A stretch of 64,000 nucleotides of DNA from Octopus sinensis (lineage: Eukaryota), in the NCBI RefSeq assembly GCF_006345805.1, contig NC_043015.1:21948001-22012000 (forward strand), read 5' to 3'. The notes under the pieces are model-generated. The model was not told the DNA's origin, did not search any database, and saw nothing but the letters and a program-made list of their open reading frames with translations. Positions 1-64,000 of this stretch are shown here, in pieces. A program made the position numbers and the translations under genes. Within the stretch, counting starts at the first letter, position 1. The number at the start of each line of letters is the position of its first letter.

Positions 1-37
1 TTGTTTTAACGGTCATTTTCAGAGCATTTTGTTCGAT

Positions 38-110
38 GGCCCGATAACTGAAGAGAGGCCGGCGTGGACTTCCGCCCTGACATCCGAAACTCGGAGTTTT
101 AACATGGCTG
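38..110 (+). ncRNA. Candidate type I hammerhead motif (degenerate stems) in a PLE-type repeat end
   Basis: CTGAAGA at 48-54, GAAAC at 86-90, near-palindromic ACTCGGAGT followed by T98. Stem I is only TAA/TTA plus distal GGCC/GGCT, and the base of stem II is imperfect. Confidence 0.35.
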
Positions 111-191
111 CCGAATAATTGTCGCATATTATATTTACAGATAAATATATATATATATGTGAGTGTGTGTGTGTGTGTATGTAGTATATAT

Positions 192-233
<42 letters not shown>

Positions 234-282
234 ATAGGTGAGAGAGTTGGTGTGTGAAAACACGTCGTTGGATGTATAAAAA

Positions 283-1240
283 ATAAAAAGAGTGAAAAAA
301 CTACAGAAGGCTTGTGTTATAAGGTTAAAGAATATATTTCAGTCCTTGTTAGAAAACTGTTATAAAATTTTGTGTATAGTAACATAGGTTTTGGAGGAAT
401 AACCGGTTTCGTATATTCTTTTCAAATTTCTCAAATTTCTTTACCTCCATCGTGTCATATCTTCGTTATGAAGTGAAGATTTGCAGGCAGGTGAAGGTAA
501 TCAGGGATTTCTTCCGGTATAAGGGAGATAATCGCTTTATATATTTTTTCTTTTTTTCAATGACATGAATTTCCTTGTATAAAAATATTAGAATGGTTAA
601 CTTTTGGTTTATATTTTTCAATGAAGAATGTTTCCTTGTCTAATCTAATTTGTGTTGGTATATCAATAGCACATTGATATAATGCAACGATTAAAAACTG
701 TGGCAGTATTTCCTTTGCGCATTTCTCAATATGTTCACTAAAGGGTAACATTCTGTATTCTGCGGCTGAGCGATAATCCCGTGCACCCACGTAGTTTTGG
801 TGGCAGCACGAGCATCTTATGACATAAATTATGTTTTCTGAAGCACAAGTAAAATTAGATTTGATCTTGAATGTTTGTCCCTCTGTGAAGAAGAATACTG
901 ATCCTTTTAGAACGCTTGGGCATGTTGCGCAGTTTGGTCTACAACATTTTTTTTACATTTTGCATCCGTAATTTCAGAAAACAATTTTACATTTGTGAGG
1001 ATATTTTTTAGTGATATAGGTTGTTTGTAGCTTTTAATGATTTTATGCATGTTTAGAATTTCCTTTAATTTGGGGTCATAATGAAGCATTGGTAAATTCT
1101 AGGTGATGATGGTGAAGGCTTCTTTGTTTCTGGGGTTGTATGTGGATATGTAAGGCAGTACTTTCCGGGAAGGTGTGTTGCTGTGTTGAACTTTTCTTAA
1201 AGATTCTATGTCGATTTCTGTTGCACGTCTGGAACTTCCC
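283..1240 (-). mobile_element. 5'-truncated Penelope-like retroelement (linker, Zn-knuckle, GIY-YIG endonuclease, 3' end), pseudogenised
   Basis: Minus-strand translation across frameshifts and stops: LPYISTYNPRN..NLPMLHYDPKLKEIL..KSYKQPISLKNILT, CxRPNCATCP, NFTCASENIIYVIRCSCCHQNYVG, PFSEHIEKC..RLDKETFFIEKYKPKVN. These match PLE GIY-YIG motifs and the copy at 56200-56620. Confidence 0.85.
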
Positions 1241-1451
1241 CTGCCTGGAACTCTTCACTTCATAAGGAAGATATGACACGGTGTATGTAAAGAAATTTCA
1301 GAAATTTGAAAAGAATATACGAAACCGGTTATTTCTCCAAAACCTATCTTACTATACACAAAATTTTCTAACATTTTTCTAACATAACGACTTAAATATA
1401 TTCTTTAACCTTATAACACAAACCTTCTGTAGTTTTTTCACTCCTTTTTAT
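1235..1451 (+). repeat. Inverted copy of the PLE 3' end (pseudo-LTR); pairs with 283-497
   Basis: The reverse complement aligns to 283-497 (e.g. gagtgaaaaaactacagaagg(c/t)ttgtgttataaggttaaagaatatattt) with scattered substitutions. Confidence 0.9.
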
Positions 1452-1452
1452 C

Positions 1453-1459
1453 TTATATA

Positions 1460-1535
<76 letters not shown>

Positions 1536-1595
1536 CATGTATGTATGGATGTATGTATGTATGTATGTATGTGTGTATGTATGTATGTATATGTA
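1453..1595. repeat. Compound microsatellite (TA)n-(TG)n-(TATG)n
   Basis: Directly visible. Confidence 0.95.
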
Positions 1596-1600
1596 TTTCG

Positions 1601-1980
1601 TGGAGGTGCAATGGCCCAGTAGATAGGGCAGCGGACTCACGGTCGTAGGATCGCGATTTCGATTCCCAGATCAGGCGTTGTGAGTGATTATTGTGCAAAA
1701 GCACCTACAGCTCCACGAGGCTCCGGCAGGGGTGGTGGCGAACTCTGCTGTACTCTTTCACCACAACTTTCTCTCACTCTTTCTTCCTGTTTCTGTTGTA
1801 CGTCTATTTCAAAGGACCAGCCTTGTCACACTCTGCGTCACGCTGGATTCCTCCGAGAACTACGTTAAGGGTGCACGTGTTTGTGGAGTGCTCAGCCACT
1901 TGCACGTTAATTTCACGGGCAGGTTGTCTCGTTGATCGGTTCAACTGGAACCCTCGTCGTCCCCACCGACAGAGTACCAC
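1601..1980 (+). mobile_element. tRNA-derived SINE (octopus-type family with ~380-bp body)
   Basis: A-box-like TGGCCCAGTAG at 1612, B-box-like TTTCGATTCC at 1657-1666, tRNA-like head. The body is recognised from octopus repeats, and the element is flanked by microsatellites. Confidence 0.75.
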
Positions 1981-2749
1981 GATGTGTGTATGTATATATA
2001 TATATATATCTGTGTGTGTGTGTGTATGTGTGTTTGTGTGTAGCTGTGTGTATGTGTGTATGTGTGTGTATCACTTTGTATATTGATATATACTTACTTC
2101 AACTGATCAATGTATACATATGCATTTTAGTTTATCTAACAATCACTTTGATAACTCACATACACTCACATACACGCACACACTAACATACACACACACG
2201 CCCGCACTCACATACACATACACACATACTTACATAAATACAAACTTACACACAAAACCATAGCCAGACAGACACACACACCCTCATGCACCGCCCTTCA
2301 CCACTGTCTGTGGAGCTATAAAATTAACCTTGTATACATGCCATGGCATCAAGTAATTAAATAGTTGAAAACATCGATCAATGAATTTTACGAGAGCTTG
2401 CCATTTTAACATGTTATTGACCCGGCAAATGTATGCTACTATTGTGCCGGCACTTTTATAGCACTATTGTCCCGGCAATTATCGTGAACTACGCATAATG
2501 AAGTGAATGGCAAGGCATTTAGATGAAGTGCAGCTACTAATTGTTCCTGATTTACGAACAATAAAGTCTTTTAAACTAAGAACAAATCGAATTTGTTTAG
2601 TGGAATAGTTATCGTCGGTTAAATCGACTAAACTATATTACTTGCACTTATCATAGATAGACATCCGGGTGGGGGCCAGGATATAGAATGAAAGCTTAAG
2701 TCAATTTTTCTTTGAAAGTTTTTAAACGTTCAGTTTTACTAAATCATTT

Positions 2750-2767
2750 ATTTATTATTATTAACAT

Positions 2768-2806
<39 letters not shown>

Positions 2807-2980
2807 TATTATTATTATTATGATTATTATTATTATTATTATTATTATTATCATTGTTGTTGTTGTTGTTGTTATTATTACTATTATTATTATTATTATC
2901 ATGATTGTTGTTGTTGTTATTATTACTATTATTATTAGTAGTAGTAGTAATAGTAGTAGTAGTATTATTATCATTATTAT
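2750..2980. repeat. Compound trinucleotide microsatellite (ATT/AAT/GTT/AGT)n
   Basis: Directly visible; it generates the poly-I/poly-N ORFs in the track. Confidence 0.95.
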
Positions 2981-3309
2981 AGACATCGCACAGTATACAA
3001 TATCGTGAGGTTGTTGATTGAAGATATTTTATCAACCGGGGCTTTGTACTGTTTTTCAAGTCACAACAAGGACCTCAGACAGTACTTTACACAAAATGCG
3101 TGAAGTTCCAAGTAATGCTAACGTTTACAATGCATCTAGATTGTAGAGTATCTCTAAGGTGTTCAGATGTCTTTTCAGCTTGGGTGGTATTGAACCCAAT
3201 GCTCCGATGACAGTAGGGATAACCTTTATGTTAGACTCTCGTAGCTGCCACATCTTAGTGATCTCAATTCTCAGGTCTCCATATTTATCAATTCTTTTGC
3301 TTTGTTTCA

Positions 3310-3310
<1 letters not shown>
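2981..3310 (-). mobile_element. 3' end of an RLE-endonuclease non-LTR retrotransposon (R4/Dong-like), 5'-truncated
   Basis: KRIDKYGDLRIEITKMWQLRESNIKVIPTVIGALGSIP..L*KLALLGTSRILCKVL matches the KxxKYxxL..W..VxPxVxGxLG..LLGTxRI C-terminus. (TAA)n tracts lie on both sides. Confidence 0.8.
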
Positions 3311-3364
<54 letters not shown>

Positions 3365-3512
3365 TAGTTGGCGAATTGGCAGAATCGTTTGTCTTCCACA
3401 CTTTCGGGATCGATAAATTAAGTACCAGTTGAGTATTGAGGTCATTGTGATCGATTATCCCTCTCCCTCAGAAATGTCAGGCCTTGTGTCTATAGTAGAC
3501 CAGATGAGGTTG

Positions 3513-3603
<91 letters not shown>
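3311..3603. repeat. (TTA)n tracts at 3311-3362 and 3516-3603
   Basis: Directly visible. Confidence 0.9.
3369..3500 (+). mobile_element. Internally deleted family-1 SINE
   Basis: Head ggcgaattggcagaatcgtt is joined to the core tttcgggatcgataaattaagtaccag. Confidence 0.7.
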
Positions 3604-3604
<1 letters not shown>

Positions 3605-4959
3605 CCCTTCTGCCTAAACGTTTACCATTATTTCCGAAGTAAATCAAGGTTGCGGAGAATCTTGGACTGTAATGTTGGGAGCAAAAACGCATTTTGAAAT
3701 AATGGTTTCAAATTTTGGTCAAACGCCAGTAATTTTAGGGAAGAGGAATAACCAGTTATATTGACTCCGGTGCTCAGACGTTATTTATGTTATCGAAACT
3801 GAAAATCTGAAAGGCAAAGTTAACTACCGCAGTATTTCAATGCAGAACGGCACAAATGTTGCTCGTAATTTTTATGCGAAGTGCTAACGATTCTAAAAGA
3901 AGTTCCGAGTAAGCCTGTTGTAGCTGATGGAGATATGAAATTGTTTTCTGAAACAAAAAATTAGCAGGAAGATGACCAAAACTTTAAATATAAACAGTAA
4001 ACCTTCTACTGAAATACGCTTTCATGACACTTCAGCCCCCTACCAGAGCTTTGATTCTGAAATACTAAAAACGCATAAGTTTTCTTTATTGGGCACATAA
4101 ACGATTATTCTCTCTAAAGTTTGTAATAAGGGGTATTTCGTTGTTGTATTTATTATCTCTTGGTGGATCCTAATTCAAATTTCCGTGATAAATTGTCATT
4201 CGCAATCTGCCGCTGATTTTGTTTGTGAGATTAAGTTATATTGTATGACTATATTATTAAATATGTAATTCGTTTCTTTAATATGATAGGCTAAGAGTTT
4301 AAGAAACTGGCGATTGCTATTTTCAATACGAAAAACGATCTTATAGAAGCTGTTGTCTTGGATTACACCCTCGTTCCCTGGAGATAGAAATGATTCCCAA
4401 AGCTTAGTGTTCAGAGTAAGTAACAATTTGTGATTCCCAGTTATTGTATGCTATGAGAGGCTACATGTTATGATGTAAGAGATATGCAACAAAATGGGGT
4501 TACGGAGAGTATATAAACATCAGAATTTAATATATCGAAACTACAGCAGTATAAAAACACTTATAAGTAGAACAAACTCCGGATATTATTTATAAGATCC
4601 ACGAATCAAACTTCAATGAGCTTAAATGTTAATTTAGATTCGCAGAAATACCCAATTTAATTTCTCACGTACAATCCAAGAAGACAGGAACAGTGAAACA
4701 TTCATAAAATTCCTGACTATTATGAATATTAAAGATCATCTCCCTATTCTGGACACATACGTTTACACATTGTCTGTATTATTTGGGAATAAATATAAGT
4801 AAAAGTAATAGTATTTATTAGTTTGTGCTGCGGTAATAAAATGTTGCAAACGAGATGTTGTTTTAGAATATCGAACTATGCTATTGATTGCTATTTTATG
4901 TTGTTATCTGCAACAAATGTAGAAAGAACACAAAATAAGTATTAGAAATACACCTAAAA

Positions 4960-5157
4960 GGCGGACAACTGGCAGAATCACTAACTCGTAAGATAAAATG
5001 TTTACCGGTTTCTTTTCTGGCCCATTGTTCTAAGTTCAAATCTCGTCGAGGTTACATTTTTTCTGATCCTTTTGTGGTCGATTAAATAAAGTGCTATTCA
5101 AAAACGGATGTTTACGTAATCGACTTATCACCTCCTTTCAAAAATTGCTGGTCACGA
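4960..5157 (+). mobile_element. Diverged family-1 tRNA-derived SINE
   Basis: ggcggacaactggcagaatc...agttcaaatctc...gtcgattaaataa...taatcgactt; homologous to 8388-8619. Confidence 0.7.
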
Positions 5158-5304
5158 ACCGTGTAACAGACCGACGTCCCATTAAGGAGAAATAATGTAA
5201 TATTGAATCCGCGTAACCGGCCTTATGTGTCCTAAGGACTCGAGACAAACAAATAAGGGAACTCGTCTATACTGAGGCACAATATATGAAAGACTAAAGC
5301 GACT

Positions 5305-5700
5305 CTCATTATTTACATTTGACGGATCTTTCTCCTCATTTTGTTTCTTTTTAACACAAGCTTTCGGCTGATATACTCTCCAGCCTTCTTCAGTTGCCTG
5401 GGGAAAATTCGAACCTGGGTTCTCATTCCTAAGGTATTTTTTCGATGTTGCTGTTTTTGTTGTTGTTGTTATTATTGTTATTATTATTTTGTTTATTAAC
5501 AAAAATAATAATAATAATTATAATAATAACAACAACAACAAAAACAGCAACATCGAAAAATACCTTAGGAATGAGAACCCAGGTTCGAAATTTCCCCAGG
5601 ACAACTGAAGAAGTCTGGAGAGTATATTAGCCGAAACATTGTGTTAACAAGAAACAAGATGAGGACAAATACCCGTAAAATGTGAATGATGTAAATAATG
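5305..5700. repeat. ~190-bp-arm fold-back of a PLE-type repeat, centred on a (TAA/CAA) microsatellite
   Basis: 5305-5493 is the reverse complement of ~5497-5700 (e.g. ttcgaacctgggttctcattcctaaggtattttt / aaaaataccttaggaatgagaacccaggttcgaa). Confidence 0.9.
5353..5398 (-). ncRNA. Minimal type I hammerhead ribozyme motif (PLE-type)
   Basis: Minus strand reads GGCAA CTGAAGA A GGCTG-GAGAGTATAT-CAGCC GAA AGCT T GTGTT. The core is intact, stem II is 5 bp, stem III is the palindrome AGCT, and the first stem I pair is an A.G mismatch. A decayed twin lies at 5599-5645 (+). Confidence 0.55.
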
Positions 5701-6849
5701 TGCAAATATTGAACTGTAAAGCGACACTCGTTTAGAAAAATCACTTCATCTGATTCTGCTTTCTAACTGGTAGATACAAACAATTCGAGTCAAAATTGTC
5801 TTCATAAAGTGTCCCAAAATACTTATAGTTTGAACTCCAAAATACATAAATGCTTTGTTAATTGAAATATTATTGGTCGATTTCAGAAGAAAATACTGAT
5901 TGCCTTGAATTACAATAGTAAACACGTCTCCCATTTATAAATAACGTAATAGTCCTATAACTAAAGATTTCTAAATTAGTCGCAACCTTACGAAATCGAT
6001 GGTAAAATATTACAGTCATTTTAATCCTTCCTAACATTTCGTTTTGGCGGTATTAGAACATTTTAGCTAATGGTCTGTAACTGAATACTGTAATTTAACT
6101 GATTCTAGCATTTTCTTTCCCCATATTTCTAATCATATAATAACCAAAACTGAGATAACTATTAAAGGAGGATATCCAACCAAGTTTTTAATGCTGGAAT
6201 ATTTTATAAGTTTGAGCATAATGGGATCTTCTATATTTATATCCGTGTTGTATGTTACATAAGCGTAAAAATAATGAAATTTGTACAGGAAGTGATTAAT
6301 GAGCAGTTGTAAAATTTATGCCATTTGCTAACCATTAGCAGCATTGCAAAGTTATACCTCGATGGTCTGCAGACTAAGTAGCAACCTAGCGTTTAATATT
6401 ATACATGCATGTATGAGTGTGTGTATCAGTTTGTATCAATGGGTATATTTATACAAAGTGAGAGAATGAGAGAGGACGTGGGAGAGAAAAATGAGTGATG
6501 CAAACACACACACACACACATATATATATATATGCAAGTATTAATGCGTGTACACACACATACACAAACACACACGCACACACACGCATATACGTATACA
6601 TATATTATGTATATACACATATATGTATACACGCATTCAGGCATATACACGTATATGCATCTCTTACAGATGAGGAGCGTTTGCATTCATCGTTTAGACG
6701 CCTTTTACATTTATTAACAAAGTAATTGAAATGACGGTTTGTTATTTGAAATCACTGCAAAATATAATTGATCCTCAAAAATTCAATTATATAGAAAGTT
6801 GAAATATACGTAACAATAAAACATGGTACACATTTCTAGGACGGTCGGT

Positions 6850-7100
6850 TTTGTTGCTATAATTAGACACAACCTACGCCATGTTTTCCAGAACGTTGCT
6901 ACAGTGATAGGCTTATATACATCAGCATCTACCTCTGTAACATGTTACTTCTTCCAATCCTGCCACTGTGAGTATGGTGACGTTTACTTTGTTAAGATGG
7001 TTCGCGATGTGGCAACGCGCATGCACTACTAACATTCTTTCTACTTCTTTCATCATCTGTATTGTGTGTTAGTCTACCACACAGCTCTTTCTCTCAAAAA
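6850..7100 (-). mobile_element. Possible highly decayed DNA-transposon fragment (Academ XPG-like domain?)
   Basis: Frameshifted minus translation (H)EEVE-RMLVVHARCHIANHLNKV...EVDADV loosely resembles the HEEADTRxxxH...DTDV motif. The match is weak. Confidence 0.2.
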
Positions 7101-8387
7101 TCATAACCGTATGTAATTCCCTCTGAACTCATGTCGCGATACCATTCTGTCCACTTGCATAGGCATATTATACTTAGCTGTCCATCATCAACAAAAATCA
7201 CCCCATGTAAATAATAGAGCCGCTATATTTTGAGATATTTATATATTACTGGTTTTAGCTGATAGCTGGTCAAAATATTACAGTAGTTTCGCACACACTA
7301 CTGCACTAGACAATATTGAATACTCCTCGCCAATAGGGTCAAGGATCAGGTAGTTTTCGGGCAGAATTTCGACTAATTGTCAATACTATCAAATCAACTA
7401 TAACATTTTGACCAGTTATGTGCCATGACATATAAATATCAAATATTATAACTATGACAAATCATAACTATAACATTTTTATCCGTACGACTGCATGACG
7501 CGTTGATGATGAATGATCGGAATAAGTAATGCTTTCATTCATTGAAATATTGGTTTATACTTTGAAATATGAAATGAAACTTTGAAGGAGTCGCTTATTC
7601 TTATGTCATTTGGTTTAAAAGCCTTTGTGAACGGCATCTGCGGTAATGGATGTTTCAGGTTCACGCTTTTTATTTCATAGATTTTCATATTTCTGGTTGT
7701 GTGTCTATATTTCTGTATGTGAGTATATGTGTATAAGCATATACGTATACGCATACATGAATGTATACATGTATAGATAAATGTATAATTCCGTGCATAT
7801 ATATGTGTTCATGCGAGTACATATGTGAATATGTATGCGTTTGCACGGGTTTTAGCAAAAGGAAATCTCGCATATAAACTCATTCTTTAAAGACAGGAAT
7901 TAATAGTATTAATTACAAAAGTTTACTTAAAAGTATTATTTTGGGACATTCATTAAGCAGCAACGCTATTTCGCGTCTTCGATCGTATGGTATTTATGAA
8001 GGTTATAATAATATTACAACGAAATACAGAAATTAAATATTAATGTCTTTTAGAGACACCACACTTCGTTATGCTCGCATAATATGCTACAAAGTGTATT
8101 AAACGATTTTATAAGTCAATACTACTGTGCTCTAGTTTGTAGTATAATATGAAACGTCTAAATAAAAATCCGTGTCGGTTATGAATTCAATAGAAAGTCT
8201 GTAGACATAAACTTAAAAAGGAATGAAATAAAAATGGTGAGCTAGTATCAATAATTTTTGTACGTTTCGTTCAAAAGAGAACCAGGCTCGATGCACCATC
8301 TGATACTTGGAAACGAGCAATTCTCAGTACTGGAAATCGGAGCTTTCAGTTAAAATACATACATACATATATACATACATACATGAA

Positions 8388-8619
8388 GGGTGGCGAGCTG
8401 GCAGAAACGTTAGCGCGCCGGGCGAAATGCTTAGCGCTATTTCGTCTACCGTTACGTTCTGAGTTCAAATTCCGCCGAGGTCGACTTTGCCTTTCAACAT
8501 TTCGAGGTCGATAAATTAAGTACCAGTTACGCACTGGGGTCGATATAATCGACTTAATCCACTTGTCTGTCCTTGTTTGTCCCCTCTGTGTTTAGCCCCT
8601 TGTGGGTAGTAAAGAAATA
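8388..8619 (+). mobile_element. Full-length family-1 tRNA-derived SINE (tail type 1)
   Basis: Head ggcgagctggcagaaacgttagc, B-box GTTCAAATTCC, core gactttgcctttca..tcgataaattaagtaccag, tail ttgtgggtagtaaagaaata. Matches many other copies in the window. Confidence 0.9.
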
Positions 8620-8977
8620 TATATACATACATACAAACACACAAATATATATATTCCCTACCAAGAATTCACAACGACCTCGAACCCACAAGTGTAAACA
8701 AGTGAGACAGAGAAAGGCAGAAACAAAGGAAATGCCACTTATATTTGAACACTAAAGAAATATTCTTTTAAAAAAACTTTTCTTTTAATTTTTCTAAATT
8801 TAATTATTTAATCGTTACAGTTGAAAAGGTCTCAAAATGACTGAAACCGGTGCTGAAATGTTCTTTATAAAATTATTTTAGCATTTTCTATCTTGACTTG
8901 TTTTTTCATATATATATATACATATATACATACTTATATTCATACATATGTATATATACATAGATACAAATATGCAT

Positions 8978-9024
<47 letters not shown>

Positions 9025-9364
9025 TATACATATACTTTTTTTGCTGTAGTTTCAGCTGATAGCTGCGGCCATGCTGATGCACCACCGTTTATATATATAT
9101 ATACGATTCTGTGCTTATTAAGGACATAATTGGATTCATGTTAAGAAAATACCTTATCTTTACAATTTTTCGAGTCTTTCACATGGAGGAACTGATGTTC
9201 GGTTTCATTTTCGACTAAAACAGGAATAAAGAAACTTTATCCACTAATGCGGTGTAGAGCTCTCATTCTAACTGTTCAACTTTTAGGCATATATCGGAAT
9301 AATGAAGCAAAGCAGTGTTTACGTATACTCACGTTTTATTATTTACAATTTTTACTATTTTACT

Positions 9365-9510
9365 ATATTGAAATAAACTAGTGCTTTCATGCGTTACGCA
9401 ATCGTCAGGTTTATGTAATGACAATCGTGTTCTATACCTGAGCACGACTGCTACTACATGAACCTGAAGATTGTGTAACGCCAGAAAGTACTAATATATT
9501 TCAATATTGA
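9365..9510. repeat. ~65-bp-arm inverted repeat with a 13-nt spacer
   Basis: 9365-9429 is the reverse complement of 9443-9510, with several substitutions. Confidence 0.85.
9375..9412 (-). ncRNA. Minimal type I hammerhead ribozyme motif
   Basis: Minus strand reads AAAC CTGACGA T TGCG-TAA-CGCA T GAA A GCAC T A GTTT: stem I AAAC/GTTT, intact core, UA cleavage site. The other arm has CTGAAGA..GAAAGTACTA (palindromic AGTACT). Confidence 0.55.
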
Positions 9511-9609
9511 ACAAATTTTTAAATTGTAAATTATAAAACGTGAATATCAGATTAAATTGGAATTCCATTTATTCATATATTCCTCTATACACAATCATAG
9601 AAACTTGGG

Positions 9610-9641
<32 letters not shown>

Positions 9642-9894
9642 AATGTGCGTGTGCGTGTGTGTGTATGTATGTATATATAATTATTTATGTATATCTGTGC
9701 ATTTGTGATGCTGTTTTTATAATATATTAACTATATGTTATTGTGTCGATTTAGAGGGCTTTACCCAGAGAATACTTTCCACAAGGCGAAATTATTTTGT
9801 GGGAAGAGTGCTAATCGAATGAACCTTCTCTAGGGCTCAAATATAAAGCTAGTAACAGTATAACTTCAAATTTTCTTTCTGCCACAAGGCCAGA

Positions 9895-10040
9895 AATACC
9901 CAAACACTCAAATACTACTTAATTTATCGACCCCGAAATGATGAAAGCAAAGTCAATATCGGTGAAATTTGAACTCATAACGTGCACTCGGACGAAGTAT
10001 TTTGGCCGGCTTGCTAACGATTCTTGCCAGCTCACCGCCT
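9895..10040 (-). mobile_element. Family-1 SINE, diverged
   Basis: acttaatttatcgaccccgaaatgatgaaagcaaagtc...ttgaactc...ctaacgattcttgccagctcaccgcc. Confidence 0.8.
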
Positions 10041-10899
10041 TGAATCCGGTAATAATAATTTAAATAATTCGTAATGTAGTATGAAACAAGAATTTTATCA
10101 TAGAATATTGTAGTTGACACACTTGTTTCAGTCGACTCCAGAGAGAAGGAAAGCGAAGTTAAACTTAGTGATGGAAAAAGAAATCTCTTCAGTATTAACA
10201 TACGTGACACTGTTCAGAAATCAAATCTGTCAGTGAGGTAGATCTACTCCACCTTACTACCTTCAGGAGGATCGGTGAAACTCAATAGTAATCAGGCTAA
10301 CTTGAATTAGATTCTTGTACATGATGGGAGGTTACTAATTGAAAGATTAAAAGATTAAAATCATATCACTGATCATTTATTTTATAGACCATGAAAGCAT
10401 AAAACCTGGAATGTAAAAGCGTACAGAGATATCCATTTTATCCAACACACAGTTTCCTGACAGAAAGACCAGATAGAAATCTAAGGACTGGCAACAGGCA
10501 ATTACGTCGTCAGCCTTTCGTGTATAGCACATTATTTTATCGATCAGCGAAGGAAAGGCGGCAAAATTGAATACATAGGGATTGGAACTCATAACACCAC
10601 GCTTCTAACGAGATGAAACATAATATTTTGCCTACCGTTCTAATGCTGCCGACAACACGTGAAGAAATAAACTTACAATAATGGTAACAGAGGAACAATC
10701 AGTAGGCAATTCAAATAGGACCTTGTAAGAAGAGAAATATATGAAAAGAAAATCATACAAGGGTTAAAAGTTTCCGTATATAGAATATAAAAATGATTTC
10801 TTCTACTCCAAGATTTCAGGATTTTAATAATAGATGTAAAGATATTTTTTAGCTTTTTATATTTTTCTTAGATTTGATATAATATAATATATATGTATG

Positions 10900-10989
<90 letters not shown>

Positions 10990-11314
10990 ATTTATGTATG
11001 TATGTGTGTGTTGGTTGAATTTTACTTGCTCTCTGTTTAAAAACTGCGCGTTTCTAAAATATACGTAGATATACGTTTATATATATATATATTATTTATA
11101 TATTAATATTCTCTCTTCCCATAGTGTATTTACATTTTTCACGCCATTTTACTTCTATAATACTCCTATATATTTATCTAAAGTATACATCCTGTCTGCT
11201 ATTAAGTTTTTCACTACAATCTGTTTTGAACACGCGAACGTATACTAAATGGATTATTGATTGTAGAACATGCCAATATATATGTATATATGCATATATA
11301 TACATAAATAGGTG

Positions 11315-11347
<33 letters not shown>

Positions 11348-11609
11348 TATATATGAATATATATATATATACATTTGCATATATGTATATATTTCCTTAT
11401 ATGCATACACACATATATATACATCGAAATATCTCGTTTGTCTCTTACTGGTTTCAGTGATTTGACTGACGCCATGCTGATCTCCGCACTGATCTCCCCC
11501 CCTTTCTCTCTCTCTCTCTCTATATATATATATACATACATATATATATATATATATATATGAATATATATATATATGTGTGTGTGTGTGAGTGTGCGCT
11601 TACACACAC

Positions 11610-11642
<33 letters not shown>

Positions 11643-14269
11643 GCATATACATGCATACATATATTTAATGTTTGTGTTTGTAGATATGCCTATATGCTGT
11701 TTATATAATTTTACTGTAGCTGTTGGCATTTGTCTTGCAGCTGTTTATATATATTTTCGTATGTTATAATTATTTTTTTATTTCAAAAGTGTCGATTTAC
11801 AGAGCTTCACACAGTAAATACTTTCTACCAGGATTATATTTTAATACGCATTTTATTAATCTTTCCTTACACACAAACGCATCAGAAAGAAACCTAATTC
11901 AGTTTAAGCCTTTAGAAAATATGTTCTTGTAAAGGAATGCATTCCTACCAATCTTTTCAAGAGATGCAGATAATGGTTCAACCAAAATATAAGAATGAAT
12001 GAAAGAATAAAAGCAAAACAAAAAACAAACAAAAAAAAAACAGAATAAGAACATTCTCTCCACTTAAGGTTTTAAAAGCTCCTATAACATTTCGGGAAAA
12101 ATTCACATGTTCAAATATAAGAAAGTAATCATATATAACGGAGAAATGTGTTTTTCTTGATCGGTAGTTCGTATAGGTGTGCCATGATGTAAGTATTATC
12201 TAAATTCTTGCATTAGTGCATGTAATTGTTAAGTTATTTAGTGTGAGCAACATGAGTGGTTGTAGTGTGGGAACCTGACTTGTAGTTGAGAAGATGGCTT
12301 GAGTATTTCGTACGGGTGAGTAAAATGGTGGCTGATAACATCATTGAACCTTTCTGTTTTCGGTTCCCTGCCATCCATTTTCGGTTCCCTTTTAATATAG
12401 CAACTGAAACAGTGCGTGAACTTTCGCACCACAACGGTTGTTAGCAGTGAATGTTTATTACGTTTCTTCAAATCATTGAAAGACATTAGCGAAAGGAAGC
12501 CAAATGTGACAATTAACGAAGGAAACTTGTAAGAGTAACATTCAAAATTCCTGAACCGCAGCGAAATTTCTACGACATTAAAGAAACAACTGGAGCAGAA
12601 CGTAATTCTTTAGACCTTGTTCAACTCCAGATAATGAAGCATCGTAGAAAAGGCGCGTGGTAAAGGGTGGGTTTTCTTTTATAAGGCTTTTATGGAATTA
12701 AGCAGAAATTGGTGGGGCAGCATCTCTGGTTCCCATAAACAAAAGCAGCTAGAGCGAGCTTTGCCGATGTATAACACCAACATTTGCTCTCTTGGAATAT
12801 GGCCCAGTCATATAAAGAGCTTTTCCATGAATTTTATGATAGCCAATGAAAACCGGAAGATACATCACGTGTGACAAATGTCTGCTGCTGTTTACACTCG
12901 GAAAAGATCAAACGAATGGAGAGCCAGTGCATACGAAAGTTATACTAAATATATGACTAGATCGAGCTGTATGTGGCTCCACGTTTTGAAACATCTCGTA
13001 TATAACTAGGATATTTAGAAATTCTACCTCAGTGATTATTAGACTCATCAGTCTGGTTGTTTATGTCAAAACGTTCAGTAGCCCAGTGTAGAGAAAGTAT
13101 GACGGCCTCCGTTTAGAAAAAAAATAAATGAAAAGGAACGTCTGGAAGACAGCGAGAGAAAACTTAACAGAAAATGAATACGGGAAGAGTAAGGCAAAGA
13201 ACATTGCGCTCATAGCGTTGTTACCACAATAACATCCCTGGTAGAATACAGAGAGGTGAAGCAAATGATAGAATGCATAGTTCTTTACCACTATATATAT
13301 ATTTTGTATGATATATTTATGTTGTAGTTATGGAAAATTGTAGTAGCCCTACTCAAAATATTATTATTATTATTGTTTTTGCTGTTGCTGTTGTTGTTGC
13401 CACTGTTGTTGCTTTTGTTGGTGGGGGTGTTGTTTTGGTTATTGTTGTATATTGAAATAAACGGACAAAGCTGCATTTTATTTTGGAGCAACATTTTTCA
13501 CCCTGTTTTGCTAACAGAATGCTTCCATTTTTTTGAAAATCACTTATTCGCTTGAGTAAAAATAAAGGGCTACCTCGTGACAAATTTTTCTAGATACATT
13601 TTTACTGGCAAAGAGCCATTTGTGATATTTACAGACATTGGAATATGGCTTCCTAAAGTAGTAGGAACACGTATTCGCCTTAGTGCTCCTAGCAGTTGCT
13701 TATATAACATTAATAAATATGACCCTAAATTATGACCGATAAATTAAAAAGAGCTAGCTGCAGGGTTATGCAATCATTTGTATATCTGAATGTACAGAAA
13801 ATAGGGAAAAACTTCGAAATATAAGCAGTAAAAATAATCTTTCTAACTAACGACAGTAAGGGCAATAATCCGTTTTGAACATTTTGTTATTCAAAAGTAA
13901 CACAGAGGAACAATTTTGAACATAATTTCTGTTGAGTTTGAATTTTTCCTTTAGTTTAGACTAAAATTACCAAGCAGAGTTCAAAACTAGTTTTCTTCTA
14001 TCACGCCAAGTTCTTTTCTAAAGCGTACTCTCTCAATAAGTGCACATTTGTATTTTTTGTCAGTAAATAATAGGAATGGTGAGCTGCTTTTATTGAAATC
14101 ACCGAGTAATATTTTCCAAACGACTCTTAGTCGTCTAACTTTTATCAATTAGTTTTATCTAATTTGATGGCGCTAAGTTCAGAAATGCCTTCAGTCAATT
14201 TCTATCATTTGTGGATAGATATTTCTCTGAAAATGGAGTTTCATCAACTCAGGGGATGACATTTCTCTT

Positions 14270-14830
14270 TTAGATTTGCGTAAAGAACATTCATGAACGA
14301 CAATCTCTTTGCAGAGACAAGCAATAGTCATCCATCATAGTTGCATTCCATTGCGTTGATTTTTAGTCTCCGCGGGCCGTATGTCTTAGTGGAAGCTTTC
14401 ATCTTGCTCATCACATAATGTCGTATGATTTTCAGGGAAGTAATCTAGATGTCTGTAAGAAATGCACTTTTACACTCATACTGCAGCTCAGTGCTTCAGA
14501 ATCCTTTAATTTGATGCCTTCTTTTCCTCCACAAAATCAAACACAACTACTGCAAAAGTATTTTATGCCCTCCATTTCCACACAAGACATGGACGACAAA
14601 AACTGCTCTCTCCTACAGTAGTCACCTAATCTGTGGTCACTTCAAGCACAATAACCTTAATTTTCTCACAGAACAAAGCTGCAAAATTTCTACTTAGGAA
14701 TTTGAAAGAATCACTGTCTTAATGTTTCCACACACGTTTTACACAACATATCTGATGCTTAGGCTTTGTCTTGGCCACCCACCTTCATGCCTAAGTACGT
14801 TAGGTAAGCCTTCTTCAAAAATCTGATTTT
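14270..14830 (-). mobile_element. Chapaev3-like (CMC) transposase fossil with a large internal deletion
   Basis: Minus translation: KKAYLTYLGMKVGGQDKA*ASDMLCKTCVETLRQ, FKFLSRNFAALFCEKIK, MSVKVHFL..HLDYFPEN....DEQDESFH*DI....MMDDYCLSLQRD. These match the GDQDKxWAPH..C..C, SHLDxFPENLG..SDEqGERFHQDI and MxDYCWxLxRD motifs. The superfamily name is from memory. Confidence 0.65.
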
Positions 14831-14843
14831 CGCCGCTGCCTAT

Positions 14844-14900
14844 GTACGAGGGTGAGTAAAAAAGTAATGCCATTTTGTTTAGGACAGGTATGATTATTCA
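14844..14900 (+). mobile_element. Mariner-like terminal fragment
   Basis: Starts tacgagggtgagtaaaaaagtaatgcc, a TA-CGAGGG mariner TIR-type start. Confidence 0.4.
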
Positions 14901-15299
14901 TCTATCATCCCTTCCTCTCTCTTTGCCACTTTGTTTCATCTTTCTCATTGTTATTACTTTCTCTCATTCCTTCTCTGTCACTGCTATTACTCTGAATACT
15001 TCTCCTTCACCATATTAGTATTTCATGTCCTCTCCCTTCACATCTCACTCAATATATATACATATATGCTTGGATCATTTTACCGTTTGAAAGCGATCAG
15101 GTTCATTTTTAGTATTCGCGTTTGTGTGAACAGTCGATTTTCCCTCAGATATTCTCATTTTAAAAATCATCTCCGGTTAATCGTTGTTATTGCGTTGGTG
15201 GAAGTTTGCACTCTGTGAGTGCTCTTCTTATTAATATTAAGTTGACTCAGGTTCAGTTTTATTCCTGGCAGGATTTATGTAGGTAGCATGTTACTACCT

Positions 15300-15570
15300 G
15301 TAATTTTTGTTATCCACTCGTTTTCAATAGCATTTGAAGTGGTTATATGCCACCTTATCTTCCCTGTCCCTTAGAAGCAAACTTTCTATAGAAGCTCTAA
15401 AAGAGAATGTATTCCCATCTCCTTCAAATATTTGTCTATATCTTTGCTTACACTTCCCAATGAACCAATAACTATAGGCTCGAATTTTACACTTTTCATA
15501 TTCCAAATTCTTGCTATTTCAAATTTTAAGGGAGTGAATATTTTTTCGTCTTCTTTCTTTACGTTCATGG
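15300..15570 (-). mobile_element. Decayed 3' fragment of an RLE-type LINE (R4/Dong-like)
   Basis: KKEDEKIFTPLKFEIARIWNMKSVKFEPIVIGSLGSVSKDIDKYLKEMGI..LELL carries the same C-terminal motif class as 2981-3310. Confidence 0.7.
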
Positions 15571-15647
15571 AATGAAACGGACATAATGGATCAGTTAATA
15601 ATTTCGCTTTTCATCGGCTAGCGATGTTATGCTTGTTTTCTAATTTC

Positions 15648-15649
<2 letters not shown>

Positions 15650-15720
<71 letters not shown>
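15650..15720. repeat. (TTA)n tract, the probable tail/target of the adjacent element
   Basis: Directly visible. Confidence 0.95.
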
Positions 15721-16245
15721 GAATGAGAGAGCAGTGCATGCCCTCTGAGTGACACTGACCTAAAATATACGAGGCCCAGTATACGCATCATGAATGCCCG
15801 TCTGATGAGAGGACGCCAGGTACATGCATCACAACAATATGTGCGCGACATGATGATCCCATATCTAGATAAATAGCGCATGCTGTTGTAGTTGGGTCCC
15901 AGTTAGCAGGTGGAATGTCATAACCCTCTCAAAAGATCCCCGAATAACGGTTGTTTAAGGATGTTGAAGCACCCATGTTTCCAGAGGTGAATTATTCAAA
16001 TCTCAAAGAATTCCTCTGAACACATGGCTATGATGCTCCCCCAAGAACATTTGCTCGTAATCAGAGATGCACATATCGTCAGCCACCCTACAAAATGCTC
16101 AACTAGTTAAGATTGAACAACTGACAAGCAAATCCGTGGTATTGAGCAGAATATTTGCTGTAGGCCATCATTTATACCAAGACAAAACAATGTACATGAT
16201 AACACTTCCAATCAGTTACGATCAGAAGCCATGAGGGCCACTGTC
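15721..16245 (-). mobile_element. Non-coding ~525-bp interspersed retroposon ending in (TAA)n
   Basis: I recognise this as a common octopus repeat (gagagcagtgcatgcc...ccaagacaaaacaatgtacatgataacacttccaatcag). Its minus-strand 3' end runs into (TAA)n. No ORF. Confidence 0.6.
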
Positions 16246-17582
16246 TGTCTCTTATTGTTGTTGTTACTTTCGTTGTTGGTTTTGTTGTTGTTGTTGTTGT
16301 TATTTTGCGTATGTTGTTCGGTGGGGATTGTGTTATACATGCGGTTATATGTTTCATGTTACATATTTTACTGTCGAACTCCGATAATTGTTATGTATTT
16401 TTTCCATATTTCTACCGTTGCATGATGATTTTTGTTAATGTTTTACCTTCATACTTTGAATGGTGCCATATGTTTCAGTTTTGAATGTTGATTCGTGCTA
16501 ATTTGTCGCCAGTTCCTCGAAATATAGTATTATTTCTGAAAGAAATGAAAAACAACAGTCCCAAATATAACTGCAACAATTATAAAATCGATTTTCCATA
16601 TTGTAAGAATCATTTGAGACAAAACAATCGATAGCACAGACCAGAATTTCTGACAGTCCCTCATTGTTCTAGTCCAAACTAATAAAATTTGATGTCGACC
16701 TGGCTGTGATAATTAGAAGACTATATTTTAAAATTGAATTCAATTTAGCAAAGCCCATATTTAATCTAACATTTCTAAAAATGGCAAAGTCAAACAATGA
16801 AATACACCATAAAATCCAACATGAGAAACACAGAACGGTCAGAAACTTCTAAACCTGGAATTATGAATGTTATGAAACAACAATTGGAATCAATGTATGT
16901 AGAAAAACTACAATGAAATAATACCTGCCTGGTATATTACTGTGTTGGTGATGGTGCATTGAGACTGTTGAAATTGCATCATATTATAATGTCATTAGAT
17001 TTTTTAAACAATTATATTCTTTTATTAAAATCATTTGTCCTTTATAGCATCGATTTCTAATTATGTAAGAGAAAATATACTAATGCATTGAGCTTCACAT
17101 ATGTTAGACATAGTCTGAAAATATTTGAAAATTAATAGTATTTAATGTAATCAAAGTTGCAAAGTAGACTTGATATGGAGGTATACGAGCATTTGAAACG
17201 ATCATCTCGACTGTTCCATGACTGGAATTGTTACTAAGATGAAGCTATTAATCCTGAGCTGCATGTGGTTAAATGAGATAAAATATGTTACGACTGCCTT
17301 TCTAATTAATAAGGTCATCAAGTTTTGCTGCTTATATTTCTTAAAACTGAAAATTTATCGGACAGTGTAAGCAGCAATAATTTTATAGAAATATAAAGAG
17401 ACGTGAATATATTTCAAACGCTACAACTAGAGTTACGAATACTTAGCTATTAATGATCTAGACAGTGAACAATACACAGAAGAGGCATAATATTTTGAAA
17501 TAAATAATATGGACGGTTTAAATTAATAATTAAAATTGAAATAAAACGTGGGTATACGGTCATATATATATATATATATATA

Positions 17583-17625
<43 letters not shown>

Positions 17626-17640
17626 ATATATATCTATCTA

Positions 17641-17692
<52 letters not shown>

Positions 17693-18025
17693 AATATATC
17701 GGTGTGTCTGTTGTATATGTGTGTGTCTATGCTCGTCTGTATAATGTTACAGACATAACATTAAGAAGTGAAATTTAAAAGTATTCGACAGACATAATAT
17801 AAATAATAAAAGGAAGCTAACTATAATATTTCATTGACTCCAAAAATACTGATTATATTTACTACAAATACGAACTGTGCAATGCATTTCACTCAAAAGA
17901 TAACTGCTGCAAAATATCTACAGTGTGAAAAATAATCTGCAAATGAAAAATAAAGGGAAATTAATAGGAATCATGCAGGCACAAATAAATAAATCAACGA
18001 CTATTTTAACATTCGCTTCTTCGTA

Positions 18026-18985
18026 AGGTAGCGAGCTGGCAGAATCGTTAGCACGCCGGGCGAATTGCTTAGGTAGTAATTTGTCCGTTTTTACGTTCTG
18101 AGTTCAAATTCCGCTCAGGTCGATTTTTCCTTTTATTCTTTCGGGGTCGATTAAATAAGTACCAGTTACGCACTGGAGTCGATATAATCGACTTAATCCG
18201 TTAGTCTGTCCTTGTTTGTCCTCTCTATGTTTAGCCCCTTGTGGATAGTAAAGAAATAGGTATTTCGTCTGTCTCACGCTCTGAGTTCAATTTCCGCCGA
18301 GGTCGACTTTATTTTCCTCTTTTCGGGCTCGATAAATTAGGTACGTACTGGAGTCGATATAATTGACTGGCCCCTCTCCCAAAATTTCGGGCATTGTGCT
18401 TAGAGTAGAAAAGAATATTTTATTATTTGTAAGGTGGCGAATTGGTAGGACATTTAGTACGCCAGTTAAAATGCTTAGCGGTATTTCGTCTGCGTTACGT
18501 TGTGAGTTCAAATTCCGCCGAGGTCGACTTTGCCTTTCATCCTTTCGGGGTCGATAAATTAAGTACCAGTTACGCACTGGGGTCGATGTAATCGACTTAA
18601 TACCTATGTCTGTCCTTGTTTGTCCCCTCTGTGTTTAGCCCCTTGTGGGTAATAAAGAAATAGGTATTTAATCTGTGCTACGTTCTGAGTTCAAATTCCG
18701 CCGAGGTTGACTTTGCCTTTCATCCTTTCGGGATCGATTAAATAAGTACCAGTTACGCACTGGGGTCGATATAATCGACTTAATCCCTCTATTTGTCTTT
18801 GTCCTCTCTGTTTTTAGCCCCTTGTGGGTAGTAAAGAAATAAGTATTTCGTCTGCTGCTACGTTCTGAGTTCAAATTCCGCCGGTGTCGATAAATTAAGT
18901 AGCAATTGCGTACAAGGGTATATCTAACCGACCAGTCCTCTCCCCCAAAATTTCGGGCCTTCTGCGGAGAGTAATAAAGAATATT
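18026..18985 (+). mobile_element. Array of five family-1 SINE bodies forming two composite units
   Basis: Order: head-body-tail1-body-tail2 (18026-~18410), then head-body-tail1-body-tail1-body-tail2 (~18430-18985). Confidence 0.9.
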
Positions 18986-19734
18986 CAAGCATTCGAGGGA
19001 GGAAATAAAGTTGAAATATATTTTATCTCTATTAGTCAGGTGATTAATGAGTATCCACACAGTTCACAATTAGTGAACAAGTCAAAGGTAATTCCTCTAA
19101 GGTTACCCAAGTGACAGAGGGTAGAACTGAAACCTGCCAGAAGACAAAATTAAGCTAAACAGAGGTACGTAATGTCGGTTATTAATTCAGAAAATATCAA
19201 TCGTAAGATTTAGTACGACGACATTGTAAATCTGAAATATAATCTCATAAACGGGGACGTTATTTTTTTATATTGCAAGGAAGGAGGAACGGTGATGCTC
19301 ACATTGGCTGGATTGGAAGTTCACGCGTAAGAAACAGGGATCAATAACAAAACGCATTTTGTATTAAGAAAAAATGTATCCGTTTTTAAATATTTCCACC
19401 ATTCAATTTTCAATGACCACCCTTTGAACAGCATTCGTCGGCGTCGGCAAGAAAATGAAAGCGAAACGTAACTTTACACTGCGGTATATGTAAATAATAG
19501 ATTATCACACACATATACACTGCACATTGATAATAGCTCTTTCACATTACTATACGCGAACACAGACACACGTACATACACACACACACACTAATACCAA
19601 CACAGAGACTCTCTTCACTTGTCAGCTCATGTTCCATTTATGCAACCGTTTCTAGAGCAAATCACAGATATTCACTGACCCACCATACAATTTTACGAAC
19701 AAGCAAAATACTGTCCTCACATTCAGAGATAAAT

Positions 19735-19765
<31 letters not shown>

Positions 19766-20367
19766 AACACACACAAAATCTGATATACACACAGACACAC
19801 ATAAAACAGGTCTTTCACAAATAAGCACGCAGGGTGCCCAACGCACACTGCATACGACACAGCAAGAAACATGCAAGCAAAATCTACACCTGCCAACATT
19901 TTACATACAATTATGTATACACATATACAACGATATGTACAAAAGACAAAGATGAAACACCTTGCGTTCAATATTCTCTCACATACACTTGCGTTTATTG
20001 TTCTCTTTCGGTATCGAGACGTATCCTCGAAAATCGGAGATCTTCTCTTGAGCTTTCGATATTTTCACAATCGTCTTCCGTAATTCTCTTTATATCACCA
20101 CCTGAATTTTACGTATATACGAAGAAGGGAATATATCCGAAACGCTATACTCATGAGGCATTTTCATTTCTCTTACGTCGAGCTAAAATGTTTACAGTCA
20201 ATTTATCAAGTTGTATTGTTATTTTAGTTTTTAATTCGGTTTCTTCGATTTACACACACACACGCACGAACGCACGCACACACAGACACACGTACACACA
20301 CAAACACAAACACAGAGAGAGACATACACACAGATATATACATGAGTACACTTACTGTGTGCATTCA

Positions 20368-20416
<49 letters not shown>

Positions 20417-20460
20417 GCATGTATGTAAATATATATATATATATAAATATAAATATATAC

Positions 20461-20503
<43 letters not shown>

Positions 20504-21168
20504 TACATATATATGAATATACACATATATACATACTCCTATGTGTATATCACTACAAGTCTATGTAGGTATGTATAATTATTCAATTATACCGCATTCA
20601 AATGCAATTTCTAGCCTCAATGATTTTGGGTTTCTCTACTTTGTTGCTATAAAATTAATCATATGTATATCATATTTATTTTGTGCATTCAATTTAATGT
20701 CCATATGAATTGTGTTCTTTATTCAGATGTCTCTTCTTTGTAAAACAAAACATACATCTATACTTAAACATAGTTCTAAATTCACGCATAAAAACTTATA
20801 CGCATGTACACATAGGAGAATACGCCTATACTTACGTATGTACACACATATATTTGTAAATCTATTTACAATTATGTATGCATATATCATGAATCTACAC
20901 AAGCATATACGTAGAATGTATGTATGTATGCATTCATGTATGCATGTGTGTGTGATTATGTGCATGTGTAAATTTGGCTGAAGCCTGCCTGGTGTTACAT
21001 GTTATAGTTACACCCTCGTTCACACGACAACTTAATGCAACACAACTAATAGCATACGGCTTCAACGGAATATATCTAATTATATTATATAGAAAATATT
21101 GAGGTTATATTCACTCTTATTTATCAGAAGTAACGCTGTCTCTCTCTCTCCCTCCCTTTCACTGTCTT

Positions 21169-21233
<65 letters not shown>

Positions 21234-21239
21234 TCGTTT

Positions 21240-21510
21240 ACTCTTTTACTCATTTATTTGTTCCAGTCATGTGATTGCGGCCATGCTGGGGCAACGCCTT
21301 GAATCGAAAAATCCACTCCGTGACTTACTAGTTTTAAGCCTAGTACTTACCCTATCGGTCTCTTTTGTCGAACCACCACGTTACGGGGATTAAGTACACC
21401 AACATCGGTTGTCAAGCGACGGTGTGGTAAATGCCAGAGGTGCCATGGAGTGAGACTGAACTGGGGAGCATGTGATAGTGAAGTAAGAAGCGAACTTTCT
21501 TGTTCCTTGC
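21240..21510 (-). mobile_element. Family-2 SINE, partial
   Basis: Tail gattgcggccatgctggggcaacgcc, core cctagtactta..ctatcggtctcttttg, part of the head gactgaac..ggagcatgtg. Confidence 0.75.
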
Positions 21511-21569
21511 CACACAGTCACACCTGCACCCACCTATATATATATATATATATATATATAGCTGAAATT

Positions 21570-21720
21570 TACAAAAACCAAAAGACGAATACAAGTGTGT
21601 AAATAATAAACAGGTGCATCAGTTTAACGCTCGGCGTGGGGGGAGAAAGTCTTTTACGTTTCGAGCTTACGCTCTTCACCAGAAAGGAGCACAAGAAAAT
21701 AAGCGGAGAGAGAATAAAAA
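21570..21720 (-). mobile_element. PLE-type terminal repeat with a mutated minimal hammerhead (21651-21686)
   Basis: Minus strand reads CTTT CTGGTGA A GAGC-GTAA-GCTC GAA ACGT A AAAG (A6 changed to G). Homologous to 44390-44530 and 30300-30345. Confidence 0.6.
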
Positions 21721-22000
21721 AAGAAATTTTTCGTAGTTAGTGGTTAATCATGGCGATGGCCGGACGGATGTGGTCAGACAGCAGAGCTAGGAAGATGGAA
21801 AGATAATAAAGTTGTGAGAAGCATTTTGTAGAACATATTGTATAAAGGATCGTCGATAAGTTCAGAACAATGCGAAGTAAATGAAAGACAAACAACAAGA
21901 AAACACCTATATGAATTAATGTAGACTTACATCGTATTCAATATATCGGTGTTGTGACCCCATTTTCAAGAATTGAAGGAATGTTGCCGATGTGCGTATG

Positions 22001-22044
<44 letters not shown>

Positions 22045-22227
22045 TGAGTGTATTTCTACCTTGTTAACAACACGGAAAAATAAATAAATAGTTACCAAGG
22101 TAGCAAAAATTTCACAAGAAAAGAGGTTGTAACTTCTTGTTTATAAAGGTAGAAACTTCGTGTTTACCTGGAATTTTTTGTATAACATATGAATAAATAA
22201 ATGGAGTTTAACGCAGGTGTAAATCAA

Positions 22228-22456
22228 ATATTTCGCTTTCGACACATGTTTCGAAAATTCCACTGATACTATTCAGAAGAATAAATAGTATAAACAATGC
22301 AATCTTCTCTTCAGGAAAGTGAAGAAAACAAAACTCGTCAATAAGATATTTTAGCAAAAAATTATGGATTTGTACAGCAATTAACTGAACGCTATTAATA
22401 TTGTTTAATATTGAGTATCAGCGGAATTTTCGAAACATGTGTCGAAAGTAAAATAT
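22228..22456. repeat. 43-bp inverted repeats (22228-22270 / 22414-22456)
   Basis: 40/43 identical as reverse complements; they contain GAAACATGTGTC. Confidence 0.85.
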
Positions 22457-22458
22457 TC

Positions 22459-22500
<42 letters not shown>

Positions 22501-22502
22501 AT

Positions 22503-22544
<42 letters not shown>

Positions 22545-23289
22545 GTGTGTGTGTGTGTGTGTGTTTGTGTGTAACAATAAAAATTCGTTGCTTCCTCAAA
22601 TATTCTTGAGGCATAGTCAAACATATAAGAAATCCATTCATTGTAATATTTGAAGGCGAAAATTTCTCGCTGTCCACAAAAAGTGGAGTAGTTATACTCT
22701 CCTAAGTTTTAGTGACCGGAAAAACAATTGATGAGAACTTTGACGAGAGACAGGTCCATTTTAGCTATTACCGGCGCCATTCAGTGACTGATATATATAT
22801 ATATATTTGGCGAGGACTTTTCACTTTGGCACTCAACTATTACAAATTTCATTTCCGAATTATGTAGGCCATTACAGACACGTATTGCAGGTGTTGCCCA
22901 GTTTTGTTTATTCTTTACTTTAATTAAGGCCAAAGTCGTTTATGTAGATACTAACGCCTGCATATAGCGCCTATATTTCGATTTATGTATCATCAAACAG
23001 TGGTTAGTTTTGTTTGAACGTATTAAGTACTTCCAACGTGTTGATTTCCAGTTGGTAATTTGATATTCAAATGATTTCTGTTATTAATTGATTACGTCTA
23101 CGGGGAATTGCGTACAATATATATTTGTACTAAATTCCGATACTTGTCTCTCTACATTACCTTCTGTTGAGTGGGTGAGAACATTTAAATTTAGCTTCCT
23201 TCAAAGGAAACGAAAAGCCAGCAGGAGAGAAGTGTAGATTCAGTGACAATATAACTGAAAGAGCGGCGAACTTTTCAATCTAGTTACTG

Positions 23290-23857
23290 AATCATATTCT
23301 TTTAATATTCGATTAAATCGACCCTAGAGCGCAACTGATAGTTAGTTTATTGACTGCGAAAGGATGAAAGGCAAAGCCGACCTTGGCGGAATTTGAACTC
23401 ACAACGTAGCGTCAGACGAAATACCTATTTCTTTACTACCCACAAAGGGCTAAAAACAGAGAGGACAAACAAGGACCGACAAACAGATTAAGTCGATTAC
23501 ATCGACCTCAGTGCGTAACTGGTACTTAATTTATCGATCCCGAAATGATGAAAAGCAAAGTCGACCTCGGCGGAATTTGAACTCAGAACGTAGCAGCAGT
23601 CGAAATACCGCTAAGAATTTCGGCCGGCATACAAACGATTCTTTTCTACTCTAGGCCCAAAGCCCCGAAATTTTGGGTGATGGTGGGAGTCAATTAGATC
23701 GACACTAGTATGCAGCTGGTAGTTAATTTATTGACCCCGAAAAAATGAAAGGCTAAGTCGAAATCGGTGGAATTTGAACTCAGAATGTATAGACAAACGA
23801 AATACCGCTAAACATTTTGCCCGGCGTACTAACAATTCTACCAGCTTGCCGTCTTAA
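23290..23857 (-). mobile_element. Composite of three family-1 SINE bodies
   Basis: Minus strand: head-body-tail2, then partial head-body-tail1-body. Tail1 is followed directly by ggtatttcgtc. Confidence 0.85.
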
Positions 23858-24208
23858 AATAGCAAAATAGTAGTAAATCTATCTCGCTAGCCAACCACAT
23901 ACATCATCTAACAACTAGAAAAATATCATATTGGATATCCTGGGCCATGCTAGTTCCTGGGGTCCCATATCTAGGCCAGCGATCCACTACTTATGGACTC
24001 TGCCTGAAAGAAGCTCTTCAACTATTAATGCATAATTCATCGCAATTATGAAATAAATAACACAAAGATTTTACTACATGTTGCCATAGTTTCTATCGCA
24101 CCTTTAAATTCGTCAATAGATCCAAATGCAAACAAAATCAACACGCATAACAAAGCCATTCACTATCGTTACAATATATTTATATATGTATATATATATA
24201 TTTAATTG

Positions 24209-24251
<43 letters not shown>

Positions 24252-24338
24252 CGTGTTTGTGTGTACGTATGTAGACATGTGCACTTTATACGTACGCTTG
24301 TATATGTGTGTGGATATGTATATATACATATATATATA

Positions 24339-24373
<35 letters not shown>

Positions 24374-25247
24374 GTCTCTATACATGTGTATATATATGTA
24401 TGTGTTGTATATGCGTGTATGCATATGTGCGTATGTGCATATGTGTGTGTTCGCCTTTTCTTTACTTTTATCTTTTCCTTGTCTTTTCTTGTACCTCATT
24501 AGCAAGATAAGTATCTTAGAAACTAACTTGTTTCAATTCAATAATCGTTAGATTTTGCTGTTTTTATGTTAAAATTTTTTAAGTTTTAAGTTTATATTGT
24601 AACTTTTATTCTTTAATTTAACTTTAATTCTTAATCCTTTATCTCGTATCATTTTATTTCTACGAAGCTTTAAATACATTTCTGAATATCTGCACTATAC
24701 TATTGTCCTTTGTGACAACCTCTCACGCCGATGCAATACTTACATATCTCATTACATTTACTTTTATTTTTATTTTTATTTTATTTTTACCATTTTCCCC
24801 TATATTTTTTAATCATTTCTATCCTTTCTTTTTCTCTCTCCTCTCCCACCATACACCCACTCACAAAACACATTTATGTCTATCTTACTATCTTGCTCTC
24901 TATACACATTTATATACTATCTATCGATTCACTATGATTACCTTATTCAAAATACTTGGAATTTAAACTAAGGATCTGTACCTTCATGGAAGTACCGACC
25001 AACATCCATATCCCCTGGAAGAAGATATGTTGTGAACATTAATCTCCTGCCTGTTTTCTACCTTTACTCTTTATTCTTCTATTTTTTCTTTATAAACTGT
25101 GAATTTTCCTTGTCTAAAATGTTGATACCTTGTGCGTGAACATGCTGACCTACCAACAAGACTTCAATTCACATTACCTTAATTAAATTATTCGAAATGT
25201 CTTGAGATAAACGTTCTACTGCTTTGGTATAGATTGTTCCTGTAATG

Positions 25248-25321
<74 letters not shown>

Positions 25322-25471
25322 TGTGTGTGTGTGTATACATATACGTTTATGGTATAGTGTTGCAATATTCCTGATGTAAAACAGACATTGTTGTATTTCG
25401 GAACGATCGCTATTTTCCCCATTTTTGCGAAATAACCACGCGCACTATAAAATTCATTCTTCACTCGTTAA

Positions 25472-25682
25472 TTACTGTTATTTTAACTTGTCTCCATTGT
25501 CCGGAAATCTTTCGACACACATCTGTGACCTCTTCAGGTACACTTACTTTTCTCGTGTATGATATTTCATCATTTAGCGGACCAGAAGCACGCAGGAACC
25601 AGAATGTATCACTTAAGAGGTCAGAAATGTGTGACGAAAGATTTCCAGACAATGGACATGAGTTGGAATAAGAACAGTAATA
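25472..25682. repeat. ~70-bp-arm inverted repeat with decayed hammerhead-like cores
   Basis: Arms are 25472-25542 and 25606-25682. Minus arm: CTGAAGA G GTCACA GATG TGTGTC GAAA. Plus arm: CTTAAGA G GTCAGA AATG TGTGAC GAAA. Confidence 0.75.
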
Positions 25683-25753
25683 AGCTAGTGGAGAACATAT
25701 ATATAGTCCGAAAATTTATTAGGCAAAAAGGAAAAAAAAACAGAAAAAACATC

Positions 25754-25790
<37 letters not shown>

Positions 25791-25957
25791 TATATAGTAT
25801 TATTCTTAAACCAAGAATAATAAATTTGCACCATACAGAAGTATAGAGCAACCCTGCAGATGGATGGAAAATATTTACTTTCTTTAATCTGAACAGAAAA
25901 AACAGACATTAACATATACACTCATACCCATACACAATACACACGTAAGCGTGTGTA

Positions 25958-26019
<62 letters not shown>

Positions 26020-26904
26020 TATATATATATACATATATATATACAAGTGCGCATTTTATATTACCATTATATGCATATATATGTATGCATACGTGTATAT
26101 ATATATATATATATATAATATAATATTTATATATATGTATGTATATTATATATATATATAGAGAGAGAGAGAGAGAAAGAGAGAGAAGAAAGAGGAGAAG
26201 AAAGTGAGATAGATTAATATGTTACATAAGCGATATGAGATTTTTCTATTTCTCCCGTAGCATGTCCATCTAATATATATCGTCAGAAGAGAAAGTGCGA
26301 TGTTGTAATAAGGTGGCAACGATTCTGATACTTCTAAATTTCCCAAAAGTACAGCTTGTATTGACAGCTTTGCCATTGATATTTTGCAAATATCATCTCT
26401 AATAATCAAGGCAAGACAACAGTAAATACTTCGTGAAGAAATCGGTAGAATTGAAAGAAAAAAATAAATCCTTGGCTTTATTTCTGATATATATTTCATA
26501 CGTAACTAAAGGGGAGCATGAAGACACAAATGTAAGACAACGGTAGACAACACAGCTATTCTGAAACATACATACTCAAATGCATACAAATATATACACA
26601 CACGTATGAATATATTTACATATAAACGGGTACGTACCTCTATATGTACGTGCCTGTACACACACACACACACACGCGCGCACACAGATATATATATATA
26701 TATACGTACTTACATACACATATATATATATACATATACACACACAAAAACACACACACACACATATATATATATATAATATATATACACACAAATTTAC
26801 TTGTAAGTAGAAAGGAAATGAAGATTGAAAATATTCAGAAGATGAATATTCATGCATCTCTACATACATACATACATACATACATACACACACACAAACA
26901 CACA

Positions 26905-27600
26905 GAAGGAAACAACATGCAATTTAATACAGGCAAATTTCAAGACCTCCGCTGGCAGTGCTCAGGGAACGCAATAACGATACTTTGGATCAAAAGAAAC
27001 GGCAATGTCACAATCACACACAGACTGCGACCTCAGGATTGATATTACCATCAAAGCCTCGTGTCACATACATATCACTACGATAGTGTCAGTGAGCGGG
27101 CGAATAGCCGGATGGATTTTCAGAACCTTCTGAACAAGAGACCAGAAAACTATGCTGGTTCTATGGAAGACATTATTCCTCAGCCGTTTCAGCTCCCAAC
27201 TGTGGTCACCCTACATTACCAGACTAATAGCGGAACTTGAGGCATTCAGCGATGTTAAAAATAAGGAAGGTTGCTTCAATGTAACAGCTGAGTTATTGGG
27301 AAATAATTAGAACTCTTCTCCCTGGAGTGAAGACGGGAGAGGTATGCAGTTATATATATATATGAAGATCCTGGAGAGGCTGCTACCAAACTTTAGAATC
27401 GAATTGAACATTACTGCACTGGTCCAAATGTCCCAGGTATCCCATCTAGTGCGAGGACCATGTACTGCAATAGCTAGGGATTCAAAGGCCCGTAGATATT
27501 TTACATCTTGCCAAAATAACATGGAGTGGGAGGGGACGTTTTGAAGTAACAGCTTAGCCTTCTGCTATCCAACGACCCAAATCAACCAATATCAAAGCAG
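26905..27600 (+). mobile_element. Decayed CR1-clade LINE 3' ORF2 fragment
   Basis: NNMQFNTGKFQDLR, AGWIFRTF, TMLVLWKTLFLSR, RRERYAVIYI..KILERLLPNF; homologous to the element at 60086-61810. Confidence 0.85.
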
Positions 27601-27724
27601 GAGAGTCAAAAGAGTGCATTAATGAAGACAATCCAGTCACATAACGTTGACCATTCAAAAGTGATCACACTGGTGTTGCCCCAGAATGGTTAGTCTTAGG
27701 GCTGAAAGGTGTTAAGGTATCCAA

Positions 27725-27773
<49 letters not shown>

Positions 27774-28027
27774 CGAAAACGCTAACAATTGTCTTTGTTG
27801 CTTATGAAATATCGATTGTTCATCGGACGAAGTGAGTTTATAAAATTAGTGAAAATTATCTGAAAGTATTTGCTTTGGTTAATCTGTTAGATTGTATATT
27901 GGAATGAAAATCTATTCAAGAAATGTCTATAACCGTGTAATTCAAAATCCATGACTATATAAATAAGTGGATTCCAAGTATAAAAAATATATTCGTGCTA
28001 TTTTCGTATGGCATCAAGTAGAATTCA

Positions 28028-28127
28028 NNNNNNNNNNNNNNNNNNNNNNNNNNNNNNNNNNNNNNNNNNNNNNNNNNNNNNNNNNNNNNNNNNNNNNNNN
28101 NNNNNNNNNNNNNNNNNNNNNNNNNNN
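28028..28127. other. Assembly gap (100 N)
   Basis: Run of exactly 100 N. Confidence 1.
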
Positions 28128-28690
28128 GCGACCTCAGGATTGATATTACCATCAAAGCCTCGTGTCACATACATATCACTACGATAGTGTCAGTGAGCGG
28201 CGAATAGCCGGATGGATTTTCAGAACCTTCTGAACAGGAACCAGAAAACTATGCTGGTTCTATGGAAGACATTATTCCTCAGCCCGTTTTCAGCTCCCAC
28301 TGTGGTCACCCTACATTACCAGACTAATAGCGGAACTGAGGCATTCAGCGATGTTAAAAATAAGGAAGGGTGCCTTCAATGTAAACAGCTGAGTTATGGG
28401 AAAATAATTAGAACTCTTCTCCCTGGAGTGAAGACGGAGAGGTATGCAGTGCTATGATATATATATGAAGATCCTGGAGAGGCTGCTACCAAACTTAGAA
28501 TCGAATTGAACATTACTGCACTGGTCCAAAGTCCCAGGTATCCCATCTAGTGCGAGGACCATGTACTGCAATAGCTAGGGATTCAAAGGCCCGTAGATAT
28601 TTTACATCTTGCCAAAATAACATGGAGTGGGAGGGGACGTTTTGAAGTAACAGCTTAGCCTTTCGCTATCAACGACCCAAATCAACCAAT
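28128..28690 (+). mobile_element. Second (duplicated) copy of the decayed CR1 fragment
   Basis: Near-identical to 27027-27590. Confidence 0.8.
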
Positions 28691-29249
28691 ATCAAAGCAG
28701 GAGAGTCAAAAGAGTGCATTAATGAAGACAATCCAGTCACATAAGTTGACCATTCAAAAGTGATCACACTGTGTTGCCCCAGAATGGTTAGTCTTAGGGC
28801 TGAAAGGTGTTAAGGTATCAAGGATAGATATATATATAGAATATATGTATATATATATATATATATATATACATCCGAAAAACGCTAACAATTGTCTTTG
28901 TTTGCTTATGAAATATCGATTGTTCATCGGGACGAAGTGAGTTTATAAATTAGTGAAAATTATCTGAAAGTATTTGCTTTGGTTAATCTGTTAGATTGTA
29001 TATTGGAATGAAAATCTATTCAAGAAATGTCTATAACCGTGTAATTCAAAATCCATGACTATATAAATAAGTGGATTCCAAGTATAAAAAATATATTCGT
29101 GCTATTTTCGTATGGCATCAAGTAGAATTCAATGCTGCTTATCTCTCTCTCTATCTATCTCTCTCCCCATATATATATGTATATATATATATATATGTAT
29201 ATATTTATATATATGTATATATATACGTATATATATATAGTACATACCT

Positions 29250-29286
29250 ACCAACCAAATACTATCTTCTATCTATCTATCTATCT

Positions 29287-29324
<38 letters not shown>

Positions 29325-29391
29325 CATCTATTATCTATCATATCTATCTATCTATCTCTCCATCATCTATCTATCTATCTATCTATCTATA

Positions 29392-29423
<32 letters not shown>

Positions 29424-29445
29424 ATCTATCTATCATCTATCTATT
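29250..29445. repeat. (TCTA)n tetranucleotide microsatellite
   Basis: Directly visible. Confidence 0.95.
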
Positions 29446-30137
29446 ACCATTCTCTGTAGCATTGATTCGTTGGAAGGTAATCGCTGTTGAAAACGGCGCC
29501 ACTTTGTGCATTAGGAATGGATTATTTCATGAATAAAATGCATTGACAAATTGGTTTGTAAATGTAGTATATGCCTACAAATATGTGGGCGAACGTACAG
29601 ACACACACATACACGCATATATATATATATATAATATATATATATATATATTTTATAATATATATATATATCTTATACATATGTGTGTGTTGTGACTGTT
29701 TGTAGTTGATAGATATGGTTTACGTGTGATGTTTTATATATTATATGTATATATATATATATATTTAAATATATACATATATCACGTGGCATAATAGAAG
29801 CGCAGTAAAACTAAAATATACACTAACAATGATAACAATATTAGAAACAACAATACCATCTACAGAGGCAAGAATAATACGAAGTGCAACATCAGAAAAG
29901 ATAACACAAAAGGCAACGCTTGCTCTGGTATTATTAATGATTCTTTAATTCGCCTGCCGAAATAATTGTTCGCTTCACTGCTGTGCGTAAATAAAGTTAT
30001 TGAATTTGACACGCACATGTACTCACACATATATTACCCCAAATTCATTTGCTCTCTATCTCACTATTTATATCCTACTATTACCCTCGCTTTAATATAG
30101 TGTATATAAAAGTATGTATGTGTGTATATAATCCTCT

Positions 30138-30169
<32 letters not shown>

Positions 30170-30229
30170 TGTGTGTGTGCGTGTGTGTTGTGTGTACTAA
30201 GTAACTAAATGATTATACATAATAAATGG

Positions 30230-30400
30230 AATGAAGAATAAAAAAGACGACACAGCAGTAACAGTTTTCGGCAGATAAAATATTAGTTTAGCATTAACAA
30301 AAATCAGTTTTGACGTTTCAGATTTTAGCTCTTTATCAGAAAGAACTGTGAGAGAAGCACAGCAAAACGAACATAGAAGGACGAAAACTTAAGAAGAATG
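30230..30400 (-). mobile_element. Decayed PLE-type terminal repeat with a hammerhead remnant (30308-30343)
   Basis: Minus strand reads TTT CTGATAA A GAGC TAAA ATCT GAAAC GTC AAAA; same layout as 21651-21686. Confidence 0.45.
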
Positions 30401-33070
30401 GGTGTAAAGGAGAGATATTTGGATATATAGTGGTTATGCTGAACAATGAGTAAGTACAAAGGGGGTTAGATTGGTAAACTGTTCGCCTGTTCCTCGAAGA
30501 AGGGATGAGGAGATTTGTGTGTGCGCAAGTGTTGTGAATGTGCTATTGCAGTATATGTATAGGTGTTGAAGTGCATATTGAATGATAGATGTCACGGTGA
30601 GTGTGGCGTATTTATGTGTGTGTTTGTGTTGTACTAAGTTGAAGTTTTTAAGCGCATATATGAGACGGTATTGACCGATATAAGGAAATAAATTAATTTG
30701 GCAACTGCAATGAAGGAAGTGTTTTTAATACTTTGCACGTGTATAAATTTTACGTTTTTTCTCATAAAAATAAATTATCGATAAGAAGAATTAAACAGAA
30801 ATTTAATAAAGAGAGAAAACTGAGTGAATTTTCTCAAAGAATTACACATATATAGTCAAGGTCTGATTTGGGTAAGAAAATAATAAAATCCACAAAGGAG
30901 ACGTAAAACCCGTGATGAAGAAATATAAAATCCATCAAGAAAAAATAACTGGTGAACTTTTGAATATAAAGACGTCACATACGTGCTGGGACCGTGACGG
31001 GTGTAGTGTAATAGGAACATGGCGTTGAGACGTCAATAAGTTTTTTTCTTTCCTTGCTTTAGGAAAAGACGATATTAAAGATAGGGAAGCCGAATCAGCA
31101 TCAGATTTATCGTAGGTGTGTGATTGATGGCAAAATAAAATCAGTAGCGGTTAAGTAGAACCGACAAGTTAAGGGATAAGATTCACACCTGTCAGCCAAA
31201 ATGAAAATGACGAAATGTGGAAGTATTTGTGTGGAATGAGGTGTCACTGAGTAACGAGTGAGTGATGAGTGAGTGATAAGTGATTGATAAGTGAGTGAGT
31301 TTACGTGTGTGCGGGAAGTGTAGCTGAGTGCGTCTGCTTTTGCTTACCTTCGACATGAATATATGGATGGATAAGCAAAAAGTGAGGTGTGTATTTACAT
31401 GCATGGCACGTTTGTGTGCGTGAGCGCAGGTCCGAGTGGGTAAATGTGCGTCGGCGTGCTATTGGGTATGTGTACTTTAAAGGCACAAGGTGGCGTATGA
31501 CAAGAGTTAATTTCGTGCATGCTTATATATGAGAAGAATAGTTTTATGTAGATATGGCTGTGCTCTATGACCGTATGTGGGAATAGCGTGTGAGCATGGC
31601 GTGGTTTGTATTAAGGCTAGCACAAGATGATTTAATTATACATTTCATTGTGCTTAGCCTTAGATAAATCATCTGTTATTCGAAACAACTTTTGGCTAAT
31701 GGTCTTCCAAGAATGATTAGAGCGTAAATAATTCATACACACTGTTACGTCGTGTTCATCTCTTCATACACGCAGCGTGTGCAAGGTTTTTGAATTTAAA
31801 ATGGTCTTGTATATATTTGCATTTATTACTTATTTGTCATTAATGAGATATGGTTTCCATTGCTATATATAAACTCGTTCCTTGACACTTGTATTACTCT
31901 GGTTAAATATTGTCTCACACATATGGTTTAAGATTGAATATGGAAAGGAGGAAACTTTAATTTGTCACTCTCTCTGTGAAAATGACAGCTAAACTACTTT
32001 CTTATAATACGCTGCGGTCCTAAAAAAGTGTAATGTTACATTATTAAATGCAGCAGCACTAGATCTCAGATGAAAATAATGTTATTTTATCATCCTTTTA
32101 AATAGAACGTCTTTGAAGTTCTACACGGTCAGGACTAGCCTCGGACACACGGCACATCCATCAGCATGTTCACCATTCTACTGTCACACTCCTAAAGAAC
32201 GAGACAGTCTATACGTACTTGGGTGTCCTCTCAGAAATAGTAACAGAAATTTCTTTATAATTATCTATCCCTATCTCTTAGAAAAGGTTAAATTAGATGA
32301 CTCTAGGTTCAGGAGACATAGGAAAAGACATTGTCCTTGAATGAATGCTTTAATTCTAACACTTCTCACTCAAAGCTGAACTAATGTAGATATAGATACT
32401 AAGTACACAATGAGCAACAGCTATTATACTTAAACGAAATATCGCATCCACCTGTCTCAAGTATTGGGGTAGCAATTATTTGAACTGTTATTTTAAATGA
32501 CTCTATATTCTGGGTAGAAACCTGTTGTCATAAAAGTATTCGATTAAGACGTAGATGGGGGTTAAACAATCCCCAGCTACCACAAACACTACTACAACAA
32601 ATACCCCCAGCCGTATTATTATGAACCACCCACCGCAGGTATGGCAAGGATGTAACACTGGATAAGCATCAAGGTAGGAGAATACGAAACAGTTTTTGAT
32701 GACTTTACAAAGTTCTACTTATGTTAGCGAGTGTTTTTTTTAAACTTAAACGTAGGACTTTTGCCTATTTTACAATTACCATAAAATAAATATTTATTCC
32801 TTATCTAACATCCTGGGTGCAAATATTATGATATTTTTTTATTGCATAAACGTTTTTTTTAATAATTTCTAAGTGGTTTTGTATACATTTGTATACATTA
32901 CTTATTGTGCATTTATGATCTAATAAACGGGTTTTCATTACGTTGAATCATTGTCTCTTGTTTACTAAGCTCTCCTTACTCATGTCATAAATTTATTTCC
33001 AAAAGAAAAAAATGTTCTCAAACAACGAGAAATACGCATTAATGGCATCTGAAATCCCTGAGGTAGCCGT

Positions 33071-33108
<38 letters not shown>

Positions 33109-33751
33109 GTGTGTGTGTGTGTGTGTGTGTGTGTGTTTAAGTTTATTTGTACATGTAAACACAAGCGTACATGCGCATACACTTCTGTGCGTACGTCTAC
33201 ATGTGTCTGTGTGTGTTTTTGGCAATGTGATTACGTCAGAGGAAACCATTATATTGTGAAATGTCTTGAGGAAAATATACCGCAAACTGTGTGCGAATGT
33301 TTACGTTTTTCTTCGAACAAATAACGAATTTCAAGTTTACCCATGCTATCTGATCGAATGTGGAGAAAGTAAAATAGAAATATTCACCTCCTCTCAGTAA
33401 GGGGGAGGAATTCGTATTAAATGTCGAAGTCATGATCCATTATGATCCCACCTGGAAATCTAACTTGGCTTTTGTGTTGAAATTGAAACGTTATTTCTGT
33501 ATTAAATTCATCACGGCTTTCTATTGGTGACACACGTATCGGTGACATTTATGTTTATTTCCTATCGTTTCAGTTGTGAACTAGTCTATATATATACACG
33601 GAGACACGCACACATGCATACACGCGTATGTATGTATGTGCTGGTATATTTGGCGACGGTCATATAAACACATGCACTGTTTATTTTATCTTGACTTTAT
33701 ATTTATTACTGGAATCCTTTCGATAAATCTACCTCTATGTATGTAAATATT

Positions 33752-33784
<33 letters not shown>

Positions 33785-34399
33785 ATGAATATCAATAGAT
33801 GTACTGGTGTCAGTCCATTACGGCCGTTTCTAACGACTCCTTTAATTGTTTAATGAAAACATTACATCATTTTACGGGAACCGGTTTCATTAGATGAATT
33901 CATGAACTTCAAACTAAAGGACATTCAAAATGATTTAGCATCATTTAAAATCTATTCTGCCAAGTGTAATTGTTGCCAAATCACTAAAAATATTTTCGCA
34001 CCGTGGATTTTGAACAATGTTAAATCATTCTGAGTGTTTTGGGAATTACTCTGACGAAGACGGTTTCTTTACAATGATGCAATGTTTTCATTAGTCGATT
34101 AAAGGAGTCCTTAGAAACGGCCGTAATGGATTGACACCTGTACCTCTACTGTTTATAATTTTTAATTTATTCACCTCTAGCGGAGTTTGTTCTACGTAAA
34201 CATTATATGCAGTATATTCAAGACATTGTACATATTTCAACGGCTCAAGAGCGTTTTTTGTCACACCACTAGGTATAATTTTTTTCACACACTGCGAGAA
34301 TATCATTCGCCCGGTAATTGTGAGCAAGTTTGATATTTACTTAATATTGTTATGGGTTTATATTATTCCGAACGAAAGAGGTGCCTCAGTTTACCTAGG

Positions 34400-34478
<79 letters not shown>

Positions 34479-34479
<1 letters not shown>

Positions 34480-34688
34480 CTACAAAATTAGAGAATGGAG
34501 AAATATACTTAAATCAGTAAAACATCAACTATCCGATGATACTCAATCCATACTTTAATACACCATTACATATGATTTGTTTGACAATTTTTAACATCTA
34601 TGTATTAATTTTGTTGGGTACCTATCTAGCAGTATATTGGATATATATTATCCCATGGTGGGTTGAATTCTCAACCCCTATCTCATTT

Positions 34689-34690
<2 letters not shown>
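34479..34690 (+). repeat. Interspersed repeat embedded in (TA)n; second copy at 45041-45271
   Basis: Both copies share actacaaaattag..tacctatctagcagtatattggatata..atcccatggtgggttgaatt(c/t)tcaacccctatctcatttt. Confidence 0.85.
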
Positions 34691-34721
<31 letters not shown>

Positions 34722-34761
34722 GTCAGCTTACATCGGAAGCATACATATATATATATATATA

Positions 34762-34818
<57 letters not shown>

Positions 34819-35158
34819 ATTATAATATATATATTATATATATAATATATATATATATGAGATAAAGGAAATCTGGACTTTAGGAGAACGAACTGGAAAC
34901 AAGTTTAGAGGATTGTATAGAATATTCCCAAAGAGCGAAAATCATGGCAGTAATTAGCTACCTCTCAATGTACCTCACAAATTCCGTCTAGAAGGTTATT
35001 ATACCCAATCTTCCAAGTTGCTTTCATACTTACTCGCCTGCCTTCGAGATTTCCTTTATTTCTAAAATACCAACACCCTTCACGCTACGATCTTTGTTCA
35101 TAAAATTACTCTGACATTCCAAAAGCTGGCGTTTATACAGTATTATGAAGTGTTATCA

Positions 35159-35290
35159 GGGGTCGGTTCGCTCAATGGTTTATAGCACTCAGTTGGAAAT
35201 GTGAGAGGTGGAGTGTTCGAGTTTCTGTTTTCGCTTGCAGGTTACATCCATTAACCGCGTCCACTAGGTGTTTTCCGAATTAGAGATTTA
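35159..35290 (+). mobile_element. Possible decayed tRNA-derived SINE head / tRNA pseudogene
   Basis: A-box-like TCGCTCAATGG and B-box-like GTTCGAGTT with tRNA-like spacing; no clean cloverleaf. Confidence 0.35.
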
Positions 35291-35422
35291 CTTCATTTCT
35301 ATAATATCAACTCATTCGACGCTACAAAGTTTCATTCATTCTCTCCCCTCTCTTTCTCTCTTTCCTCTGTCTCTTTATGTGTGTATATATATATATATAA
35401 TATATATATATATATAATATAT

Positions 35423-35464
<42 letters not shown>

Positions 35465-35902
35465 ATTATTATATACATATATATATATATCAGGAGAGAG
35501 AGAGAAAGAGAGACGTGCGTGTGTGCAATTAAATGCTTTCCTAGCTATAGACTTTATTTGCATAGATCCGAGGAAGCTATGAGAGGTTGCACAAGGTCTT
35601 AGTCTATTACTTCTTACGGAAGAAACAGTTGCAAGCTAATGTGGTTAAATACGTGTCTCCGGCTCTTTTGTCATTCAATAAATGATATACAAAGACACAC
35701 ACGAACACACACACACACGTATGTATGTACGTGTGATTATATAGAAGCGTATGTATTTCTGGCGTTGAGTGTATAAGTGACTTTCGAAACCCTACAAATA
35801 TTAGCCACTGGCGTCATTATAAAAACAGTGATTCTCAATTTGTGGACATATCGTACGTTATTCCCACCTGGGAAATTTCCACTTCTCACTGATATGAAGT
35901 AT

Positions 35903-36320
35903 ATTGAGGGTTATGTTCTGAAAAGTAACCCGGTAAACATATATTTTGAACACAGTGAATGAAGAAAAACTTCCTAGGAAACAGATTTTTAGGTGTGTTG
36001 GGCGTGCCAACGTGTTTTTATTGCATTTTGAATAAAATTGAATATCTCAAGTTGGTGATCAGAAGTTGAAGGTGACACGTCTGTTATCATTTTCCATTTT
36101 CCCTTGAGAAAATGGTCTCTAAGGTGAAAGGAAATATTCACACTGATCGACGATTAATCATCCAGAAAATTGTTAATTATTTGGACATTCCTTTTGAATC
36201 ACGTAAGGCGCTTTCGATTGAAGCGCTTTGCATCCATCGCGTGTCTGTAAAATTGGTGTGAATAATGTTTGAGTGATGATCAAAAGTTTCTCCGTTCATG
36301 CATCTGTGAAGATCTGCACT
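35903..36320 (+). mobile_element. Decayed mariner transposase fragment
   Basis: TIR-like start tattgaggg..gaaaagta. Translation KVKGNIHTDRRLIIQKIVNYLDIPFES..RVSVKLV..LSDDQK resembles mariner DRRLTIREIA..RVSAKFVPxxLTxDQK. Confidence 0.65.
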
Positions 36321-37419
36321 GACAAGGGGTGGAAATGGATTCTACTTTTATTAAATTAATTATTACTAGTTGTTGTTCTTGTTAATTAGCTCCCAGGTCA
36401 GACCTAATGAAGCAGACATAATCAAAGGCATTCCACTTGTAATCACACTGTCTTCTATTCAGATTTATTGTATCTATGACTACATTAGCATATGCAGCTT
36501 TTCTGCTATTTTTTCTGTATTGATATCGCGATATTTAACGCGCATTGGCTGATAATTCTAAAAGGTCTTGCGAGAGGTGATATGATCTCTACTTGACTAG
36601 AATTTCAGTGGTTAATGTAATATCGGTTGTATGGTGGCACTTTAGTTCTAAATACAGTAGGACAATGATTTATAGCTCCACGACTGTACTTTAAACTTCT
36701 GTTTCCGGTCAGTATATTTAGGAACACATTTCGTTACTAATATCGCTTCCCTTGATGTTGTGTCTTTTGATGGATAATCGGTTGCTATTTCTATAGAGTA
36801 GCATCTCTATATATATTTCGTTGTGTAATATCAAACGTGGAAATTTACCTTCACACTTTACAAAATAGTGAACAATGAGATCATTGCAACATCCAAATGA
36901 GGGGCGAGAAATGCACTTCTATTTAATAGAAAAGCCTTCATAGCAATATATTTCTTTAATAGGGCTTACTACGTAGGGGGCTCTCCTAAAGTAATGATAA
37001 AATGTTGGCAACAATATGTCACACACACGCGTAGTATTTCAAAGAAAACCTTCATATTGATCAGGATTTTTGTAAAATTATGCATTAAACATTTGAAGCC
37101 GAGTTCTTAATTTCTTTAGTCTTATATTTTAGTTCTTTTCCCAGCAATTTTGAGCTTCTGAATATGTTGAAATGTATGGTATCGTGGTTTCAAAGATTGC
37201 TTCTAAACCATTTAGATTTAGAAAATATCCAAACAAACAGCGCCTTAATCTGGGGTTGAGAGCGATAACATTAATAATCATTGCTGGAATTTTGTGTGTT
37301 GAAGTCTGATATATATACACACAATGCACAGTGTTTGCGAGACTGTCGGACATTGTAATACATCATTGGTTACAATGCGCTTTGCCTTGTTTAGCTTTCG
37401 AATGATGACACTCTGATGG

Positions 37420-37575
37420 AAGGATATTCCGTACCAGGGTTAGCCATTTACAGCTGGGTGGACTGGGAAAATGTGGGATGCAGTGCGTTGCTTAGGAACA
37501 CAAAACGCGAGTCCCTGAATCGAACCAACGAGTTAATGATCGTGAGTGTTATACCCTAACCACTATGCTACGCGC
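37420..37575 (-). mobile_element. Old CORE/MIR-like SINE
   Basis: cagctgggtggactgg..gtgcgttgcttaggaacacaa..gaatcgaacc..accctaaccactatgc reads as a reversed tRNA head plus a CORE-like segment. Confidence 0.55.
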
Positions 37576-37704
37576 GTTCACAGACATATATATGTGTGTG
37601 CGTGTGTTTCAACAACTGGACTGCGGCCATAATGGGGCACTGCTTTGACGAATTTTTAGTTAAATAAATCGGCCTCTTTAGTTATTTTCTTCAGCCTGGT
37701 ACGT

Positions 37705-37922
37705 ATTCTTATTACTTTATTGCCCACAATGGGCTAAACATAGAAGGGACAGACAAGGACAGATAAAAGGATTAAGTCGATTAAGCTGGTACTTAATTTA
37801 TTGACCCCGAAAGGATGGAAGGCAAAGTCGACGTCGGCGGAACTTGAACTCAGAACGTAAAGGCAAACGAAACACCACTATAATTTCGCCCGGCGTGCTA
37901 CCGTTTCTGCCAGCTCGCCGCT
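37705..37922 (-). mobile_element. Family-1 SINE (tail type 1)
   Basis: Reverse complement of the 8388-8619 type. Confidence 0.85.
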
Positions 37923-38053
37923 TTTTTGTACTTATTTTGTCGGAATTCTTTACAGAACGCAGGTTTACGGGGAAGTAAATACACCAGCACCGGTTTTCGA
38001 GCAACAGTCTGGGTAAAAGACACACATAGCTCTCTCTCTCTCGCTCTCTCTCT

Positions 38054-38100
<47 letters not shown>

Positions 38101-38103
<3 letters not shown>

Positions 38104-38230
38104 CGATTCAGTTTCCGTGTACCAATCCACTCAAAAGGGTTTGGTTGTCCCGAGGTTAAAGTAGAGGGCACTTACAAGAGGTGACACGCAGTGAAACTGA
38201 ACCTGGAACCATGCGGTTGGGAAGCAAGTA
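38101..38230 (-). mobile_element. Family-2 SINE 5' half
   Basis: cagtttccgtgtaccaatccactc..actgaacctggaaccatgcggttggg; homologous to 62690-62830. Confidence 0.75.
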
Positions 38231-38622
38231 TCAAATCCTGCCTACGCTTAATAATGTTTATTATTTTTATATAATCCTTAGCCATCATCTGACCTTAGCG
38301 TCGTTCGTTCTCAAATGTGAATATAATTTTCTTTTAGTTTTCTAGATTATTTATAACTTTTTTCTTCCCTTTAAACTTGCTAAATACTTTTGGAATCCTA
38401 CAGTAAATTTTCCACAATGGTTTCCTACTTTCACACGTCACGTATCTTTCGAGTCCTGTGTTTGTAGTAAATATCATGTCTATATGTAAGTCTTTGTGTG
38501 ATCTATTCTAAATCATATTATTAATTTATTTTCTTTTTTTCGGAAATCACTTAACACACCATTCAGAATATTGCAACAGTGACTATTGTTTTGAAGACAC
38601 TACATACATACACACAATATTG

Positions 38623-38661
<39 letters not shown>

Positions 38662-38722
38662 ATATACATATATATAAATATATGTGTGTGTAATTATAAG
38701 TATACATTTACGTTTATATATG

Positions 38723-38755
<33 letters not shown>

Positions 38756-41700
38756 ATGAGTGTGTGTGTATGTGTGTGTGTGTGTGTGAGTATATATATA
38801 CTGCCGTTTTATATTTTCTGTTTTAAATACTTATCAAATACAATACAATATTTCTTCTTCAACATTTTTTCTTCTTTATGTCTCGTCATCTGTCTAGTTC
38901 ATTAATTCCTAACTTTCTCCTATTATTATTATTATTACTTTTTTGTGGTTTAACTATCTTATGAGTGTTCATTATAGTATCAATATTTGTATTAATAACT
39001 TTCTTCTTATGGAGGCTGCCTAGTCGCGTTTTTCACATCAAGTTTTAAGGAAATATTTCCACTCCATCAGTGAATTATGTCTAACATAATTTCAAGTTAC
39101 TCGCAATATCAACAACATATTTCATACGAATGTGGTGTAATCTACTCATGTTAGTTGTGCCTATAAACGAATAATGAATATTTAGGATTTCAATTTAACA
39201 ATCACCTGTTTTCTTCTAATGTTTTTACAGTAGAAATTCAATTACTCATGATATTTTTAGTTACGTTATCAGTTTCTATTTTACCATTTGTTGGTTATCT
39301 TAAAATCGGCTGTACATGTTTTTAAAGTGTAGAGAGACAAATTATTTTTGTATATTTGGAAGTGTAAACCTTAATCAGTGTTGTGACTTAAAACAGACGT
39401 TCTTGCCCAATGTTACTTTTGCAGCTTTTTCTGATCGTTGAGTATACTTTGAATAAAATTGTTTAACTGTTAGATGGTATTGGAAATACTTTGACACGTT
39501 TTTATGAATGTGTCATCAACATTTATGTTTAGTTTGCTATATTTTGATAAATTCTTGCATTGTTTCTCTATCTTATGACGGCAGACCGACCGAATTGTTA
39601 GAGAGTGAGCGAATACCTTGTGATATATATTTTTTCTTTCACTGCGCTCTTATTTCAAATTCTCGCGCGCGATATCAAATCTTCATTTTCTCAATTTAGG
39701 GTCGGTAAATATCGAACACAAATACAAGATTGTGGATTAGCTGAATTATCAGAGAACTGAACGAGATTTATCATGAAATTTGTTCCAGCTGTTTGCGTGC
39801 TAAATTAAAATTCCGAATACATTCAAATGTAACCGTTAACATCCTAGTCACGAAATACAATGCACTATGAAAGACACAACGGTTAGAAAAAAAGAAACGA
39901 TTACTGTTTGTAGGTGACCATTGAGAATAATTTCTTTCTACCAGAGTTTGGTATTGAACTTGCGTTAAAAATCACACTCACCCTGACTAAAAACATATAC
40001 CCACTTATACACTATATAGCCTATCTTCGTTGACGTTACATATTTATATATTTTTTTATAATCATGCCCTTAGTAAAAGTACTTTTGTCTAAAGATGTTT
40101 TTGTCAAGTTGATGTCATTTTTCGGTATCATTTTGCCTAAATATTTTATTGATTTCCTGTTCCTCCTTTAAATATTTAATATTTTCTAATATTCAAACCC
40201 TTTTCGTTATGTGTAAAATGTGATATTAAAACAAGGTTTTGTTCAACAAAATTTGCTTTAAATATTTTTATTCTTTTTAATACTAATTTCAGAACTTGTT
40301 ATGTTGTTATCGGATTTACTCCCCAATACATAGCACAGACTTCACGTTATTTGCCGAGGTATTTACTCTCTTAGTAAATACGAAATAATTTATAAATTTG
40401 ATTGTAATGAAAATAGAATTTTCTTCAACAGAATGAATTGCTAATAGACATCATCAGCGATATGGCGAATTCGAAAATTGTCTTGTAGTAATTCACCTCA
40501 CAGTAGACAGCTTTGTACTTTTCTATTCCACTGTCGATAGATAATAAACCGCGCTTGAAGTGTAGGAAGTCAGAAAAATTAAAGCTCCAAACTGGATACT
40601 ATGCGGTATTTCTTCCCGTTATCAGCGTTCTGATTTCAAATCCTGACTTGTCCAACTTGGTTGGTGGATTTTTCTGGCATGTTACATTTTTTTTGGTGCC
40701 TGGAGAGAAGGAAATCTTTGTTTTATGCTCTATTGAAATCTTCCTGATTAGGGTTCCAGTTGAAGAATATATTCCACCAAACACAACGCTAAAAATCCCT
40801 TTGAATGGTTGCGTATACCGAGCATGTACATGACAAATGATACGAAACAAAAGGTGAAAGGTAAATTAATACTAACAAATTTAATATCATGAAGCAAACA
40901 AAAAAACTTAACCCGATCTTATTTTAGTACTTTCAGCAGTTACATGATATAAATACGATAACTTGATACCGGCTGCGACTATTTCTGGAGAGCAATCAGC
41001 AGTCTCTGTGTGAATATACTTAATAAACCAACTCAGGGTGAAGGAATTGTAACTATGGGTTCTATTTTTATTAGTCACAGAAGTACAACATATAAATATT
41101 TTGAGTCAAAAGGAGGAAATTTTCCTGAGATCCGATGCCTAACAGGATTGACTGCAATAGAAGAGGGCAATAAAGAAATAAGAAGAGACCCCTCTAAACA
41201 AATCTAAGAAGCAACTGATGATATTGAACGCGAATAAGAATCGAACCCGCTAATGGGTTTCAAACACAATTTGCCTTTACGACACACGCTCACAAGGCAG
41301 AAATCGTATGGTTTAGTTAGAATAAATATTAAATCACTTTATCTCTAAAACGTTTGGACTTCTACTGTAGAGCATGCTGCAATAAATACGACAAATTGTA
41401 CTTTTGCATCTAATATCTGCTTCGTTTTTAATACTTTCTCATATAAGTTACCTATCACTTCACCTCCGAATGATTTCCTGAACTTCTAATGTATTATACA
41501 TAAGTTATTTATGTTAAACTTACGGAAATGTAGACACAGAATGATTTGTTTGTTCAAGTTTTTTCGGCTTATTTTATTCCCAATTCTGTTAGACCTTTCC
41601 TGTAGTCGCATCATTTACGAAGCTGTTATAATCTATATACAGAACGCGTCATGAATAAATTAGGAAATGTTACTAACTGTCTCATTTTCGTTCTTCAAGT

Positions 41701-41869
41701 CGGCACTTTAATGCAGATAGGTTTCTCTAAATCTATGTCACATAAATTCACAAAAAGTCACACACCAACACAATAATATGCATAGCAACATTTATACATA
41801 CGCGTATATAAAACATAGTTTTGTGAACCCTTAGGTATAATTTATATACGTAAGGAAATATATGTAAGA

Positions 41870-41919
<50 letters not shown>

Positions 41920-42099
41920 CTACATATATACATGCATATGCATATGTATGTGCATCTATATATGTATGTATACATACGTACATCCATATATATATATATA
42001 TACCTACGAATATATACATATATATATACTTATGTATATATATATATATAAGAGTGTGTATATAAATATGTGTGTGAGTGTGTGTGTTTATATACGTAT

Positions 42100-42760
42100 A
42101 CATACTTTACTCTTAACTGCAATTAAGCGTGTAAATTGTTCCCTAATGTTAGGTTCAATGGCATCACATTATTCATTTGCAATTAAATCTCTTACAGTCG
42201 CTTTTTTTGCAATGTGTCAATCGTTGCTATGGTTACACTATTTACGCAGTCAAAGTATTCTCCATGTGAAGGAATCCACAGTCTAGACGCATTTCCCCCT
42301 GTTGGAAGCGGTGATGGAACATTTTGCACATTGGTGCATTTTAACGCCTCCGTCTTTTTTTTCTTCATATCTTCCACATCAATAAATTCCCTAGTACCAC
42401 CTTTCGTCACTAGTGATGACATTCGAAAAGGTTTCAGGTCAACGTTCACCAGTCATGACTGCTTTTGATCTTCTGTGAACAAACGGGGAACATATTTTAC
42501 GGCAGCAATTCATTCGCAATTCCTCGCTCAAAATTCATTGGCAGGAAATCCAGTCATATCAACAAGTACCTCCACTGTTCATTGACCGTCCTCCAGGATC
42601 AATTAATGAATTTCAATGACGTTTTCATTTGTTCGGGTCATCGATGGTGATCCCGGACGAGGTTGTTCTTCAAACAACAAGTGTCCATTCCTAAAACGTG
42701 GAAATCCCGTGTAAACATGTATTTTGCTCATGGCAGCATCCTTGTAAGGTTTTTTAAAAC
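42100..42760 (-). mobile_element. Decayed mariner transposase (N-terminal HTH region to catalytic start)
   Basis: KPYKDAAMSKIHVY..FRNGHLLFEEQPRPGSPSMTRTNENV..LILED..AAVKYVPRL.TEDQK..SSLVTKGGT; resembles GRPS, WVPRxL and I(I)TGDETW motifs. Confidence 0.8.
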
Positions 42761-42771
42761 ATAACATCGCT

Positions 42772-42910
42772 AAACAATTGGTGTCGGTGTGTTTATGTTC
42801 ACGCAACTTAGCGGTTTGGCAAAATGATCCGATAAAATAAGTACTAGGCTTTAAAAATAAAGGCAGTACCCAGCATGGCCGCTGTCAATTGACTGAAACA
42901 CGAAATAAAA
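42772..42910 (+). mobile_element. Family-2 SINE 3' half
   Basis: acttagcggtttggcaaaa..ataagtactaggc..ccagcatggccgctgtcaattgactgaaaca. Confidence 0.8.
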
Positions 42911-42922
42911 TCAAACATTATA

Positions 42923-42980
<58 letters not shown>

Positions 42981-42981
42981 A

Positions 42982-43032
<51 letters not shown>

Positions 43033-43034
<2 letters not shown>

Positions 43035-43238
43035 TTATATTATATTAGAGACAAAACCACTATTATGCAATTCAAAGAAAGAAAGACTTAAGCCAATACA
43101 TAAAATAATTTATATAAATTTAAATTTAACAATTATAATTGTTAAATTTTAATTTATATAAATTATTTTATGTATTGGCTTAAGTCTTTCTTTGTTTGAT
43201 TTGCATAATAGTGGTTTTGTCTCTAATATAATATAATA
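43033..43238. repeat. Spacer-less palindrome, 103-bp arms
   Basis: Centre ttaacaatta|taattgttaa at 43135/43136, about 3 mismatches. The right arm continues into a repeat also seen at 59810-59960. Confidence 0.95.
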
Positions 43239-43315
43239 TTTTACTATAAAATTGGATTCAATCCTAAATCTGATTTTTCCCTGTGAATTTGGATTTATTC
43301 CCTAATATTTATTAT

Positions 43316-43347
<32 letters not shown>

Positions 43348-43376
43348 CATACATATATATATGTATACATATGCAC

Positions 43377-43408
<32 letters not shown>

Positions 43409-43448
43409 ATATATATGCAGATACACATTCATATATATACACCCACAC

Positions 43449-43503
<55 letters not shown>

Positions 43504-44389
43504 TAAGTGGATAGATGCATAATGAATAAATGTATATCCACACACGTACACGCCGGTTCTCTCTGCGTTTCGCCACGAGCACACATTAGATACCCTATGA
43601 AATATTTTATATAATCTAATAAACAGAACCACCTACAAACACAAGAAACTTCAAACCACTCTGGTGGAAAATAACGTCAGAAAAACTTAATGTTTTTTTT
43701 TGGGATGCGCGTGTTTTCATGTGTGCGTATGGTTTTTGTATGATTTGTGTATGTGTGTATGTACATTCGCTGCTTATGAACTTACATATACAAGTATTCA
43801 TTCATAAGACCATATGTCTTATATGTTTAGTTTCTATATTACTTACGTTTGTATGAGTATTTATGTCTCTGCATATGTCTGTTGATTGATGTGTATGTAG
43901 CTCTCTGTGAGCGCACTCCTATGTGTGTATATGGGCGTATGTGTTTGTTTGTACAAGAAATATGAATATACTGATATGCTTCTCACAAGGATAGATTATT
44001 TTCTGCATATAAATGAAATATGGCGTCTGGTCTACAAATAAGGCAAAGCATCAAAATACATTCCATTTGAAATTTATTCCTGAGATGGTTTGATTATTTT
44101 CTTATTTTAGTTTTTCTAGATTTTTGATTTATTTAATTTTAAGTAAAAATATATAAAATGAGTAATTTATTGAAATTCCACGCCACATGAAATATGTCAG
44201 AAATTTCCTGATAGTATTTGCACAGTTTTACTAAAAGTACTCCAAAGTACCTTAAAGCAGCAAGACACTGAAATTAGTTAACGTATGTGCAGACGTGCCT
44301 GTGTGGTAAGAAGTATACACATGCATATGCGTGTATGCGTGTATGCACATTTATATATATATTCGCCATTATTGATCGCTAGCCACTAC

Positions 44390-44530
44390 ACATTTATTTT
44401 CTATCCTTGTTTATTTCTGTGTTCCTGTCTGTGGAAGAGCGTAGGCTCGAAACGTTTAAGACGTTTTCACTCCCCGAGAGTTATACTAATACATCTGTTT
44501 GTTGTCTACAACACCTGTCCTCGTCTTTTA
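44390..44530 (+). mobile_element. PLE-type terminal repeat with a decayed hammerhead (44429-44460)
   Basis: CTGTGGA A GAGC-GTAG-GCTC GAAACGT; aligns to the reverse complement of 21570-21720. Confidence 0.55.
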
Positions 44531-44569
44531 TTTAGTTTTTTGTGAATTCTCCCTATACATATATATACT

Positions 44570-45490
<921 letters not shown>

Positions 45491-45537
45491 ATATTGTTAT
45501 TATATGACCGAACGCACGCGTTGTTTCTCTTCTCCAA

Positions 45538-45609
<72 letters not shown>

Positions 45610-45627
45610 CATCAATATACACTCTTA

Positions 45628-45928
45628 CCATATAGTTTCTGGTTCAGTCCCACTGCGTAGTACCACATTAAGTGACTTCTGCAAGAGCAATGGGCCGACC
45701 GAAGCCTTGTGAATGAATATTATAGACGTAAACTGAGAGAAGCCTGTCGTAAATGTAAAAGTATCATTATGTTTGGGTGTGTTTTACATTTCTATCATAG
45801 AAATCGAGAGAATAGATGCCATGCTTAAAGAAATATATATACAATTCGAGTGACTGAAGCACTTCAAAGCGGATACCACCCCCACAGCATGGCTGCAATC
45901 CAATGACTAAAACAAGCAAAAGATAAAT
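45628..45928 (+). mobile_element. Family-2 SINE, diverged, near full length
   Basis: ggttcagtcccactgcg..gggccgaccgaagccttgtga..cagcatggctgcaatccaatgactaaaaca. Confidence 0.75.
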
Positions 45929-47665
45929 ATATCTGTATTATTTGTTAATTTATATTCCGTCATGTCAATTTCGATGTTAAAGAGAAACGCTATCAGTGGC
46001 ATATTTACTTTTTCTGATATCAAATGTTAATGATGAACGATGGAAAAAAATATCTTATGATTGCTAGATATAGTAACCGAAATCTCCTCTTATCAAATGC
46101 TATCGTCTTCAATACAAGCAAAATGCATTACTGCCGGATGAAAGCATTAAGTATTGATGGTTAGAGTGCCTCTGCTCGCCGTCCACAGCAGACTCATATT
46201 TGTAAGTTGCTAAACTGTAGCAACAACAACAATACATTGGCGGTAATATAGCAAAAACGTTCAGAGCAGTGATCATAATTAATTCGCGCACTATGATGGG
46301 GACATGTCACAATCTTCCTAATGTGTAATTGGCCTTGTTATGTCTCACAACTCTAATTAGCTTAATTGTAATTTATTTGGTTTGCTCTAGACCAGTTTGT
46401 TATTTTATGGCGGATTTTCAATTCTCTATGATGTTTCGGTCCCTGAATAAATTCGGTTTATTTTCTCACATAGAACAAAGTGATTAGGGATTCAGACTAG
46501 GCGACTGTTAGACTTCTCTATTCTGTAACGATCACACATATATCAAGCGTTGCTAATTAGCCTAATTGCAAGTCATTAGGGTCTACTCTAGATGGTTTCG
46601 GTCATTTCTCATTAAATTACTTGAAATTTCAGTTTTGGAAACTCATAGTTATTCCCCTTTACAAATCTCTCATGGTTTCCAACCGAATTGATTTACTGAG
46701 TTATGGTTACCAATGTAGATTATATTTGTAATCTTATAGATTACATATTAATCTCCTAGGAGTCGAACACATTTTTTTTCGTTTAACTTGAACTGATACG
46801 ATTATTGTATGTAGAATGCCATATTATGAGGAATGAAGGAATTTTACAACATCAGAGCACGTTTCGATAGCCACGTGATATGACATCGTGTGGGAAATAA
46901 TCTGGCTCTGCGATACCATGTTATCTGGTTCCACCTTAGTATATGTCAATTTAGTTATATATATTGTACCCAAAAACTGAACCGATCAATCCTCTACCAC
47001 CAAAAGTACTTTGTTTGTCGGAGACTGTGAAAAGGCATCATGGATCCGATCTCACTATTATTGAAATTTAACTCTTACTAGTCTCTCGATTAGTCACCAT
47101 ATCCTATTTTCAAGAACCTAATCACGCATTTGGAGATTATTCATTCAACTGCAACTCTGGTTCCAATTGCTACCAACCCCCGAGTTGCAAAACTTTTCAC
47201 CAGCTCACCAACTTTGACAGTACACTCATTTTGAAAAATATACCGATATTCCTTTCAATTGGAACGCAGGAAAATTTCTTTCAAAAGGTAAGACCAAAGT
47301 CAACATCATATTCTGTAGATATCCTCATTTCCTGACTCAAAGGAAAACCCTCAATGTCAATACAATTCATTATCCTGAACGTAGCGTGCATAGTGCAGAA
47401 TTGCTTAAATCGCATAACAGCTGTTCAATGGCCACGAAATAATCACGCTTCTATTATATGCTGGCAAAAGAAGAGATCAACTAAAACTCACTTCATAACG
47501 TTACGGATGATAAACAAACTACCAAAGAACAAATAAAAAAATTCGCTATTCACGTAATGGGAAAGGATGTATTCATAAACATGCCACCACAGACGTCTGA
47601 CCTGTTATTCGCCAAATTTGCATCTGAAATAGTTGGCTTCATTACAAGTGGCAATATTAATAAGG

Positions 47666-48062
47666 AGGCATAAGCTGACGGAATCGTTAGCACGCCGAAC
47701 TACATGCTTAATGACGTTTCGTCCGTCTTTACGTTCTGAATTAAAAATGTCGATGTCAACCAAATAAATACCAGCTGAATCCTGGGGTCGATGTGATCGA
47801 CTTATCCCCTTCCTTGAACGTGTTGGCCTTGTGTCAGAATTTGAAACCAATTCTAATCAGGCGGCGAGCTGGCAGAATCGTTATCGTGCCGGCCAGCATG
47901 CTTCCGTTCGTCTTTAATTTCTGATTTTAAATCTTGCTTCAATCGACTTTGCCTTTAATCCTTTCCTTGGTTGTTAATATAAGTACCAACTGAGCAATGG
48001 AGTCGATGTAATCGACTTCCCCACTCCAAATTTGCTGGCCTTGTTCCAGAATTTAAAACCCA
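47666..48062 (+). mobile_element. Two tandem diverged family-1 SINEs
   Basis: Heads at ~47666 (gctgacggaatcgttagcacgcc) and ~47859 (ggcggcgagctggcagaatcgtt). Confidence 0.75.
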
Positions 48063-48649
48063 AATGAATAAGCAGTTACACAGACATCCATGTTTTTTTC
48101 TCTGTGACTCTATAATATATATTCGTGTGTATATGTGTGTGTGTTTATACATGATGCTCACTTCATTTTGACAGACGATATCAATCTGAATCGATTTATA
48201 TCATGCTGTACATCTGCATGCTGTCATATGGCAACACACTGCTCCATTTACATAGTTACAGAACTTTAACAGACAGACAAGATGAACCAGGTGAATCGTG
48301 ACCTCTGTATGCCAGTGGATTATCGAAAATTACTCTTTTATAACACATATACCTCTCTCTCTAAGAATCAATAATTCCAATCTAATAAGAAAATTTGGAA
48401 TCTGGCATGAATCTGTAACAACTGCAGTTCTGCCTTCTGGGTGATTTCTGTTAGACTTCTCGCAAATACAAAACAAACAAAAAAACCCATCACGTAGCGG
48501 GCATTTTCACGAAGCATATCGGCACAGGACTGGATGCCGTTTGAGTTACAAGAGTTCCAAAATTTTTAACGAGTCTTGCTGATTGGTTCTGCAGGGAGTT
48601 CAAAGGTCAGGGTCCTCGCCATGCAGATTTTGTTGCCTATTCATATATA

Positions 48650-48902
48650 CATACTTGCGAATATACATACAAGTATACATACATACACACAAATACATGC
48701 ATACATAAATACATACATAGACATACATACAAATATGCATATATAAAATAAACAAGTCTGCACATACGTACATATATACATACTTACATTCATACATACA
48801 TACTTACATACATTCGTACATACATACATACATACATACATACATACATACATACATACATACATACATACATACATACATACATACATACATACATACA
48901 TG
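48650..48902. repeat. (TACA)n microsatellite
   Basis: Directly visible. Confidence 0.9.
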
Positions 48903-49881
48903 GGATATGTAACACATTGCCTAAATACCAATTTTGAGAAATAAGACTTCGCAAATTAAGAAAGGTGAAAGCTAATTCGAAGACTATAGATCAAATCCAT
49001 CACTGTAAAGAACTGTAAAACTTTGCAGAAGCTAATAATTCAGAGATATATATAAGTGTGTCTAGACATGCAACTATATGCAGGAGAATACATACATAAA
49101 GCAATTCTAATCTGCACATACACACAACCAAATATACTTTGCTTATGTTGAAATTCCAACGAAGGAGTTTTTATGTAGGTTAGAAACCGGTTCTTTCCCT
49201 ATTGGCAAGAAATCTTGAAATAAACTGAATACTGACATAGACATATGTGGTCAGAAAGATGCAGGAGAAGACGAAGAGTATATCTTAGGAATATTGACTA
49301 GAAGTTTGAAAATGCTGTACCTAAAATATACATTCAGATTCATATTGTATTTGCAGCAACAGAGCAAGTTCCATTCTGCCGGGAGCAAAGTATTACTGAA
49401 ATTGAATTCTTGGGAGGAGAACGCAAAATCAAAGATATAAACGATTCTGATATGTGAGACAATAAATATCTGCAAACCTCCTTAAGTTTTTAAAGGATGA
49501 TAAACAAAACAAGATGTTTTCATTCACGCAACCATACTATCAAGCAGGTAGCCTGTTAAAATTATTTTAAAGTTGAAAAAAGAAATAGAAAACGAACATA
49601 CATACGTTATACATGCATCCACAATACTTGATATATCGGAGGGAGATGTATATTTTTGCCTAAGGAGATTCAACTAATGTAGCTACATAAGCGTGTTATT
49701 AAATAGTTCATCGCTGCGTAAATCGCTAATATGATACGTTCTTCTGTTTGTTCACCTAATAGTAACTCTTTCCCTTTCTCTCACTCTCTCTACAAACTTT
49801 CTCACTCACTGTCTCCACTCACACATACCCCACCACACATATATACACATATATATATTTATGTATATATATATATATATA

Positions 49882-49933
<52 letters not shown>

Positions 49934-50518
49934 GTGTGTGTATACATATGTATATACATATATACATATACATGCATATACACATGCACACACACAGACA
50001 CACACACACACATATATATATTTATAGATTACGTTTTAAAATATATCATTAGAGATGTTTGTTTTGATTGATTGCGTTGTTAGACAATAAGGGCCTGGGT
50101 TGCAATGTTTTTTATTGCTAGAATATATCACCTCTAATCTCCACAACATGTCCATCCTGATGCTGCTGTGAAAGGGTTACTAACATTTCGAAGTGATTGT
50201 CTTTCTGATTGTTTTTCTGTGTAAAATACTCTGAGTAGAGGGTACATAAATGTTTCGCAAGAGATTCGAAACCCTGCCGATCAAAGCGAATAGTTGCATA
50301 AATTAAATACATTTGCGTATATCATATATAAATGCCCCGGAAATCAGTATTTGTGTCTTCGTAATAAATTATTGAGAAATTTTATCGCAACACTATCATA
50401 CGTTCTGAGCAATATATATATATATATACGTCTACAAATTCTCTCAATGCTGAGTGCTTTATTGATATCTGCCAGGATTTTTAATCCCTTTTTTCGTTTA
50501 TTATCATCATGGTTTTCG

Positions 50519-50653
50519 AGGCGGAGAGCTGGCAGAATGGTTAGAACGTCGGGCGAAATGCTTCACAGTATTTTGTCTAGCACTAAGCTCTGAATTCAAA
50601 TTCCACCGATGTCGACTTTTTTTCCCATCCTTTCGGGGTCGATATATTGAGTA
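50519..50653 (+). mobile_element. Family-1 SINE, 3'-truncated
   Basis: ggcggagagctggcagaatggttag..aattcaaattccacc..catcctttcggggtcgat. Confidence 0.8.
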
Positions 50654-51321
50654 TATATATTATTCTGAAAGGATGGAAAAAAAATATATTATTCTGTATT
50701 TTACATGACGTACAATATCTATGCGAAACACCTCATCGAATAAAAGTTACACGAGCAATTTATCTCCGCTTTACTCCGAACATATACACCCTGCGATGGT
50801 CTCGATAATCTACCTTATCTATCCAGCTTCAACGTATTCGCAAATTTAGCAATGGATTCTAACTTAACATGTCTCCATCTATCACCAGTAAACATCTGTT
50901 TATAAATACATGGCCGACGAGCCTTACGCATGAAATGCTAATAACTTATTTCTCAATTTCGTTCGGTTAGATTGACTAAACGCATTGATATAATTGGGAT
51001 AACCTCACGTACAACGTTTTTCATTCTTACCATTTGGGAATGGTACTCGACACCAGAAACAATTCGTAGATGTACGGTAATATTTATTTTGGAAAATTCC
51101 AATCTGGCACCATCTGTGTTATTGATCTCCATTCATTGTATTAACAATATCCTATTGCAGAATTTAATGTCTGGCTGAATAATCTATAGGTTTTATTAGT
51201 GTTATATATATATATATATGTGTGTGGTGTGTGTGTGTGTATGTATATATATATATATATAATATATATATACACACACACATTTCTCTATTCAGTCTCT
51301 ATAGTCAACTCTCTCTCTATA

Positions 51322-51422
<101 letters not shown>

Positions 51423-52346
51423 CGTATGCATGGATGTATGTATACGCACTAGCTAATTACTGAATGCGTCTTATATATGAGCGTCATGATGCCAAAGTAT
51501 ATTCTTCCATGTTAGCACAAAGTCGTATTGACCATACTACTATTTTTGCACTAATATTCTAATTTAACGAATTATTCATGGATATGACTGGATATTCTCT
51601 TTCCTTAGAAAAGTTTGCAAATATATTTGAGCAGATTCTTTAACGGAGGTTACAAGATATAGATCTATGCATATTGACATCGATCTAGTCATCCGCTATT
51701 TCGCGATCGTATTGTCTATCAAACCGAATGTCCATACCTAAATATGTGAGCTTTAACTTCACCACATTGTTCTCCATATGAACCTATTGCGCATTTTAAT
51801 GTTGACTCAGCACCTACACGTACGCACGTACACGTGCGAGTACACACACATACACACACATACAAAATTAGACACACATATAGACACACGCAATTAGACG
51901 TGCACAGATACACGCAAATGGGCACGCACTCACATTCGTGCGTCCATATAAATGGGCAAGATAATGGAAACAACACCTTATATAAAGTGTCTATTTGCAA
52001 TATTGCAAGTATTAAACTGTTCTGATCTCTTTGTGTATGTCTTCATATGCATGATCTACATTATTCTGTATGATATAACACACTATTTTATTATTATTTT
52101 TAGTTTAACTACTATTTATATATTAAAAGAAACCAGAATGAATGCCTACTCTGATTTCTAAAAAAATAGAAATTATTGGAGCGCCGATGGTTGGAGCTTC
52201 AATCACGAATATTGCTGAAACAATATCTAAAATCATATTACCATTCTAAAGTCAAGGTAATAACCAGCTCTCCTTAGCAGAATTCTACACAAAATGCAAA
52301 GCACAATACAAGGCATGTAGAATATTGTAAAAACTTATTACCGAAG

Positions 52347-52386
<40 letters not shown>

Positions 52387-52406
52387 CACGCAGACACGCA
52401 TATAGA

Positions 52407-52468
<62 letters not shown>

Positions 52469-53711
52469 ATATATATACATATATATATACATATAAGAGA
52501 ATTTTTAATGGAGATACTTATCCGTGCGTAGTACAACTGTTTTTGTTATGAGCGAAGGAGTAATAAAAAACTTTATATGATCCTATAACAATTTCGCTTG
52601 TTATATTTTTAATCATTCATCGTCCACGCACCACTTAAGTCTATTGAATCGATTTATCTCCTCACCCGAACTAGTAAGTCTAGTGTCAAAATTTGCAACC
52701 AATTTTGTGTTTGGGGGGATCAAGTGTTTGCTTAACATATTCGATCAAGTATCGAAGTTAAATATCTTGCAAATTTTTCATCACATACATACTGATGATG
52801 TAACTGAAACAGAAGTGAGTCTTTTCGAATGAATTAGAGGTCTTTTAAGGCCTACTACCTAGCAATAAAAAGAAGTGTCAGACCGGAAACCTGAATCGAA
52901 TAATTGCCCAAGTGAGTTTGAATTTATTTATTTATGCTAAACCGGTCGATGGTCATATCTGCAATCTATGGTCTACAGTGTTACACGAACTGGCTATCAC
53001 TCTCCATCGAGCGGATTTCACTTGCATGTCATCTCTATCGATCATAGACTATAGTACTTGATTCTAATTCAGAAAAGAAACAATAAAATTTGTGCGGAGG
53101 AATTTATCCATGCGGTCAAACTCACTACGGATGAAAGATTGGCAAAGTTGGAATTCGAAGCGAAGAAGGAAAGCACGTAAAGTAAAAAGCTGATGAGCCT
53201 GTGCCTATATCAAAACCCTTTTTGATTTTTAGTAATAAGAGAATAATCCCAAATTTGTGAGAGTGTATTAAGTACTTGAGAAGTGCTTTGTTATGTCTTT
53301 GTACATGAAAATGAAAGAAGTCGACTGCGGCAGGATTCGAAACTGATAGGGCACAAATGTTTCTTCACGAGAGAAAGTGATGGAAAATTATCTCCATTTC
53401 TACTGGACTGGTATTTTATTTATGAAACCAGGAAGGACGAAAGGCGGAGTAGATTACTCGCTTCATTCGATCTCCTGATACAAAGAACCGGAAACAAAAT
53501 CTCGTAAAGTATTCTCCAACGCTATAATGATTAGCAATCACTGTCTAATGGACATTATATTAAATTACAGGTGGTTTTAGTTCCGTTAACATCATGTTGC
53601 GTAGGACCTGAACACAGGTGTTGCCAAAAATGCAATTCGACGATGGTAAAACACTAGTCTGTACAATATGTGCATAGTGATTATAAAGGTGGGGTAACGT
53701 TTAAATATATT

Positions 53712-54376
53712 TTTTATACTCCAAACACAAGGCCCAAAATTTTGGGGGAGGGGCCAGCCGATTAGATCGACCCCAATGCGCAACTGGTATTTAATTTATT
53801 GACCCCGAAAGGATGAAAGAAAATGTCGACCTCTGCGGAATTTGAACTCAGAACATAGACAAAATATCACTAAGCATTTCCCCAGGAGTGCTAACGTTTC
53901 TGCAAGCGAGCCTAAGTATATTTATTTCTTTATTACACACAGGGGTCTAAACATAGAGGGGACAAACAAGGACAGACAAAGGGATGAAGTCGATTACATC
54001 GACCCCAATGCGTAACTGGTACTTATTTAATCGACCCCGAAAGGATTAAAGGAAAAGTCGACCTCGGCGGAATTTGAACTCAGAAAGTAAAGATAGACAA
54101 AATACTGCTTAGTATTTCGCTCGTTGTACTAACGTTTCTTATTTCTTTATTACCCAGAAGGGACTAAACATAGAGGGGACAAAGAAGGCATACAAACGGA
54201 TTAACTCTAATACATAGACCCCAGTGTTTAAGTGGTACTTAATTTATCCACCCCGAAAGGATGAAAAGCAAAGTCGACCACGGCGGAATTTGAACTCAGA
54301 ACGTAACGGCAGACGAAATACCTCTAATCATGTCGCCCGGCGTACTAACGACTCTGCCAGCTTGCCTAAGTATATT
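53712..54376 (-). mobile_element. Composite of three family-1 SINEs with a 13-bp direct repeat
   Basis: Minus strand order: tail1 copy, tail1 copy, tail2 copy. gcctaagtatatt occurs at 53910-53922 and 54364-54376. Confidence 0.85.
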
Positions 54377-55315
54377 GTTAACTGAAGGAGTAAATACACC
54401 GGTGAAGAATTTAATTTTAGTGTTTTTAAGAATATTTTAAACTTATGACACAGTAACAGAATATATAGCAGTAATATAATGGTTTCTATTGAGTTCATTG
54501 TAATATAACTTCTTCGTTGAATATTATTCGCTTGTAAAACATATCAAAAATCAATATATAACACATCTCATCTTCACCTAATAAAGTGATAAAGTTTTTT
54601 TTTTTTTTCAGACATTGTTTAACAGAATATAATTAACTGAGACAACAAAATGTTAATTGTTATTTCAACACAACTTGACATACACTTGCCAGTAATTAAA
54701 TTAGTTTTCTCAAAATATATAGTTAGAAGAACAACAAAAAAATTCATGTCGGTTGTTCTTGTTTCATAATTATTTAAATGTTGCTGCCTTTTAACTTTAA
54801 TTATTTACACCGCAAAATAGAGGTGTTACACATAAACGGAAGAAGCAAAAATAAAGTCTGGTGAAAAAGAAAAAAAAACAACGATGTGTTAAGTTCAAAC
54901 GAAATTAGCTTTAGGTTATTAATAGTTTAGTTTTTATATTTTCTTTTGAATTTTTTGTTTTCAATTTTCTGGAGGCTGCAAGTTGTGTTAATGTAAGGTA
55001 TTGTAAGAGGAGAGTCAAGATTTCCGAGAATTAGATTTCCTTCACAAATACTTATACTTTTTCCAGCGCCCACTGTCGCTGATATTGAAAAAGTGAAATC
55101 AAACAATGATAAATATCAAAGTGAGTTATATACAGTAGCGGTAACACATCGTGACGTATTTTTGCCATTTCAATATGGCTAACCCCTAAGGGTGGATGCT
55201 ACTGTAGTTTTTAGCCCCAGGAGGACACACTCCTCCAGCTGGCCATAGACACACTATCTGTGTCCTGTCAGTATTTGCAAAGGGAAGTCATCCTTCCCGT
55301 CTTCAACTTATGATA

Positions 55316-55360
55316 CACACGGACTCGAGTTTCGAGGTATTGACCTCTCGTCAGCGTGTG
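55316..55360 (-). ncRNA. Type I hammerhead ribozyme, intact core
   Basis: Exact reverse complement of 55627-55671; predicted cleavage between 55322 and 55321 on the minus strand. Confidence 0.9.
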
Positions 55361-55626
55361 ACAATCATAGTTGTCGCCGAGAATTAGATTTCCTTCACAA
55401 ATACTTATACTTTTTCCAGCGCCCACTGTCGCTAGCATCCAACCTTAGGGGTTAGCCATATTGAAATGGCAAAAATACGTCACGATGTGTTACCGCTACT
55501 GTATATAACTCACTTTGATATTTATCATTGTTTGATTTCACTTTTTCAATATCAGCGACAGTGGGCGCTGGAAAAAGTATAAGTATTTGTGAAGGAAATC
55601 TAATTCTCGGCGACAGCTATGATTGT

Positions 55627-55671
55627 CACACGCTGACGAGAGGTCAATACCTCGAAACTCGAGTCCGTGTG
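55627..55671 (+). ncRNA. Type I hammerhead ribozyme, intact core
   Basis: CACACG CTGACGA GAGGT-CAAT-ACCTC GAA AC-TCGA-GT C CGTGTG: 6-bp stem I extended by ATGAT/ATCAT and CAGCT/AGTTG, canonical CUGANGA and GAAA, 5-bp stem II closed by G10.1-C11.1, GUC cleavage site after 55665, palindromic ACTCGAGT stem III. Confidence 0.9.
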
Positions 55672-56043
55672 TATCATAAGTTGAAGACGGGAAGGATGAC
55701 TTCCCTTTGCAAATACTGACAGGACACAGATAGTGTGTCTATGGCCAGCTGGAGGAGTGTGTCCTCCTGGGGCTAAAAACTACAGTAGCATCCACCCTTA
55801 GGGGTTAGCCATATTGAAATGGCAAAAATACGTCACGATGTGTTACCGCTACTGTATATAACTCACTTTGATATTTATCATTGTTATATATATATATATA
55901 TATATAACATATATATATATATGTTTGTATGTGTGCATGTGTATGTATACATGTATGTATGTGTGTGTATGTAAGAATGCATATGTGTGTATGTATATCT
56001 ATATATATATGCATGTATATATATATTCATATATCTATAAGTG

Positions 56044-56084
<41 letters not shown>

Positions 56085-56103
56085 ATATATGTGTATATAT
56101 ATG

Positions 56104-56150
<47 letters not shown>

Positions 56151-56199
56151 ATAATTCAGTAAATGGTGGGGTTGTGTTAACCGCACGTGGAGAACTTCA

Positions 56200-57000
56200 C
56201 GCACCACATCCAACCCCATCAGTTAAAAAAATGTGGGCGCCCTAACTGTGGCACCTGCCCCTTCCTACTTGAAAACTCTGAACTTAATTTCAAACAAGGA
56301 ACAAAGTTCAAAATCAAAACCAACTTCTCCTTTTCCTCCGAGAACCTCATCTATGTTCTCACATGCGCTGGTTGCTAACATAATTGTGTTGGACAATATA
56401 GCCTTCCTTTACGCAGACGAGTACCGGTCCATAAAGAACAGATAAATCTCCCACAATACCGTCAAATTCCACTCAGTAGCCACATAGAATCTTGCGCTAG
56501 AGATAAAAATCCCAAATTTTACATATTCCCTTTCTACTAATGTAAAGACAGAATATCTACACAACAAAGAATCAACAAGGTGAATGTTTTTATTGAAAAA
56601 TTACAAACGTGTCTCAATAGGCAAACTCCACGGTGACCTTTTTCTAGCATCCTATCTGACATAAAAATTATATAAGCATCCTGTTTGAAAAAAAAATCCA
56701 GCATTCCTATTAAAGAGCATAAAATCCACAGAAATGTCTCCCCTTACTCATAGGAACTGGATAACTCCTTCCCCATGTCCTGTTATGATACACAATCACC
56801 CAACTCTTTCAAACTAAACACTACATTTAAATACATGCATCGTAATCCTCCAAAGAAGTTTTTCCGAGGACTAATATTTAACTCTAAAAGCATAAGACAC
56901 TATAACGTAGTGGTATATTTATTTATTAATTTTTATATTTATGTTTTATTATTTTTTTGAAAAATCATTGTGATTTTCATTTTCCCCTTCCCGAATTAAA
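56200..57000 (+). mobile_element. 5'-truncated Penelope-like element (Zn-knuckle, GIY-YIG endonuclease, 3' UTR), pseudogenised
   Basis: KKCGRPNCGTCPFL..NFSFSSENLIYVLTCAGC*HNCVGQ..LRRRVPVHKEQI..IPLSSHIESCA..KFYIFPFY..RINKVNVFIEKL; homologous to 557-960 (-). Confidence 0.85.
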
Positions 57001-57151
57001 AAAATTACTTTTCCCTTCCAAATTTTGAAAATTTGCCTTGCTATAAAAGTCGATTAGGTTTATTACTTTTTCTTTTTTAAATTTTCATACATCCAATTTT
57101 ATTAAAATTGACTTTCAATTTAGCATTCTGCATTATTATAATTTTACCTCT

Positions 57152-57202
<51 letters not shown>

Positions 57203-57389
57203 GAGAAAGAAGCAACAAGAATGGATTGGTTTTTTGTACTAAAAACCAATCCATTCTTGTTGCTTCTTTCCCGTTTATAATCACCCCACATTACCGTATG
57301 GATAACACCATATAGTTTTTCTGGTGCATCTAAGTTAAGTACCACATTCAAGTAAATTCATTGGAAGTTACTTGAATCTTAATTGCTTT

Positions 57390-57458
<69 letters not shown>

Positions 57459-57568
57459 GTATATATATATATATAATATATATATATACATACATAGATA
57501 CATACATAGATACATACATACATACATACATACATACATACATACATACATACATACATACATAGGTG

Positions 57569-57697
57569 CAAGCATGGTTCCGGATTCAGTCCCACTGCGT
57601 GACACCTTGGGTAGGTGTCCTCTACTAAAACCTCGGGCCGACCAAAGCCTTGTGAGTGGATTTGATAGACGGAAACTAAATGAAGCCCACCGTATAT
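57569..57697 (+). mobile_element. Family-2 SINE 5' half
   Basis: atggttccggattcagtcccactgcgtgacaccttggg..tcgggccgaccaaagccttgtgagtggattt. Confidence 0.85.
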
Positions 57698-57699
57698 TT

Positions 57700-57940
<241 letters not shown>

Positions 57941-57950
57941 GCATACTTTT

Positions 57951-57988
<38 letters not shown>

Positions 57989-58524
57989 AAGAGCTGAATC
58001 CATTGAAGTAAGCGTACACTTGCACCAGTTCTGTGCTGTGACGGTAAGAAACTCCTAATAATCTTCTTTTAAAGAAGCTGTGTTTTACATTTTATGTAAA
58101 AATTATTGGATTTAAAAATTATTGTCGATATATGTAGTAAAATATATAGAAATAAAATATTCCATCTGGTGCTTTTGACATAAAGTCAATATGTTCTTTC
58201 TGAAATTTGAGAAAATAAAATGCTGATTAACCACTTTAATCTTAAAAGATACCGAAACGTATAAGTGTCGGTGTAGGAGAGGGAATGATGAAATATTTAA
58301 TATGATTGAAATGGCGTTGTTATTGAAAGGCGGATATTTTCGTTATTAGATTAAAGTGTAACACGTTAGAATAAATATATTTATTACGCTTTGTGTCCTT
58401 TAATGAACTAGATTTGTTCACATAATGAAGCTACCTTTGAGCGGTTGCTAGATCCGCCTAATATGGTAATTAAATTCTCATGTATATCGCATTTTACTTT
58501 CTTAAGTAATGGAAAGCCATATAC

Positions 58525-58760
58525 GGAAAACCCCGCAAGGTTCAGTTCTTGTGCCTGGGTGGTGGCTTGTGTGACTCTCTGAGCTATGACAGTGGAGCGC
58601 AGTGCTGGTTGGGTCTCTCCCGCTGACAGGTAAAAGGAAAGAGGTCACAATAATATGGAACACCTCTTCCTAGATTTAAACGTGTGTGCATAGGATCAAA
58701 GTCCTTACCGAGTAAAAACGAAAGTTATATAAACCTTGATGACTATAAAAAAACTAACAC
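58525..58760 (+). mobile_element. Possible decayed 5' UTR of an RTE-clade LINE
   Basis: aaaaccccgcaagg..ctcttcctagatttaaacgtgtgtgcataggatcaaagtccttaccgagtaaaaac resembles the RTE 5' UTR layout (..ggttg..gtgc.tagggc.aa.aaccc...gtaaaaa). From memory; no ORF follows. Confidence 0.35.
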
Positions 58761-59321
58761 GAGGTAAGCAAAGAAGAGCTTCACTTTGGGAAAACCATAA
58801 TGGTGTTCCCTAAAACAGAGGGACATATGCTACCTGGAATCAAGAAGGTTGGATGAAAATATGCGACGGCTTAATTTTCATACGTAGTGGAGTGCTTCAG
58901 TATCTATATTGGGAAACGCAATGTCAAGAATGAACTATTCCATTCCATTTTTTAAAACATAAACGCAGGAAATGGCTGTCTGGTTAAGACATTTACTTTG
59001 CAGTCCCGTTGTTTTATGTGTTTCAGTATGTTTGTACCTGTGTATTTTTGTATATTTGTCTCACCAAGAGCTTGATAACATGTGTTGGTTCCATATCTTA
59101 GAGGTTCAGCAAAAGTTAGATAGAAGATATACCAGACTTACATATAACAACTGAGTCGTTCGATTTCTTCGGCTAAACCTTTCAAGGCGGAACACCAACA
59201 TTACTCTAGTCTCATTACTGAAAAAAGTGGAAGTAAAATAAATGAATATGTTCGTTCGATCCACCCAGCCTGCGGTTAAACAACTGTAACTACTACAACA
59301 CAAACATAGCATTGATTTTCC

Positions 59322-59530
59322 TCTTTCTTTTATTTCTTTCGGTAATTTGACTGCGGCCATGCTGGAGTACCGCCTTTAGTCGAATAAATCTAAACCAGGG
59401 CTTATTCTTTGTAAGCCGAGGATTGATTCTATCGGTCTATTTAGCTGAACCGCTAAGTTACGGTGATGTAAACATACGAACATCAGTTACGAACCGATTT
59501 GGGGAAGGGGGCAAACACAGACACACCGGA
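59322..59530 (-). mobile_element. Family-2 SINE 3' half
   Basis: tttgactgcggccatgctggagtaccgcctttagtcga..ctgaaccgctaagttacgg..caaacacagacac. Confidence 0.85.
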
Positions 59531-59533
59531 TAC

Positions 59534-59595
<62 letters not shown>

Positions 59596-59702
59596 CATAT
59601 ATATATACATAAATATATATTCATATATATATACATATATATATACATATATATATATGTAAAAGTAAAAATTAATAAATAAATGAATAGAATAATATAA
59701 AA

Positions 59703-59746
<44 letters not shown>

Positions 59747-59760
59747 GATTGATTGATTCC

Positions 59761-59800
59761 AGTTTCAGCTTATGAGCTGTGGCCATGCTGGGGCACCGCC
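59761..59800 (-). mobile_element. Isolated SINE/LINE-type 3' tail
   Basis: Minus strand reads GGCGGTGCCCCAGCATGGCCACAGCTCATAAGCTGAAAC. Confidence 0.7.
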
Positions 59801-59809
59801 ATATATATA

Positions 59810-59960
59810 TTTAAAATTTATAAGTTTAAATTATTTAAATAATTTTAAAATTTTTACTTTTATATATTTTAAATTAATTTTATTTATGTGTTGGCTTATG
59901 ATTTTTCACTGTTTGATTTGTCTAATAGTGGTCTTATCTCTAATTTAATATAATATATAC
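59810..59960. repeat. Diverged copy of the repeat forming the 43033-43238 palindrome
   Basis: tatgtgttggctta..tgtttgatttgtctaatagtggtcttatctctaatttaatataat matches 43170-43238. Confidence 0.7.
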
Positions 59961-60054
<94 letters not shown>

Positions 60055-60085
60055 CACTCACACACACACATATATTTATATATAT

Positions 60086-61808
60086 ATCCTTAAATCCTTA
60101 AATCCTAAAAAATGTTTTAGCCCGAAGGCCACGGCCTTGCTGGGGCACCACCGCTGAATGAGCTACACTAATTTGTGAATCCACCTCTGATACGTGGCAC
60201 TTGATCAACAAGGGAGTTCGATGCTGCTGCCCGCATCTGTGTCTCCTGTCGTGAGATAGGTTCATCTGGGACTCCCGACAAGAAGAGATCCAGTTTAGTT
60301 TTAAAGAAACCCACATCCACACCATGTAAGTCTCTCAGGCATTTAGGGAGGATGTTATAGAGGTGTGGTCCTCTGAAACCCAGGCTGTTGCAGTATCTGG
60401 ACCTGTATTTTGATGGTGATGTTGGAATCCTTGGCACCATGCAGTGGTGCCCCGTCCTGCGGTTGGGGTAACTTTGAATGCCAAAGTTTGGGACAAGACC
60501 CTCCAGGATTTTTCAGATGTATATCACCGCATATCTCTCCCGCCTCCGCTCTAGGGAGAAGAGGTTTAATACCTTCAGTCTTTCCCAGTAGCTGATATTT
60601 TGCATTGAGACGATTTTCTTTGTGTAGCTTTTCTGAATTGCTTCAAGTTCTCCTGTTAGTTTTATATTGTGTGGTGACCACAGTTGGGAGCAGTAGACCA
60701 AGCGGCTGAGGACGAATGTTTTCCATAGGACCATCAGTGTCTCCTTCTCTCTTCTTCTGAAAGTTCGGAGAATCCATCCAGCTAGCCGTCTGCATTTTAT
60801 CACCAGATTAGCAATATGCACTTGGAAAGATGCATCATTGCTCATGTCAATGCCCAGGTCACGCACTGATTTTGACGCAGGGATTGCAATTCTTCCTGGG
60901 CCAGTGTATCCAGTCTGCACGTCGTTTACCTTTGTGTGCCAGTAGCGCAGGGCCTGGAACTTACCTGCACTAAACTGCATGTTGTTGTCCTCAGCCCACC
61001 TGTATATTTTCAGGGATTTGTACTGCGTGGGAGACTTTTGTGCCATCTGCATAGCTAGCAAGGGTGGTCATCGTAGCAACTGAAGGCATGTCTGAAAGGG
61101 CCACTATGAACATCAGTGGCCCCAAGACAGTGCCCTGTGGGACACCGCTTTCTATTTGTGTTTCCTTGGAGGTGGCTCCATTGCTCACAGCTGCCTGTTT
61201 TCTGTCTTTTAGGAAGTTGTGCAGCCACTCTCCAAGTTTTCCGCCTATGCCGAAACTAGACAGTTTGTGACAGATTATACCATGGTCGACCTTATCAAAG
61301 GCTTTTGCAAAGTCGAGATATATTACATCCACATTTGAGCCATTTAGTAGCTGTTTCAACACCCAGTCATAGTGTTGCAGGAGCTGTGTTAGGCAGCTTC
61401 TACCTGGTCGAAATCCATGCTGGGTGTCAGACAGCAAGTCATTTTCTTCAAGGAACATGATTAGTTTCTTACGGACTATTCGTTCCATGACTTTGATGAT
61501 GTGTGAGGTCAGAGATATAGGCCTATAATTTTTAGCATCTGCTCTGCTACCTCCCTTATGGATAGGGCATATTAGCCCCTCTTTCAATTTGACTGGAAGC
61601 TTACCCCTTGCAAGAAAGCTCTGAAAAAGAAGCTGTAGCGGTGTTGCAAGGGCTCGTTTGCACGATTTGAGAAGGATCGCTGGGAATCCATCAGGTCCAG
61701 CAGCTGAGTTTGTGTCAATCTCATCTATGACTAGTGTGATATCATCATCTTCGATGTTGATGTACTCAAATTTTGCCTCTTTGGCCGCAGGTAAAGTGGC
61801 AAAGAATT

Positions 61809-61810
<2 letters not shown>
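60086..61810 (-). mobile_element. 5'-truncated CR1-clade LINE (RT and C-terminus of ORF2, 3' UTR, (TTTAAGGA)n tail), pseudogenised
   Basis: SAAGPDGFPAILLK..PIHKGGSR..NYRPISLTSH..QHGFRPGRSC..YLDFAKAFDKVDH..SGVPQGTVLGPLMF..YADGTK (catalytic DD changed to DG). A frameshift near 61000-61040 leads to VRDLGI..SLERRRERY..LDLFLSGVPDEP. Tandem tail at 60086-60107. Confidence 0.95.
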
Positions 61811-61839
<29 letters not shown>

Positions 61840-61841
<2 letters not shown>

Positions 61842-62639
61842 TAGCAGTATTGCCCGGCTCGTGCCCTCGTGCGTTCTGTGCACGCGCGAATTGAGCTAAA
61901 CTTGGATGAAGTTCAATCAAAATTCAATTTTTTTTTTTTTAAATCAAGCATTTAATGCCCTCTTTTTTTGCGCTTATGTGTTCCATTTCCTCAATATTTG
62001 TTGATCAAATAATTGCATTGTTGAATTATTCTTTTATATCAGTATTTCTCAACGGGGATTTCAGGGGAGAGTTACATAGAGTCGCTGGCGATGTATCGTG
62101 ATGATCAAAAATCGGGCCTGCTAAAATTTGGTTAAAGTGATTCAAACTGCAGACTCAACGCAAAATGTTCACATTTAATTCAAAGCGTTAAAAATGTTAT
62201 GAAAACAATTGGTATCTGTTCACAAATTCCAAACGATTGATGCGTAAAACCCCTCCAGGCTACATCCAGAAAATTAATTTCTTTGCCGAATTTCTACAAT
62301 CTTACAGCGATTCGTTTTTATATCTTGATTTTGTTTTATTTTTCATGCAATTTACGCATGCTTGCACGCGTGGTGAACATAGTTCACGTCAAACAGCTGA
62401 CTGTTCACTATTCAATGCATGGGATGATGCCTAAACAAACACATTATCGATTTTTGCACTTGCGATATGAATTTCGGAACAGAAATAGCGCAGTTCAATT
62501 TTCATTCGCCTAAACTTTAAGTGACCCATTTTTGGTGGTTCTATGATTTGTTGGCTAGGAGGAGATGTGCCAGGAAGTTAAACACACAGACACACACACA
62601 GAAACACACACAGACACACCCACAGATACACAAGGTGAG

Positions 62640-62670
<31 letters not shown>
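61840..62670 (+). mobile_element. Non-autonomous Helentron/HINE (DINE-like) element
   Basis: Starts ACTAGCAGTATTGCCCGG after (TA)n and ends with an (ACAG/AC)n tract followed by TTTTATATATA..TAGAT; no ORF. The architecture matches this class from memory. Confidence 0.55.
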
Positions 62671-62689
62671 TAGATAGATATCTATATAC

Positions 62690-62830
62690 GACGGATTCTT
62701 TCAGTTTCCGTAGACCGAATTCATTCACAAAGCTTTTGTGGGCCCGGGGCTATAGTAGAAGACACTTGTCCAAGGCGCCACGCAGCGGGATTGAACCTGG
62801 AACCATGTGGTTCGTAAGCAAGCTACTTGC
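62690..62830 (-). mobile_element. Family-2 SINE 5' half (tRNA head)
   Basis: Minus strand: gagtggctgtgtggcaagtagcttgcttacgaaccacatggttccaggttcaatcccgctgcgtggcgccttggacaagtgtcttc, with A/B boxes. Confidence 0.85.
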
Positions 62831-64000
62831 CACACAGCCACTCTTGCGTCTCTGTCTAATTTCTGCAAGTGTGTGTCATTCTGTTCTTGTTGGAGGACTG
62901 AATACTTGTTGAAGATGCGCAGTTGATGAACTAAAAACAGTAAAATACTCAATCGTTTGACGATAGCTCATAGCACAGTGTATCTATCGCCGTTGATATT
63001 AGACATTTTAGGGAGAGGTACGGTCATTTATATGTCGTGTTCATTAATTCCCCTTTTTCTGTGAATGCAAAATCTATTGGAATTGTCCTCCATGTTAGAA
63101 ACCAATTAAATATGTAACGGTTAATTATCGGCCGGCCCCAGACATTTCTCAAATCTCTGTCGCTTTTCGAAATTTAGGAACACATATTTTTAGTATTGCT
63201 ATGAGATGGACGGTCTAAAATATCAGAATACTGGACATAACATTTGGCATAAATATTTACATGCATCCATTTATAGTCCAAATTAATATCCCACTGTGGT
63301 TTCGCTTTGTATCTTAATCATGGAGAGGATAAACACAATTACCATTGAACCACTCGTAACTATTGATACGTTATCACGACGCCTGAACAATTTATGTCCT
63401 TCTGTGGAAGCTAAAAGAAAAAGCTTTTATGTAATTAGAATAATCACTTAACGGGAGATCTGATTTTTCGATTCCCAAATAGTATGAGATCATAGATTAT
63501 TACCGCAAGAACATCATATATGTGTGTTGTGTGTGTCTATGTATGTCTTGTTATGAAGGAAGTGATCCGACTGAGCCTATACAAATCATCACTATTGAAT
63601 ATCAATTAATTAATCGTAGATTCTTAATGGATGGACATTAGACGCGAAAGACATTCCATGTTAATACTTATATGTTAAAGATTAACGGCATTGTTGGCGA
63701 AACGTTGTTGCTTTGATAAATACGTTGTCGGCGAATCAAGCACGCTTTGTCGTCTCAAGTAAAGTCGTTTCATCTCAATCTATTTTACTTTCTTCAGAGC
63801 TGCACATTTCACTTTTCACTCAAGGCAAACTAACAAAACACATCTAAAATATGGATAGAAAAGCAAAATAAAAAACAAAACAAAATAGTCTACTTACTAA
63901 AAATGCACTTCCAAGAAACATACACACAAAACACACACACGTACACACGCATATGTTATATAACTGTCAAAACAGAGAGATAACATAAAAATCATACATC

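What the first reader, a model, noticed from the sequence alone, without database searches (positions are those of the whole stretch)
55024..55885. Young 353-bp hammerhead-ribozyme retroelement (candidate cephalopod non-LTR retrozyme / circular RNA)
Seen: a non-coding 353-bp unit with one fully canonical type I hammerhead (CUGACGA, GAAA, GUC site, 6-bp stem I with two extension helices, 5-bp stem II), present in both orientations, with only 2 substitutions over ~860 bp. Established: metazoan non-LTR retrozymes are ~170-400-bp tandem repeats with type I hammerheads that yield circular RNAs (reported in axolotl, coral and mussel; related to newt satellite 2, Schistosoma Sm-alpha and cricket pDo500). 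Inference: this is a recently mobile member of such a family in an octopus-like genome. I am not aware of a described cephalopod family but cannot check.
Basis: partly seen in the sequence, partly recalled or inferred. Interest (0 to 1): 0.92.

Follow-up and report, generated by a model that had tools for sequence, protein, structure and literature searches.

The report
Hammerhead-ribozyme retroelement, Penelope-style inverted insertion
A real, very recently inserted copy of a small non-coding mobile element carrying a self-cleaving hammerhead ribozyme sits here in a head-to-head arrangement typical of Penelope-like retrotransposons; it is a new example of a known and widespread kind, not a new kind.

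Summary
Positions 55024-55885 consist of one non-coding 353-nt unit (43% GC). It is written once backwards (410 nt, 55024-55433) and once forwards (453 nt, 55433-55885), with two substitutions in all. Each orientation carries one complete type I hammerhead: helix I 6 bp, helix II 5 bp, helix III 2 bp with a palindromic UCGA loop. It scores 32.2 bits on Rfam Hammerhead_1, just under the 34-bit cut-off. A descriptor scan expects 0.04 such motifs per shuffled window.

The unit fits metazoan non-LTR retrozymes in size, GC content, lack of coding, strong self-pairing and canonical hammerhead. However, each strand has only one ribozyme, so this locus cannot release a unit-length or circular RNA. Copy number, tandem arrays and circles could not be tested.

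The geometry is new relative to the finding. The two copies meet 5' end to 5' end, and both cross the same 353|1 joint. One 3' end abuts a (TA)n array, and the other runs 78 nt further. A bona fide Penelope-like insertion in the same window (245-1448) has the same architecture.

Most likely reading: cDNA was primed on both target DNA strands from a multimeric or circular RNA, probably by Penelope-like machinery. It is a new member of a known kind, of moderate interest.

The parts
55024..55433 (-). Inverted copy, 410 nt = unit positions 22..353 then 1..78 (1.16 units). Its 3' end (unit 78) lies at the outer left edge, next to the unique flank ...AAGATTT.
55316..55360 (-). Type I hammerhead of the inverted copy. 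Predicted cleavage is between 55322 and 55321 on the minus strand.
55433..55433 (.). Inversion junction where the 5' ends of the two copies meet (unit 22 of the inverted copy, unit 254 of the direct copy). One shared base (T) is the only microhomology.
55433..55885 (+). Direct copy, 453 nt = unit positions 254..353 then 1..353 (1.28 units). Its 3' end (unit 353) abuts the (TA)n array.
55627..55671 (+). Type I hammerhead of the direct copy: CACACG / CUGACGA / GAGGU-CAAU-ACCUC / GAAA / C-UCGA-G / UC | CGUGUG. Cleavage falls at 55665/55666.
55532..55533 (+). Head-to-tail joint (unit 353|1) in the direct copy. The same joint occurs in the inverted copy at 55102|55101. It shows that the template was a tandem multimer or a circle of the 353-nt unit.
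55886..56152 (.). (TA)n/(TG)n microsatellite flanking the direct copy; presumed target site. TA arrays cover 5.8% of the window.
56193..56630 (+). Context only: a decayed, 5'-truncated Penelope-like endonuclease remnant with two in-frame stops. It lies between two (TA)n arrays and has no sequence similarity to the 353-nt unit.

Best explanation
This is one recent insertion of a non-autonomous, non-coding retroelement whose 353-nt unit carries a canonical type I hammerhead ribozyme. It is of the same kind as metazoan non-LTR retrozymes.

The RNA template contained the unit joined head to tail. It was therefore either a linear transcript of at least about 1.9 units or a 353-nt circle. Reverse transcription was primed on both strands of the cut target. 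The bottom strand, inside a (TA)n array, started at unit position 353 and ran 453 nt. The top strand, at ...AAGATTT, started at unit position 78 and ran 410 nt. The two cDNAs were then joined 5' end to 5' end at 55433.

The enzyme was most likely a Penelope-like RT/GIY-YIG protein supplied in trans.

The hammerhead has a 2-bp helix III with a palindromic loop, so it probably cleaves best when two copies pair as a dimer. With one ribozyme per strand, this locus is a dead-end daughter copy rather than a source of circular RNA.

Shown: the anatomy, the ribozyme motif, the head-to-tail joint, the outward-facing 3' ends, and the presence of Penelope-like elements with the same architecture in the same window. 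Inferred: the RNA intermediate, priming on both strands, the identity of the enzyme, dimeric cleavage, and circles.
For: Ribozyme and unit:
- Hammerhead_1 matches the full model at 32.2 bits, and the loop 2 'AAUA' is aligned to the family consensus.
- A descriptor scan finds only these two motifs, against 0.04 expected.
- The unit fold has z = -5.96, and 63% of bases pair in the circular fold.
- No ORF exceeds 66 codons. GC is 43%.

Template and geometry:
- Both copies cross the same 353|1 joint. The 3' ends face outward and the 5' ends meet at 55433.
- Neither junction shows homology between the flank and the element.

Dimeric cleavage:
- The cofold minimum-energy structure of two cores is the double hammerhead with an 8-bp intermolecular helix III, at -33.9 kcal/mol.
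- The monomeric active fold (-8.7) is less stable than an inactive hairpin (-14.5).

In-window control, a coding Penelope-like remnant at 245-1448:
- tblastn matches RT+GIY-YIG proteins.
- It has an inverted copy about 214 nt long of its own 3' end placed head to head upstream.
- (TA)n arrays lie at both outer ends, and a tail of about 45 nt is present at one end only.

Literature:
- Penelope-like insertions are partial tandems with an adjacent inverted 5'-truncated copy, a tail at one end and a (TA)n target bias (PMC8557442).
- A purified Penelope-like protein cleaves and extends both DNA strands. It prefers AT-rich ATT sites and starts reverse transcription at internal sites not homologous to the target (PMC11167929).
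- Animal retrozymes co-occur with Penelope-like elements and are related to their pseudo-LTRs (PMC7229834; bioRxiv 10.64898/2026.07.22.740005).

Age: the arms differ by 0.3% here, against 8-20% in the old Penelope-like insertion.
Against: - Only one locus is available, so the element's canonical ends, copy number and activity are unknown.
- No target-site duplication is evident. The best candidate, a shared 10-mer, occurs by chance in 6-10% of control pairs.
- The left end is not in a microsatellite. Adjacency to a TA array has a chance probability of about 6%, so the target-preference evidence is weak.
- The 78-nt difference between the two 3' ends is longer than the 30-40 nt tail described for Penelope-like elements.
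- The hammerhead is the canonical type rather than the minimal type usually found in autonomous metazoan Penelope-like elements (PMC4209133).
- The Rfam score is below the curated cut-off.
- No intact Penelope-like ORF lies in the window, and the two remnants show no similarity to the unit.
- LINE reverse transcriptases can also give head-to-head inversions by twin priming.
Confidence: 0.6

Rival explanations
1. The same non-autonomous hammerhead element was mobilised by a LINE reverse transcriptase through classical twin priming. The (TA)n run would then be a 3' tail or target of that LINE.
For: Head-to-head segments with outward 3' ends are what L1-type twin priming yields (established knowledge). 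A LINE RT remnant lies in the window at 60994-61809 (RVT_1, E = 1e-25). Cervera and de la Pena (PMC7229834) left 'LINEs or PLEs' open as mobilisers.
Against: No poly(A) is present, no target-site duplication, and no primer-template microhomology at either junction. The matching architecture, including a one-sided tail, is seen on a coding Penelope-like element in the same window. A Penelope-like protein is the one shown to extend both strands (PMC11167929).
Confidence: 0.13
2. The locus is a fragment of a hammerhead-bearing satellite array (newt satellite 2 type) that was rearranged at the DNA level by inversion or fold-back repair, not a retrotransposition product.
For: The unit is tandemly joined head to tail. 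Retrozyme-like repeats can behave as satellites (bioRxiv 10.64898/2026.07.22.740005).
Against: Only 2.4 units are present in all. A simple inversion of part of a contiguous array would place unit 253|254 at the breakpoints, not 78 at the outer edge and 22|254 at the junction. Fold-back copying of the present right arm would continue into the (TA)n flank, not into unit 1..78 (reasoning in the report).
Confidence: 0.1
3. The unit is simply the pseudo-LTR of an autonomous Penelope-like element: a solo or internally deleted copy belonging to the endonuclease remnant 300 bp downstream.
For: A Penelope endonuclease remnant in the same orientation starts at about 56193, separated only by a microsatellite. 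In frogs, retrozyme consensus sequences match Penelope-like termini (bioRxiv 10.64898/2026.07.22.740005).
Against: The 353-nt period with a clean 353|1 joint in both copies means the template repeated every 353 nt, with no ORF between. The unit has no similarity to the sequence downstream of either Penelope-like remnant, and no hammerhead is found there. The remnant carries stop codons while the unit copies differ by 0.3%. No Penelope-like coding homology lies to the left of 55024. The hammerhead is canonical, not minimal.
Confidence: 0.1
4. The inverted structure is an assembly or read artefact, such as a chimeric or palindromic long read collapsed next to a microsatellite.
For: Penelope-type tandem/inverted structures and microsatellites are known to trouble assemblies (PMC8557442). 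The window contains a 100-N gap, but it is 27 kb away.
Against: The structure is not a symmetric palindrome: the arms are offset by 120 nt and have different outer ends. The two arms each carry a private substitution.
Confidence: 0.07

Closest known systems
Metazoan non-LTR retrozymes (Cervera & de la Pena 2020, PMC7229834; e.g. mussel, coral, axolotl Rtz_353)
   Same: Canonical type I hammerhead. Non-coding unit within 170-400 nt. GC below 45%. Highly self-paired RNA. Head-to-tail joined units. Co-occurrence with Penelope-like elements in the genome. Helix III of 2 bp plus tetraloop, as described for invertebrate and HHR_Amex2 motifs.
   Different: Here there are only 1.16 + 1.28 units with one ribozyme per strand, arranged head to head rather than as a same-sense tandem. 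Expression and circular RNA are untested. There is no sequence similarity to any retrievable family.
Penelope-like element insertions and their pseudo-LTR hammerheads (PMC8557442, PMC4209133, PMC11167929)
   Same: Partial tandem plus an adjacent inverted 5'-truncated copy. Outward 3' ends. One end longer than the other (tail). (TA)n at an end. No homology between target and RT start. A hammerhead that should work best as a dimer through a palindromic helix III.
   Different: No RT/GIY-YIG ORF. The period is 353 nt instead of 3-4 kb. The hammerhead is canonical (helix I 6 bp, helix II 5 bp, real helix III) rather than the minimal metazoan Penelope type. The 'tail' is 78 nt rather than 30-40.
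Newt satellite 2 / amphibian hammerhead repeats
   Same: Unit of about 330-350 nt, type I hammerhead, weak helix III with a palindromic loop, dimer-dependent cleavage expected.
   Different: Those are long arrays with very many copies. This is a 2.4-unit isolated insertion.
Schistosoma Sm-alpha (SINE-like hammerhead element)
   Same: Short non-coding dispersed retroelement with a canonical type I hammerhead whose stem-loop II resembles this one (Rfam consensus).
   Different: No tRNA-like head was detected in the window, there is no A-rich tail, and a head-to-tail joint is present.
L1 twin-priming inversions
   Same: Two cDNA segments joined 5' to 5' with outward 3' ends.
   Different: No poly(A), target-site duplication or primer microhomology. 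The template is repetitive or circular.

Membership tests
Metazoan non-LTR retrozyme | Type I hammerhead with complete catalytic core and canonical helices | tested here: met
   Full-length Rfam Hammerhead_1 alignment at 32.2 bits (cut-off 34) with all core bases present. Descriptor scan: helices of 6/5/2 bp, 0.04 expected by chance.
Metazoan non-LTR retrozyme | Short (about 150-450 nt) non-coding unit of low GC (<45-50%) | tested here: met
   353 nt, 43% GC, longest open frame 66 codons, no protein relatives.
Metazoan non-LTR retrozyme | Same-sense tandem repeats with a hammerhead in every unit (two or more), so that a unit-length RNA can be excised | tested here: not met
   At this locus there are 1.16 and 1.28 units with one hammerhead per strand. 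By the scheme of bioRxiv 10.64898/2026.07.22.740005 these are 'monomer' derivatives. Other loci of the family could not be searched.
Metazoan non-LTR retrozyme | Highly self-paired monomer RNA | tested here: met
   Minimum free energy -121 kcal/mol, z = -5.96 against 100 shuffles. Circular fold -117 kcal/mol with 63% of bases paired.
Metazoan non-LTR retrozyme | Multi-copy in the genome and expressed as linear and circular RNA | not testable with these tools
   No copy elsewhere in the 64 kb. None in the JGI metagenome, IMG/VR or prokaryote collections. No called ORF relatives. No host genome or transcriptome is available.
Metazoan non-LTR retrozyme | Co-existence with Penelope-like elements in the same genome | tested here: met
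   Two RT/GIY-YIG-related remnants at 590-1269 (-) and 56193-56630 (+).
Penelope-like element pseudo-LTR | Repeat flanks an RT + GIY-YIG ORF (the tandem period equals the whole element) | tested here: not met
   The period is 353 nt with a clean 353|1 joint. There is no Penelope-like coding homology inside or to the left of the locus, and the nearby endonuclease remnant is unrelated in sequence and much older.
Penelope-like element pseudo-LTR | Minimal hammerhead (helix II 7-8 bp, helix I 4-5 bp, no or vestigial helix III) as in metazoan Penelope-like elements (PMC4209133) | tested here: not met
   Helix I 6 bp, helix II 5 bp, helix III 2 bp plus a palindromic tetraloop. This is the 'canonical' class of the same paper.
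Penelope-type integration product | Partial tandem, adjacent inverted 5'-truncated copy, one-sided tail, AT-rich/(TA)n target | tested here: met
   for this locus. The same features occur on a coding Penelope-like copy at 245-1448. Caveats: the tail is 78 nt here, only one end is in (TA)n, and the TA-array chance is about 6%.
SINE-like hammerhead element (Sm-alpha type) | tRNA-derived pol III head and A-rich or simple 3' tail | tested here: inconclusive
   ARAGORN finds no tRNA-like sequence in the window, but degenerate A/B boxes were not searched. The (TA)n at the 3' end could be either a tail or a target.

The most novel reading that the evidence does not exclude
The locus may be a genomic footprint of a Penelope-like RT/endonuclease copying a circular 353-nt hammerhead RNA from both cut DNA strands at once. 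Two cDNAs longer than one unit would each have rolled past the same joint. That would be direct structural evidence, in a cephalopod, that retrozyme circles are the template and Penelope-like proteins the engine. A by-product is a 332-bp perfect hairpin that could feed small-RNA or ADAR pathways against the family.
Probability: 0.25. Interest if true: 0.6.

Novelty: new member of a known kind. Interest (0 to 1): 0.4.

Why it matters
Hammerhead-bearing retrozymes are already known across many animal phyla, including molluscs. One in a probable octopod therefore mainly fills a taxonomic gap.

The more useful point is mechanistic. The locus is young enough that its junctions are still readable. 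They show head-to-head copies, each longer than one unit, with outward 3' ends, unequal ends and no primer homology. These are the marks of Penelope-like integration.

This supports the current proposal that animal retrozymes are non-autonomous riders of Penelope-like elements. It also gives concrete coordinates for testing where reverse transcription starts on such RNAs.

Tried and rejected
1. Looking for other copies through called ORFs. A concatenate of the five longest stop-free translations of the unit found no protein at E <= 0.001 among 5.8 billion.

2. The exact 33-nt hammerhead core gave 0 hits in JGI metagenome contigs, IMG/VR and GTDB genomes.
   - A degenerate core with the same helix III found 25 metagenome loci.
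   - They share only the core; blastn of the unit found nothing at E < 0.01.
   - Only one of them (L018) lies next to Penelope-like coding sequence.

3. Target-site duplication. The best candidate, GTTGTGTTAA (54982 and 56171), is matched or exceeded in 6-10% of control pairs, so it was rejected.

4. Pfam on the two endonuclease remnants directly gave no hit. Their identity was established instead through relatives carrying RVT_1 + GIY-YIG. The word-indexed protein search with the remnant found nothing.

5. Naming the host. The closest RT (70% identity) comes from assembly GCA_024449705.1, whose organism I could not resolve.

6. DNA-level models (simple inversion, fold-back self-priming) are incompatible with the observed breakpoints.

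7. The miRNA-family matches at 55383-55604 merely reflect the hairpin made by the inversion junction. They are far below their cut-offs.

Full report
**1. What is in the sequence**

Positions 55024-55885 are built from a single 353-nt unit. I number it from 55533 (= 1) to 55885 (= 353).

- The reverse complement of 55024-55433 (410 nt) equals unit 22..353 followed by 1..78, with one mismatch at 55371.
- 55433-55885 (453 nt) equals unit 254..353 followed by 1..353, with one mismatch at 55442.

So there are 1.16 units backwards and 1.28 units forwards, with two substitutions in 862 nt.

No further copy lies in the 64 kb, even with a 7-nt word size. The unit is 43% GC. No frame of the circularised unit stays open for more than 66 codons. 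A search with those translations found no protein.

**2. The ribozyme**

Rfam's Hammerhead_1 model aligns end to end at 55627-55671 (+) and 55316-55360 (-), at 32.2 bits and E = 7e-6 for the 1.1 kb searched. This is 1.8 bits under the curated cut-off, which is why the whole-window gathering scan returned nothing.

The motif reads CACACG-CUGACGA-GAGGU(CAAU)ACCUC-GAAA-C(UCGA)G-UC|CGUGUG.

- Helix I is 6 bp.
- Helix II is 5 bp.
- Helix III is 2 bp (A15.1-U16.1 plus C-G), closed by the palindromic loop UCGA.
- Cleavage falls after GUC, at 55665/55666.

A descriptor of my own (core exact, helix I >=4, helix II >=2, helix III >=2) finds only these two motifs in the window and 0.04 per shuffled window. 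The motif is therefore not a chance match.

By the definitions in PMC4209133 this is the 'canonical' metazoan type I class: helix I 6 bp, helix II about 4 bp, helix III 1-2 bp with a small palindromic loop. It is not the 'minimal' variant usual in autonomous metazoan Penelope-like elements.

Beyond helix I, after a small internal loop, the strands pair for another 9-10 bp. No other ribozyme family matches either strand.

**3. How the ribozyme probably behaves (inference from folding)**

- For the 45-nt core, the active fold is worth -8.7 kcal/mol, against -14.5 for an inactive hairpin.
- For two cores together, the minimum-energy structure is the double hammerhead. ACUCGAGU pairs with itself to give an 8-bp helix III, at -33.9 kcal/mol.

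This is the behaviour reported for newt, axolotl and Penelope-type hammerheads, which cleave poorly alone and well as dimers (PMC7229834, PMC4209133).

The whole unit is strongly structured: z = -5.96, and 63% of bases pair in the circular fold.

**4. The geometry is the informative part**

- The two copies meet 5' end to 5' end at 55433 (unit 22 against unit 254), sharing one base.
- Their 3' ends point outward. Unit 78 lies at the left, against the unique sequence ...AAGATTT. Unit 353 lies at the right, against a (TA)n/(TG)n array at 55886-56152.
- Both copies run across the same 353|1 joint (55102|55101 and 55532|55533). The template therefore repeated every 353 nt. It was either a linear RNA of at least about 1.9 units or a circle.

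Three alternative models fail:

- A simple inversion within a contiguous array would leave 253|254 at the breakpoints. It does not.
- Fold-back copying of the present right arm would continue into the (TA)n flank rather than into unit 1..78.
- A symmetric palindromic read artefact is not what is seen. The arms are offset by 120 nt, and each has a private substitution.

Neither junction shows homology between flank and element. No convincing target-site duplication exists.

**5. A control inside the same window**

At 245-1448 lies a minus-strand element with these properties:

- Positions 590-1269 match residues about 509-745 of roughly 745-residue proteins. Those proteins carry RVT_1 plus a C-terminal GIY-YIG domain. 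This is a 5'-truncated Penelope-like element.
- Immediately upstream of its truncated 5' end sits an inverted copy of its own 3' region, about 214 nt long (1235-1448 against 285-496, 80-92% identical).
- Both outer ends abut (TA)n arrays.
- The direct copy runs about 45 nt further than the inverted one before the microsatellite.

That is the textbook Penelope signature: an inverted 5'-truncated neighbour, a tail at one end and (TA)n targets (PMC8557442). It is the same layout as the hammerhead locus, where the one-sided extension is 78 nt.

A second, more decayed endonuclease remnant (56193-56630, two stops, 42% identical to the first) lies between two (TA)n arrays, only 300 bp from the hammerhead element. 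The hammerhead unit has no similarity to either remnant or to their downstream sequence. Those remnants contain no hammerhead.

**6. Mechanism**

The purified Penelope-like protein PAc cleaves and extends both DNA strands. It prefers AT-rich ATT sites and starts reverse transcription at two internal RNA sites that are not homologous to the target, which explains the tail (PMC11167929).

Read in that light, the locus is one event:

- Bottom-strand priming in (TA)n, from unit 353.
- Top-strand priming at ...ATTT, from unit 78.
- Two cDNAs, of 453 and 410 nt.
- End-joining of the two cDNAs at 55433.

This fits the proposal that animal retrozymes are non-autonomous derivatives and passengers of Penelope-like elements (PMC7229834; bioRxiv 10.64898/2026.07.22.740005).

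LINE-type twin priming remains a rival, since a LINE RT remnant is present at 60994-61809. The absence of a poly(A), a target-site duplication and priming microhomology argues against it.

Each strand ends up with only one hammerhead, so this copy cannot excise a monomer. It is a daughter copy, not a master. A transcript through the whole locus would instead form a 332-bp hairpin (-697 kcal/mol).

**7. Age**

The arms differ by 0.3%, against 8-20% for the old Penelope-like insertion. The hammerhead insertion is therefore far younger, barring gene conversion between the arms.

**8. Host and novelty**

The window is 33.6% GC and crowded with microsatellites. The best named relative of its LINE RT is from the octopod Argonauta hians (66% identity), against about 50% for crustacean hits. 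An octopod-like origin is therefore supported but not proven. The closest hit (70% identity) is from an assembly I could not name.

In the open-access library, no paper joins 'hammerhead ribozyme' with octopus or cephalopod, other than a Penelope-like element survey that mentions cephalopod Naiads. Retrozyme-like repeats are, however, reported in molluscs and 'many other invertebrate genomes' (PMC7229834).

I rate this as a new member of a known kind.

**9. Limits**

No cephalopod genome or transcriptome can be searched here. Copy number, tandem multimers, the parent element, cleavage and circular RNA are all untested.

Noticed in passing
window 245-1448 (minus-strand element): A 5'-truncated Penelope-like element (RT C-terminus + GIY-YIG endonuclease with a CX4CX2C motif; coding match at 590-1269). 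It has an inverted copy of its own 3' end, about 214 nt long, at 1235-1448. (TA)n arrays lie at both outer ends, and a tail of about 45 nt is present at one end only.
   Followed up: yes
window 56193-56630 (+): A second Penelope-like endonuclease remnant with two in-frame stops, 42% identical to the first. It lies between the (TA)n arrays 55886-56152 and 57154-57201. This microsatellite has therefore received at least two Penelope-type insertions.
   Followed up: partly
window 60171-61809 (-): A LINE reverse-transcriptase remnant (RVT_1, E = 1e-25). The best named relative is a hypothetical protein of Argonauta hians (66% identity); the closest overall is 70% identical, from assembly GCA_024449705.1.
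   Followed up: partly
window 57196-57279: A palindrome with 42-nt arms (93% complementary) directly after a (TA)n array. It scores 40.1 bits on Rfam mir-16 (cut-off 36.5) in the local permissive scan, but was not reported in the whole-window gathering scan. It is probably a small hairpin insertion or a spurious match.
   Followed up: no
window 53741-54355; also 8349-8591, 18290-18634, 53280-53504: A repeat of about 216-232 bp, in tandem at 53.7-54.4 kb. Closely similar translated strings (…RNWYLIYRPR…ERQSRPRRNLNS…) occur elsewhere in the window, which suggests a dispersed SINE-like family. ARAGORN finds no tRNA gene in the window.
   Followed up: no
window 28028-28127: A run of 100 N (scaffold gap).
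   Followed up: no
loci L003-L027 (JGI metagenome contigs): Other type I hammerheads share the palindromic helix III (ACUCGAGUC) but no other similarity. L003 has two copies 662 nt apart, and L006, L009 and L020 have two copies 1104 nt apart (retrozyme-like tandems). L018 has the motif about 930 nt upstream of Penelope-like N-terminal coding sequence. A family of about 17 dispersed copies comes from one sample (Ga0126336).
   Followed up: partly
window 55102-55885: Any transcript through the whole locus would form a near-perfect 332-bp hairpin with a 120-nt loop. This is a potential substrate for small-RNA or A-to-I editing pathways.
   Followed up: no
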